Below are positions 1-64,000 of a DNA stretch of 64,000 bases, piece after piece. Within the stretch, counting starts at the first letter, position 1, and each line of letters opens with the position of its first letter. Under the pieces are notes generated by a model. The model was not told the DNA's origin and searched no databases. It saw nothing but the letters and a program-made list of their open reading frames with translations. Both the position numbers and the translations under genes were made by a program. This DNA comes from Octopus vulgaris (taxonomy: Eukaryota). Location of the stretch: NCBI GenBank assembly GCA_951406725.2, contig OX597823.1, positions 41,540,001 through 41,604,000 of the forward strand, written 5' to 3'.

Positions 1-150
1 CACCACCTTGAAAATTTTTTAGTCAGGTGAATTGGCCCCAGTACTTATTTTTTAAAGCCTGGTACTTATTCTGTCAGGCTCTTTTGCCAAACCAGTAGGT
101 TACAGGAACAAAACACATCAACATGAGTTGTCAAGTGGTGGTGACGGAAA
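1..150 (-). mobile_element. SINE family B, 3' part (truncated by window edge)
   Basis: Reverse complement matches the 3' half of the copies at 26262-26674 and 28076-28508 (ggcaaaagag..gacagaataagtacc.ggcttta). Confidence 0.7.
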
Positions 151-159
151 CATCAAATT

Positions 160-312
160 CACACTGTAAAGTGGTTGGCATTAGAAAGGGCAGTCAGTCA
201 AATACACCATACCAAAGCTGATACAGTAGCTTGTTGCAGCCCTGTGACTTGCTAGATCATGTCAGGCCCTTCAACCCAGGGCAGCATGGAAAGTGGACGC
301 TAAATGATGGTG
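160..312 (+). mobile_element. Retroposon 3' tail module D ending in (gat)n
   Basis: gtggttggcattagaaagggca...gcatggaaagtggacgctaaatgatgg; the same module is on the minus strand at 1238, 2103, 8268, 27595 and 48185. Confidence 0.65.
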
Positions 313-1499
313 ACACAGTACCAGTAACATATATTTTATTCTTGCATAAAAAACACAATGTTTTGACCTAATTAAAAGACCCATAATGACCCATATCTCT
401 TACCTTCTCAGTTTGAGTAATAAGTATTATTTTTTATCGTTAAATATTTACATCATATCTACATTTATCATAATCCTTCTCAGTATATTCATGGAGTAGT
501 GAGGGTTGTATTAAATATAAATATTAGGCAGCATGTTGCGACCATAATGATAAAAATGATTTCTTAGACTAGAAAATTAAGTTATGTCATTTGCTGAAAA
601 ATAATACCAGCAACACACATACATGCACATGCACACACACACATGAACATGCATGCACACTCACAGAGCATAGAGTCTGGTGTCTATTGACTTACACTTT
701 CAGATTATGCAATAATAATCATAATAGTAAACACATTATCAGGGCCATCTACTTTATGCCTACTAGATCACTAATGTACAAATTTATGGTTATGTTATAT
801 TGTATTTGTCATGTCTCTTGCCATTTTCTTTCATTACTAAGCCTTATCTAATTTCTTAGAATAAAAATTAGTTTAGTCAGTTACAAATGCAATATACATG
901 ATTATTCCCAAAACTTCTGTAATTGGATTTTGTTTTTTGTTTTCTCGCTTTACAATAAAACTCCAATTTTTTTTTTTTTTTTTTTGCATATGATATTGAA
1001 TTAATGAATTTAGAAGATATTTTGAAAGCAGGGCGGAAAACTAACGATAAATAAGAATATCCTTATGTGAAAAAGGCTGATGGAAAATAGATATTTTCAT
1101 GCAACAAATGTTCTGTAGCAGGGAATCAGAGCCATATTGAAGACAAAACATTTGAATGCTAATCACCATTAATGATTTCAAGTTTTGTTATGGTTATTTG
1201 GGTTTTCTTAAACACTGGTTGAAAAAGTTAAAGAAAATCATCATCAACGTTTAATGTCCATGGATTGACTGGTTTAACAGAAATTGATGATCTACAGAGT
1301 ATGCCAAGCTTCAGTGTCTACTTTCTGATGGTTTCTATAGTTGGATGCCCTTCCTAATGCCAACCACTTGACTGAGCTCACTGGCTGCTGTTTTCATAGC
1401 ACCAGCATCAGTGGGATCACCAAGTAACTTGTTAGACAAGACTCCTGAACTGAGGAAGGTATAGTATTGAGGGAGGTGGCTTTATACCATATGTTAAGA

Positions 1500-1800
1500 G
1501 GTTCACTCATTCCAAGGTGGCAGATCCCTCATCTAGGATACCACATACTGTAATACCTTCTCCAGCAGTAACTTGGTGTGTTCAACTACAAGCCCAGGCT
1601 CTGCTGTGAAAAGCAAACTGTCACGATATTGGTTTCTCTCTGACAGATTTATGGTCAAGCCTGTGGCAGTGACCTCTAGCATCCTTGGCCCCAGACCGTA
1701 TACCTGTTCACTGTTATTGGGGCAGAGATTGCAGTCAGCAAGTATAAGGCTCATGTGTCAGAGTGGCTGTTCCAGTGCATCTCCCTTCCCATCCTCTGAA
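1500..1800 (-). pseudogene. Degenerate LINE (RTE-like) AP-endonuclease fragment
   Basis: Translation SLILADCN...YGLGPRMLEVTATGLTI resembles the APE motifs LI.GDFN...G.RLLEF....L.I; heavily decayed. Confidence 0.4.
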
Positions 1801-2102
1801 ACAATGCATTTTCCATTTTGTCTGCTGGGACTATGAAGCAGTCTGACTTATAGGAAACTGTACATTCTGTTCCTTAATGTAAAGTTACTCCACATATATA
1901 TATAATAATAATGTATGATACATACAAAGAGAGAAAACCACTATGTGGATTTCTTAAATGCTAAAAGTGGCAGTATGTTTCATACACCATTATATTTCAA
2001 AATATCTATCTTCTGACTCATATTACACATGCTAGCCACTGGTAAAAATTTATCTAATAATTTTTACCCTTGTATTTATAAAGTTTTATAGATATATATA
2101 TA

Positions 2103-2310
2103 TCACCATCATCATCATCGTTTAACGTCTGCCTTTATTGCTAGAATGGTTGGGATGGTTTCACAAGAGTCAGCGAGACAGAAGCCTGCAGACTTCTATG
2201 TCTGTTTTGGCAGGATTTTTACAGCTGGATGCCCTTCCTAACACCAACCACTTTACAGTGTGAATTGAATGCTTTTAAGTGGCACCTGCACTTATAGGAT
2301 CACCAAGTAC
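2103..2310 (-). mobile_element. Retroposon tail module D
   Basis: (cat)n gtttaacgtctgc...acagctggatgcccttcctaacaccaaccactttacag. Confidence 0.7.
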
Positions 2311-2544
2311 TTGCAAGAGAAAAAGAAAAAAAAACTTTCAAGAGGAGTTGGGGCATTGGAGGAGGTGACTTTGTGTCAGATGATGAAAGGTTATAGTGAG
2401 ACAGAGAGACAGAAACAGGTGTTATGCTGTAGTGGAAGTACAAGGTTACCCAACTAGAGAGAGAGAGAGAGAGAGATCAAGAATGAAGACAGAATGACAA
2501 TTATGTCACCAATCAGTAATTTTGGGAGAAGTGCAAATGTAAAC

Positions 2545-2619
2545 ACACTTTACATGCACTCACATACTCACAAGGATATACACTTTACATGCACTCACAT
2601 ACTCACAAGGATATACACT
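2545..2619. repeat. Perfect 35-bp tandem duplication
   Basis: acactttacatgcactcacatactcacaaggatat occurs twice in tandem. Confidence 0.9.
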
Positions 2620-2884
2620 CACAGACGACTATATGCCAGGTTTCCACTTAGTTTCCTCTTCTTAGATCAACTCAAAATGCCTTGCTTTATCCAGGATTAC
2701 GGCAGAAGACACTTTTCCAAAGTGTCAGCTGTAAGAGGGAACACAGAACCACATGGGTTGATAAACAAACTCGCTAACCACCCAACCATGCCTGCACCTA
2801 TATATATGTGTGTGACTGGGTGGCTATTATGTGTTCATGTGTGTGTGTTTGTTTGTGTATGTGCTTATTTGTTTGGGCTGATTC

Positions 2885-3110
2885 TGTCTTGAAGCAGGTA
2901 GGACTTCAGTTGGTTTTTGAATCTGGGTTTTGGAGTTTCTCAATATGATTAACATTGGTGAGCTTACTGTAGAGGATGGTCTGGGAGTGTCTTGAGGGGG
3001 CCATTTGGATGACATGTTCTGACCATCTGAGGCAATGCTTAGGGATGGCAGCTTCAGTGCTTGGCATTTCTGAGTGTTTGAGGACTTCATTGCTGGTGCA
3101 TTGGTCATAT
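2885..3110 (-). pseudogene. RTE/BovB-type LINE ORF2 C-terminal fragment
   Basis: TSNEVLKHSEMPSTEAAIPKHCLRWSEHVIQMAPSRHSQTILYSKL matches the RTE-clade motif N.EVL.R..MPSIE......LRW.GHV.RM...R.PK.ILY.EL. Confidence 0.8.
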
Positions 3111-4641
3111 TCATTTAATGTCGACACATATATAATCATATTCACCATTGGATTTTGTTTTCTGTGCTGGTATAAGTTGGATGGTTTGATATGATTTTGG
3201 TGAGCCACAGGACCACATTCTACACCATGTCAGCTTTGGCATGGTCTCTATGGCTGGATGCCCTTTCTTATGCAAGTCACTTTACAATGTATACTGGGTG
3301 CTTTTTCCCATGTCACCAATGTTATTGGGGTTGCCAAGTTACTTGCAAGGCAGGAAAGGACAAGAAAAGGAAAAATGTCTGAAAGGGGAAGGTCTACTCA
3401 AATGATGGAAATATTTGGAGGGGTGGTGAGGAGAGTTCATATTAAGGACAAGTGGGTGTGTCTTACTATAGAAAAGATAGATGGCTATCCTGCATTTATA
3501 TAAGGGTGGATGGGAGTATCTCTGAGAAAGGTAAAGTGGTATTGATGGGGTACTGGAGCAAAACTCTCAAGATGCAAGAGATGATACAGGTAGTAAATCA
3601 GGTGGGGATAGTAACAGATGATTGAATATGTGGGTGGAGGTCAATGAAGTGACTCATGAATAAGGGTGGAGGTGTGGCTTCATGGAAAATATCATTATGG
3701 CAGGGTATAAGAAGAGTGAGATACGACTGGCTCAGGGACGATAGTTCAGGGAGAAATAGGTGCAGGGGGAGGAAGATGTAGAGATATGTGAGGGGTTGTT
3801 AGAGTGTGGGCATGGTGGTAGACAAGAGAGGGCACTGAGAAGGGAATGATCTATATGTGTGATTATGTAAATATATATATATATATATATATATCTTTGT
3901 ATGTATTCACACACACATACATGTAATATGTGTGTGTGTGCATTTAAAAGTCTACCCCATTTAATCTAACTTGAAAAATAGATATGAAACTAAAAACAAA
4001 AACTTATTTTTTGTCTTTGGTTTCTTTTAGATTTCCAATTATATCTTCCTGCAATTATTTGTCAGTTCATTCATGTAGAATTAACTATTGAGAGTATCTA
4101 AGATCTCAACAGAAATATTTAACCCAAAACTCATTGATGCAAAGTAATTTTTTCAGTTCTTATTAATTTCTGAAAATAGTTCCTGGCTAGAGGCAATCGA
4201 AAGAGCAAATTTTTTTATATTTGTCAGATAGAGCAACATTCCTCTCTTCTTTCTTTCACTTCTCTCTCTTTCTCTTTCTTCTTTTTCATATATTTCTGTT
4301 TTTCTTAATATGTCAACGTTGCCTTTACCATATTTAGTCTTCCATTTTCTTTACTTCTTTTTTTTTTTTGCATAAATAATATCTTGGTTATTTCCTCTCT
4401 ATCATATTTTCAACTTCTCAGTTCTTTTTAAACACACTTTCACACAACACACATACACATACAGACACATGCACACTTTCACTTTTAACACATTAATACC
4501 AGAAATTTAATAAATTTATATATCTGTATTATTAGCTCAATCAATGACTTATCCACTTATGTAAGGTGAAAAAAAAATAAAACAGATTTCAAATCTGGTT
4601 AGAATAGCTTGAAAATGATCCTCCTTCAGATTGACATGAGA

Positions 4642-4701
4642 ATCTCCTCAGCTGAAGAATTCACCTTTTGGCTCAGAAGCTCCGTGGACTCAGTTGGAGA
4701 T
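4642..4701 (+). ncRNA. Degenerate type-I hammerhead ribozyme-like motif
   Basis: atctcc..CTGAAGA..(weak stem II)..GAAG ctcc-gt-ggac TC..ggagat; outer stem I atctcc/ggagat. Confidence 0.35.
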
Positions 4702-5154
4702 ATTCAACAACCTGAGAATGACAACTGGATGATCAAAAGTTGCTTTGGTCAGCAGGGGTAACAAAACCAGTCCAACCACCGGTGAATATACAGAGGCACA
4801 CCATACTGTGGGGTACTACCTTGTCTGCCTCCTATTACATTAACTTGCTAGCCAAGACCCCTCAACTGAGAGGTTGTGTAGTATTGAGGTATATGAAATT
4901 ATGATAGAGGGAGAAGAGCAGGTGTCTTACTGAAGGGGTGAGTCTATACATTAGCTAGGTAATAGATATCCATTTCTAGGGCATCAGACATGGTATTTGT
5001 TCCAACTCTCTTTGCTCTGAGTTCAAAACCCATCAAGGCCAATTTTACATTTCACCTTTTTGGGGTTGATAAAAATAGTGCTAATCCAAGATGATTTGGT
5101 AGATTAGTAAGAATTCTGAAGCAGATACCTTGAAGATTATGTTCCATCTTTTTG

Positions 5155-5405
5155 CATTCTCAATAGAAATCTTACCTATTTCTTTATTACCCACAAGGGG
5201 CTAAACATAGAGGGGACAAACAAGAACAGACATAGGTATTAAGTCGATTACATCGACCCCAGTGCATAACTGGTACTTAATTTATCAACCCCGAAAGGAT
5301 GAAAGGCAAAGTTGACCTCGGCGGAATTTGAACTCACAACGTAACGACAGACGAAATACCGCTAAGCATTTCGCCAGGCGTGCTAACGTTTCTACCAGCT
5401 CACCA
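5155..5405 (-). mobile_element. SINE family A, near full length
   Basis: Reverse complement of the 21205-21440 copy: B-box-like gagttcaaattcc, central gactttgcctttcatcctttcggggt, tail agccccttgtgggtaataaagaaatagg. Confidence 0.85.
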
Positions 5406-6156
5406 TCACCTTCTTGAGTGGTCAATGTAAGACATCACCTAGCTCCTTGTGTGCCTTTGTAGAATCTATGTTATTGGAAACTTTGAGCCAGGTCACAAGT
5501 TTGAGGATATCCTCCTCCCATCCACCTGTCATAAAAGCCCCGTCAAAGGTCATGGACGCAGCCTTTCTTCCTGTCTCAAATATAACAAAATAGTCCTAAA
5601 CAGACATTGCTAAATATTCTTGTTGGCATTTATCAAAATTTAGTTAGTATTTTTCTTGGATTTGGTTGGCCATTTAACTGGTTAATATCTGGAATCCAAG
5701 ATAATTGGTGATGCTCTGGAATGGCTACAAATTAGTCTGTAGTAGAATTTATGGAAAATTCGCCATGAAGGTATTTCTGTTGAATTCTAGTAATCATCCG
5801 GTTATCAGTATTATGCAACTAAGCTAAAATATGGTTCGATTATTGATAAAGATTGATATGTTTTTATATTGAATTAACTACACCAACAAAGTATCGAGTA
5901 TCTATGCTAGAGGGGCTTACTGAGAACATTAAAATTCTTTTAGTATCAAGGATTTTTGACCTGTGCTTTTGGTATGTTTCAGATACAATAAAAGTTAATT
6001 GTTATTCAAATGTTTATTTCAATGAACCTGTAATGACTGCAGATAATAATAGATTAGAGTGAGAGGGTATAGTAATCAGTGATACAGAAAGGAGGTGGGT
6101 AGTTGATGCTAAGCTATCAGGGGATATGCATGTGTATGTGTGTTTGGTGTGTATTA

Positions 6157-6545
6157 TCATCATAATTATTTAAAGTTCACTTTTCTTTGCTTGCATTGAT
6201 CAGACAGAATTTGCTGGGGCAGATTTTCTTTGGTCAGATGCCCTTCCTGTCACCAACCCTCACTTGTTTTTTAGAAAAGTAATATTTTTCCATAACCAGG
6301 CATGCTTTTCATGGAAACAGCATTATTTCTATAGGGGAGCTGCTCATGTCAAAACAAAGGTAACATGCACACACACTCACACACACAATGGACTACTTTC
6401 AGTTTCCAACAACAATATCCACTTACAAGGCTTTGTTTGGCCCAGCGCTGCAGTAAAAAAGCATTAACTCGAAGTGCCATACAGTTGGGCTGAACCTGAG
6501 ACCACATGGTTGGGAAGCAAACTTTTTAACCACCCACGCATGCCT
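6157..6545 (-). mobile_element. Composite SINE: family B head joined to tail module D
   Basis: B head at 6385-6545 (ccacatggttgggaagcaaac) plus D tail at 6157-6310 (gatgcccttcctgtcaccaaccctcac). Confidence 0.6.
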
Positions 6546-6554
6546 ATATATTTT

Positions 6555-6775
6555 ATTTTTTTATTGTCCACAAGGGGCTAAACATAGAGGGGATAAACAA
6601 GGACAGACAAAGGGATTAAGTCGATTACATCAACCCCAGTGCATAACTGGTACTTATTTAATCAACCCCAAAAGAATGAAAGCAAAGTTGTCCTTGGCAG
6701 AATTTGAACTCAGAACGTAATGGTAGATGAAATACCACTAAGCATTTTGCCCGGCATGCTAACAATTCTGCCAGC
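6555..6775 (-). mobile_element. SINE family A
   Basis: High similarity to 5155-5405. Confidence 0.85.
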
Positions 6776-8024
6776 TTTATTATGCATATCTGTAATATTT
6801 CTGCCAGCCTTATGCATACCTGTATATTGATTGATTGATTAATTGATTGATTGACATATGGATAGATGGATGGATGGACAGACGGACGGACAGACAGATG
6901 GATGGATGGTTGGGTGTAATAGTAGATAGGTTGATAGACAGACAGATGTATTTGCAAAAACATTCAGTCACAAAGATTCAATCACATTAAGCCATTGTAA
7001 ATCAGATGTGTATTTATTGAAACACTTAAAATGCATTTAAACACTTAATTTTATTAAAATGCACACAATCCTCACTAAATGCATCTATCTCACATGAAAC
7101 AAACATGAAACCCTCACATTCATATTATGTATGCATTCAGATACATAGAAGTGTGCATATATGCAAATATATTTACACATCAGCATATTAGCTATAGATA
7201 TGAACACCAAAAAGACCAGGATTTCCTTTTCGTATTTTCTCTTTTGAAGTTCGTCACTTGATGTAATCATTTTATAGACACGCTTCCTTTCTTCATCATT
7301 AAGTTATAATTTGAATATGATTATTATTATTATTGATGTTGTTGTTGTTGTATTTTTTTTTGTATATAAATCTTATCATTTTCTCTACATCAATATATTG
7401 AATCCATGCTATTTCCGGATCTGATTTTTCATTGTTAGAGATCGTATCATTTACAGTTTAACCATGTTAATAATTCGCTTTAAAGCATTCAGAAACCATG
7501 AAATATATTAAAGTTGATGGCAGCAGGAACTGAAAATAAAAGGGGAAAATCTGATGTTTTTACATCTCAAATTTATTCATTTATCATTTATTAAATGTGT
7601 TACTGTGATGATGATGATGATGATGAGGATGATGATGTAGCCCATACTGTTTTACATTCTCATTACTCTCAGCTACAGTTAGCAATCTTTTATCTCATCA
7701 AAAGCTGTTATAAGAATCAGAATTACACTAAGATCATACTGCATGACCCAACAAAACTACATCAGATGTTTTTATTCTCATTGAGAAGTCTCAGGCTTCA
7801 TCTTCCTTATTTCTTTTATTTATATTTTTTATTTGTTGCTGTTATTAAAAATTCTGCAATGTTCTGGAACTTATTCATAAAATATTCTTAGAAGAAAGCA
7901 AATGAAAGAAACTTTTGTTTTATTTTGTAGTCTATCATCAGTTCCATTCAAGAGAAAGATTTTGAGCTCAGCATTGCAAATTATTGAAATTATCCATATT
8001 TATGCAGTAGTCATGTTGTGCAAC

Positions 8025-8265
8025 ATGGTACTTTTGGAAATTTAGTTGATAAAACAATTGAGATATTTTTCACAAGCAATGGTGGTACTTTTGACAATAT
8101 AACAACTGTGGTGTTAATTACAGCTGTAGTTATATTTCACAATTTAGTTGATAAAGTAATTATGCTATTTTTGACAATTTAGTTGATAAAACAATTAAAC
8201 AAGGTTATTTTTACAGATTAGTTGATAATGAAATTGTGTTAAAAGTATTCACAAGTGATTTCTTT

Positions 8266-8300
<35 letters not shown>

Positions 8301-8700
8301 TTAGCGTTCGCTTTCCATGCTAGCATGGGTTGGACGGTTCAACTGGGGTCTGTGAAGCCAGAAGGCTGCATCAGGCCCAGTCTGATCTGGCAGTGTTTTT
8401 ACAGCTGGATGCCCTTCCTAACGCCAACCACTCCATGAGTGTAGTGGGTGCTTTTTATGTGCCACCCGCACAGGTGCCAGACGGAGCTGGCAAACGGCCA
8501 CGGACGGATGGTGCTTTTAACGTGCCACCGGCACGGGGGATAAAGCAATTGTGGTAGTTCTAACAACTTTGTTGATATAGCAAATGTTGTACATTGTACA
8601 ATATGAAGTTACTGTGGTAAATTTGACAATATAGGTAATAGAAATGGCAGCTTAGCAGAATTTAAAAGAAACGACAATTTAGTTGTTAAAGCAGTTGTTT
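8025..8700. repeat. Degenerate ~34-bp minisatellite, interrupted by a retroposon at 8268-8538
   Basis: Recurrent tttgacaatttagttgataaaacaattgtggta-like units on both sides of the insertion; a further unit near 9075. Confidence 0.65.
8268..8538 (-). mobile_element. Young retroposon copy with tail module D
   Basis: (cat)n followed by CpG-retaining ttagcgttcgctttccatgctagcatgggttggacgg...ggatgcccttcctaacgccaaccac. Confidence 0.8.
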
Positions 8701-9332
8701 TTGTATTTGGTTTACAAGATTCTTGTTGTGAATTTGTGTGTTGGAAATACATTTTGATGTATCTTGGGAGGGTCATTCTCTCCCTCTCCTTCTCATACAT
8801 TCTTACTCACATCTATGTAACAATATAAATAAAGACCCTGCAAACTAAAAGACAAATAAACCTGAAATAGAGAGGGTGTATCAATATCACTGATGAGATT
8901 GCTAATGGCAACAAAAGGACTTCAACAAACCTAACTGATTCATAGACTGGACAAATGATTGATCGCTTAGTTAATATAGTTAAATTGTTAACCAATTGAC
9001 AAATGAATTACAGCAAAGTGAAATAGAACCAGTGCATGTGCTTATTGGCATAATGACCCTACTGTGATAGAACAAAACAATTGTAATACTTTTGACAATT
9101 CAGTAAAGCAATTGTGAGTTAAGGCCAAAGCCAATATCTGTCAGCTTAGTGATAGATATGGAGCTTCAGCCATCTTGCTTAAAAATAGATGCCTGAGCAA
9201 CACGTAAAACATCACACAACTAATCACACTACAACACACCATGAGAGATCCCCTGCATGAAATCACAGCCATATTTCCCTCAAATCACACACACACTGTT
9301 GGCTTAGATAAGGAAATGATACCAGTGATTAT

Positions 9333-9726
9333 CTGTGGTTCTCAACCTTTTTTGTTTTCCCCTATGGACCCCTTTGATTACTCTTTTATTCTGGTGGGCT
9401 CTCATAGCCATTCAAGGTTCGAAAGCCAGTTTTATAGATTATTCTTTCAAAATTCTGCTTTTGTTTTTCACTCATTTCCTTGAACAGGTTGCAACAGCAC
9501 TCTCTCAGAAATCGTGTTTCATTGGCCAGAAACCTGTTAAATCATGTAATACATTAGTTGAAAGAAACTTAGCTGTTTCTTGCAATAAATACGTTTAAAC
9601 CAGAATTTTTACATGGATCCTTAAAATATGCCTGTGGATCCCCATTTTACTATTTTGTTAGCACAGACCCTTAAACATCTTACATGAAATCCCCGGGGTC
9701 ATGTGGATCCTGGTTGAGAACCATTG
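9333..9726. mobile_element. hAT (Charlie/MER5-like) MITE
   Basis: TIRs ctgtggttctcaacc (9333-9347) and ggttgagaaccattg (9712-9726) match the CAGTGGTTCTCAAC hAT-Charlie terminus; internal ggaccc/ggatcc subrepeats; TSD not recognisable. Confidence 0.75.
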
Positions 9727-10064
9727 TCTTAGATAATATACTCCTACATACTCTTATATGACAGTCATGAATGGAATGTCTTTGATCACAAGACTGCTTA
9801 CATGGAACTAAGCAACACAACACTTACACCAATATGCTACTTATATATGCAAACAACATATCACCTCTATTACCATTATTCTTATCATCGTTACCATTGT
9901 TGTCATCATTAGTGTCTGCCAAGGCTTCATCACCATCGTCATTGTCATTGCAATAATCATCATTGTCATCATTCTTGTTGTCATTGTTAAACCAGCAAAC
10001 TGGCAGAATCATTAGCATGCTGGGGGGGTCAATAAAATAAGTACTCATTGGGCATGTGGACCAA

Positions 10065-10370
10065 CATGTTTGTTCCTTCTCGAGCCATGCCTGGCTCATA
10101 AGGGCCGGTTTTCCAGTTTCCTTGGCGTACAGGTTCCCCACCTGGATGGGATGCCGGTCCATTGCAGGTGAGCTGCAAGATGCAGGAGGAAAGAATGAGA
10201 AAAAGTTGTGGCGAAAGAGTCAGCAGAAGCTCACCATTACCTTCTGCCAGAGCCACATAGGAGCTTAGGTGTTTCGCTCATAAACACACACATCGCCCAG
10301 TCTGAGATTTGAACAAGTGATCCCTTGACAATAAGTCTGCTGCTCTAACCACTAGGCCATGTGCCTCCAC
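10065..10370 (-). mobile_element. tRNA-headed SINE family C (tail type 2), nested in a family A SINE
   Basis: Head gtggaggcacatggcctagtggttagagcagc on the minus strand; TSD atgtggaccaa at 10054-10064 and 10371-10381. Confidence 0.85.
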
Positions 10371-10760
10371 ATGTGGACCAATGTAATCAGCTGTCCTCCT
10401 CTCCCAAAACAGCTGGCCTTAATTAAAAATTTGAAACTTTTGTCTGTGCCATTGTTACCATTATCAGCATCAAGTTAATCCTGATCATGCAAGGAGTTCG
10501 GAATCCTTATCAACAACACCAGTACCTCCAAAATATCCAAGCTATGCTTACAAATACTCAGTAATTACTTAAATTATTTCTGTTTAGGATTTCATAAGTT
10601 TAGTCATAAGTGAGTTCTTCAACCTGACCTTTGTAAGATTATTTCTGATTGCTATCATTAATTTTTAGATTTGCTTCTCATGTGGTGTAGTCTACTTGAT
10701 TAGATAACATGGAACTGTCTGTAAAAATATTAAGTACCGGCATACCAATATTTAACAAAA

Positions 10761-10845
<85 letters not shown>
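10761..10845. repeat. (ATT)n microsatellite
   Basis: Direct reading. Confidence 0.95.
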
Positions 10846-10848
<3 letters not shown>

Positions 10849-11197
10849 TGGTAATAACTACAACTATAGACCATAGTTGTCACAGTGATAACCACAACAA
10901 TTCTCACTTATTTAATGGTTGCAACACAGTTGTTGGGTAATAGTTTTAACATTATTTATTATTCAAAGATTTTTGTTTTGTTTAATTGCATTTGTTAGTT
11001 TTTCTCATAAAAAAATGAAAAGAACCACGAAATTTAAATAAAAAGAAATGAAAAAGTCAACTGTATTATGGATTACTTTTAATTAAGTGATTGGTGACAG
11101 TTGCTCTCTGTTAATGGGTTACAATAGCTGACGATGGATAGATTGAGCAAGGTTGGGAAAATAGAAGATTTGAATTGTTTAAAAGAGTTTGTATGCG

Positions 11198-11238
<41 letters not shown>

Positions 11239-12669
11239 GGTAGTGATAGACGATGGTGAGTGAGCTAGAGTGTAAGAGGAAAAAAGTTGATGGTAACTAG
11301 TAATTTCCAAGGAAAGAATGGTTGAAATCTGGGCGATCTTCACTATAAAATTAGATTAATGTCTATGTTTAACAATTTTTAACTCCATTTTCAAAAATGT
11401 AAAAAAAAATTTTTTTGAATCAATCAAATTTTTTATGTATTTATTTTTTGTTTATTTTCCGTTTTTTTCTTCTTTTTTTTCTTACAAAATATTATTATTT
11501 TCCACTACTGCTGCTACCAGTGTGATTGGTGGTACTGGTGATGCTACTGGTGTTTCATGGTTTTTATTTGAATCCATCTAGAAACTAAATGCCAGTCTGT
11601 GTAGTAATGAATTTCACTTCATAACCATCTTGTGCTAGGTTTGATCCCACTACATGTCACTTTGGGTAATCAGTGGCTATTTCTACAACAGCCACTAGTT
11701 GACCACTGTCTTGTAACTTGAAACTGTGTGGTGGAATTTCGTTATATGTACCCTTATGCTGAGACTAAAAATTAGTTGATGGATTAACGGAATCTTTTAT
11801 AAAACACACCAAATGCTGCTGTGGTTCATGGCATTCTGAGTTCAAACTCCTCCAAGATCATCTTTACCTTTTGTCCCTCCAAGGTTAGTAAGATAAAGTG
11901 CCCATTATATTCTGGGCTTGATGTAAACCCTCATCTCCAAAATCTGCTGGCCTTCCACCTAAATTAGGAACCATTATTGTAATTATTATCATTAGGTGGT
12001 GACCTAGCAGATTCATTAGTATACCAGGCAAGATGCTTAACATCACTTCATCTCTCTTTGCATTCAGAGTTCAAATTCTGCCAAGGTCAACTTTTGAACC
12101 AGGGCAAAGCTGTCACTCTGTTCAGCATGATTTTCTACAGGAATGACTCTTTATATATTCTCCCCAACATTGACTCAATCTTGCATCGCATCATGGAATG
12201 ATTTAATCATCAATACAAAGGGATCTGGGTAGCTAAGGCTGCAAAGTATTTTCCGCAGAGACACCCTACTTATAATATCATTGGCTTCTGTGTTAGATCA
12301 ATGAAAACCTGGACACAACTCCTATTCTGCTCATAGCACTTATCCTGTCTTACATATCCCATTTATGTATGTATATATGTGTGTGTGTGTGTTTGTATTA
12401 ATTATTGATTGTTTAGTGTTTACTCTTGTTGATTTTTCTCATCTTTCACTTATACAGTAAAGTTTTTAATGGTATATTTACTTTGTATGTTCATTTATAT
12501 ATCTATAAAAGTACATTTAGTAAATCTTGAGTCGAGCGATGGTGATGTTGGAATTAATCTCATTCATATTCTTGCTATATCATTCTGCCACATCATTCTT
12601 TCTTGCTTTATCTATCTTTTATACATTGAAACCTTTTTGATGTCTTTTGAGGTCATATTTCTATCTGAA

Positions 12670-12709
<40 letters not shown>

Positions 12710-13767
12710 TCATCATCATCATCGTTTAGAAAATATCACATGGCAATATACACACATGCACACACACATTTATACACATGCACATATATATTCCTTATAT
12801 GCTGTCTTTCTTTGGCATTTATGTTTATGTAACTGATTAGTTTGAGAAGTATTTCTCTCTATATCCATATCTATATCTTACACAATCTACTTATGTTCTT
12901 GGTGTTGGATTGCAGAATTGGCTAGGTTCATGAAAATACGGACCTCCTCCTCTTCATCATCATCATCATCATCATTTGTCCATGTTCCATGCTGGTGCAT
13001 GAGCTGGAGGGTTTGACATAATCTGACAAATCCGAAGACTGCATTGTATTCCAGTGTCTACAACTTGATGCTGTTTGAAACACCAGCCGCTTTACAATAT
13101 GTACTGACTGCTATTTTCCTTATTATTGTACTACCAATACAAGTGAGATTCCCATACAGTTTGAAAGATTACGAACCCTTGAGAGAGGGTTTTTATACCT
13201 GCTAATAAAGGGTTAAGCATGTTACAAGCGGGTAGAGTAGATTTCTTGTTTTCGTAGGAGCTACATGACAACTTAGAAGATAGGGGAGGAAAATGGTTGA
13301 GTGTAGCTGGAAAGAGATAAAATAGTGGTGATTAGGTGTCTGGGTTGTTTACAAGGTAAATAGGAATGAATGGGGACAAAGGAACGAAAGTGTGGGTGGA
13401 AGAATGAGAAATTGAAGAATGCAGAGAGGCTGGCACAGTGGTGGAGAGGACTGGTGGATCTGGTTGGCTCTATGCATGATGATGCCTTTGGGATCAGTAA
13501 CTTGGAATGATCCCAGCCACATCAAACAAGAGCATGAAGCCAAGACAAACCATAATAATAATGATAATAATAATCATCATCATCATCATCATCATCTTCA
13601 TTATAAGAATGGTAAAAGGCAGAATCAGTAGGGCAGTAAAGATAAGTTTTGAAATGTTTCAATTCTGATTCTTTACTATCTTGAATTCAGATTCTTCTGA
13701 TCTCAACTTTGCCTTTCTTTCATAAGAAACCAATGGAATTGTATTACTCAAGTACTGACTTAGTTGG

Positions 13768-14155
13768 ACTGGAAGCACTCCGTCAGTTATGACGATGAGG
13801 GTTCCGGTTGATCCGAATCAACGGAACAGCCTGCTCATGAAATTAATGTGTAAGTGGCTGAGCATTCCACTGACACATGTACCCTTAACGTAGTTCTCGG
13901 GGATATTCAGCGTGACACAGAGAGTGACAAGGCCGGCCCTTTGAAATACAGGTACAACAGAAACAGGAAGTAAGAGTGAGAGAAAGTTGTGGTGAAAGAG
14001 TACAGCAGGGATCACCACCATCCCCTGCCGGAGCCTTGTGGAACTTTTAGGTGTTTTCGCTCAATAAACACTCACAATGCCCGGTCTGGGAATTGAAACC
14101 GCGATCCTATGACCGCGAGTCCGCTGCCCTAATCACTGGGCCATTGCGCCTCCAC
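13768..14155 (-). mobile_element. tRNA-headed SINE family C (tail type 1), full length, young
   Basis: Minus-strand head gtggaggcgcaatggcccagtgattagggcagcggactcgcggtcataggatcgcggtttcaattcccagacc (A/B boxes); 30-bp flanking duplication. Confidence 0.9.
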
Positions 14156-14417
14156 GGAATCGTATTACTCTAGTACTGACTTAGTACCATTCTAATACTA
14201 ACCTAGTTGTAGTCAAGAACTACTGAAGTGCTAGTCCAGCACTATTCTATTACTATTCTTGTACAAGACTACTAATAACCTAGTTCTAGTGCAAGACTAG
14301 TCTGCAACTACTGTAATATTAGATTGCAACTAGTCTATTGATACTCAGTGCACATCTAGCATTACACTAGCATTACTCTCATGTTAGTGAGGTACTCATT
14401 TAATATTAGTCTTGAAG

Positions 14418-14635
14418 TAAGGTGGTGAGCTGGCAGAACTGTTAGCACACTGGACGAAATGCTAAGTGGTATTATGTCTGTCTTTATGTTCTGAGTTCAA
14501 ATTCCCCCCGAGGTCAACCTTGCTTTTTATCCTTTTGGGGGTCGATAAATTAAGTACCAGCTACATACTGGGGTTGATCTACTCGACTGGCCCTCTGCCT
14601 CAAAATTTCAGGCCTTGTGCCCATAGTAGAAAAGA
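14418..14635 (+). mobile_element. SINE family A
   Basis: aaggtggtgagctggcagaa...gagttcaaattcc...ggggtcgataaattaagtaccag. Confidence 0.85.
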
Positions 14636-14932
14636 ATATTAGCCTTGAAGTAGGGATGATCTAATTGATAGTATCAGCGTTAAATTTTGTTTTCTACATT
14701 ATTAATCATCGTTGGTCGTGGATTGGCACAATCATTAGAGCATCAGAAAAAATTGCTTACACTATGTTTTTATGGCTCTTTATATTCTGAGTTCAAATTT
14801 CACCATAGCCAGCTTAATATTTTATTCTTTAGGTGTCAATAAAATCAAGCACTGGTCAAGTACTTGGGTTAATGTAACCTGCTAACTCTCACCCATCAAA
14901 TTTTCTGGCATTGTACCTAAATTAAAAATTGT

Positions 14933-15091
14933 TGTAGGAGTGGCTGTGAGGTAAGAAGCTTGCTTCTTGACCACATGATTCTGGGTTCAGTCCCACTGTG
15001 TGGTACCTTGAGCAAGTGTCTTCTACCATAGCCTTGGACTGACCAAAGCCTTGTGAATGGATTTGGTGGATGGAAACTGAAAGAAGCCCAT

Positions 15092-15140
<49 letters not shown>

Positions 15141-15340
15141 GTGTGTATGTATGTATTTGTGTGTCTGTGTTTGTCTCCCTCCATTGCTTGACGAGCAATG
15201 TTGGTGTGTTTACATCCCTGTAACTTAGTGGTTTGGCAAAAGAGACCAATAGAAGAATAAGTATTAGGCTTACATATCAATTTGTTGGTGCTCCAGTATG
15301 GCCACAGTCAAATGACTGAAAGCAAAAGAGCAGAAGAGTA
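14933..15340 (+). mobile_element. SINE family B with internal (TA)/(TG) tract
   Basis: ggagtggctgtgaggtaagaagcttgc...gggttcagtcccactg...ccttgagcaagtgtcttctac (CORE-like) ...gtcaaatgactgaaa. Confidence 0.85.
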
Positions 15341-16436
15341 TATAATTTGCTTATATTTCTAGTGGGGAGGGAGAGAGAGATAGATATATATAGAGAGAGA
15401 GGGAGAGAAGGAGAGGAAAGAGAAAAAGAAGAGAGAATAGGAGTTAGTTAAAGTTAGAAAAAAGAGAGAGGAAGAGAAAATGTTTGGTGAAGCAATTGAA
15501 AACCAGAGAGCGAGAAAGAAAGAAGGAAAGAAAATAGGCAAAAAACACAAATAATGATATCACATAGTCACATGCTAACAGCGCACAAATCCACTGATGC
15601 GTGGGGTATTGAGAAGAATAAATTATTCCTGATGCTGAGGTTAAACAAAACATATAACTTATAATTGATAAATTTAACAAATATAAATTATAATGGCTAA
15701 ACATTTTTTGCAAACATGAATGTTGCAGTTATGTTCGTATAGCCTTCATTGTTTGTCCACATAAACAATTATCTTCCAGTATTTCTTTATTTCTATTAAA
15801 TATTTGTTTTTGCAAATATTTCATGATATTTTCAGCAGATAAGCTGCTAAATAAATTTATTATTGGAGCTAAATCTGGCTATAATTTTTAAATTAAATAA
15901 AAACAATTTCTTAGAGAAACAAATAAACAGAGAAATAAAAATAAAAATTGTTTCTTCAAAAATTCACTGGTGTTCTTGCTGATCTTTTCAATATTCCATA
16001 TGTTGCTTACCTTTGCAAAACTAAATCAGTTTCTAGGTATTGTTTATTATGTTATGCTTTTTCTTTACACACGATCACCATTATAGTTGTTCTCAACATC
16101 ATCATCATCAACATCATCATCATCATCATCATCACTGTTTTAACATTTACTTTTCCATGGGCCAGACGAGACTGCATTGCAGCAGAGTTTCTATATGTGT
16201 ATAATGCCCTATCTGATACCAACCCTCACCTGTTTCCAAGCAAAGTAATAAGAACTGCTCCCTATAGAACATAAAAAGAAACATGCCAAGAAATGTCATG
16301 ATGCTGGGATGTGCTTTCACAGAGGACTGCAAGCAAAGGCCATCAACTCTGTAAACACTGAAGTCTTTGTTTACCATAAGTGAATACAAGTGAAAATTAA
16401 GAGAAACACAAAGTCTCTCTCTCTATCTCATGCATG

Positions 16437-16467
<31 letters not shown>

Positions 16468-16892
16468 ACTATCTCAATCATCATTTATTGGTGATGTTCC
16501 ATGGTGACATGCATCAGATGGTGCTCCACTATCTACTTTGATTTGGTGTCTATGGTTGGATGTCTTTCCTGATGCCACCCATTTTACAGAGTACGTTTTA
16601 CATGGTGCCTTTTTCTTTTTGACACCAGCAATAGTGAGGTCATCTTGTCATTTGCATGACCATTAATCCTGAGAGGTTGACTTTATGCCGGGATATGGCA
16701 GGTTTCAGCATGAAAGAAGGGGCCTGAGTAGAACATGTTTCTTGCTGTAAAGGTGAGATACATGGCAACTCTCATTTTAAAAGGAGACGAAAGGATTAAT
16801 CAGAAATGGAAAGACGCCATTGACAGCAGAATTAAACTGGATATATAAATCTCTGTTCTCCTTATTTTATTTATTTATTTATTTTATTTATG

Positions 16893-17152
16893 CGCCCTTT
16901 TCAAGCCTAGCCAGGTTCATGGGTCCCGTTTCCCTGTTTCTGTGGCATATGTGTTCCCTCCTGCTGGACAGGACGCCAGTCCATTGCAGCACTGCTCAAG
17001 AAACAAGAAGAGAGAGTGAGAGAAAGTTGGGGTGAAGAGTACAACAAGGTGTTTTTGCTCACTAAACACACACAATGCCTGGTCTGGGAATCGAAGCCGC
17101 AATCCTTCGACCACGAGTCCGCTGCCCTAATCACTGGGCCATTGCTGCTCCA
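16893..17152 (-). mobile_element. SINE family C (tail type 2)
   Basis: Same head as 13768-14155 and same tail as 10065-10370; (ttta)n tail and short TSD ctccttatt. Confidence 0.8.
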
Positions 17153-18059
17153 CCTCCTTATTATTAATATGTATACATAGATACATATATATATATATGA
17201 TGATAATAATAATAATAATAATAATCATTGGATGGGATTTAGAAATATTTTAATGCCTTGCTACACACGTTTCCACAAGTTACATATTTCTTTAGTTCAT
17301 AGTCCATATTCCTGGGATGATTACAGAACAGTCTGTATTGTCCATAGACATAGGGTACATCATGTTCATGCATTCATTTCTTCAGGCAATATACATATAT
17401 AGGTGGGGTTTTTCAGCTTTATTTGTCAGTTTCATTGATAAGGTATTGGTCAACTCACAGCTATAGTAAAGGAAGCTAGCCAACAATGACCATGCATTGG
17501 GATTGAACCCTTAACCATGTGGTAACAGCTCTTAATGAAGCATGGCTCTTAGTCACACAGCCATGTTTGTGTAGTGCATATGACATATATATGCCAATGA
17601 TTTTGTACTATATTTCTATTTTAATTAATCAGATACACTATAACAGATTCCTGTTAAACACTACAAGTATTTATAATAAACATGAACACACACACTTACA
17701 CACACACACATGTAATACATGCATATGACAGTTATTGTTGGAAGGTGTAGGAGTCTTGTCATTCTTACTAACCTGTTGGTTCATGAAAAATTAATTTATC
17801 AGTTACATGCCAAAACAATTTTCATACCAAAATCCTCATTGTCATAGATTAATGGCCATTTTCCCATGTTTGCATGGGGCTGACAGAATTTTGGGGGACA
17901 TAGTTTCTACAGACACATGTCCTTTTACAAGTAAGGTAAATATTTTCCCATTAGAAGACTATGAATAAACATTACATGCTAGTGCTGCTTGTTTAAAATC
18001 ATCATGTGATGTCAAGACAAGGGTACACACAGACACACATACATACAATATGAAACAGG

Positions 18060-18583
18060 TTTTGGTAGAATTCTGGTTTAAGTACCTCAGATAACCCCTT
18101 GTAACATTTTTTTATTTTTTGGAATTTTCAGAAAAGTTTTGTTTATTTATGTTCTACACACGGGAATTTATACGAGTATGCAACAAGAAGTTTTGTGTAT
18201 GTGTGATTTTGTGTGAGAGATTTAATTTTTGATTTTAGCACATCCCACAACCACCTCAAACCTTTCTTGTTTCATTGTTACTCTGACATGTATTGATGGT
18301 TTTCAATATTTTTCTCCCCAGAAATACATTTAATGGAATGATGACGTGTGCAAGGGTATTTTAAACTCTGATTTTTAAAAATTTTGAAAAAGAGTGGACA
18401 TTTTAGGATTCATGAGTTGGTGGAAGGGGTAAAGGTGTTAAATAAATTAGAAGAAATGTTTTTTGGCATAATTGTATGAATTCCTCTGTGCGAAACACAA
18501 ATTCATAAAACTTTTCTGAAAATTCCATAAAATAAAAAGTTACAAGGGGTTATATGGGGTGCTCAAATCAAAATTCTTCCCAG
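18060..18583. mobile_element. Fold-back MITE with ~130-bp imperfect terminal inverted repeats
   Basis: ataaccccttgtaac...ggaattttcagaaaagtttt (18060-18190) is the reverse complement of aaaacttttctgaaaattcc...gttacaaggggttat (18455-18583). Confidence 0.8.
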
Positions 18584-19337
18584 ATTTCTTTTAACTTCTA
18601 TCAACTAAATCCACTCACTTGCTTTGGTTGGCTTAAGAATGGAGTAGAAGACACTTGCCCAAGGTGCCATGCAGTGGGACTGAACCAGAAACCATATGGT
18701 TGGGAAGCAACATCTTTATCCACACAGCCATGCCTGCACATATTCAGCCCTGAGTAATATAGAACAGTAATAAAATTTGAGTAATATTGCTTTCTTTAAT
18801 AAGATTTTAGAATATTTATTTAATCATATGTAAAAATATCAAATATCTGACATATATAATATAACATAATTTTATGAGGAATTTACAATATTTTTACATT
18901 CACAGAAATGTTACCACCTCTTCATTTTGTAAATCCACCTCCTTCTAATTCAATAATTAGCTTTCGTTTATTAAATTTTCTTTTAATCTTTTGATTGCCT
19001 ATATGAACTCTTTAATATTTCACATAAAAATAGCTTCAGTAGTAATAATGATGATGATGATGATGATGACAGTGACACTCTACATAATTATGAACATTTC
19101 ATCTGCTCAGATTCAGTTAGTCTGTTTAGTTTATATTGTTGACAGATGATTTTAAACTATCATCGTTAATTATCATAATGATTAAAATCACTATTGTCAC
19201 TGTGTACAGACTTGTCAGCATTGCAGTCATCATCTTTGTTAATGTATTCATTAATGTTACCATTCTCATCGGCATCAATCATGGGTGATACAATAGAAAT
19301 CTTTGTGATGAACTAGGCATATGGCAATGTTCAAATA

Positions 19338-19345
19338 CAATAATG

Positions 19346-19401
<56 letters not shown>

Positions 19402-19624
19402 CCCTTCTGCTGTAGGCACAAGGCCTGAAATTTGAAGGAGGGAGGATTAGTCAATTATATCGACCCCGCCCACTCCCAGTGTTTCATTGGTACTTACTTT
19501 ATTGACTCTGAAAGGATGAAAGGCAAAGTCAACCATGGCAGAATTTGAACTCGGAACATAAAGACAGATGAAATGCTGCTAAACATTTCATCCAGCATGC
19601 TAATGATTCTGCCAGCTGACTACC

Positions 19625-19691
<67 letters not shown>

Positions 19692-20360
19692 TGATGATAA
19701 TAATAATAATAATAATTCTTTCTAACATAGACTCAAGGCCTGAGATTTCAAGTGAGGGATTAGTGAATTACATTGACAACAGTGCTTAAATCGTACTTAT
19801 TTTATTGACCTAAAAGAAAATGAAAGGCAAGGATAACCTCAGCAATGTTTGAACTCAGAACATAAAGATCTGAAAGAAATGCCACTCAGCATTTTGTCTG
19901 TTGTGCTAACAATGCTGCCGCTTTCTAATTTTGGTACAAGGTCAGCAATTTTGAAGGAAGTAGATTGGTCAATACTATCAAAATTGATTGATACTTTATT
20001 TTATTGGTCTTGAAAGGATGAAAGGCAAAGCTGACTGACCTCAGTGGAATGTGAACTGCAAATGTAAACAGCTAGAAGAAATGCTCCTAAGTATTTTACC
20101 CAACAATGTTCTAATAATTCTGCCATTCTTCTGCCTTTATAATAATAATTCTTCCAAAGTTTTTTGCACAAGGCCAACAATTTTGAGGAGTCAGGGCTTG
20201 TCAGTTATATCAGGCCTAAGACTTGATGGGTATTTTGTTTTATCAACCCTCAAAACGATGAAAGACAAAGTTGGCCCAAGCAACATTTGAAATCAAAACA
20301 CAAAGATCCTGAAGAAATGTCCATTAAGCATTTTGTTTGTCAAACTAATGCACACCACCT
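19338..20360 (-). mobile_element. Head-to-tail array of four family A SINEs embedded in (AAT)n tracts
   Basis: Copies at ~19401-19627, 19717-19921, 19922-20137 and 20150-20360, all minus strand, mostly separated by aat repeats. Confidence 0.8.
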
Positions 20361-20407
20361 TCATCACATACAGTGTGCTGGTCCACTAAAAAAAGGTAAA
20401 GTAAAGA

Positions 20408-20728
20408 CCCCCTTCAATCATGAATGACCATAGGATTGCACCTAGAAAGTTCCCCTCCAAGGTACAAGTCCAGACAAGGTTGTTTGTGGAAGACCAACAG
20501 TTGCCCATGCATACCAGGTTCTCCTCTCCATGCCACCGATGTTATCCAAGGGACAGGTAAAGGCTGATACAGCTTGGAACCAGTGACATTGCAACACATT
20601 TCTATAGCTGAGTGAACTGGAGCAACATGAAATACAGTGTCTTGCTCAAGAGCACAACACACAGCCAAGCTCTGGAATTGAACTCACTACCTCGTGATTG
20701 TGAGCCCAACACTTTAACCACTGAGCCA
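20408..20728 (-). mobile_element. tRNA-headed SINE with CORE/V-like centre (tail type 4)
   Basis: Minus head tggctcagtggttaaagtgttgggctcacaatc..gagttcaattcc, centre gtgctcttgagcaagacact; homologous to 39050-39363. Confidence 0.8.
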
Positions 20729-21187
20729 TACACCAAGTCACTGTAAAGGGTAAAATGATGACAGAAAGAAGCAATAAGTAAAGAAAGAGAGCAAGACAAG
20801 CAAATGTGCATGCATATGCACCCAAGATAAAACACAAGAAGAGAGAAAAGTGAACAATAAAAGCCCGCAAGGATGAAAGTGCGGATAAGCATGTCAGATG
20901 TAATGTTGGTGAATTACAGGGATAATAGAATATTTAAGAGGGGAATTGGATGTCACAGCATCTCATTTTTCTTCTAAAAATATTTTTACTTATGCTGATT
21001 TAATAAAATAAATTGTTATCTGTGCCATTTTAGCTGCTTTATAGTCCACTAGGAATAGTAATAAACTAGAGTACACAACCACAGCATTAGTAGTGGAATC
21101 ATTATACTCATAGGTAGCTGAGCCAGGTAAGTGACCACAATTTAAGATGGCACTGATTGTTAATGGTAAATTTCTTATAAGTTCAGA

Positions 21188-21437
21188 TAAGGCGGTGAGC
21201 AGAAAAGGCGGTGAACTGGCAGAATCGTTTGCACGTCGGGTGAAATGCTTAGCGGTATTTCGTCTATCGCTACATTCTGAGTTCAAATTCCACGAGGTCG
21301 ACTTTGCCTTTCATCCATTCGGGGTCGATTAAATAAGTACCAGTTACGCACTGGGGTCGATACAATCGACTTAATCCGTTCGTCTGTCCTTGTTCGTCCC
21401 CCTCTGTGTTTAGCCCCTTGTGGGTAGTAAAGAAATA
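21188..21437 (+). mobile_element. SINE family A, full length, 23-bp TSD
   Basis: TSD ggtaaatttcttataagttcaga at 21165-21187 and 21438-21460; CpGs retained. Confidence 0.9.
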
Positions 21438-21460
21438 GGTAAATTTCTTATAAGTTCAGA

Positions 21461-21855
21461 CATGTCTGTGTGATTGAGAATCTTAATTGGCAACCGTAGG
21501 ATTTTGGGTTCAGTCCCACTGAGCAGCACCTTGGACAACAGTCTTCTGCAATAGCCTTATACCAACCAATGCCATGTGAGTGAACTTGGTAGAAAGAAAG
21601 AAAAGTTGTGAAAGCTTGTCATATATGTGTGTAAATGTGTCTTTGCATCTGTGTCTATTCCACTGCTTTGCTTGATAACCAATGCTGGTTTGTTTTTGGC
21701 CCTATAAATTAGTGGTTCAGTTCAAAAGATCTCTATGGTAAATACCAGAATTAAAAAGAAAAATAAATATTGGGGTAATTTTTTTCACCTAAAACCCTTC
21801 AATGCATCAATCCAGCATGGCTGCAGTACAATGACTAAAACAACTAAAAGAAAAT
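21461..21855 (+). mobile_element. SINE family B, old copy
   Basis: gggttcagtcccactg...ccagcatggctgcagtacaatgactaaaacaa. Confidence 0.7.
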
Positions 21856-22926
21856 AATGTAAAACAATTCTGAAGAGTTGTAATTGGTCAAATCGATATT
21901 GTGTTAGTATCTCAACTGAAATATACGAGTTTACATACTTTAGCCAAATCTGTGAACTTCTCTTTGTTATCTAGCAGTAGCTGACCATCAATGAAAATGG
22001 TTAGATTGGTTGATAGATTGATAACGGGAAGATAGATAAATAGATAGATAGATAGAAAGATAGATAGATAGAGAGAGAGAGAGAGAGGCAAACAGACAGA
22101 GACAAAGATAGAGACAGAGAATAGAAAAAGGTACCCCAAATAAATCGGAAATTGAGAGAAAGTCAATAGTTTACATTGCTAAGATCAAACCATTTCATAA
22201 AAGAAATGAATGATAAAATGTCATTCTCCTGAAATAAGAAATAATCAGTCCTTGTTCAGTATAATCAGCTGAATAGCAATAAATATCTGTATGATTATTA
22301 TTCTGAGCTGTCATTATCTCTGAATTTCAGATTTTTAAATTTGCATTAACATATTCTCGCAAATGGATTAGAAGTGAGGATGTTATGACATCCACTTGAG
22401 GCTATTTCTCAGTTCACATGTCTAAAAATGAAAAGAAAAAAACACCATAAAATTTTCATAGGACCATTCGTAATTTAATGTTAAAATGTCATTTTAACAA
22501 CAGAGGGGGTTATAATGAAACTTCTTTTTCGTGGTAATGCTTTAATAGCTGATAAGAAGAAAATCTCTTTGTAGTTAGTGGTGTGATCATACTTGAATGA
22601 TAGGAAGGAGAGAATCTCTAAATATATTTGCAAGCTAACTTACATACTGGCCCTGATAACCTTGTTTGTGATAAGAGTTGTAAGAAAATAGCATAAAGGC
22701 AAGTGGAGAGAGGGCAGGAGCAGAAAGGAAGGAAAAAAAAAATAGAGAAATGTAAAAGAAAAACCTTTTCTTTCGACCAGAAAGGCAACTTCACTGTTAT
22801 AAGCATTTTTCTTCATCTCTGATACTTTAATCTTCAGTTGCTCAGCTTAGGCTGATTGACCCTCTGAAGAATGTGAGATGATGATAATAGGTTTAATTTT
22901 CTTTATATTTGGAATTCATAACACAG

Positions 22927-23088
22927 GCAGGTGATATGAACAAAGAAATAGAAGCAAAAGGCCATCGTCCTATAGTTGTGGCTTCAAAGATTATTAAAAG
23001 TATGCGTCCTTCTCATTTGATTTCTGTCAAGGAGTTTCTAAATAAAGAGGATAGAGATTCTTTGTCTAAACTGCAATCTGGAATATAA
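22927..23088 (+). CDS. Candidate host-gene exon (unidentified)
   Basis: Pyrimidine-rich region then cag|GCAG acceptor; non-repetitive frame AGDMNKEIEAKGHRPIVVASKIIKSMRPSHLISVKEFLNKEDRDSLSKLQSGI*; possible donor at 23000 (gtatgc). Confidence 0.25.
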   Translation, partial: AGDMNKEIEAKGHRPIVVASKIIKSMRPSHLISVKEFLNKEDRDSLSKLQSGI

Positions 23089-23865
23089 ATTCAATCAAAA
23101 ATTGGAATAGCTTTTCATAGCTACTATCAGTCAAAAGTGTCACAAGCTGTATATAGTGAAGAATATGTCCAATTCTCTTCAAAAATTTCACATGTGGTAG
23201 TGAAAAATCTAGTGACCTGGAGATTAATCAATTTGGATTATATTCTCAAGTATTACAACAAAAGAAATTGGTCCATTTTGGCACTTAATATCTAGAAGCA
23301 CATATTAGTTTCTTTTCACTACTTTCACCCATTGAATCAAAATGTATCTGGACAGTCAGAGTATATATTTTCAGTTACCATATTTTCAATTAATCATCTT
23401 GGCATTTTAGCAGCTACAATTAATGCCTATATACTGCTCACCACAATAACACTCAGCCCATACGTTAGTATATACTGCAGTGTATAATAATAAGGCATAC
23501 TGAACAGTTTAGAGCAGATGATATATAACTACACATATAGACAAAGCTGTAAGGTTATGAGCCTTGCTTTCTAACTAAGTGGTCTTAGGTTCAACTTCAA
23601 TGTGTCGCACCTTGAGCAATTATCTTCTACTATAATCTGGGCTAACTAAAGCCTTTTGAATGAATTTGGTAGACAGAAAGTGGAAGAGGCCTGTCATATA
23701 TTTATATGTGTATACATATACATAAATATATATATGTCCTTCATCTCCATGTGAGAACATGTCTGGTAATGGGAAAATATTACCTTACTTGGAAGCAGGA
23801 GAGTGATGGTGACAGAAAAATCTGTCTGCTTCAGGCAAGCAGAGAAAAGTTAAATGATGATGATG

Positions 23866-23907
<42 letters not shown>

Positions 23908-23919
23908 GTAGATAGATGA

Positions 23920-24178
23920 CATGATCTTGTAACTGACCAGACTATCAGATGTTGTTTACAAGCCACTGGTCACAATGCGCTTTTTGCATCATTTTAGTTT
24001 TCAAGAGATGCCATCCTATTGGTTAGGTTGGCAGGTCAACATTACTCCCAATTTAAAGGAAGACTTCAGCAACATGATAAATATTTTGCTCATGAACACA
24101 ATGCACTGCCAGTCTGGGAATCAAACCCATGATCTAGTGATTGAAGAGTGCTACACTCTAACCACTAGGTCACACACC
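23920..24178 (-). mobile_element. SINE family C (tail type 3), old
   Basis: gaccagactatcagatgttg...ggtcacaatgcg tail shared with 37024-37335; minus head cctagtggttagagtg. Confidence 0.7.
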
Positions 24179-24602
24179 TTTACTATGTGTGTGTGTGTAA
24201 CACACATCACTACACAAAATTATGCACTAGGTTACTTATACACACATACACACACAAAGGCCACATAATCTTAAGCTCACCCACACAAACACGCACTCAC
24301 CCCCATTCACACACACACCATTCTCATATACACACATGCGCTTGTGCACTGTAGTTCAACTGGTTCACTGTTATTGTCTTCTTTTCGCTCAGCCAATTTC
24401 TTCTGATCATTTTATGTTGAATTGTTAATCCCTACAGATTTTCTCTCCCTCTCCTTTTTTTGTTCTTCATTTATTTTCCTCTCAATCCTTTCTCTCAAAG
24501 TGCACAGGCTTGAAACATCAAAGACTTTTCACTTCTTCTTCAGTGTCAAACTTGCTTGTTATTTCCTTACCTGCTTCCATCTTTTTTTTATGCAAATTTG
24601 AA

Positions 24603-25844
24603 GACAAAAGTAAATAGACACCCTTATAATCATTAAAATTTATTCAAATCTGAAATTATACATTCAAATTATTTGTTAATTATTATAATGTGAATATCTA
24701 ATACTTAGTAGACATACATGCCCTTTGCATTTTCCAGTGCAAGAACCCTATTAGGCATGCTACAGATCAGATGACGAATATTCTATTAAGGAATTTCTTG
24801 CCAAGTTGCATGCAGTAATCTCAAAACAATCTGGATTTGAAGATGCTTTCTTTTTCTGTTTATGAAGTGCCCTGTCCATTTATGCCCCAGAGGTGTTCAA
24901 TAAGGTTCATATCTGGTGACTGGCTTGGTCTTGGAAGCTTTCTAATGCCATTCTCTTCTAACCAATCTTGGGTCTTTTTGGCTGTATGACAAGAAGCCCC
25001 GTCTTCCATCAATAGATAGTTTTCTTTAATCATTTCATCACTGGAAAAGATTGGAAGAAGTCCTTTCTGCAATATGGACACATATTTATCTGAGTTTATC
25101 TTTCCCTCACACTCCACCGGCTCTGATTGACTATTGCTCCAAATTTCTCCCTAGACTATCACAGAATAGCCAACATGTTTCATTGTTGGCTGCAACCTTT
25201 TTGTGTCAATTTCTTGATCACAGTCTCCAGACCCACATTCGACCACTGTCAGAAAATATAGCAAATCTGGACTCATCAGAGAATATGACATTGTACCAAA
25301 ATGCTAGTGACCTCTCCGCCAGCTCACTGGCCCATTTTTTTCTCTGCTTTTTATTTGCTGTTTGAAGAAGTGGTTTCCTTCTTGCTGCTCTGCCATAGTA
25401 GCTATGTTTGTGGAGATACCTGACAGCTGTTCTGGAACTGACATCAAAATGTTTTGTTATGTCAGAGGCCTTGCAATGATTATAATCCTCTACACTTCTC
25501 TTAACAAAGGGAAGGGTCCTGCCTTAGTCGACCTGTGCAAGGTGATGTGGACTCCTTCTCCTCTCTTGTGAATTGCTCAATCACTCTATTAACTGTAGAA
25601 AGTGGGATCCCATTGTGTTCTACGATTTTACACTGACTAAGTCCACCTTCAGATTAACCCACAATATGGCCTCTTTAAAATTCAGACAGTTCCAGGGCTT
25701 CTTTTGTATATGGCATGATTAAACAGTCACCTATAGAACCTGAAACATAAAAATGTCAACTAATAAAAAATATAAACGTTTCCAAGTTAAGACAAACATA
25801 AAACGATGTTTAACAGGGTGGCTATTTACTTCTTTCATGTCTGT

Positions 25845-25847
<3 letters not shown>
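24603..25847 (-). mobile_element. Tc1-family DNA transposon, near full length, decayed
   Basis: TIR remnants gacaaaagtaaatagacaccct (24603-24624) and agggtggctatttacttctttcatgtctgtgTA (25815-25847) flank a transposase pseudogene. Confidence 0.85.
24698..25716 (-). pseudogene. Tc1 DD34E transposase pseudogene
   Basis: N-terminus MPYTKEALELSEF*RGHIVG..(paired-like HTH), VIFSDESRF, EDGASCH-(34 aa)-SPDMNLIEHLW, C-terminus SMPNRVLALENAKG; internal stops and frameshifts. Confidence 0.9.
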
Positions 25848-25879
<32 letters not shown>

Positions 25880-26155
25880 AATGTCAAGCAACAAGAATGA
25901 GGTTCAACACTGCATTGGTGGATAACATTTCTTTATTTGTGTATTAAGACTTTTTATTTATTCGTGTATTATTGGTTTCATGCTTAAAAATATATCTGAA
26001 TGTCTTAGCAATTTCTCAAGCTGATCACATGGAGGACTGGTGTTTCTATCCAAAATAGAGATGAACACCATTCCTCCATGTGATTGGCTTGAACAGTTAA
26101 GATATTAATATATTTTCTTAAAATGAAACCAACGGTAGCCTTAACACACAAATAA

Positions 26156-26157
<2 letters not shown>

Positions 26158-26241
<84 letters not shown>
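26158..26241. repeat. (TA)n microsatellite
   Basis: Direct reading. Confidence 0.95.
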
Positions 26242-26243
<2 letters not shown>

Positions 26244-26261
26244 TGAGTATACAGTTATTAT

Positions 26262-26674
26262 GGAGTGGCTGTGTGGTAAGTAGCTTGTTTACCAACCACA
26301 TGGTTCCAGGCTCAGTCCCACTGCGTGGCACCTTGAGCAAGTGTCTTCTACTGTAGCCTCGGGCCGACCAAAGCCTTGTGAGTGGATTTGGTAGACGGAA
26401 ACTGAAAGAAGCCCGTTGTATATATGTATATATATATATATATATGTGTGTGCATGTATGTTTGTGTGTCTGTGTTTGTCCCATCCAACATCGCTTGAGA
26501 ACCGATGCTGGTGTGTTTATGTCTCCGTCACTTAGCAGTTCAGCAAAAGAGACCGATAGAATAAGTACTGGGCTTACAAAGAATAAGTCCTGGGATCGAG
26601 TTGCTCGATTAAAGGCGGTGCTCCAGCATGGCTGCAGTCAAATGACTGAAACAAGTGAAAGAGAGTAAAAGAGT
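26262..26674 (+). mobile_element. SINE family B, full length, young
   Basis: ggagtggctgtgtggtaagtagcttg...cactgcgtggcaccttgagcaagtgtc...aaggcggtgctccagcatggctgcagtcaaatgactgaaac; CpGs retained. Confidence 0.9.
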
Positions 26675-28039
26675 TAAGTGTACAACTACTACTATATGAG
26701 TTAGAGCTCAATGTACATCTCTGTAACAGAATACTATAAAGTGTTCCCCTGATTATCCATCACAGTTAGGCATCCATATGCACTTGGAACTTCCAGTGCC
26801 AAGTTCGAAATAACTGCAATGGTGAAATGTAGCAAGGAACCAATGATTTATACTTATGGTTATCTTGTGATATGTGTGTGTGTGAAAGAGAAAGAGAGAG
26901 ATTCAGTGGTTTAAGATTTAAGAGATTGAAAGGTGACCATATTGCCACAGTCCAAATATTTGACCTTGTCTTGATTTTGATCCACAGATAAAACCTTCAA
27001 TCGTTTGACATTTCACTGCTACTTCACGGTTGAGTTGGTAGCAAATGGAAAAGCATCCAACTGTAAAAATAATGGCTTGATCAAAATTATCACACTTAAT
27101 AATTAACTTGATGCACTGGGAATGATCTAATGAACTATACACCATCCTCATCAATGTTGCCATTATTATCAACATTGTTGTTGTCATTATTGTCATCACC
27201 ATATGAACAGCACTTCATTATCATTATCATCATCATCATCATTGAAGTGCTAACAATTCAATTTTCTTCAAGTTGAAAGAGGTTGGATGGGTTGGTTACA
27301 CAGAATATCATCACTCTCTTACAAATATCAGGTGTTGTCAAGACAAAGAGATACAAACACACGCACACACATACATGCGCCCATGAATATGTGTGTGTGT
27401 GTGTGACTGACTTCTTTCAGCTTCTGTATATAAGATCTGCTCTCCAACTCCAGTCAACCCAGGGCTGTAGTAGAAGATACTCAAAGCCCTGCACTGTGCA
27501 ACTACATGAGTTGGGAAGCAAACTTCTTAACCACATAGCTATGCCTGCCCCTCCTACACACACATATGCACATACGCCCACACACATGTATGTATCATCA
27601 GCATCATCATTAAATGTCTGTTTTCCTTGGTGGCATGAGTTAGGCCGCTTGACAGGAACTAACGAGTGATAAGACTGCATCATGCTCCAGTGTCTCTTTT
27701 GGGCACAGTTTCTACAGTTTGATGCCCTTCCTAATGCTAAACTTGACTATCATCTGACTGATGGTCAGATTTTGAATCCAACAAACAACTATACTCAGAA
27801 ACAGGGATGCATCCTGTTACTTGTATGTTCCAGCAGCATCAGTTTAGACTCTTTCAGAGCAGTGTCCCAGTATGGCCACAGTTTCATTACTGATGCAAGT
27901 AAAAGATAAATGATGCATAGCTATATTTTGGGATGGTCATTTTTCTTTTTTAGCCAAATAAACACCCACACAGTATTTGTTTCACACACAAATTCACATC
28001 AGGAATCTTGCAAAACAAATTTATAAACATAAAAGCAAA

Positions 28040-28075
<36 letters not shown>

Positions 28076-28078
<3 letters not shown>

Positions 28079-28508
28079 CATGACTGTGTGGTAAGAAGCT
28101 TGCTTCCCAACCACATAGTTCTGGATTCAGTCCCACTGCATGACACCTTTGGCAAGCATCTTTTTCTATAGCCTCAGGCTGACCAAAGCCTTGTGAGTGG
28201 ATTTGGTAGATATTGTATATATATATATATATGTATATTTATGTGGATTTGTACACATTCTATATATATTTACGTATGCATGTATTTACATGTGTATATC
28301 TGTGTTTGTCTTCCCTGCCATCACTTGACAACCGATGCTGGTTGTTTATGTCCCTGTAACTTAGCAGTTTGGCCAAAGTGACCAATAGAATAAGAACTAG
28401 GCTTTGAAAGAATAAGTCCTGGGGTCAATTTTTTTCAACTAAATCCATTTAAGGCAGTGCTCCAGCATGGCCACAGTCAAATGACTGAAAAAAGTAAAAG
28501 AATAAAAG
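28076..28508 (+). mobile_element. SINE family B
   Basis: Homologous to 26262-26674. Confidence 0.85.
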
Positions 28509-28560
28509 TATATATATATATGTTTTAATGGACCTCTTTCTAGCATGACAGATAACCATC

Positions 28561-28593
<33 letters not shown>

Positions 28594-29212
28594 AATTATT
28601 AAATAACAAGAGAAGAATAAAATATGCATGGGATGAAATATTTAAACTAATTCCTCTTGTTATTCTCTTCTTATTTAATCATACGTACTCTATGATTATT
28701 ATAACCTGAGCACGTGTACCATATGATTATCCAGGCAGCAACATGAATCCATCCTCTTGCTGAAAATATTGGAGTGCAGTAGAGCATATAGAGTTGTAAA
28801 TAATGGTTATATGTCATGCTCTCATGCTCTATAGAGGTACATTAATAACATATGCATCACTTGCAAAATTTTCACTCGTGATCCCATGGACTTTATTTGC
28901 CTATCTAGTTTGAGTCAAAACAAAAGGACCTCTTGAATTCTCTTCTATCTTACGAACAACATTACTGTGTGATTTTCCTAGATTTTTACCTATCTATGCT
29001 GAATCTCTATGAACTTTTACCCTCTGGATTTTCTTGGATTCCTGAGATATTTATATAGTTTTGTTCACTTCTGTATAAATATGTTATGATTGACTTGATG
29101 TCTTGCAACTACCTGTTCATATTCTATTTTATTATACTTGTATGTTTCAGAAGTTTGCACTCCGACTGAATTGGTTCAGGTTCAGTCACACTGCTCAGTA
29201 CATTGAACAAGT

Positions 29213-29780
29213 TTCTCATTATTATAAGCTGACAAAGTGAGTTGAGTTTAACTCTCAATGAGAATTAAAATGCCCTGCATCAAAATTCGAAATCACTGGT
29301 GATATGGCCATGTCTGAAAAGGGAGCTTGTCTCCCTTCTCACTCACTAAGATAGCGCTCTTTTGGCTGAGGAGTCGGTTTTGTCTTTTATTTCTAGCAAT
29401 GCTGGTACCTCTTAGTACCCTCTGTCACTTTAGTGACATCTGTAAAATTGCTTTTAAATTGTTAAATCGCTAATAAACTACCCATATTATTTATAATTTT
29501 CACTTTTACTATTTTCAAAATCAGCACATAAGTTCAACGATTTTCTTATAAGCTGACAAGGTGAATTGAATTTAACCTCAGGCACAGTAAGAGCCACGAA
29601 TGAGAATTAAGATGCTCTGCATCAAAATTTAAAGTCACTAGTAGTATGGCTATGTATGAAGAGGGAGCTTGTCTCCCTTGTCAGTCATTAAGATAATGCT
29701 CTTTTGGCTAGTGAGTCTGTTTTCATTCTTATTTCTAGCAATGTGAGTACTGCTTTGTTAGTACCCTCTGTTACTTTATT
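29213..29780 (+). repeat. Tandem direct repeat (period ~330 bp), each unit with a hammerhead-like motif
   Basis: ttataagctgacaa..gagaattaa.atgc.ctgcatcaaaatt..gggagcttgtctccctt..ttagtaccctctgt.acttta at 29213-29431 and 29541-29780. Confidence 0.85.
29592..29651 (+). ncRNA. Degenerate type-I hammerhead motif (sister copy at 29256-29309)
   Basis: Stem I agcca/tggct; core cgaATGA; stem II gaatt-aa-gatgc-tct-gcatc-aa-aatt(c); the sister copy retains GAAA and stem III atcac-tg-gtgat with triplet AUA. Confidence 0.5.
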
Positions 29781-29807
29781 GATCTCTCTGTCTCTCTTTT
29801 TCTTTCC

Positions 29808-29841
<34 letters not shown>

Positions 29842-30118
29842 TGGTAAAAACGGTAAGATAGCAAAAGAAAGAAAGAGACCTCAATAGTTATGTAAATAGA
29901 GGAATTTATCTGTAAAATATGTGACAATTATTCGGTAGCCAAAATAAAACTCTGAGTTTCGAATGTCGAGGTGGAAATCCACACCACCATCTTTTCAGTT
30001 ATCCGGCCATCTGAAAAACGCCATCTGAAAAACCCGTTTTTCAGATGGCCAGATAACCGAAGAGATGGTGCATCCGAAACTCAGAGTTTTATCTTGGTTA
30101 CCAAATAATTGTCACACA
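29842..30118. mobile_element. Palindromic element between (TA)n tracts carrying two oppositely oriented hammerhead motifs (Penelope pLTR/retrozyme-like)
   Basis: Arms ~29920-30020 and ~30035-30115 are reverse complements. Confidence 0.75.
30049..30097 (+). ncRNA. Type-I hammerhead ribozyme-like motif
   Basis: Stem I agataa/ttatct; core CcGAAGA; stem II gatg-gtg-catc; cGAAA; stem III actc-a-gagt; triplet GUU. The mirror copy on the minus strand (29942-30004) has core CTGAAaA. Confidence 0.6.
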
Positions 30119-30369
30119 TATATATATATATGTATATTCTGTAGATGTATGTGTATGTACAGGTGTGTACATGTCTGTATATATAAGCACAAGCTTTTTG
30201 TATGTATAGAAACATGGTTTCAGGTTCCATCCTATTATATGACACTTTGGGCAGCGTGTCCTAGTATACCTTTGGGCCAACCAAAACTATGTGAGTGGAT
30301 TTGAAAGAGGTGTACTGAAAGAAGCCCCTTGTCATCAGCACCAAGTATGGAAATTCCCCACGTAATATA

Positions 30370-30585
30370 TTGGTTTCAAGTTTTGGCACAAGGCTAGCAA
30401 GTTTGGGGGAAGGGGGTAAATTGATTACATCAACCCCAGTGCTCAACTGGTACTTATTTTATTGAACCCAGGAGATGCAAGGTAAAGTTAACCTTGGTGG
30501 AATTTGAACTCAGAACATAAAAGACAGACAAAATATCACTAAGGATTTTGCCCAACTTGCTAAAAACTCTGCCAGCTTGCCACTC
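30370..30585 (-). mobile_element. SINE family A
   Basis: ggtttcaagttttggcacaagg...gaatttgaactcagaac...ctgccagcttgcc. Confidence 0.8.
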
Positions 30586-30824
30586 TAGTGTCCTACATAA
30601 TATATAGACAATGTCTAGTGATGTTATTTTTTTTTTCCCTGTATTATATATTTGTATAAGTCTTAGGGTTTGGCTTTGTGCTTCCGATATCCTTTTATAG
30701 CATTTACTTTCATTTCACTACATTTCGACTGTGTGACCTATACACTCTGATTCCTTCTGCCTCAAAGAATTATATATCAATCATTGTTTGAAACTGGTTG
30801 GCTCAACTGAGCCAATCATTATTA

Positions 30825-31030
30825 TGGTAGTGGATTGGCAGAAACATTAGAATGTAGGTAAAAAGTGCCTTCTTGTATTTCTTCCAGCTCTTTATACTGT
30901 AAGTTCAAATCCTTCCAAGGTCAACTTTGCCTTTCATCCCTCTGAGGTCCCAAAAATAAGGCACAAATCAAGTACTGACATTGATGGTATTGAGCAACTC
31001 TCTCTCATCAAAGGTTGTTGGCCTTGTACC
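30825..31030 (+). mobile_element. SINE family A, old
   Basis: ggattggcagaaacattag...gttcaaatcc..aggtcaactttgcctttcatccc. Confidence 0.7.
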
Positions 31031-31109
31031 CAAGCAGATATTATGGCAAATGTTTTAGAATTCATTTGGCTTATTATTGTGATAATTGGTGTTTTGTTCT
31101 GCAAATGGA

Positions 31110-31110
<1 letters not shown>

Positions 31111-31180
<70 letters not shown>

Positions 31181-31272
31181 TGTATGTATGTATGTATGTA
31201 TGTATGTATGTATGTATGTATGTATGTATGTATGAATGATGTATGAATGAATGAATGAATGAATGAATGAAT
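31111..31272. repeat. (TA)n(TATG)n(TGAA)n compound microsatellite
   Basis: Direct reading. Confidence 0.95.
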
Positions 31273-31575
31273 GATAATCAAAGTGTACATATATATATAT
31301 ATCCATCACAGCTGATCTTACTAATAATTTTCACACTTGGGACTTAATGGAGTATTAGGTAACATTCCAATTATATAACCTTGTGCTCTTCAGAAATGGC
31401 AGTTATGGAATGAAATATGCAGACTGCTCTCTATTGTTGGAGGTGAACAGACACATCTGTTTGTCTTGATACCAATAAGATACACATACGTGTGTGTTTA
31501 TCATTATCTAAGATACAAGAGCTGTTTCAACTCAGAATTTCACCTGAACAATCTTGAAAGCCAAATATAAAAACA

Positions 31576-31621
<46 letters not shown>

Positions 31622-31721
31622 TCATAAATGAGGGTGAAAAATTAGATATTAATTTAATAATACTGTCAGTTTAACACCAAGTGGCCTAGCACATAAAAAA
31701 CCAGGGAGACAGTACAAATTT

Positions 31722-31978
31722 ATACATAAATATAAGAGAGTTAACGTTAAGTGGTTAACTCTAGTGCTAGAAATAGCTCCTTATTCTGGTATAGCCACCG
31801 AAGTTGTTTCCACTGAAGAAATAACATTACCTTCAACGTAAGGGAAGCGAAATACAACGAAAAGATAGATTAATGCTGAACAATTGTTTCTTTATCAACA
31901 TAATATGCAATTATACTCACGAGCTATTTCTAGCACTAGAGTTAACCACTTAACGTTAGCTCTCTTATATTTATATAT
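31722..31978. repeat. Fold-back element with ~58-bp near-perfect inverted arms
   Basis: ataaatataagagagttaacgttaagtggttaactctagtgctagaaatagctc / gagctatttctagcactagagttaaccacttaacgttagctctcttatattta. Confidence 0.85.
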
Positions 31979-33080
31979 ATACATATATATATATATATGG
32001 AAATATATAAATCACTGCTTCCTTCTTCATGTCATACTCTCTGAACCTCAAACATTTCCTTTCCAAAGTCTTTATCACTACAAGGTATTACAGGAATCTG
32101 TGCTGTCCCATTGGTTAACCTTCACTTCTTCAATAACAAAATGTTCTAAGTTTCTAAGTTTTCTCACTCACATTTTCATTTTATTCCTCAGGTTATCACT
32201 CTTTCTCTCCCCATGTGTGTGAGTGTGTGTGTGCATTTATACATACATACATACATTAATTTTACTGTATAGCTTTTTTTGCTTTGTATTTCTTATCTAA
32301 GAATTAGATATATCTGAATTTAAATGTGAGATATTTTTAACAGAAAATAAATAATTTATGAAAAATTCTAATGAACTTGCACTTAAAAATCAATAAACGA
32401 AAAAATTTTACCCAAATTATAAGTAGAGAAGTGGAGGCTCTTTTTTTCTTAGACATCTACAACCAAATGGAAATATTTAGAGCTACACACTCATGATATT
32501 GTTATTTCTGAAGTTTTCAATCAGCAGAAATTGCACTCACATACACACAGAAGACATCAATTATCTCACCCTCTCCTCTACCATACTTCATTTTAAATAT
32601 CTCTCATATCTGCTTTTATTCTCAAAATCCTCTCATATTCACTCCGGCTCACTATAGCCACCCTGATATACTTCTAAATCTGCTTCCCACTGTTCCTATA
32701 TGTTGCACACAATTTTCATGACCTTTCCTCATCTCTAAGCCACTTTAATCCTTCTTGCCTTCACCCACCCATGCACCCCAATATTGGTATTTTCCATAAG
32801 TTGCACCCACCTTTACCATTGTCTCTTATGTAAATTCGTAATGTAAATCTATAGATATGCACACCTTAAAAGTGTGTCATTATATATAAATATATTATCA
32901 AGTGGATATCAGTGTATGATGCTTCCATATACTATGCATAAGGAGATATACACACACACACACACATACATACATACACACATAAATACGTACGTACATA
33001 CATACATATATATGTATGTATGTATGTGTGTGTATATATATATATATTTGTGTGTGTGGAAAACAAATGTTAAATGATGA

Positions 33081-33118
<38 letters not shown>

Positions 33119-35129
33119 TATATACCCATACGTACATACATACATACATACATACATACATACATACATACATACATACATACATACACATGTTTATGTG
33201 TGTATAAAGATATACATATATATATATGTACGTATATACTTGTATATATACACACACATATTGTTATATGGGGGTGTGCATATATGTATGTTTCTTTCTG
33301 TCTAATGTATGTGCATGTGTCTATGTGGGAATAAATATAGCTACATATATGTGTGTCTGTGTGTAATAATGTCTACATGTATGGAATTATGTAAATATGG
33401 ATACAACTACGTACACATCTATAAAGCATGCCTGTGTGGGCTTGTTAGTAGAATTTAAAACCTACACTAATTGAGCCATAACATGAATTTTGAGTGCCAT
33501 TATTGGTTATTAGTTTTGATGTTAGTAAGATTGAAAAATAACAATTAGTAGTAGCAGTAATAGCAGGGTTTGTCTGGACAGCTCCAGATACTTCTTCCAA
33601 ATAGTGATTTGGTTGGCTAACTTGTCAGAGACAGATAGGTTCTGACAAGTAAGCCAAGCACTGATAGCATTGTCATAAGATGTTTGACAAATGTGAGATG
33701 GATTGTTAATCTAAGATTATATAAACATTACGTACTCTAGAATCTGTGGTGTAGAATGGTGGCGGTTTCTCGGTTGATGGAGATGAAACTTTTAATGGAC
33801 AAGGTTGAGAGTGGATAAAATAAATAATAAAACTAAACTAATATTTATTTTATTTGGAACATATTTAAGGGTTGTTTAGTTAGATAAATTAATCTATAGA
33901 TATCTATTTGCGTCTGTTAGTCTGCAAATTTATCAGTCTGGGAATAATATTTCTATTTTCACAGACTTATATTAAACACAACTATGAAGTTAGCAACAGA
34001 AATGACACCAGATTTAACCATTGTTATAATGAAAATATATTGGACAGCAATACATTGTTTCCTCATTCAGTTATCTGAAAATAACTTTAAATAGATAACC
34101 ACATTTTTCAGATTCCTATATTACCAACTATAGACACCCCAGGGCAGGCAGCAGGATATTATGCACACAGAGCCCAATCCTACAATATATACCATCCTCT
34201 CCCAGTCTGTGTCTCCATCTCCTTTTCCTTCAAGGTGATCCCTTGTCTCCAATTTTTTTCTATACCATTCTCCAGAAAAATCATGCAACGGAGTATAACA
34301 CCATGTGACTTTCTCAGTGTGTTCCATCTTTTATTGTTCCAGGTGTTACCTCACCTACTCTCATAATTTATACTATAATAAGGAAAGATCCTTATTAATA
34401 AGTTATGAATATGTAACTTTTACTACAAGAAAGCAATTATTAAAGTCGTCTGTGTGTAGAAAATTCTTGAATTTTTAATATATTTTCAAAATGTGGATTT
34501 GAAGTTTCTTTTATTATTGAGAATTTCAACTATTGAAAACTAATTTTAATTCACTGTGAGGTAACATTTTTAACATTGCAAGATTGTTAACATTCTTTCT
34601 ATTGTGCTTTTTCTCTCTCATACACTTCATGATACTACTATCTATAGACATACCAGTGAAAACATTTCTCCAAATTATAAGTTTAATCCAACATCAGCCA
34701 AATTGTGTTGATTCCAGTATCTTTTCGTATTTGTTGGGTGAGTTTGAAGAAATTGAAACCTAAAGAAGAAAAGTGGTTTAATTTACTTATCTTAGTTGTA
34801 CCAAATATAACCTTGACTTACTAATGTTTCATGTTTTTAATTGGATTAAAAATTATTTTCCATTTAAGTTATTTGCAGTTCTTCTCAATTTTAGCGCCTC
34901 AGAGGATCATATAGTTTACCAAGCATGTAGTGCTGACCTTGAACATATTCTTATTTACCCAGACATTAATCAAATCAGTTCTAAATTATTATGTTATTAA
35001 TCAAATCAACTCTAAATTATTATGTAAACATTAAGTATTCCTACAGCATGTTATCCACAAATACACTTACTCATATGTGGCTGCTCAGTCTCCTAAAATA
35101 ATCACCAAATAATCAAAATTATAAATTAT

Positions 35130-35545
35130 TGTAGGTGCAGATGTATCTGTGGGGTTAAGAAGTTTGCTTGCCAACTACACAGTTTCAAATTCTGTCTCAC
35201 TACATGCCACTTTGGGCAAGAGTCCTAAACTGACCAATATATATTGTTGGTGAATTTCATTGATGAAAACTGAAAAGAAGCCCATCAAATGTGGATGTGT
35301 GTGTATCTCTTCATCTTAGCATTGTGTACTAATTGTAAACAAATGTCATAGTTGTATAAGTGATTTTCTCATTTTGCAATCTTCCATGAAAATGTATTTG
35401 GATTAAGGGTAATATATGATCCTACTTGGAAACAGATGGCTGGCATGTGCAGAGCATCCAGCCATATACAAAAATCTGCCTCAACACACTTGCTCTGATC
35501 CATGCAAGCATAGAGAAATATATGTTAAAATGATGGCAACAATGA
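35130..35545 (+). mobile_element. Composite SINE: family B head plus tail D, old
   Basis: gtggggttaagaagtttgcttgcc...ttgggcaag...gcatccagcc..aaaatctgcctc...gttaaaatgatg. Confidence 0.6.
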
Positions 35546-36787
35546 CGATTATGATGGTGGAGACAACAGTTTTAATATCTTGCTTGTTACAGATTTAAAA
35601 ACAAGTCTGTTTTCACTAAAACTAATTTATCAATTAATTTTCCTTTGTACTAAATTTACAAGCTTCCACTCACCCCTGCCCTCAGCACTGTCTCTCACTT
35701 TTTAAGTTCTACCTTTCCAAACACTGCTAACAACACTACTGTAACCAACACATGCATGCACATACTCCTATTACAGTAAGAACAGTAGCAGGAATGCAGA
35801 AAACAGCATCAGCAGTGTCATCATTGCTACTATGACAACTGTAACCATTATCAATGCTCTTTTCACCATCTTTAGCTTCAGTACTAGAGTTAAAAACCGC
35901 CGCCGCCACTACCACCACCACCACCACCACAAAGTAAAAACAACGAAATTAGCTACATATTTTATTATTCCATCTATCATGAACACTATTAACTCTCCAG
36001 AATAATTACCTGAACATGAGTGCAGTGGACTGGCAGAATCATTGGAGCACTTGGCATAATTCCTTTCGGTTCTTTTCTGCTCTAATTTGAAATCCAGCTG
36101 AGGTCAACTTTGCTTTCCATTCCATTCTGCCTCAACACACCAACATTGGAGTTAATGGGAACAACATACCTACTTCCCAATTGCCTTGAAGTACTCACTC
36201 CAACTCTCTACATTCTATGATCAGTTCTTACCAAAGTCAACTTCACCTTTTATTCTTTTCAGGGTCAATAAATAAAGGACCAGTGTTGGGATCACTTCAT
36301 TTCTGTCTTTCTCTCTTGTTTTCAACCTATCTTTCTCTGTTTTGGAAGAAATTGTTTGTAGATTGACCAGGAGAAGAACAGTATATGTCTGTTCTAAAAG
36401 AATTCTCAGGTTTTGCTGTATCATAACAATGCCCTGATAACTCTATCAAAGAGTCGAGGGCCCGAAGAGAGGCATTTACTCATATATATGTAGATATAGA
36501 TGTGCAGGCATGGCTCTGTAGTTAAAAAGCTTGCCTGGTTTTGAGTTCAGTTCCACTGCAGGGAACCTTGGGCAAATATCTTCTATAGCCTTGAGCTGAC
36601 CAATACCTTGGCAAAAGAGACCAATAGAATACATTGACTAAAGCCTTCAAGTCATTACTCTTGCATAGGTACAGTCCTATGACTGAAACAAGTAAAAGGT
36701 ATAAAAAAATATATAATATATAGTTTACTGCTCTGTTAAAGTAGGATCAACAAAAAAAGTATCCATCTATAGATTAAACATCATTTA

Positions 36788-37015
36788 ATGTAGACTGTAT
36801 TAAAATAAGAGCTACTAATAGTTTCTTGTCATTAAGACATGTGCTCAGGCAAATGTTTTATAATGTATCTGGTGTCTCCAAGCAATCTTTAGGCTCAGAA
36901 CAAACCACATGTTCAGAGCTTGATTGGAGGTACAAGACATATTACATATCATTGCCTAACCACATGTCTTAATGGCAAAAAACTATTAGCTCTTATTTTA
37001 ATGCAGTGCACATTA
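36788..37015. repeat. ~230-bp near-complete palindrome
   Basis: taatgtagactgtattaaaataagagct..cattaagacatgtg..ctccaa mirrored by ttggag..cacatgtcttaatg..agctcttattttaatgcagtgcacatta. Confidence 0.85.
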
Positions 37016-37023
37016 TATATGTG

Positions 37024-37335
37024 TGTGGAGGCACAATGGCCCAGTGGTTAGGGCAGCGGACTCTTCGTTGTAGGATCATGGTTTTGATTCCCAGACCAGG
37101 CGTTGTGAGTGTTTATTGAGTGAAAAACTTAAAGCTCCACAAGGTTCCAGCAGGGGGTGGTGGCGAACCCTGCTGTACTCATTTGCCACAACTTTCTCTC
37201 ACTGTTTTTTCTGTTGGCCTGCTCGCTTAGCCAGCGGGGTGGCATCATTTGAAGGCTAAAACAATGCACTTCGCATTGTGACCAGTGATGTGTAGCAACA
37301 TCTGATAGCCTGGTCAGTCACTGTGATCATGGTGA
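37024..37335 (+). mobile_element. SINE family C (tail type 3)
   Basis: gtggaggcacaatggcccagtggttagggcagcggactc...gattcccagacc head. Confidence 0.85.
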
Positions 37336-38580
37336 TATATTATATATATATATATATATACACAAAATCTTCATCAACATACATTCTTCTATACTAGTGT
37401 GGGCTGGATGGATTAACTTGTTTCTTTGAATTGCTCAACTGACACACCCATCTACAAGTACCTTATTTATATAATGCCAGTGAAAATTAAGTGTCTTGAC
37501 ATATATTCTGTGCAGTGCTAGGGAAGCACTTTAATCTGTAATCCAACACACTTTTAACTAGCTTGGATACAATTCTACTTTCTGCGGGTCTAATATGATT
37601 TTTATGACTGATAGATAACATATTTGTATATTTCATTTTATTTATTCTTTCTAAACAATATTTTCTCTATGTAGTGGGGAATTTAAATATCTTATAACGA
37701 TATTGGTGTATTCTGGGATACATTCCAATATTTGTTGTGTTCATTTTAGAGATTAGGATGTTTGACTTTTTAATATGTGAACGAAAAGGAATGAAGCTGG
37801 TTTTATTGAAATCTGAGATTATTGGCTCTTTTAGTAATATCGTCTTCATTGTTTTACCAATATGTTGTTCATTGTTCATATCAATTTGAGAGTTGCAGTG
37901 ACTGCACCGCAACATATACATACATACATACACACACACATACATAAATACCTGTGTGTGTATGTATGTGTGTTTTTGTGTACACTACTATTCAGTATGC
38001 GTGCTGATATAATTGAAGTCTCTTACTGCAACCATAATAAAGATGTGCAAGGTAAACTTGGTCAGCATCTATTAAATTAATTTCTTCAAGGTTTATAATA
38101 AATGTTTTGTAAACCAGTGTAAAGTTTTGAGTTTAATATGGCAATCAGTGTTGCATCCATTTTCATGTAAATGTACATCTAGGTTAGTCACAATTATATG
38201 AAAGAGAGAAAAAAATTACCTATAGTTTTTTTCTAGAGTTATCTGAGACGTCAGTGTGTCAAGATTCTTAATCAAGGCTCTTAATCAGGACAGGGCACGT
38301 AATTCAATTTAGGTTTCTGCTTTGGGTTTTGTGGTGTTGCTGTAGTGATTTCTTTGGGTTGTATTGAATGTTGCTGGCCTTTCTGTCACTAACCTTTACT
38401 TGTTTCCAAGTAAGATAATATTTTTCCGTAGCCAGACATATTTTCATGGAAGATGGAAAAAGAATGACACCACTTGTATGACAGTAAAACTTGGTCTCAA
38501 CTATTGCAGAATGTTAAAATTAAAACAAGGAAACAGTTACACCCACACTCACCAACATACAAAAATATGCATGCATATGT

Positions 38581-38636
<56 letters not shown>

Positions 38637-39049
38637 CTATAAATGCAATGGACTACTTTTAGTTTCCATCTACCAAATCCACTCACAAGGTGGTTAGTCT
38701 GGAACTATAATTGAAGACATTTTATCAAAGGGTTCACACAGTGGAACTAAACCTGAAATTATATGGGTGGGAAGCAAACTTCCTATTTACACAACCCTTC
38801 TAAAATTATATATTCTGTCTTGGACAATCACTCTGATATGTGACCATCTAGAATACTCATGAAATACTATCTGGAAATCTTACTCATTTTTCTGTGACTG
38901 AGACAAATCTAAACATTTAGTTACACTAAAAATTACACAACGCTAATTGCTTCTTACACTCAAAACTTTTACATTGGTTTACTAAATATTTGTAATAAAA
39001 GCTTGAGATAACTAATTTAATATATACTGACCAAGTTTAGTTTGTTAGT

Positions 39050-39363
39050 GCAGGGTGTCAGACTCACAATCATGAAGTAATGAGTTCAATTCCCAAACTG
39101 GACTGTGTGTTGTGGTCTTGAGCAAGACACTTTATTTCACGTTGCTCCAGTTCACTCAGCTGTAGAAATGAGTTGTGACATCACTGGTGCCAAGCTGTAT
39201 CAGCCTTTACCTTTCCCTTGGATAACATCGGTGGCATGGAGAAGAGAACCCGGTATGCATGGGCGACTGCTGGTTTTCCATAATCAAACTTGCCCAGACT
39301 TGTACCTTGGAGGAGAACTTTCTAGGTGCAAGCCCATGGTCATCCATGACAAAAGGGGGTCTT
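39050..39363 (+). mobile_element. tRNA-headed SINE with CORE/V-like centre (tail type 4)
   Basis: Homologous to 20408-20728. Confidence 0.8.
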
Positions 39364-41519
39364 TATCCTTTTATTGCAGTTATAATTAGTATTTTCAATG
39401 AAATTGCAACAAACTGATCTACAATATAGGTAGTAGTGCAAATCACTGCAGCCCACGAAAGTATATGCTGTAGTGAACAGTGTAAACTCTATCTACATTA
39501 CACTGTAACCAGGGTAACCAAAGATGTTCACCATCATTAGCACCATCATCATTAACACCATCATGAGTAACAGCAACATTTTATGTCTGCACTTCCATAC
39601 AGGCATGGGTTGAACAATTCTTTTTCTGAAGAAATGTTTTACTGGAAGATGCCCTTCCTTCACTTTGCCAACCCTTTTATGACATGCTAGAACATATGTC
39701 TATTCTAAAAGTGGAATAATCATGGGAATAGAGCAACCTAGGGTAGTAGAATTGAGTTATTAATTGTTCTTAAGTATTCAATCAGCTGCCTTCATGGAGT
39801 AACTAGAACAAGAACAGCAATAACAACATTAATTATCACCACTAAGAATGAGCCTCCTCATTCTTTTGAAAATGAATGGTCTAAATATACATACATGGGT
39901 TTCATCGTGATTTTTGTTGTCAATAAATTTCCATTACTTGTTTTTTTTCTTTTTCATTTAATTTTTTTTTCTTTTTTTTTTGTTTTCTTACTTAGTTCTT
40001 ACATTTATTTAATTTCAGATATGCAAAAAATAGTTTTTATTTCAATAAATTTCATTTAGACTCCTTTTGAATTCAGTACTAAGCAAATAATTTTCGATAT
40101 TCTTTATTTTATTTTTAATTAAATAAAATTAAATTTCAATTAGAGATCCATATTTCTGTTTCATTGCTTGCCAAATTAATATTTTTTTGTTAGTTATTAT
40201 GGAGTTAATTTCTAAATGTGAAGGAAGCAAAATATAGAATTTTTCTCTCTCAGACACAAGGTTAAATTTTCTTTGGCAGAACAGCAATATAACATTATCT
40301 CTTCTTTTATTGATTTCTTGATTGATGAGAGATGATTGATCCTGATGGCACTAAACTAGTTATTTTTCAGAAACCTGTTTAGCACTGTTCTGTTTACTGC
40401 AACACAATAATAAGAATAAAAAATAATAATGTAATTACATTGTACTAGAGATAGTTTCTTTTATAAGAAGGGAGAATTTAAATCCTTTGAATTGATCGGT
40501 GTCTTCTTGGGACCAAATCTCATATCACCGCCTTTTGTTCACTGAATGGAATCAACCTATTTCTTCATTAGATGAAATCCTGATGCAAAGAACCAGGAGA
40601 CTATATAGCCATCAGCTTATATGACACATATTTTATTGTTAACAACAATGATGATGAGGATGATGATGATGATGATGGTGGTTGTGGTGGTGGCAGTGGT
40701 GGTGGTGGCAGTGGCAGCAGCAATGGTGCCAGTGGCAACAGCGACAAGGAGGTAGAGAGGAAGGATTTCTGACATTGACAAGGGAAGAATATAATTGTAT
40801 GGATTGCTCTAGCAGTGCCTTGATATATATTTGATCCTATCTTAAAGGATGTAATGCAAAATTAATCCTGTTATTTTTCACTTCGAAACTAAGTAAACAG
40901 TGTGGAGAATGCCAAGAATCCATGAGAACTTTGTCATTTTATGTGATAGAATACAATCTTCAGAACAGATAATACCATCTGGGACACTAAATAACTAGTT
41001 TAATGCTAAACAACTTGAAAATAATTAGTTTAATGCTAAAAGTTTCCAAGTTAAAACCCTAACAGATTTACTTTTATTCTCCATCAATGTGAAAATACTA
41101 AGATAAATACTGATTATATACTAGGTATTCATCACAAATATCTTGCTAAGGACTAAATGATTTAGATGTATAACAGTAGAGTACAGTAGAGTACAGCCAG
41201 CCATTCCTTGGAAACCAGGACCATGCTTTCAGTCATGAATTTAGGTGTATGTGTAAAAAGGAATGAGTGTAGCCATTCTCTTGATTCTATCATTTTTGAT
41301 CCTTCAGAATATCTGAGGTGTGACAGATGGAGGGAGAGAAAACTGCACTAATACCCAACTGGTCCCTCATTTACATTTGAGTAGACTGGAGCAATGTGAA
41401 ATTAAGAACCTTCCTCAATGACACTGCACACTGCCCAAACCAAGATTGCAAACCTTTTTCTTTTTATCCTTATGATTGTAAGCCCAGCAGATTAACCACT
41501 GGGTCACATAGTTTCATAC

Positions 41520-42098
41520 ATGTATTGAAGTTTTGCATTTATAAAGCAAAGCATTATATATTTTTAAGCAAAATATTTTTATGGTGCTTCGTTTTGGTCC
41601 AAAGCATGCGAAGAATGTTTTTTTATTATTGTACAGAATCCACTTTTCATCACAAGCTACAATATGGTTGAGAAGCAGATCGGTCTTGTTATGGAGAAGT
41701 GATGAGCAAATTTCATATCTGTGCATTTTCTGATTTTCATTCAAATCATGTGGTACCCATTTGTCAAGCATTTTTAATTTTCCAATTGCATGCAAATGGT
41801 TGCAGACAGTTTTCTGGCCAACTTCTTTTGCCAGTTCTCAAGTAGTTTTACGTGGATCTTTCTCAATGATGGTCTTTGATTAAATATCATCAATGACAGA
41901 TGGACATCCACTATGCTCTCAATCTTCAAGGTTCGGGTCTCCACTGTGAAATCATTTAAACCATTTTGGGGCTAACCACTCATTGGTCATTTTCTCATCA
42001 AACATTTTGTTGATATCGTGAGCAGTTTCAGCTGCTTCAAGTCCCTTTTTAAAGTTGAATTGCAAAATTGCTTGAATATTGCACTTTGACAGTTCCAT
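41520..42098 (-). pseudogene. mariner transposase pseudogene, N-terminal half
   Basis: MELSKCNIQAILQFNFKKGLEAAETAHDIN...KWFK*FHSGD..LED...; KWVPHDLNENQK; IVACDEKWILYNN. Confidence 0.9.
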
Positions 42099-42282
42099 TC
42101 CAATTGTTCTTAACAACAGTGAAAAAATATCAATGTAAATTTATTGATGTATTTGGGCAAGTCTGTGTCTGTATTATCAGACAATTGCAAAAAATTGTTT
42201 AGAAAAAAATCAAGACTCTGCAAAAATCCAGTACATATTCTTCATGGTTCAAAATGTTGCTTACTTCTTACTCAACCTGATA
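41520..42282 (-). mobile_element. mariner element, 3'-truncated
   Basis: Single TIR TAtcaggttgagtaagaagtaagcaacatt (42253-42282) upstream of a transposase pseudogene. Confidence 0.8.
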
Positions 42283-42399
42283 GTAATTGAGCAGAGGAAC
42301 TAAAACCTAATTAACACTTAATGAATTTTCCAAATTTATGAAATGGATATAGTTGTTGACTTTATCTCACACCCCAAAATTTAGTTTCTCCTTTGGTGA

Positions 42400-42600
42400 A
42401 CACTTCCTTTATGGTGATGGCATTGATGACTTAGCAGACCAGTTCTTGCATAGATTAGTCGATGGCATTGACTGCATGGTAGTGTTGGTAGAGTACAAGG
42501 TTTGTTTTGATGAGCCTTTCTCTCCTGTCATTTGATTTCTTCTTTTCCTCTTCTGGTGGCTTTGAAGTTTTTAGTTCTGATGGTGATGGAACACCCCCAA
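42400..42600 (-). pseudogene. RTE/BovB LINE extreme C-terminal fragment with C2H2 motif
   Basis: Minus frame PTLPCSQCHRLIYARTGLLSHQCHH resembles C..C.R.F.ARIGL.SH.R.H. Confidence 0.65.
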
Positions 42601-42602
42601 TA

Positions 42603-42784
42603 CACCATATTTCCTCATGTATAAGTTTCACTAGTTTATATTTGATTTTAGCTGTAAAAACTGGAGTGTAACTTATACATGGGGCAAATTTAAAACCTGA
42701 AAGGAAAAAAATATGCCAGGATTTAAGACTAAATTACAGATGTGACTTATAAATGAATGCAACATATTCACAAACAAACCAGTA
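42603..42784. mobile_element. Tigger/pogo-like MITE
   Basis: caccatatttcctcatgtataag...gtaacttatac...gtgacttata...aaaccagta resembles the TACCGTATTT/GCGACTTATA/AAATACGGTA pattern after CpG decay. Confidence 0.6.
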
Positions 42785-42959
42785 ATTCCATATTACTGCA
42801 TAAGAGAACTTTTAGATATGATATGATGAGATATCACTATGTATGTAAAGAAGTTATATCAAGGATAATGAGTTAGCAGAAAGCAGAGATATACTGCTTA
42901 AGTAAGGAAAATATAGAGATGAATAACAGAATGATCTATGATAAAAGTTTAGTAACAAA

Positions 42960-43666
42960 TGAAATTCTATAAGATGCTTTGAGCATAGATAACAGTGTTG
43001 ACATGAATTGAGTAAAAAATACAAACCTAATGACCAGGCATTGAGAACAATTTATATAATGTTTGTTATGTATGTCTATAATGTTGTTACATCATTATTA
43101 TGTAGGATTTATATGGAGTGTGGTGAAAAGTGTAGAGTATTAATGCATGAATGCAGTAAATTAGTTTTGAAGGAATATAATAGAAGGCACATTAATGTCA
43201 CACAAATTATCCATTGGGAAATATGTGGAATGTGTTATTTGGAAAAGTAATGGAAGCAAACGCCAGTCCCTTAATATAATTGAGTCCAAAGACATCAAAA
43301 GTCTTTGGTGTTTCAGCATTCAGTGTTCACTGCAGCCGTATGATAGAAAGTAGGAGACAGATATGGTTGTAATCAAAAAGCAGGCTAGAATGTGTAAAAT
43401 CAATATTGCAATACCTGGAGGATAGTAGAATTGGGATCAAGGAAGATGAAAATATTGAGAAATATAATGATCTTATGGCTGAAGTTGCAACTATCTTATG
43501 TTTCTAAAGAAGATTTATGTTAGTGGTTGGATGCTTAGGAATAAATAGTTTCTGTTTAATTAAAGGATGGGTTAATGTTTGGAAGGGACCAAAACTAGGA
43601 CATAATATCTTAGAAAAACTGCTTTGAAGACCAGCCAGAATATTCAGAGCGGTATTAGAGATCTAA
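42960..43666 (+). pseudogene. R4/Dong-clade (RLE endonuclease) non-LTR retrotransposon, 3' fragment
   Basis: QALRT.., CRI..CGE....HECSKLVLKEYNRRHINVTQIIHWEICG, then decayed R.D.VVI..IAIPG.SRI..KE.E.IEKY.DL and TARIFRAVLEI*. Confidence 0.8.
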
Positions 43667-44719
43667 GGTAAAATCTAAATAAAAATATTTCAAATGCAAT
43701 TGGGATTTTAGTTATTTTGTTGCTGTTTTTCCCAATGGCAGCATTCTCTGGAATACTATTACAACATCAAGAAAGGGTATAATAGAGTAGCAATAATAAT
43801 AATGATATCTTTCTTAGCCACTGGATACTTCGTGGTAATAAAAGTAGGAGAGTAGTATTAATGTTTGAGAGATGAAAGGCAACTTCAGTGGGTTTTGTAC
43901 TAACAACCTAAGTAATGAGTTTAGATACTTAACAAGCATGTATCTTGTCTGATTTTCTCCTCTAGATTTCTATCATTGAGATGAAGCCTCAGTTTTATTG
44001 GAAATAATAAGTTGTGTTGGTCATGTTTTATTCCAAGATTGTTAGAAATAAGCTATGTCTGTTCAATTAGCAAATGAAAAAATAAAAACAAGTATTGGTG
44101 ATAATGTAGGTGCCTGGTCTTGTGGTTAGAGGTGTTGGTCTTATGCTCATAAAAACAAGGATTTAATTCCTGAACCAGGCAATGTGTAGTGTGCTTCATT
44201 CCACATTACCCCCAATCTCCTCAGCTGTGCAGCTTTCTTTCTCTCAAGCCATCAGATCTTAGTTATTCCGCTGAATCAGATGTGCCAGGGCTCAGAAGGT
44301 GACTGTCTGTTCGCATTTAAATAAGCACCTAAAACTATTATTGAAAGCATAGTCTATACCACCAACTAATACCTGGCTGTACCCTATTGTACTTTCCTAT
44401 TATAATACATTTAAATCATTCATTCCTTGGAAAAATATATGTGATGAATACTTCGTATATAACTGGTGATTATTTTAGTACTTTCACATCGAGGATGAAT
44501 GAAAATAAATCTGGCTGGTTTTTAGTTTAATGACATTTAATATTAAACTAGTTATTATCATTAACCTAATTATTTGCTGTTTATAATTATAGTAACTATA
44601 TGAGAAAAATATAACGAAGTAATAGAGTTGTAGAACTTGTATCACTTATTATAGTAGTTATAACTTTATTACTTAGTCATATTTTTTAATTGTAGTTACA
44701 AAAATAATATTAATGATTA

Positions 44720-44817
<98 letters not shown>

Positions 44818-45007
44818 CCATTTTGCTGTATACAAAAAAAACTAACATCAATTACATCAATCCTAGAGCTTAACTGGTACTTATTTCATCAACTCTGAAA
44901 GGATGTAAGGTAAAGTCAACCTGGACAGAATTTGAACTCTGACTATAAAAATAGATGCCATTAAGCATTTTGTCCAGCATGCTGATGATTGTGTCAGCAT
45001 GCCACCT

Positions 45008-45049
<42 letters not shown>

Positions 45050-45066
45050 TAGTAGTAGTGGTAGTG

Positions 45067-45111
<45 letters not shown>

Positions 45112-45510
45112 ATTTTGACACAAATCCAGCAATTTCGGATCGGAGGAAAGTCAATGACATCAACCCCAGTGCTTAACTGGTACTTATTGACCTTGAAAGG
45201 ATTAAAAGCAAAGTCAACCTTGACAACATTTGAACTCCGAATATAAAGGCAGAAGAAATGTCACTGAGCATTTTCTGTGATGTGGTAATAATTCTGCCTT
45301 TATAATGCTATTAATAATGATGATGCTTAATTTAGGCACAAGGTCAGCAATTTTGTGGAGAGCCATCAATCCCTTTATTTGACAGGCAATGATAAGTACA
45401 TCATTCTCAAAAGTATGAAAGGCAAAGCTTATTTCAGTGGGATTTGAACATAATGTGAAAGACCGCAACAAATTTTTCCAATGTTCTAATGATTCTGCCA
45501 GCTCACTGCT
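44720..45510 (-). mobile_element. Array of three family A SINEs with (AAT)n and (TAG)n spacers
   Basis: (aat)n 44720-44817; copies ~44850-45008, 45110-45300 and 45325-45510; (tag)n 45008-45110. Confidence 0.75.
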
Positions 45511-45822
45511 TTATAAATTCACAGTAATAATAGGTTTGATAACTAAATTAAGAAAAATATAGCTAAGTAATATAAAGTAGCAGAATCTAAATCAATTGTT
45601 ACAGTAGTAGTAATAAAAACATAACACATTTGTAATAATAAGTATTTGTTAGAGTGTATTAAGAATGAATAGATAGGTTATTATTTTGATTCTTGCTCTT
45701 CTGTGTGCAAGTCATGAATTATTATCAGTTTGGTGGACATCAGTACGCTTCAGCAAAAAATTTACTTCGTGATTTCTATAAATAAAAGCCAGTACTCTTG
45801 TTTATATTCATTGATCCAAGAT

Positions 45823-45878
45823 GGTTTTTACTGTAGACATACACAAAAAGACTGAAACACCACGGTGTCTCAAAATCC
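45823..45878 (+). ncRNA. Degenerate type-I hammerhead motif (sister copies 46113-46165 and 46774-46828)
   Basis: CTGtAGA...GAAA, stem III acacc-ac-ggtgt, triplet GUC, stem I ggttttta/tcaaaatcc; the third copy retains the canonical CTGAAGA. Confidence 0.5.
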
Positions 45879-46304
45879 TATTACATCAATGAATCACAGA
45901 TGTTATTAACACATATAGTCTCAAGAGAGGAGGTATTTTCCAATCACAATAAACTACAACGATTGGCATATTCATGCTCAATTCATCCAGAAAATATTAA
46001 GAATTACTGCTTAGGTTCACACACACATACATACACATCACATACAGACGCTAACATGCATCAACAAAAAAAATTGCTTTCTGATTTCTGTTAACAAGAA
46101 CCCATTCTTATAGATTTTACTTAAGACACACTCAAAAATTTGAAACACTGAGGTGCCTTAAAGTCCCCTTATATCAATAAATCACATGTGTTATTAACAT
46201 TCATTTAGAGGAGGTGTTCTCAGATGACGTAATACAACAGTAAGCAGGTCAAAATGTTTGAATATGCCAAAATGTATTAAGAATGAATGTATCGAGAATG
46301 AGTG

Positions 46305-46622
46305 AAGGCACATGGCTTAGTGGTTAGGGCATTCACCTCATGATCGTAAGGTCATGAGTTCAATTCCTAGTGACATGTTGTGTCCTTGAGCAAGGCACTT
46401 TATTTTGTATTTTTCCAGTTCACACAGCTGGCAAAAATGAGGAGTACTTGTATTTTAAAAGATCAGCCTTGTCACCCTGTGTCATGCTGAATCTCCCCGA
46501 GAACAATCTGGAAGATACATCTGTCTGTGGAGTGCTCAGCCACTTGCACATTAACTTCATGAGCTAGCTCTTCCATTGATTGGATCAACTGGAACTCTCA
46601 CATCATAATCGATGGAGTACCA
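46305..46622 (+). mobile_element. tRNA-headed SINE with CORE/V-like centre and tail type 1
   Basis: ggcacatggcttagtggttagggcattc..gagttcaattcc..gtgtccttgagcaaggcact; 3' half matches the tail of 13768-14155. Confidence 0.8.
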
Positions 46623-47420
46623 GTTATGTCATTGTTTTGATTTTTACTCTTCTGCATACATCTCATGAATTATGAACTGTTTGGTAGTCATCAGCATGCA
46701 TCAGCAAATAGTTTGTTTGCCAATTTCTTTAAACAAAAACCAGTTCTGCTCACTAGTTCATTGACCTAGACTAGCCTTTACTGAAGAGACACACAGTTAA
46801 ATCAAAATACTAGGATGTCTCAGTGTCTCCTTACATCAATGTATCATGTGTGCTATGAATATATAAAATTTTAACAGAGGTGTTCTCCAATAATAAAATA
46901 CAACAGTGATCAGCAAATTCATGTTCAAATCAACCAAAATATATTAAGAATGGATAGATGCGTTATTGTATAATTTATAATAATTGTATTAACTAGATTA
47001 TAAAAATGTAACCAATATAGAGTTGCAGAATGTGTATCAGTTGTTATGATATTAATTATAAAATTATGATATTTCTTTTTTCAAAGCTCTTTAAATGTGA
47101 AGATGCATAGTTGATTGATAAATATTTCATACATTACAGACATTTATTTTATTAGGTTTCATTCACATTGATGAAATACAAAGATAGTCTTGGTGAGATT
47201 TTGTATTTCAAAGATGAAATACAAAGATAGTCTCAGTAGAGAATATTTCAAGAAAATATGCTTATATATATATATATATGTATATTCATGAAATGCAAGT
47301 GGTATTATATATACCACTTGCAATCAATTAAAACATGAATAAAATTTTGTATTAGTACCAATTTCCATCGTATCCAGCATTGAAAAGAAAACAAGAATAT
47401 TTTGTGTATTTTCTGTTTAC

Positions 47421-47487
<67 letters not shown>

Positions 47488-47582
47488 TAAATATATATAA
47501 ATATATATACATATGCTTACACACATAAATATATATATACATATGTATATATATATATTGTACTTTGTATGAACATACACAC

Positions 47583-47622
<40 letters not shown>

Positions 47623-48325
47623 CACACACATGATTAAACTGCAATATGAATAAAAGGAAAATAGCTTAATATCAAAGATTTAATTCAGGAATTTGTTAAA
47701 TCTACAGAAATCTATAAAGCCGTTTGTGTACCTAAATAATTTACAAAGTACTTAAAGAAATCCAGGAATTCATGAAAAAATATAATAATACTAAATAAAA
47801 AGAAAGAAAAGAAAATATTGAAACTAAAAAAAATATCTTTATATTTAGGTTAGTCTGCCAATATTTGAAGTAATTGGTTTCAAAGCAACTGATACAAAGA
47901 CAGGAGTACTAAGAGTTATATGTACATATCTATATACATACACATACATATATATGTATATATGTATATACACATACATATATATATGTATAAATATATA
48001 TATATATATATGTATGTATATACATATAAATATATAGGTATATATGTATATGTATATATGTATGTATATACATATATGTAGATATATGTATAAATATATA
48101 TATATGTATATACATATATGTATATATATGTAAATATAAATACATATTTATATATATATATATATGTATATATATATAGATATATCATCATCATCATTAT
48201 CATCGTTTAATGTCTGTTTTCCATGCTAGCATGGGTTGGACAGTTTGACCAGTGTCTGGGAAGCCAGGAGGCTGCACCAGGCTCTAGTCTGATCTGGCAG
48301 TGTTTATACATATATGTACACATAT

Positions 48326-48377
<52 letters not shown>

Positions 48378-49565
48378 TTATGCAGGCAGCGCTGGTATTG
48401 AAGTTATAAACTCTACAATGGGCACATTTCGATTCTTAAACTAAATCTAACTCCATTTCATTTTGTCAACGTATCAGTCACTCTTTTATCATATGCCTAC
48501 CCATCACTATCAAGATGGAGATGGCTATCCACAAGTGCAAACTCCTTGAGCCAGAGTAGCTGTTTCATCCCACACCATCCTTCAAGGTAACACTCCTTCT
48601 ATTTTGTCAACTGGGACCATGATTCAGTCTGGATTACAGCAAAGTGTGTGGAATGCAAGAATTTCGTGGATTTCTACATGAACAAAAATCTTATACTAGC
48701 AAAGTTGATTCAGCAGTTGAAATAAGCAAATAAATTAAATGAGGAGGAAGTAATAGAAGAGAGACAGAAAGAAAAGGATGACTAGACAGTAGGGAAGATT
48801 GAATATGGGTAGGTCTGCTGACATCCGATGTTACATGGGTGACTTGTTGGCAACTTTCCTGATAAATAGTTTCTATGATTTCTGATTCTCAAAGTTGCTA
48901 CTCTAGTATGTCTTGTAGTGTAAATTGTGACATTACTTGTAGCTGATATCAACTAGATTGTGTACTTACTTGCTGAACTGTTCAATGACTACAATGCATA
49001 CTGTGATTTCTTCAAGTCAAATTTTTGCACAGGGGATCATTTTAACTGATTTGTACTGAATTAGGACGGTGATCTTGTTTGAAACTATGATGTCATCTTC
49101 CAACTGTATGTTTGTGTGCTTGCTTGCACACATACATGCATGCACACACATGAGTACATACACACACATACACACACACTCATTTCAATTATTATTTATG
49201 TTATTGTTTTTGCATGCCTGAATGGGTGAAATTAAGATTTATGATTTTAGTTAGAGAATTATGCAAATTAGGATTTCATCAAAGAGAATCAATGATTCAG
49301 TTTTGGTACTGTGTTTTGAATGGTGTTTTTTTTTTGCTGTACTAACCATGTTCTAAATAAATTTTAGTACCCTCCTCCATATCTATGTCCTACCTTCCAG
49401 CATCACTAATTTGCTATATCTGATTGTACCTAATAGCTTTATCATAGCTATTGAGGAAGAAATGTAGTTTCTTTTGGTTAAAATAATAGATTTTTATGCA
49501 GTAAAATCATGTTTATGTCTCTGATTTTGCTGTACTGTGTATGTTATTGTTTTAATTTTCTCAAG

Positions 49566-49601
49566 GAGCCTATTTTTAAGTGTTGTTTTAGAAGAAAATG
49601 A
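49566..49601 (+). CDS. Candidate short terminal coding exon EPIFKCCFRRK*
   Basis: ctgat branch-like motif, long U-rich tract, ttttctcaag| acceptor; lies in a repeat-free region; aataaa at ~49771. Confidence 0.2.
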   Translation, partial: EPIFKCCFRRK

Positions 49602-52046
49602 TATTTGTCCATTGCCTAAAGCAGAGAGAAGGCATGATAGACAAGGGGAGATGACAGTCGTAGATAAGGAGGAAATGGTGTATAACATCGATAAAATGTT
49701 AGAAGCATTTGAGATTTATAGAATACAAGAGTGCATGGGAATAAAGAGATCTTTAAGAATATGTTCGTAAAATAAATGTTACATGTAGTATTTACAACTG
49801 ATAGAGAGAGAGTTGCAATATTAGTGGTACAAAGAAAGAGTTTTTTTAATGAGTAGTGGAGGTGCAGCTATCAAGTTTAAAGTGCAAAATTTAATATATA
49901 GGGGTGCAGAGTGAAGACAAATAATAAAAATAGGCTTCAGATTCGAATTTTTTAAATACATGAGGTTAAGAGACTTTCTTCAAATTGTTGTGAGGAAAAA
50001 AAGATGATTAAAAATAAAATGCTAAAATAAATGAATCCCAGAAGCATTGGCTAGGTTGTCCATCAGATGTAAGTGCTGGTTCATGTTAGTCTATGTTTTA
50101 AAGATGGATTATGTACAGTGAGTGCTATGAGCTGGTAGTTGAAGGTATGCATGAATGGAGGCTTATGTTAGCACAATCATTAAATTAGTTTTCCAGGTGA
50201 GATGGTGCATGCTGAAGCTACATGGATAAACACTGTATTAGAGGATTATCTAATCCCGAGAGGAGTTACAGATGGTGAATCAAAATTACTTATACACATT
50301 CATGCATATTTTTATTATTATGTGTATCTGAATCAGCAAGCTATTTCAATAGAGAGTGTGTATTTCAATTTTTGTGTGTGTTTGTGCAGGAAGAAAAGAA
50401 GATAAAAGCCTGATAAGTGGGAGTTCACAAATATTTATTTCATGACAAAAGCCCCTCCACACCTACTACAAACATCTTTGCTTTGTTATGCTGTTTCTTT
50501 GGTTTGCTTTTATGTTGAAAAAAAATTACTCCAAGTGTGGGAGAGAGTGTGATTTTCAGAAAAATTACTTTTCAGTGTGTTTTGTTTGGAAATTCTCATA
50601 TATTAAACCTATATACTAACTAATATATCCTTTATTGAACCAACATTGTTTCAATGAATATATAAAATAAGACTCTATATAAACATTAAGTATAAAACAA
50701 TAGAATATTGTGAAAGCTTAGTTTGACTGTTATTACCACCTCATATTTTCTTATTTAAACTCTACTTTCTAAATCCTTGCTTAATAAATTGTAAAATATT
50801 TCTAATTATCTCAGGGAATTACAAGCAGATTAGTTTCTAATCTGATGTATTTATACTGAAATCAAATATAAAGTCAATTTATCTAGGTAGCATATGTCAC
50901 CTGCAAGATGTTTTACTCATGGTAAAATGCAATGTTTTTTAGTGTTATACATATTGACTTATAAGTTCAGAACAGTTACTATAAATCACTGAGAACAATT
51001 GGTAGTCTGCTTAGATATAACTAAGAGGTATCGGTTCATTTCTTGCTAGACTGTCACATTTTCTTATTCTTGCTTGTATGTACATTCTTTGATAAAATGT
51101 GTATATATTTATATATATTACTGTTTAGAAAAGATCAGTTGGTCAAGTATTTCTCTGCCACATTACATTATGGTGACATTTTCTATGCTTCAGCAGAGGA
51201 TCTTTTGATTAATACTGTATCATTTAAACTAGGTTTTCTATCTTATATAGAAACTCTTATGTACAAACTTTGATCCCTTTTCAATAAGTGCATTATGAAG
51301 TTCACAGATCAATAGACATTTCCCATAAGTATTTGAAATTTTATGTAAATTTTCAAGAAATTATATGAAATTCTTGGAATATTACTTGCAAGTGTAGTGA
51401 TAAGGTATTATGATTTTACTGAGTTGAGTTTACAGTCACATTTTCATTCTTAGAAAAAAAAACGAACTTATCACTAACCTTCAGAAATAAATATACATCT
51501 TTACAACAACGATTTCTCTAACACTCACAAAGTAACTAATTAATCTTTATTTGATAACATAATTGTAAAAACAATCCTCAAGAAACAGAAAAGTTAAATG
51601 TTTGATCTAATCTACTAGTTACATTGCTTGGAACATAGGAAATGTTAGAAATTTTATTTAGTCTGAGATTTATGTCAAAACATGAAATTTTTTAAGTATA
51701 AATTCTATGAAATATTAAATTTGTGTAAAATTTCATAAAATATAAACAATTATTTAGAATTTGAAAATTTAAAACTAAATATATATATATATTTGCTAAA
51801 TGTAAGAAATTTTTCAGAATATGTAAAGTCTCCAAAACCATAAGATAAGATAAAAATATTTGAGTTTATATACAAAATTTTGCCATGAGACATTCAAACT
51901 AATTTTTGAATTTTATAGTTCCAAATTTAAGTTGTTTGATGATGTTTTTTTGTTTTTTGTGTTTTCTCCACTTTTAACTTTTGTTATTTGTTGGCTTGTT
52001 TGTTTGAAGTTACTTATAATTCTGTGAAACTTCCCTTAATTTGCAG

Positions 52047-52058
52047 ACTCTAAAAGCC
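52047..52058 (+). CDS. Candidate 12-nt microexon of an unidentified host gene
   Basis: ttcccttaatttgcag|ACTCTAAAAGCC|gtaagt: consensus acceptor and donor, length divisible by 3, ~100-nt U-rich upstream tract. Confidence 0.6.
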
Positions 52059-53178
52059 GTAAGTATGCAATTCTACTAGCTTTTACTAACTCATCATCTA
52101 CACAACCATCCTGCACCTTTTCTATCTTTATCAACATTTCTTTTTTCATTAGTTCTTAACACACTGCATAATCATTTGCATTGCTTTGTTAATGCTTAAA
52201 ATGACACTCATCACAAACTTTCAAAAGATCACACTTAGAGTTAATAAAGAAATATTTATTACAACTACAACAACAGATAGTCTCATTAATACTCCAGACT
52301 TTATCAACTTTTTTTTTTTTTTTGTAAATATGTGTGCTTTTTTCTTTCTTTTTACTCTCTAAAAAATTCTATAATTTAAAAATAAATCAGTTTTTCTTCT
52401 AGAATTTATGATTAAGGTAGCATGTATAGTTATAATAATGTTTACATTAATGCATGAATGTTATGCAGAATGCTTTTACCTCTCTTATTTTTTTTATTAA
52501 TATTATTGTTGCTGTGATTCTATACATTCTCAAATGAAATCCCTGACTGTCTCAAGCTCTGTAGGACTACTTATTACTACATCACAAACTTTTGTCTTTG
52601 TCACCTTGCTTTTTTCACCCAAAGATATACTTAAAACCAAAAATGTATTTTCTATCCTGAATTGTTGCTTGGTGCTTTCAACTTATGTTTCATTTATATA
52701 GCATAGAAACTCATGGTGTGCCTTGGAGACCAGTTATTGTGAGGGAGATAATAATTTCTAATTAAGTCCTGGTATGAGTATTAATTTTAATTTTAAATCA
52801 AAGACAAAGAAAGAAGATGCTCAGAATATACATAATCGACTCCTTTTACTTTACTCTTTACAAATATCTTAAAATTTCTAGTGGTGGATAATCATGTATT
52901 GCACCATTTCATTCTTATTAGAAATTATCAACATGACATGATGCAACGAAAATAAATTTAACAAAATTAAACATCTTATGAAACAGAAAAAAAATTCTAC
53001 AAGTAAATACAGATAGAGAGAAACAAAGCAATGAAACTGTCATCAGTTATTCTGCAGCCATCATTCAGTTTATAACAAACTAAAATTACACTTTTATAGT
53101 TCCTTTGAAATGTCAATAGCTTTTGTGTTTTATTGTTTACAAATATATATATATATATCATCATCATCGTTTAGCGTC

Positions 53179-53212
<34 letters not shown>

Positions 53213-53367
53213 AAAACTCCAAGAAAGTTAGAGGTTGTGAATCCAACCCACTAAGGGATAATATCTATCCAATATACTGCTGGTAGAATACCCAACTGTT
53301 AATACACAAGTGTTTTTTATTGCATTGCAATTACATTACCTAGTGTACTAAATGGGTGAAGGTAATG

Positions 53368-53422
<55 letters not shown>

Positions 53423-54067
53423 GAAATATATATTATATACATCTATACACACATATATATAAACACTTTTTCAGCATATCTTTTGCACAGAAAACGTTAT
53501 GTATGGGAGTCTTTGTAACTGTATCATTCAATAGATAAATAGATATACTCTTCTATTTCCAATGATATTGAGGTCTACCTCTTTTGTCTATCTACCTATT
53601 CTGTCTTTCTGTCTTTCTATACATATATATATAGATACCTTCTTATATTCGTAAAGAAGGAAATTTGTTAAATGATACAAATACACACAGACACACACAC
53701 ATGACAATTTATTTCATTTTAAGTTATGAGTTTTACTGAAATATATTATATCAACTTTGGTATGATTTGAAAAAAATCATCGTTGTCAATGTTCAACACA
53801 TTATTTGATTATAAGTATCAAAGTGTGTCATAACAATCATGTGAGTTGTTGGCTGATCTCCTTTGTTTAGCTGTGTAAATATTAATGAAGAGTTGAACAG
53901 AACCATTGAACAGGTAACAACATTGTGATAAAAGATTTCAATTCTAGTTGCAGAGAATGAAGCAGAAATCACAATTAAATCATACTATTATTATTGGAAA
54001 GGACAACTCTTCCGAAATTTAACAATATCACCATATGAGTTCATGCTATATCATTATTGTAACTCTT

Positions 54068-54285
54068 AAGGTGGCAAGCTGGTTCAATGGTTAGTGAGAC
54101 TGACAAAATGGTTAGAAGCATTTCTTCCAGCTCTCTATGTTCTGACTCCAAACTTTACCAATGTCAGGTTTGCCTTTCATCTCTTTGGTGTCATTGAAAT
54201 AAGTACCATTTGAACACTGAGGATTGGTGTGATCAATTTGCCTTCTCTCTTAAAATTACTGGACTTGTGCAAAGATTTTCAACCT
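54068..54285 (+). mobile_element. SINE family A, old
   Basis: aaggtggcaagctgg...tttgcctttcatc...aaataagtacc. Confidence 0.7.
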
Positions 54286-55453
54286 TTGTCTTTGTAATTC
54301 TTGATTTTAGGTTTACTCATGACAAACATTTAAATTTTAAAAAAATAAAGGAATTATGAAAATAAATATATTGTGAAGATTGATATGGATAAGGAGTAAT
54401 AATATAAAAATGGTTATGATAATGGCACTGAGAGGGAATCAAAGCACTCTACAATATTCTAAAATTTATTACATTATAATCTCTTGATATGCACTTCTGT
54501 GAATTTGGTTTTTTTTATTATGTTATTATGAGGGGTTGTGAGTGTGCATATGTAGGAAAGGGACAGTTATATAATTAAATTGATTATGATAGTTTCAAAA
54601 ATGCATTTCAGTGAATACTTGCAACCTTTCTGCAAATGTGAAGTGGAATGTCTTGCTTCTGCTTCATATTCATCAGCGATCATTAGTATCCATTTTAGTA
54701 CCTACTTGAAATTATAGCATGAATTTTAATTAAATAGTTACCTGTACAAGCACACAAACACATATGCACCTCCCATACTCACACATGCACACATGCTCAC
54801 ACATGCACATGTGCATGCATGCACTCAAACATGCACACACACACACATGCACACAACACACCCATATAATTAACATCTTCCCAGTTATGATTATATATTC
54901 CACTGTAGCTGCTGCACTAGGTTCTAATATTTAGCTCTACTTGTCTAAGACTTCGTGCCAAAATAAAGAATTGTTCTAATTGATATTTTTTGCCTGGATA
55001 CATATCATTACTTTTCTTACAAATACTATTTGAATGGCACCATTTTCTCAGTGAATGGAATTCATGACCTTGTATTAGTTACTTTGTTAATATTCTTGGC
55101 AAAAATTACAATATATCATAAGTTATTTCTCTCTTCTATAATTCTAAGACTTTATTTATATATAAGTTAATTACTTTGCTAATATTCTTGGAAAAAAGCA
55201 GACAAGTCACACTTTTCCATTTCCTTTTCTCTGTCAATCTGAACCTTTTGTGCTACAAATCTTTTATAACAAAAATTTAATAACTTCTTTTCACCTCAGA
55301 TCCGTTAATGTCTCCCACTTTTAGTGTGTGCTATATTTCATAATTTCCTTTATTCTTTAGGATAGTACACTGGAAGTTATTGTATTTGACAGTGGATTAC
55401 AGTTTCTCATTATGGATTTCAATGCAAGTGTTATTAGAATTAATGTAAATTAA

Positions 55454-55617
55454 TGCAGGAGTGACCGTGTGGTAAGAAGCTCGCTTCCTAACCACATGGT
55501 TCTGGGTTCAGTCCCACCCACTGCAGGGCACCTTGGGCAAGTGTCATCTGCTGTAGCCTCAGGCCAACGAAAGCCATGTGAGTGGATTTGGTAGATGGAA
55601 GCTGAAAGAAGTCTGTG

Positions 55618-55656
<39 letters not shown>

Positions 55657-55790
55657 ACATATGTGTGTCTTTGATAGAATAAGTATCAGGCTTACAAAGA
55701 GTAAGTCCTCAGGTTGATTTGTTTGAATAAAAGCATTGCTCTAGCATAGCTGCAGTTATATGACAGAAACAAGCAAAAGAATAAAAGAAT
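55454..55790 (+). mobile_element. SINE family B, internally deleted
   Basis: gcaggagtgaccgtgtggtaagaagc...ggcaccttgggcaagtgtc. Confidence 0.85.
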
Positions 55791-56040
55791 ACATATATAT
55801 ATCATTTATAGTCATGCTTAAAATGTTTCTCAATATTTTCATGTTTGTTGCTACTAATTTCCTTCTCCTTTGATATGGCTATAATAATGAGTTAATATCA
55901 TTATTAATACTATCATAATAATGAGTACGTACCATTAATATTTATTGCCCATAATAACTTATGGTAATTTATTGAAGCTTATTTAATTAACATACCAAAT
56001 TCAGCTGATGTGGTTTTACCATTCACCCAACCAGCTTTAA

Positions 56041-56259
56041 CCTTTTAGCATTTAAACTGGCCATTTCCAGCCCAAATATTTACCAGTTTTGCATTTAGAC
56101 CAGGCAGATCTGGTCTCTTACGTGTACCCTACAATGTCATTCTAAAAATATTCAATCACAACACCAAAATATTAAAGCTAGAAGACAATGAATGATAAAT
56201 TTCAAACAATGTGAATGAATAAGCATTGCATTTGACAAAGTAATCTGAATGCTAAACAG
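56041..56259. mobile_element. piggyBac-type MITE with TTAA TSD
   Basis: TTAA(56037-40) ccttttagcattt ... gaatgctaaacag TTAA(56260-63). Confidence 0.8.
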
Positions 56260-57593
56260 TTAAACCCTGATGATAAAGAAAGTAAGTACCAGTAATATGT
56301 TTGGTTAATTCAGATAACTATATTCCACCTCTACAAGTATTTCACTTTTTATTATTTTTTCTTTTTCTTCTTTTGCTATACTATATTGCTCTGTCTCCAG
56401 TATATGATTTAATGTGCCTTGTGGTACTTCTCATTTGTTGATATGGCCCTCTTTGTTGTACCCAGAAATACTATCATGAAATGTATAGAAATGTAAAGCA
56501 CACGAAACTTTTGTTTCTCTTTCTTTGCTCCAGTTTCCCTAAATATTTCTTATGATAGTAGATACATGACACCTGTGTTCATATCTTGCCTTCTGTATCT
56601 TGATGATTTATTGTCAACCCATTTCTCAACACGTTAGTTCCATCGTCATAGATGTTCTCCTTTCTAAGGGCCTCCTTCAGTCAGGATGTACATGCTATGT
56701 AAGGTATTTCCTGTGGACGGCAGGAATTTGGCTATGCATAAACATCTTTTCCTCTCTACCATTCACATTGTCCAAAGCAAAGGTGCTGACTTGGGTTGAT
56801 ACAGTTTGGTGCCAGTGTCATTATAGGAATGCCAAGTGCTGGAACACATACTGCTACATCTACCATCTAACAACTTTACCAATCCACTACCTTGGATTAC
56901 TTCTTTTTTATTATCTCATAAGAATGTAAGATAAGTGGGTATCAACGGGATTGAATTCAGATTGTAGAGAATCAGAAAAAACACTGTGAGGTATTCTGTC
57001 TTACTCTCAAATGTCTCTGCTAGTTAGGCACCATCTAAATTCCCCACAGTCATATTCCACTGCCTGTCTACGATTTGGTTATCCCCACTCTAAGTGTTGA
57101 TAAGTACCCACTGTATTTGGTCATAATTTGGGATTACATATATTTATACTGGACATGTGTAGCATTTATCATGAGTGTACAAGTGGGAAACTATGCTAGC
57201 TGTAGTATTTTTCAAGTGCTATTCCTTGTCTGTATACACACTATAAATGTTATATACACTTATATTTTAATCTAAAGGTATTTTAAGTGCATACATTATT
57301 TGCAGATATTAGTTTTGCATTCACATATAATCCATCTTCACCGGGACTAGATGATATGATAATGGCTCCTGATGGCCAACTTGTATTCCACAAATATCTT
57401 TTACTTTGTCACAAAAACATCTCAAGTAGCTTCCAAAGATGTTCCTTTCTTTTGCAATGCTTCTTTTGCAATGCTTCACAATACTAAAAAATGCCATACA
57501 TGAACCAAATTATTACTTCAACTTGGTTACTGTGGATATCAAATGTAAGCAGAAATCCATAATGGATACACTATAGACTCTATTCTTGTTTTA

Positions 57594-59403
57594 CCCTTTA
57601 GTGTTCAGGCTGGCCAAAAATAATTTCCCTTCATTTGTTTGAACTGGTCAAATTTGGCTGTACTGAGTCCTCTATGAAATCATTAAAGAAATAAACAAAT
57701 CTCGTTATTGAATTATTGTAGCTTTGAGATCATGTGAGATAAAGCCTTTCCTTTCCCGCTTTTATTCAAGTATAAATACTGTGAAATTCTTGAGACATTT
57801 TGGCTTTTTCAATGTTTGAAGAGAAGTGTACATTCTAGTTTTTGATGATATGGCATCAGCAAGTTGCAATTTGGACTTCGAAGGATTTATTCTTCATAAT
57901 GTGTAAAATATAAACAAAAACAACAGTGATTTGTCTTCAGATGAATCTGATATTGATATTTATGAATCTTCACATGACAAGGAAGATTTTGATAATGAAA
58001 GTGATGAAAATGATATTGAAAACATTATGGCACCATGGTTGAAGATTACTACCTCAACCACACACAATTCCCGATTTCACAGAAAAGACTAGTCCACAGC
58101 ATAGTCTACCTCCCCATGCTCAGCCATTGGACTATTTATTTTTATTTTTACCGAAAAGTTTTTTGAAACTGTTGTAGAGGAAACAAATAAATATGGTCAA
58201 TGCATAATTTATTCATGGAAGACCCAATCCACTATAGCAGCCAACTAATTCAGTGGAAACGCAAGCTTTTTTTACTATAAACATTATGTTTAATATCAAA
58301 CAGCTTCCTCAACTGTGGAACTATTTCAGTCCTGATATAAGGTATGGTAATCCATGTATCTCCAGCATTATGCCTAACTGTAGTTAATTCATATATTGTT
58401 TATGTAAAAATCCACAAGGCACCTCTGCCTATGACCATTTGAAATTTTGTGTTGACATCAGGTCTCAGTTATGTGAGGGCTTTCCTTCCAAAAAGCACAG
58501 AGCTGTTGAAAAAAGCAAAATTAACTGAGGTGGATGTCAACAGAGAAAATATTGACTTCCATAAAGTGGAAAATAAATGGAAGGAAAAAAAGTTTGCAGA
58601 CTGTGTTCATTGCAAAAAAGAAAAACTGCAAAAGGATATCAGGTCAAGACCTCACATATGCATTCATTTTGCAAAGTGCCCTTGTGTAAAGGGTGCTTTG
58701 GACAGTGTCATGATAGAAATATGGCATAACTATACTTTGTTTTTTTAATTGTAATAGTATCATATATTCCTTTCATTTTATTACAAATAGTATGTGAAAG
58801 TGAGTAATACATATTAATTTTCACCTTTGTCTCACCTGTTAATGAACTTTTTTATTTCATGCATCCTGTTATGTAAATGTTTTCCTTAAATTGTATAAGA
58901 GTACATAGCCAATGGTATATTGACTAGTAAAAGAGTTTTGTACTTTATTTTCAATGAAAATGTTTGAATGAAATATAGAGAAAGAATGAAATTGTGTGCC
59001 AATTATACTTAATTATACTTAATTCAAGTTAATGAACCTCATTTTGAAAAGTGGCAAAATTGCTGGCAGTTAACATCTGGGATAATTTTAGTAATAAATA
59101 AATCAGGTAAGATGCATTAAGAATCTCAATTTTAGTGCTTATCCATAATGTTATTGTTTTTACACCTGTTAATTAAATTTACTTTCCCATAAAAGTCAAA
59201 TTTAATCAGAAAGATCAACTACAATTACATAACTATAAACCATTGGTATATAAGCTCCCACTGACAAAATTTCAAATCTATATGTAAAAAATCAACAAAG
59301 TTACAAGCAAATATTGTGAACACTCCTCTTGAACCTGAATAATTCAAAATAATGTGAGCAAATGCAGAATTACATCTCACAGATTAATGTGAAAACTAAA
59401 GGG
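57594..59403 (+). mobile_element. piggyBac transposon, internally deleted
   Basis: TIRs ccctttagtgttca (57594) and tgaaaactaaaggg (59403); flanks TTTA and TTAA; transposase remnants inside. Confidence 0.85.
57850..58730 (+). pseudogene. piggyBac (PGBD4-like) transposase pseudogene
   Basis: Acidic N-terminus (SSDESDIDI..DNESDEND), QPLDYLFLFLP..FETVVEETNKY, PTNSVETQAFF..NIM..IKQLP..WNYFS, C-terminal Cys-rich DCVHC...FCKVPLCKGCFGQCH; catalytic core deleted. Confidence 0.85.
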
Positions 59404-60473
59404 TTAAGGAAATATCATTTCTTCAGCATTTCGACTCAATCTATTGTTTCCATGTTCACCCTTAACGGCCCCAGTTTTCTGTCTGCATCTATGTCACACA
59501 TTGGTAAAAAAAAAAAATTTTTTTTTATTGTCTAGTTCTGAGTATTATATAGACTACAATAGACACAAAGATGGCTTGGATACAGTCATGGCTGTGTGGT
59601 TAAGAAGTTTACTTTGCTTCCCAACCACATGATCTCAGGTTCAGTTCTACTGTGTATTACCTCGGGTGTCTTCTACCATAGCCTCGAACTAACCAAAGCC
59701 TTATGAATGAATTCAGTTGAGGAAACTGAAAGAAGCCCTTTGTATATGAGAATGTGAGTGTGGCTCCTAATCTTGACATTGCACAATAGCTGTAAATGAG
59801 CTTCCTCTTCTCCTCTAATTCCTTTTCCCTAGATTTCCCTTTTCCTTCATCTTCTAGGGTTTATAAAATCGAGTACCTGTCAAGTACAGAGATTGACAGA
59901 TTTAACTAGCATACGATCTCTACTGTTGTTAGCCATGTGCCAAAATCTGAAGCTATTATTATTATTATTAATGTTGTTTCATGTTTTCACTTATCCTTAT
60001 CATCATCCTTATCATCATCATCATCATCATCATTTCTGAAACTGCTGAACAGGTAAGATGTTAGATTTTTGACATGTTCTGGTTGTTAGTGTGTATAAAT
60101 AATCTGCAATTGACATCTGTCCTTGAGCAAATTTCTCTACTCTACTAGCCAATGGCTTTAAACTAATTATAAATCATCCATATTGCCATCAGCATCATTA
60201 TCTTTAACCTTTCAAATGTTAACATTCAGCTACAACTATAAAATGTATATTTAGTAAAAATAACTTCAGAGGAAAAAATTCAATGTAAATTTAGAGCTAG
60301 GAAAATCTTGTAAAATATGAGTAAAATAAGTAAGAATATAAGAAAGCCATTCCTTTTACCCTTGCCCAAATGGTATATAATTGCCAATTATAAATTAGAG
60401 GCATAAATGGTATTTTATATGTGCCAAAAATAATGTCTAATGATTTCATATAACTGTTCTCCCACCATCTTCA

Positions 60474-60652
<179 letters not shown>

Positions 60653-60917
60653 GCTGATGTTCTTATTATCATTATTGAACAATATATATAAATGTATATA
60701 TTTATATATGCATATATTAATATACATATATGTATATATGTATATATATATATTTATATTAACATCCATGTGTGTGTATATATATATATATATATAAATA
60801 TATATATATACATATATATACATATATAAATATATCTACATATATATACATATGTATAAATATATACATACAGATATATATCTGTGCATATACATATATA
60901 TACATTTATATATAAAC

Positions 60918-60958
<41 letters not shown>

Positions 60959-60984
60959 TGTGTGTGTATATGTATATATATATG

Positions 60985-61015
<31 letters not shown>

Positions 61016-61565
61016 ACATATATATATATATATATATTCACACATGTATACATACGAATGTTTATGTATACACACACATATATACACAGGCACACACACA
61101 TACACACACATAGTTATCTTAAATTAGATTCTAATTTTTTCTCTCTTTCTCCGCAAATGTTTTCATACTACTTGAACTATTTAGAAAGAACTACCTGTGT
61201 TAATTATGAGGCCTAAACAGCCATACGTAAATATGTGTCGGTTACTGGTTACTGTGTGTATATGTCTGTTATGTGCACCACTTTACTGCTTACATAAGTC
61301 ATTTATGTAAGCAATTAATTCTCACAAATAAAATTTAAATTGCCGATTAGCAAAGAAGGGGGCTGAAGTGTTTGACTATGATAGGCCTAGATTGAAACAC
61401 ATGCACACATATTGGTGTGTGTAAAATGCGGTTAACTGCAGTAAAGTTTAAAATGAAAGACCTCTTTGGAATCTTTTGGAGTAATAGTATTTAATTTAAG
61501 GATATCTTTTCTTTTATAATAAATCTCAGAGCGTGTTATAAACAGTAGCTACAACACATCGTGAT

Positions 61566-61899
61566 GTATATTTGCCATTGAAATATGGCTAACCCCTAAG
61601 GGTGGATGCTACTGTAGTTTGTAGCCCCAGGAGGCCACCGCCTCCAGCTGGCTATAGACACACTTTCTGTGTCCTATCAGTATTTGCAAAGGGAAGTCAC
61701 ACACCGATGACGGGTCAATACCCAGAAACTCGAGTCCGTGTGTATCATAAATTGAAGACGGGAAGGATGACTTCCCTTTGCAAATACTGATAGGGCACAG
61801 AAAGTGTCTATAGCCAGTTGGAGGAGGTGTCCTCCTGGGGCTACAAACTACAATAGCATCCACCCTTAGGGGTTAGCCATATTTCAATGGCAAATATAC
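61566..61899. mobile_element. Fold-back element with ~133-bp inverted arms and a hammerhead motif in the loop
   Basis: Arm 61566-61699 is the near-perfect reverse complement of arm 61768-61899. Confidence 0.9.
61698..61742 (+). ncRNA. Minimal type-I hammerhead ribozyme-like motif with palindromic stem III
   Basis: Stem I cacac/gtgtg; core CcGATGA; stem II gggt-caat-accc; GAAA; stem III ACTCGAGT (perfect palindrome); triplet GUC. Confidence 0.65.
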
Positions 61900-61934
61900 G
61901 TTTTCTTTAATACTTTCACATGTATTAATCATTG

Positions 61935-62300
61935 GATGATGGCCATGCTGGGGCATAGCCTTGATGAGTTTTAGTCAAATGAATCAATGCCAGTACTCTT
62001 CTTTTTAAGCCTGGTACTTATTCTATTGGTTTCTTCATCAACCTGCTAAGTCATGGGGATATAAACAAAGAAATCTGGTTGCCAAGCAGTGGTGGGGGAC
62101 AAACGCTAGGATTCACTCACCTACATATACACACGCACACACACATGCATATATATTCAATGGGCTTCTTTCAGTTTTTGCATTTGCCAATTTCATTCAC
62201 AAGGGTTTTGGTTGGCCCTAAGCTATAATAGAAGACACTTGGCCAAGGTGCCTCACAGCAGGACTGAAATCAGAACCATGTGGTTGGGAAGCAAACTTCT
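61935..62300 (-). mobile_element. SINE family B
   Basis: Reverse complement of family B as seen at 26262. Confidence 0.8.
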
Positions 62301-62441
62301 TGCCACACATACATATTTGTGCCTATGTATGTATGTATGTATGTATGTATGTATGTATGTATGTATGTATGTATGTATGTATGTATGTATGTATGTATGT
62401 ATGTATGCATGCATGCATTTACATATGTATGTGCATATATA

Positions 62442-62953
62442 CAGGGTGCAGTGAATAAACTGTCATCTGAATTATGCAAAAATAACATTGACATCTAATA
62501 TTAACAGATATATTTACCAAAACTACATAAAAATATCTTGAAATATAAAAGAAATTTATTTAATAAAATCACCTTTAGATTCAATCACGGCCTCCAGATG
62601 ATTTCAGAATATTCTGCGACTATTCTGGATGGTCTCCTTGTTTAAGTTGGTGAATGCTGTCATAATCCTTGCCTTCAGTTCATCTTTGGTGTTTCAAGGA
62701 GTTTTGTAGGTCTCTCACTCAACTGCCCCCCACACATAATAATCAAGTGCATTGCAGTCTGGGGAGTTACCTGGCCAAATTTTAGGGATGATGTAGTCGC
62801 AGAAATTGTCTGACAATCATGACTTGATTCTCCTGCTTGTGTGGCATGGTGCAGAGTCTTGTTGCCAGACATAGGGTCTTCCAGCAGCCACTCTTTTGAC
62901 CCAGGGCAGCACTACCTCCACTAGGAACTTGATGTAGGCCTCTGTGTTGAGTA
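62442..62953 (-). pseudogene. maT/DD37D Tc1-mariner element, 3' half (transposase stop at 62556), cut by a SINE
   Basis: TA-cagggtgcagtgaataaactgtc TIR; VWQQDSAPCH..S*LSDNF..IWPGNSPDCNALDYYVWG with 37 residues between the 2nd and 3rd catalytic D. Confidence 0.85.
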
Positions 62954-62967
62954 TGCATTCGATATAT

Positions 62968-63372
62968 ATAGCTATGTGGTAAGAAGCTTGCTTCCCAACC
63001 ATATCATTCTGAGTTCAGTCTCACATTATGACACCTTGGGCAAGTGTCTTGTACTATAGCATCGGGCCAACCAAAGTGTTGTGAGTGGATTTGATAACTG
63101 GAAACTGAAGTGGCCTGCCATATATATATATGTGTGTGTGTGTATTTATGTGTGTCTTACCGTCTGTGTTTGTACCCGATCATTGCTTGATAACTGATGC
63201 TGGTGTGTTTGTGTCCCCATAACTAAATGGTTTAGCAAAAAAAACTGATTCAGTAAGTATTAAATTTACAAAGAATAAGTCCTGGGGTCAATTTCTTTGA
63301 CTAAAACACTTTAGTGTGGTGCTCTAGCATGGCAGCAGTCAAATTCCTAAAGCATGTAACAGAATAAAAGAA
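62968..63372 (+). mobile_element. SINE family B
   Basis: gctatgtggtaagaagcttgcttcccaacc...caccttgggcaagtgtc. Confidence 0.8.
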
Positions 63373-63794
63373 TCTATGTGGTACATTATATTTTTGAGCA
63401 AAGCACTTCATTTCATGTTGCTTTGCAATCATTTCACCATTTGATGTATGACATGCTGTGCATCTGTAAAGGTAATGCTGATTTGATGGAGGGAATAAGC
63501 TATTGTACAGCATAAACATTCAATCACTATAAGCAGATCATTTATGCAGGTTGTTAAGCAAGACATTTCAGAAGCCTCATCTGTCATCTAGAACAAGAGA
63601 CACCATACCATGATATACTAGGGTGTGTAGGTGTGATATATATATATATAAACACACACCACGCATATATATTTAGATATGTATACATACATACATACAC
63701 ATATATGTTTGTATGTAAGCACATGCACACAATATACTTATGCATACGTACACACACATATACACACACACATATATATATGCACATAGATATA

Positions 63795-64000
63795 CAGGGT
63801 GTGGTGAATAAACTGTTGTCTAAATTACGCACAAATGAAAATAACAATGGCATCACATTTCAACAGATATATTTACCATAATTACATAGAAATATTTTGA
63901 AATATAAAAGAGTAAGTTTATTCAATAAAATCACCATTGGCTTCAACCACAGCCTTCTGGTGATTTCAGAATCTCCTGCAACTATTCTGGATGGTCTCTT
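63795..64000 (-). mobile_element. Second maT/DD37D element, 3' end (runs off the window)
   Basis: TA-cagggtgtggtgaataaactgttgtc TIR and aataaaatcaccattggcttcaaccac, homologous to 62442-62640. Confidence 0.85.

What the first reader, a model, noticed from the sequence alone, without database searches (positions are those of the whole stretch)
45677..46957. Ancient trimeric array of hammerhead-bearing units (retrozyme-like)
Three diverged units, with core-to-core spacing of 289 bp and ~343 bp after removing the SINE. At the same position in each unit lies ttta-CTGAAGA-(stem II)-GAAAcacc-nn-ggtGTC, each copy broken at different nucleotides (CTGtAGA; CTtAAGA and GcC; aAAA from CpG decay). Head-to-tail multimers are what reverse transcription around a circular RNA would insert.
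Basis: partly seen in the sequence, partly recalled or inferred. Interest (0 to 1): 0.7.

Follow-up and report, generated by a model that had tools for sequence, protein, structure and literature searches.

The report
Fossil hammerhead retrozyme trimer in octopus
Three old, head-to-tail copies of a ~340-base non-coding repeat each carry a broken version of what was likely a self-cutting hammerhead RNA, so this is probably a dead copy of a kind of small jumping element already known in other animals.

Summary
The trimer is real. Three ~338-nt units, 30-33% diverged and about equidistant, lie at 45655-46967, with a SINE inserted between units 2 and 3. Each has a type I hammerhead layout at the same position. 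All 11 core letters are canonical in at least two of three copies (majority beats shuffles: 5/3000 and 13/2000), but every copy is broken and no single copy stands out from background. Stem III and a long stem I pair. Stem II pairs in none of the three; it shows only in related copies elsewhere (GAC/GTC, low-agreement consensus). Sequencing contigs show a dispersed family of at least ~40 old, single-copy-depth relatives, and an ortholog in a second species broken at other core letters. The core decays at background rate, so the locus looks dead. Best reading: a fossil non-LTR retrozyme, probably copied by Penelope-type enzymes. Copying around a circle fits but is not shown; no intact or young copy was seen, and there is no inverted arm. 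The scan has already noted many young, intact retrozymes in this genome, so this adds mainly age. Interest is low.

The parts
45655..46967 (+). Whole array: about 3.1 head-to-tail units of a ~338-nt non-coding repeat, interrupted by a SINE; homology may begin as early as ~45643
   Evidence: (D13-D15, D18); related contigs start aligning near 45643
45657..45682 (+). Leading copy of the 26-nt terminal redundancy (unit end/start junction)
   Evidence: 88% identical to 46942-46967
45667..46004 (+). Unit 1, full length (338 nt)
45806..45894 (+). Decayed type I hammerhead 1: core 45831-45869, A6 changed to T (45834), stem II closing pair lost; intact 4-bp stem III; 10-bp distal stem I (45806-45815 with 45885-45894); predicted cut after 45869
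   Evidence: ortholog keeps A at 45834 but has lost A13
46005..46284 (+). Unit 2, with its start replaced by CA-rich sequence and the distal 5' arm of stem I deleted
46120..46157 (+). Decayed hammerhead core 2: G5 changed to T (46122), U16.1 changed to C (46156)
46302..46623 (+). High-copy SINE with tRNA-like A and B boxes, inserted at the unit 2/3 junction after a 15-nt tandem duplication (46271-46301); not part of the unit
   Evidence: summed contig depth up to 4e6, loose ends at 46301/46302, and a related contig that joins 46287 to 46628 without it; TRF; A/B boxes read from the sequence, box consensus recalled; ARAGORN finds no tRNA
46622..46951 (+). Unit 3
46781..46819 (+). Decayed hammerhead core 3: CTGAAGA and G10.1-C11.1 intact, G12 changed to A (46804), one stem III pair broken
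46942..46967 (+). Trailing copy of the terminal redundancy
45527..45618 (+). Left copy of a ~90-nt AT-rich direct repeat flanking the array (possible long target duplication, unresolved)
   Evidence: 70.7% to 46977-47063; above all 1000 shuffles; single-copy depth
46977..47063 (+). Right copy of the flanking repeat; a third copy lies at 44583-44669

Best explanation
This is a decayed three-unit array of a dispersed, non-coding ~338-nt repeat whose units each carry a broken type I hammerhead motif, most likely a dead non-LTR retrozyme insertion. Inferred mechanism: an ancestral copy was transcribed as a multimer, and the hammerheads would have cut it into ~338-nt monomers, which in coral, mussel and axolotl become circles. 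A borrowed reverse transcriptase, most likely of a Penelope-like element, then wrote a little over three units into this site in one event. Since then the units have decayed independently and without selection, a SINE has landed in the unit 2/3 junction, and no copy would cut today. Shown: tandem anatomy, dispersed old family, canonical majority core, stems I and III, equal divergence, neutral-looking decay, presence in a second species. Inferred: ancestral stem II, cleavage, RNA intermediate, circular template (about 50%), Penelope helper.
For: All 11 core positions are canonical in at least 2 of 3 units, with 4 non-overlapping lesions; majority score reached by 5/3000 and 13/2000 shuffles; the best plus-strand descriptor hit in each unit falls at the homologous position. 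Named type I structure: 80% of 65 cells paired against 27-42% when slid; stem I 90% and 83%, stem III 83% (structure derived from these sequences, so this control is favourable by construction). Ortholog in organism E has the canonical A at 45834. Loose ends of related contigs give GAAGA-GAC...GTC before the GAAA strand (3 contigs, agreement 0.71) and C-GAAA, T-GAAA and CA-AAA forms, the signature of an ancestral CGAAA. Family: 41-46 contigs per DNA run share variants at 46916, each near single-copy depth; 20 and 24 contigs on the 166-nt hammerhead stretch; one related contig joins unit end to unit start without the SINE. Private changes 35/36/27 in 237 columns, no departure from a star (p 0.47). 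Size, GC 32% and layout match published animal retrozymes (150-450 bp tandem repeats, GC under 50%; mussel 350-390 bp; PMC7229834). Per-copy distance about 0.19-0.22 (half of JC 0.375-0.44) coincides with a Penelope-like/LINE expansion at JC 0.2 in Octopus vulgaris (PMC13282606); species match not established.
Against: No intact or young copy seen; only partial alignments and 30-letter loose ends were available. Stem II is unpaired in all three copies (44%). Rfam gives no hammerhead hit even at E 10 on 421 nt, whereas an intact metagenome hammerhead is hit at E 4e-4 under the same settings. No covariation beyond shuffles (235/500). Stem I duplex is significant only in U1 (P 0.03; U2 0.23; U3 0.32), and U1's ranks 8th of 249 slid positions. 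A bulged C next to the core in stem I is needed for good pairing. Unconstrained folds and RNAalifold do not give the hammerhead. Circular folding is not unusually stable (z -1.0 to +1.4). The array ends do not lie at the cut site. No inverted second arm and no microsatellite target, unlike what scan notes describe for young families. No Penelope ORF remnant was found next to the array (stop-to-stop ORF list; Pfam on 6 chosen ORFs).
Confidence: 0.75

Rival explanations
1. Same hammerhead-bearing unit, but the trimer arose by DNA-level tandem duplication (unequal crossover) soon after a monomer or pLTR fragment of a Penelope-like element inserted, or by reverse transcription of an uncut multimeric transcript; no circle was involved.
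For: Star-like divergence fits any rapid amplification. The ~90-nt flank repeat has three copies of the same age (71-76%), showing local duplication at that time. The 2026 preprint proposes local amplification of pLTR-derived units by unequal crossover. A Penelope protein used uncleaved RNA in vitro (PMC11167929).
Against: The array is in circular permutation relative to the cut site with a short terminal redundancy, as expected from over-reading a circle. The 4-bp stem III is longer than the 1-2 bp or absent helix III described for most metazoan and minimal PLE hammerheads (PMC4209133). No PLE ORF was found alongside.
Confidence: 0.35
2. An ordinary old interspersed repeat or minisatellite whose likeness to a hammerhead is chance.
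For: Single copies score like background; no Rfam hit; stem II unpaired; core conservation (4/33 departures) equals background (110/678; p 0.64).
Against: Perfect majority core with correct order and spacing plus stems I and III; canonical letters recovered independently from the ortholog and from related copies. Equal decay is what a dead copy would show.
Confidence: 0.12
3. The family kept moving after its hammerhead had lost activity, so the motif was already a relic when this array inserted.
For: U1 and U2 share a C at position 10.1 that cannot pair with C11.1; the hammerhead half is matched by fewer related contigs than the opposite half of the unit; an unchecked scan note describes such a family (e1-8672774).
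Against: Core lesions are private to each unit and to each species; U3 and related contigs show G at 10.1.
Confidence: 0.12

Closest known systems
Metazoan non-LTR retrozymes (Cervera and de la Pena 2020, PMC7229834, parts 2-4 of 6 read; review PMC7761336, passages; bioRxiv 10.64898/2026.07.22.740005, parts 1-3 of 5 read), especially the 350-390-bp Mytilus repeats
   Same: Tandem non-coding units of a few hundred bases, GC under 50%, one type I hammerhead per unit, dispersed family, no LTR features seen.
   Different: All three cores are broken, so it fails the preprint's definition of an active retrozyme (two consecutive complete motifs). No expression, cleavage or circle shown. Stem I is long with a bulged base next to the core; stem II is short with a ~10-nt loop.
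Hammerheads in pseudo-LTRs of Penelope-like elements (PMC4209133, passages; PMC11167929, passages)
   Same: Type I hammerhead in a tandem, dispersed retroelement-like repeat.
   Different: Metazoan PLE motifs are mostly minimal (little or no helix III, long helix II); here helix III has 4 bp and helix II is short. No RT/GIY-YIG ORF found beside the array; no inverted arm.
Newt/axolotl satellite 2 (as described in PMC7229834)
   Same: ~330-350-bp tandem hammerhead repeat.
   Different: Those have a 1-2-bp helix III and work as dimers; here related copies are old and at single-copy depth, not homogenised.

Membership tests
Type I hammerhead ribozyme | Conserved core CUGAnGA / GAAA / UH in type I order | tested here: inconclusive
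   Met by the three-way majority; not met by any single copy.
Type I hammerhead ribozyme | Helix III | tested here: met
   4 bp plus 4-nt loop; intact in U1, one pair lost in U2 and in U3.
Type I hammerhead ribozyme | Helix I closing the motif | tested here: met
   8 proximal pairs with a bulged base (83% of cells) and 10 distal pairs (90%); energy significant only in U1.
Type I hammerhead ribozyme | Helix II | tested here: inconclusive
   44% paired in the three units; GAC/GTC in a 3-contig loose-end consensus, agreement 0.71.
Type I hammerhead ribozyme | Rfam hammerhead model match | tested here: not met
   None at E 10; intact control hit at E 4e-4 but below gathering score.
Type I hammerhead ribozyme | Self-cleavage | not testable with these tools
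   Needs an in vitro assay.
Non-LTR retrozyme | Tandem 150-450-bp non-coding units, GC under 50%, one motif each | tested here: met
   338-nt unit, GC 32%, longest stop-free frame 85 aa with no Pfam hit.
Non-LTR retrozyme | Dispersed multi-copy family | tested here: met
   At least 41-46 related contigs per run at 80% or more; lower bound, no genome held.
Non-LTR retrozyme (active) | Two consecutive units with complete hammerheads | tested here: not met
   Every core is broken.
Non-LTR retrozyme | Expressed as linear and circular monomers | tested here: inconclusive
   No listed holder on record as RNA; contigs cannot show circles or levels.
Non-LTR retrozyme | Target-site duplication longer than 4 bp, when present | tested here: inconclusive
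   ~90-nt flanking direct repeat of the same age, but a third copy lies 950 nt upstream.
Penelope-like element | RT plus GIY-YIG ORF; inverted truncated arm or 30-40-bp tail | tested here: not met
   No such ORF near the array; no inverted arm; tail not testable without full copies.
DNA transposon / MITE | Terminal inverted repeats | tested here: not met
   The only inverted match in 45500-47120 is a 40-nt hairpin inside the SINE.

The most novel reading that the evidence does not exclude
The array is a fossil of an extinct cephalopod retrozyme family that was written from a circular RNA during the Penelope burst at about 20% divergence, leaving a ~90-125-nt target duplication. It would date ribozyme-circle retrotransposition in octopuses to tens of millions of years before the young families, with a hammerhead variant (long bulged helix I, 4-bp helix III, short helix II with a 10-nt loop) for which my searches found no cephalopod paper.
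Probability: 0.25. Interest if true: 0.4.

Novelty: new member of a known kind. Interest (0 to 1): 0.22.

Why it matters
Modestly. My searches (and word searches in the O. vulgaris repeat paper and its supplement) found no paper on cephalopod retrozymes, but this scan already has notes on several young, intact families in the same genome that are far better material. This locus adds time depth: such arrays were being inserted well before the split from a related species, at a divergence matching a reported Penelope-like expansion, and they then decay without selection. That argues against a host function for this locus.

Tried and rejected
No genome is held, so no genome-wide search or proper family consensus was possible. 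Rfam: no hammerhead hit; intact-looking metagenome hammerheads also miss the gathering score (0 of 8 loci), so the gathering-level negative is uninformative. Metagenome pattern scan: 10 loci with intact-looking hammerheads sharing the stem III design, none tandem and none homologous to the units outside the core; this shows only that the design occurs in nature, and the pattern came from these units. Viral contigs: 0 matches. No RNA holder listed; two runs guessed to be RNA cover unit 1 at depth 2.1 and 3.4 with no joints, which is no evidence either way. RNAalifold gave only an alternative 6-bp helix. Circular folding z-scores were unremarkable. Coding-repeat idea rejected: no long frame, no Pfam hit for the 85-aa frame. 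Inverted arm and terminal inverted repeats: none. A minus-strand descriptor hit of 20 in U3 (46913) is at background level and not shared by U1 or U2. Earlier scan notes by sequence and by place near or in relatives: nothing, so I could not link this family to the young 360-nt one. The supplement of PMC7229834 could not be read; it may list mollusc repeats that bear on novelty.

Full report
Setting. The window is 34% GC, CpG-depleted (o/e 0.23), rich in microsatellites and SINEs, with no host gene evident in the ORF list. Earlier scan notes marked 'same genome' call it an octopus; I did not verify the species. No genome is held.

Observation. Three units are present: U1 vs U3 70.7% over 335 nt, E 1e-49; U2 66-69% to both. 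A profile finds no further copy in the window. The full unit is 338 nt. U2 has lost its start and the distal 5' arm of stem I, which explains the 289-nt spacing. A very high-copy SINE sits at about 46302-46623, and one related contig joins 46287 to 46628 without it. The array carries a 26-nt terminal redundancy and so holds about 3.1 units, starting and ending away from the predicted cut site.

The motif. At 45831, 46120 and 46781 each unit reads helix I arm, CUGAnGA, spacer of 15-16 nt, GAAA, 4-bp helix III with a 4-nt loop, UH, helix I arm. Four of 33 core letters are wrong, all at different positions: A6 in U1, G5 and U16.1 in U2, G12 in U3 (numbering and the necessity of these letters are established hammerhead knowledge, recalled). 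The majority has a perfect core. Shuffles reach its score 5 times in 3000 and 13 times in 2000 with a fuller descriptor. Single copies do not stand out: 16 other places in the window score as high as U1 and U2, and Rfam finds nothing while an intact control is found at E 4e-4. On the named structure 80% of 65 cells pair against 27-42% when slid, but covariation is at shuffle level and helix II pairs in only 44%. The stem I duplex is significant only in U1.

Outside evidence. Eight of 24 listed runs hold half or more of the locus's words. Laid at 80% likeness, the flanks are at single-copy depth (30-75 in three runs, 6-11 in the shallow fourth), while parts of the unit reach 3000-4400 in those three; 41-46 contigs per run share the variant at 46916, about 68 depth each in X1. 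On the 166-nt hammerhead stretch 20 and 24 contigs were laid, 16 and 19 of them under 90% alike. So this is a dispersed, old family with no sign of a collapsed young subfamily within reach of the tool. Loose ends upstream of the GAAA strand show GAAGA-GAC...GTC in a 3-contig consensus (agreement 0.71), and C-GAAA (2 and 3 contigs), CA-AAA (3, 5 and 1) and T-GAAA forms. That supports an ancestral CGAAA and a short helix II, though weakly; 41 loose-end rows were not shown. Contigs of organism E that run into the unique flanks are orthologous, 6-10% diverged. There A6 of U1 is intact, but A13 and a helix III pair are lost.

Age and selection. Private changes are 35, 36 and 27 in 237 shared columns (p 0.47): a star, as expected if three near-identical units arrived together. 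Unit distances (JC 0.375-0.44) are about 4-7 times the ortholog distance (0.065-0.105). The core departs at 12% against 16% elsewhere (p 0.64), and 2 of 11 core positions differ in the ortholog against 9 of 155 others (p 0.16). Nothing suggests selection on this locus. The per-copy distance of about 0.2 coincides with the Penelope-like/LINE expansion reported for O. vulgaris (PMC13282606, passages); this is a coincidence in scale, not a test.

Mechanism. Published animal retrozymes are 150-450-bp tandem repeats whose transcripts self-cleave to monomers, are circularised by a host ligase, and are proposed to be reverse transcribed as multimers by Penelope-like enzymes (PMC7229834; PMC7761336). 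A 2026 preprint ties them to pLTRs and also allows local amplification by unequal crossover. I commit to a fossil retrozyme (0.75). That the trimer was written from a circle is about even against copying a multimeric transcript or early DNA duplication. The permuted ends with a short overlap fit a circle, but a three-copy flank repeat of the same age shows that local duplication also happened here. The inverted second arm that scan notes describe for young families is absent, and no Penelope ORF remnant was found nearby (only 6 ORFs were scanned, and a badly decayed ORF would be missed).

Comparison and verdict. It works like, and is best filed as a dead member of, the metazoan non-LTR retrozymes; it fails the definition of an active one. 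My searches found no paper on cephalopod retrozymes, but the scan has many notes on young intact families, and one on an old decayed copy, in this genome (unchecked). I could not link this family to them by sequence. New member of a known kind; interest 0.22.

Noticed in passing
window 44583-44669, 45527-45618, 46977-47063: Three copies of a ~90-nt AT-rich repeat, 71-76% alike, at single-copy depth where laid. Only SINEs and microsatellites separate the first two; the array separates the last two. Long target duplication or old local tandem repeat.
   Followed up: partly
window 44705-45516 and 19339-20142: Same arrangement of microsatellite-linked SINE copies at both places (65% over 835 nt); this SINE family appears to stack in TAA/TAG microsatellites.
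   Followed up: no
window 24860-25523 (-): Broken Tc1-type transposase: DDE_3 (E 3e-9) and HTH_Tnp_Tc3_2 (E 5e-10) in separate frames.
   Followed up: partly
window 41514-41837 (-): Stop-free frame resembling a mariner transposase fragment (recalled resemblance); no relevant Pfam hit.
   Followed up: partly
window 43000-43670 (+): Decayed coding-like stretch resembling the C-terminal end of a restriction-like-endonuclease LINE (recalled resemblance); no Pfam hit for the 82-aa frame.
   Followed up: partly
window 45644-45747, 46684-46735, 46892-46943: The half of the unit opposite the hammerhead is matched by more related contigs than the hammerhead half; it might hold a conserved promoter, as scan notes suggest for other families.
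   Followed up: no
window 45650-45673: The ortholog in organism E lacks 24 nt at the start of the array, covering most of the leading terminal redundancy.
   Followed up: no
L002:1201-1241, L003:486-526, L007:1201-1242, L009:1201-1234: Intact-looking hammerheads on metagenome contigs that also carry tRNA genes or a permuted tmRNA; all below Rfam's gathering score.
   Followed up: no
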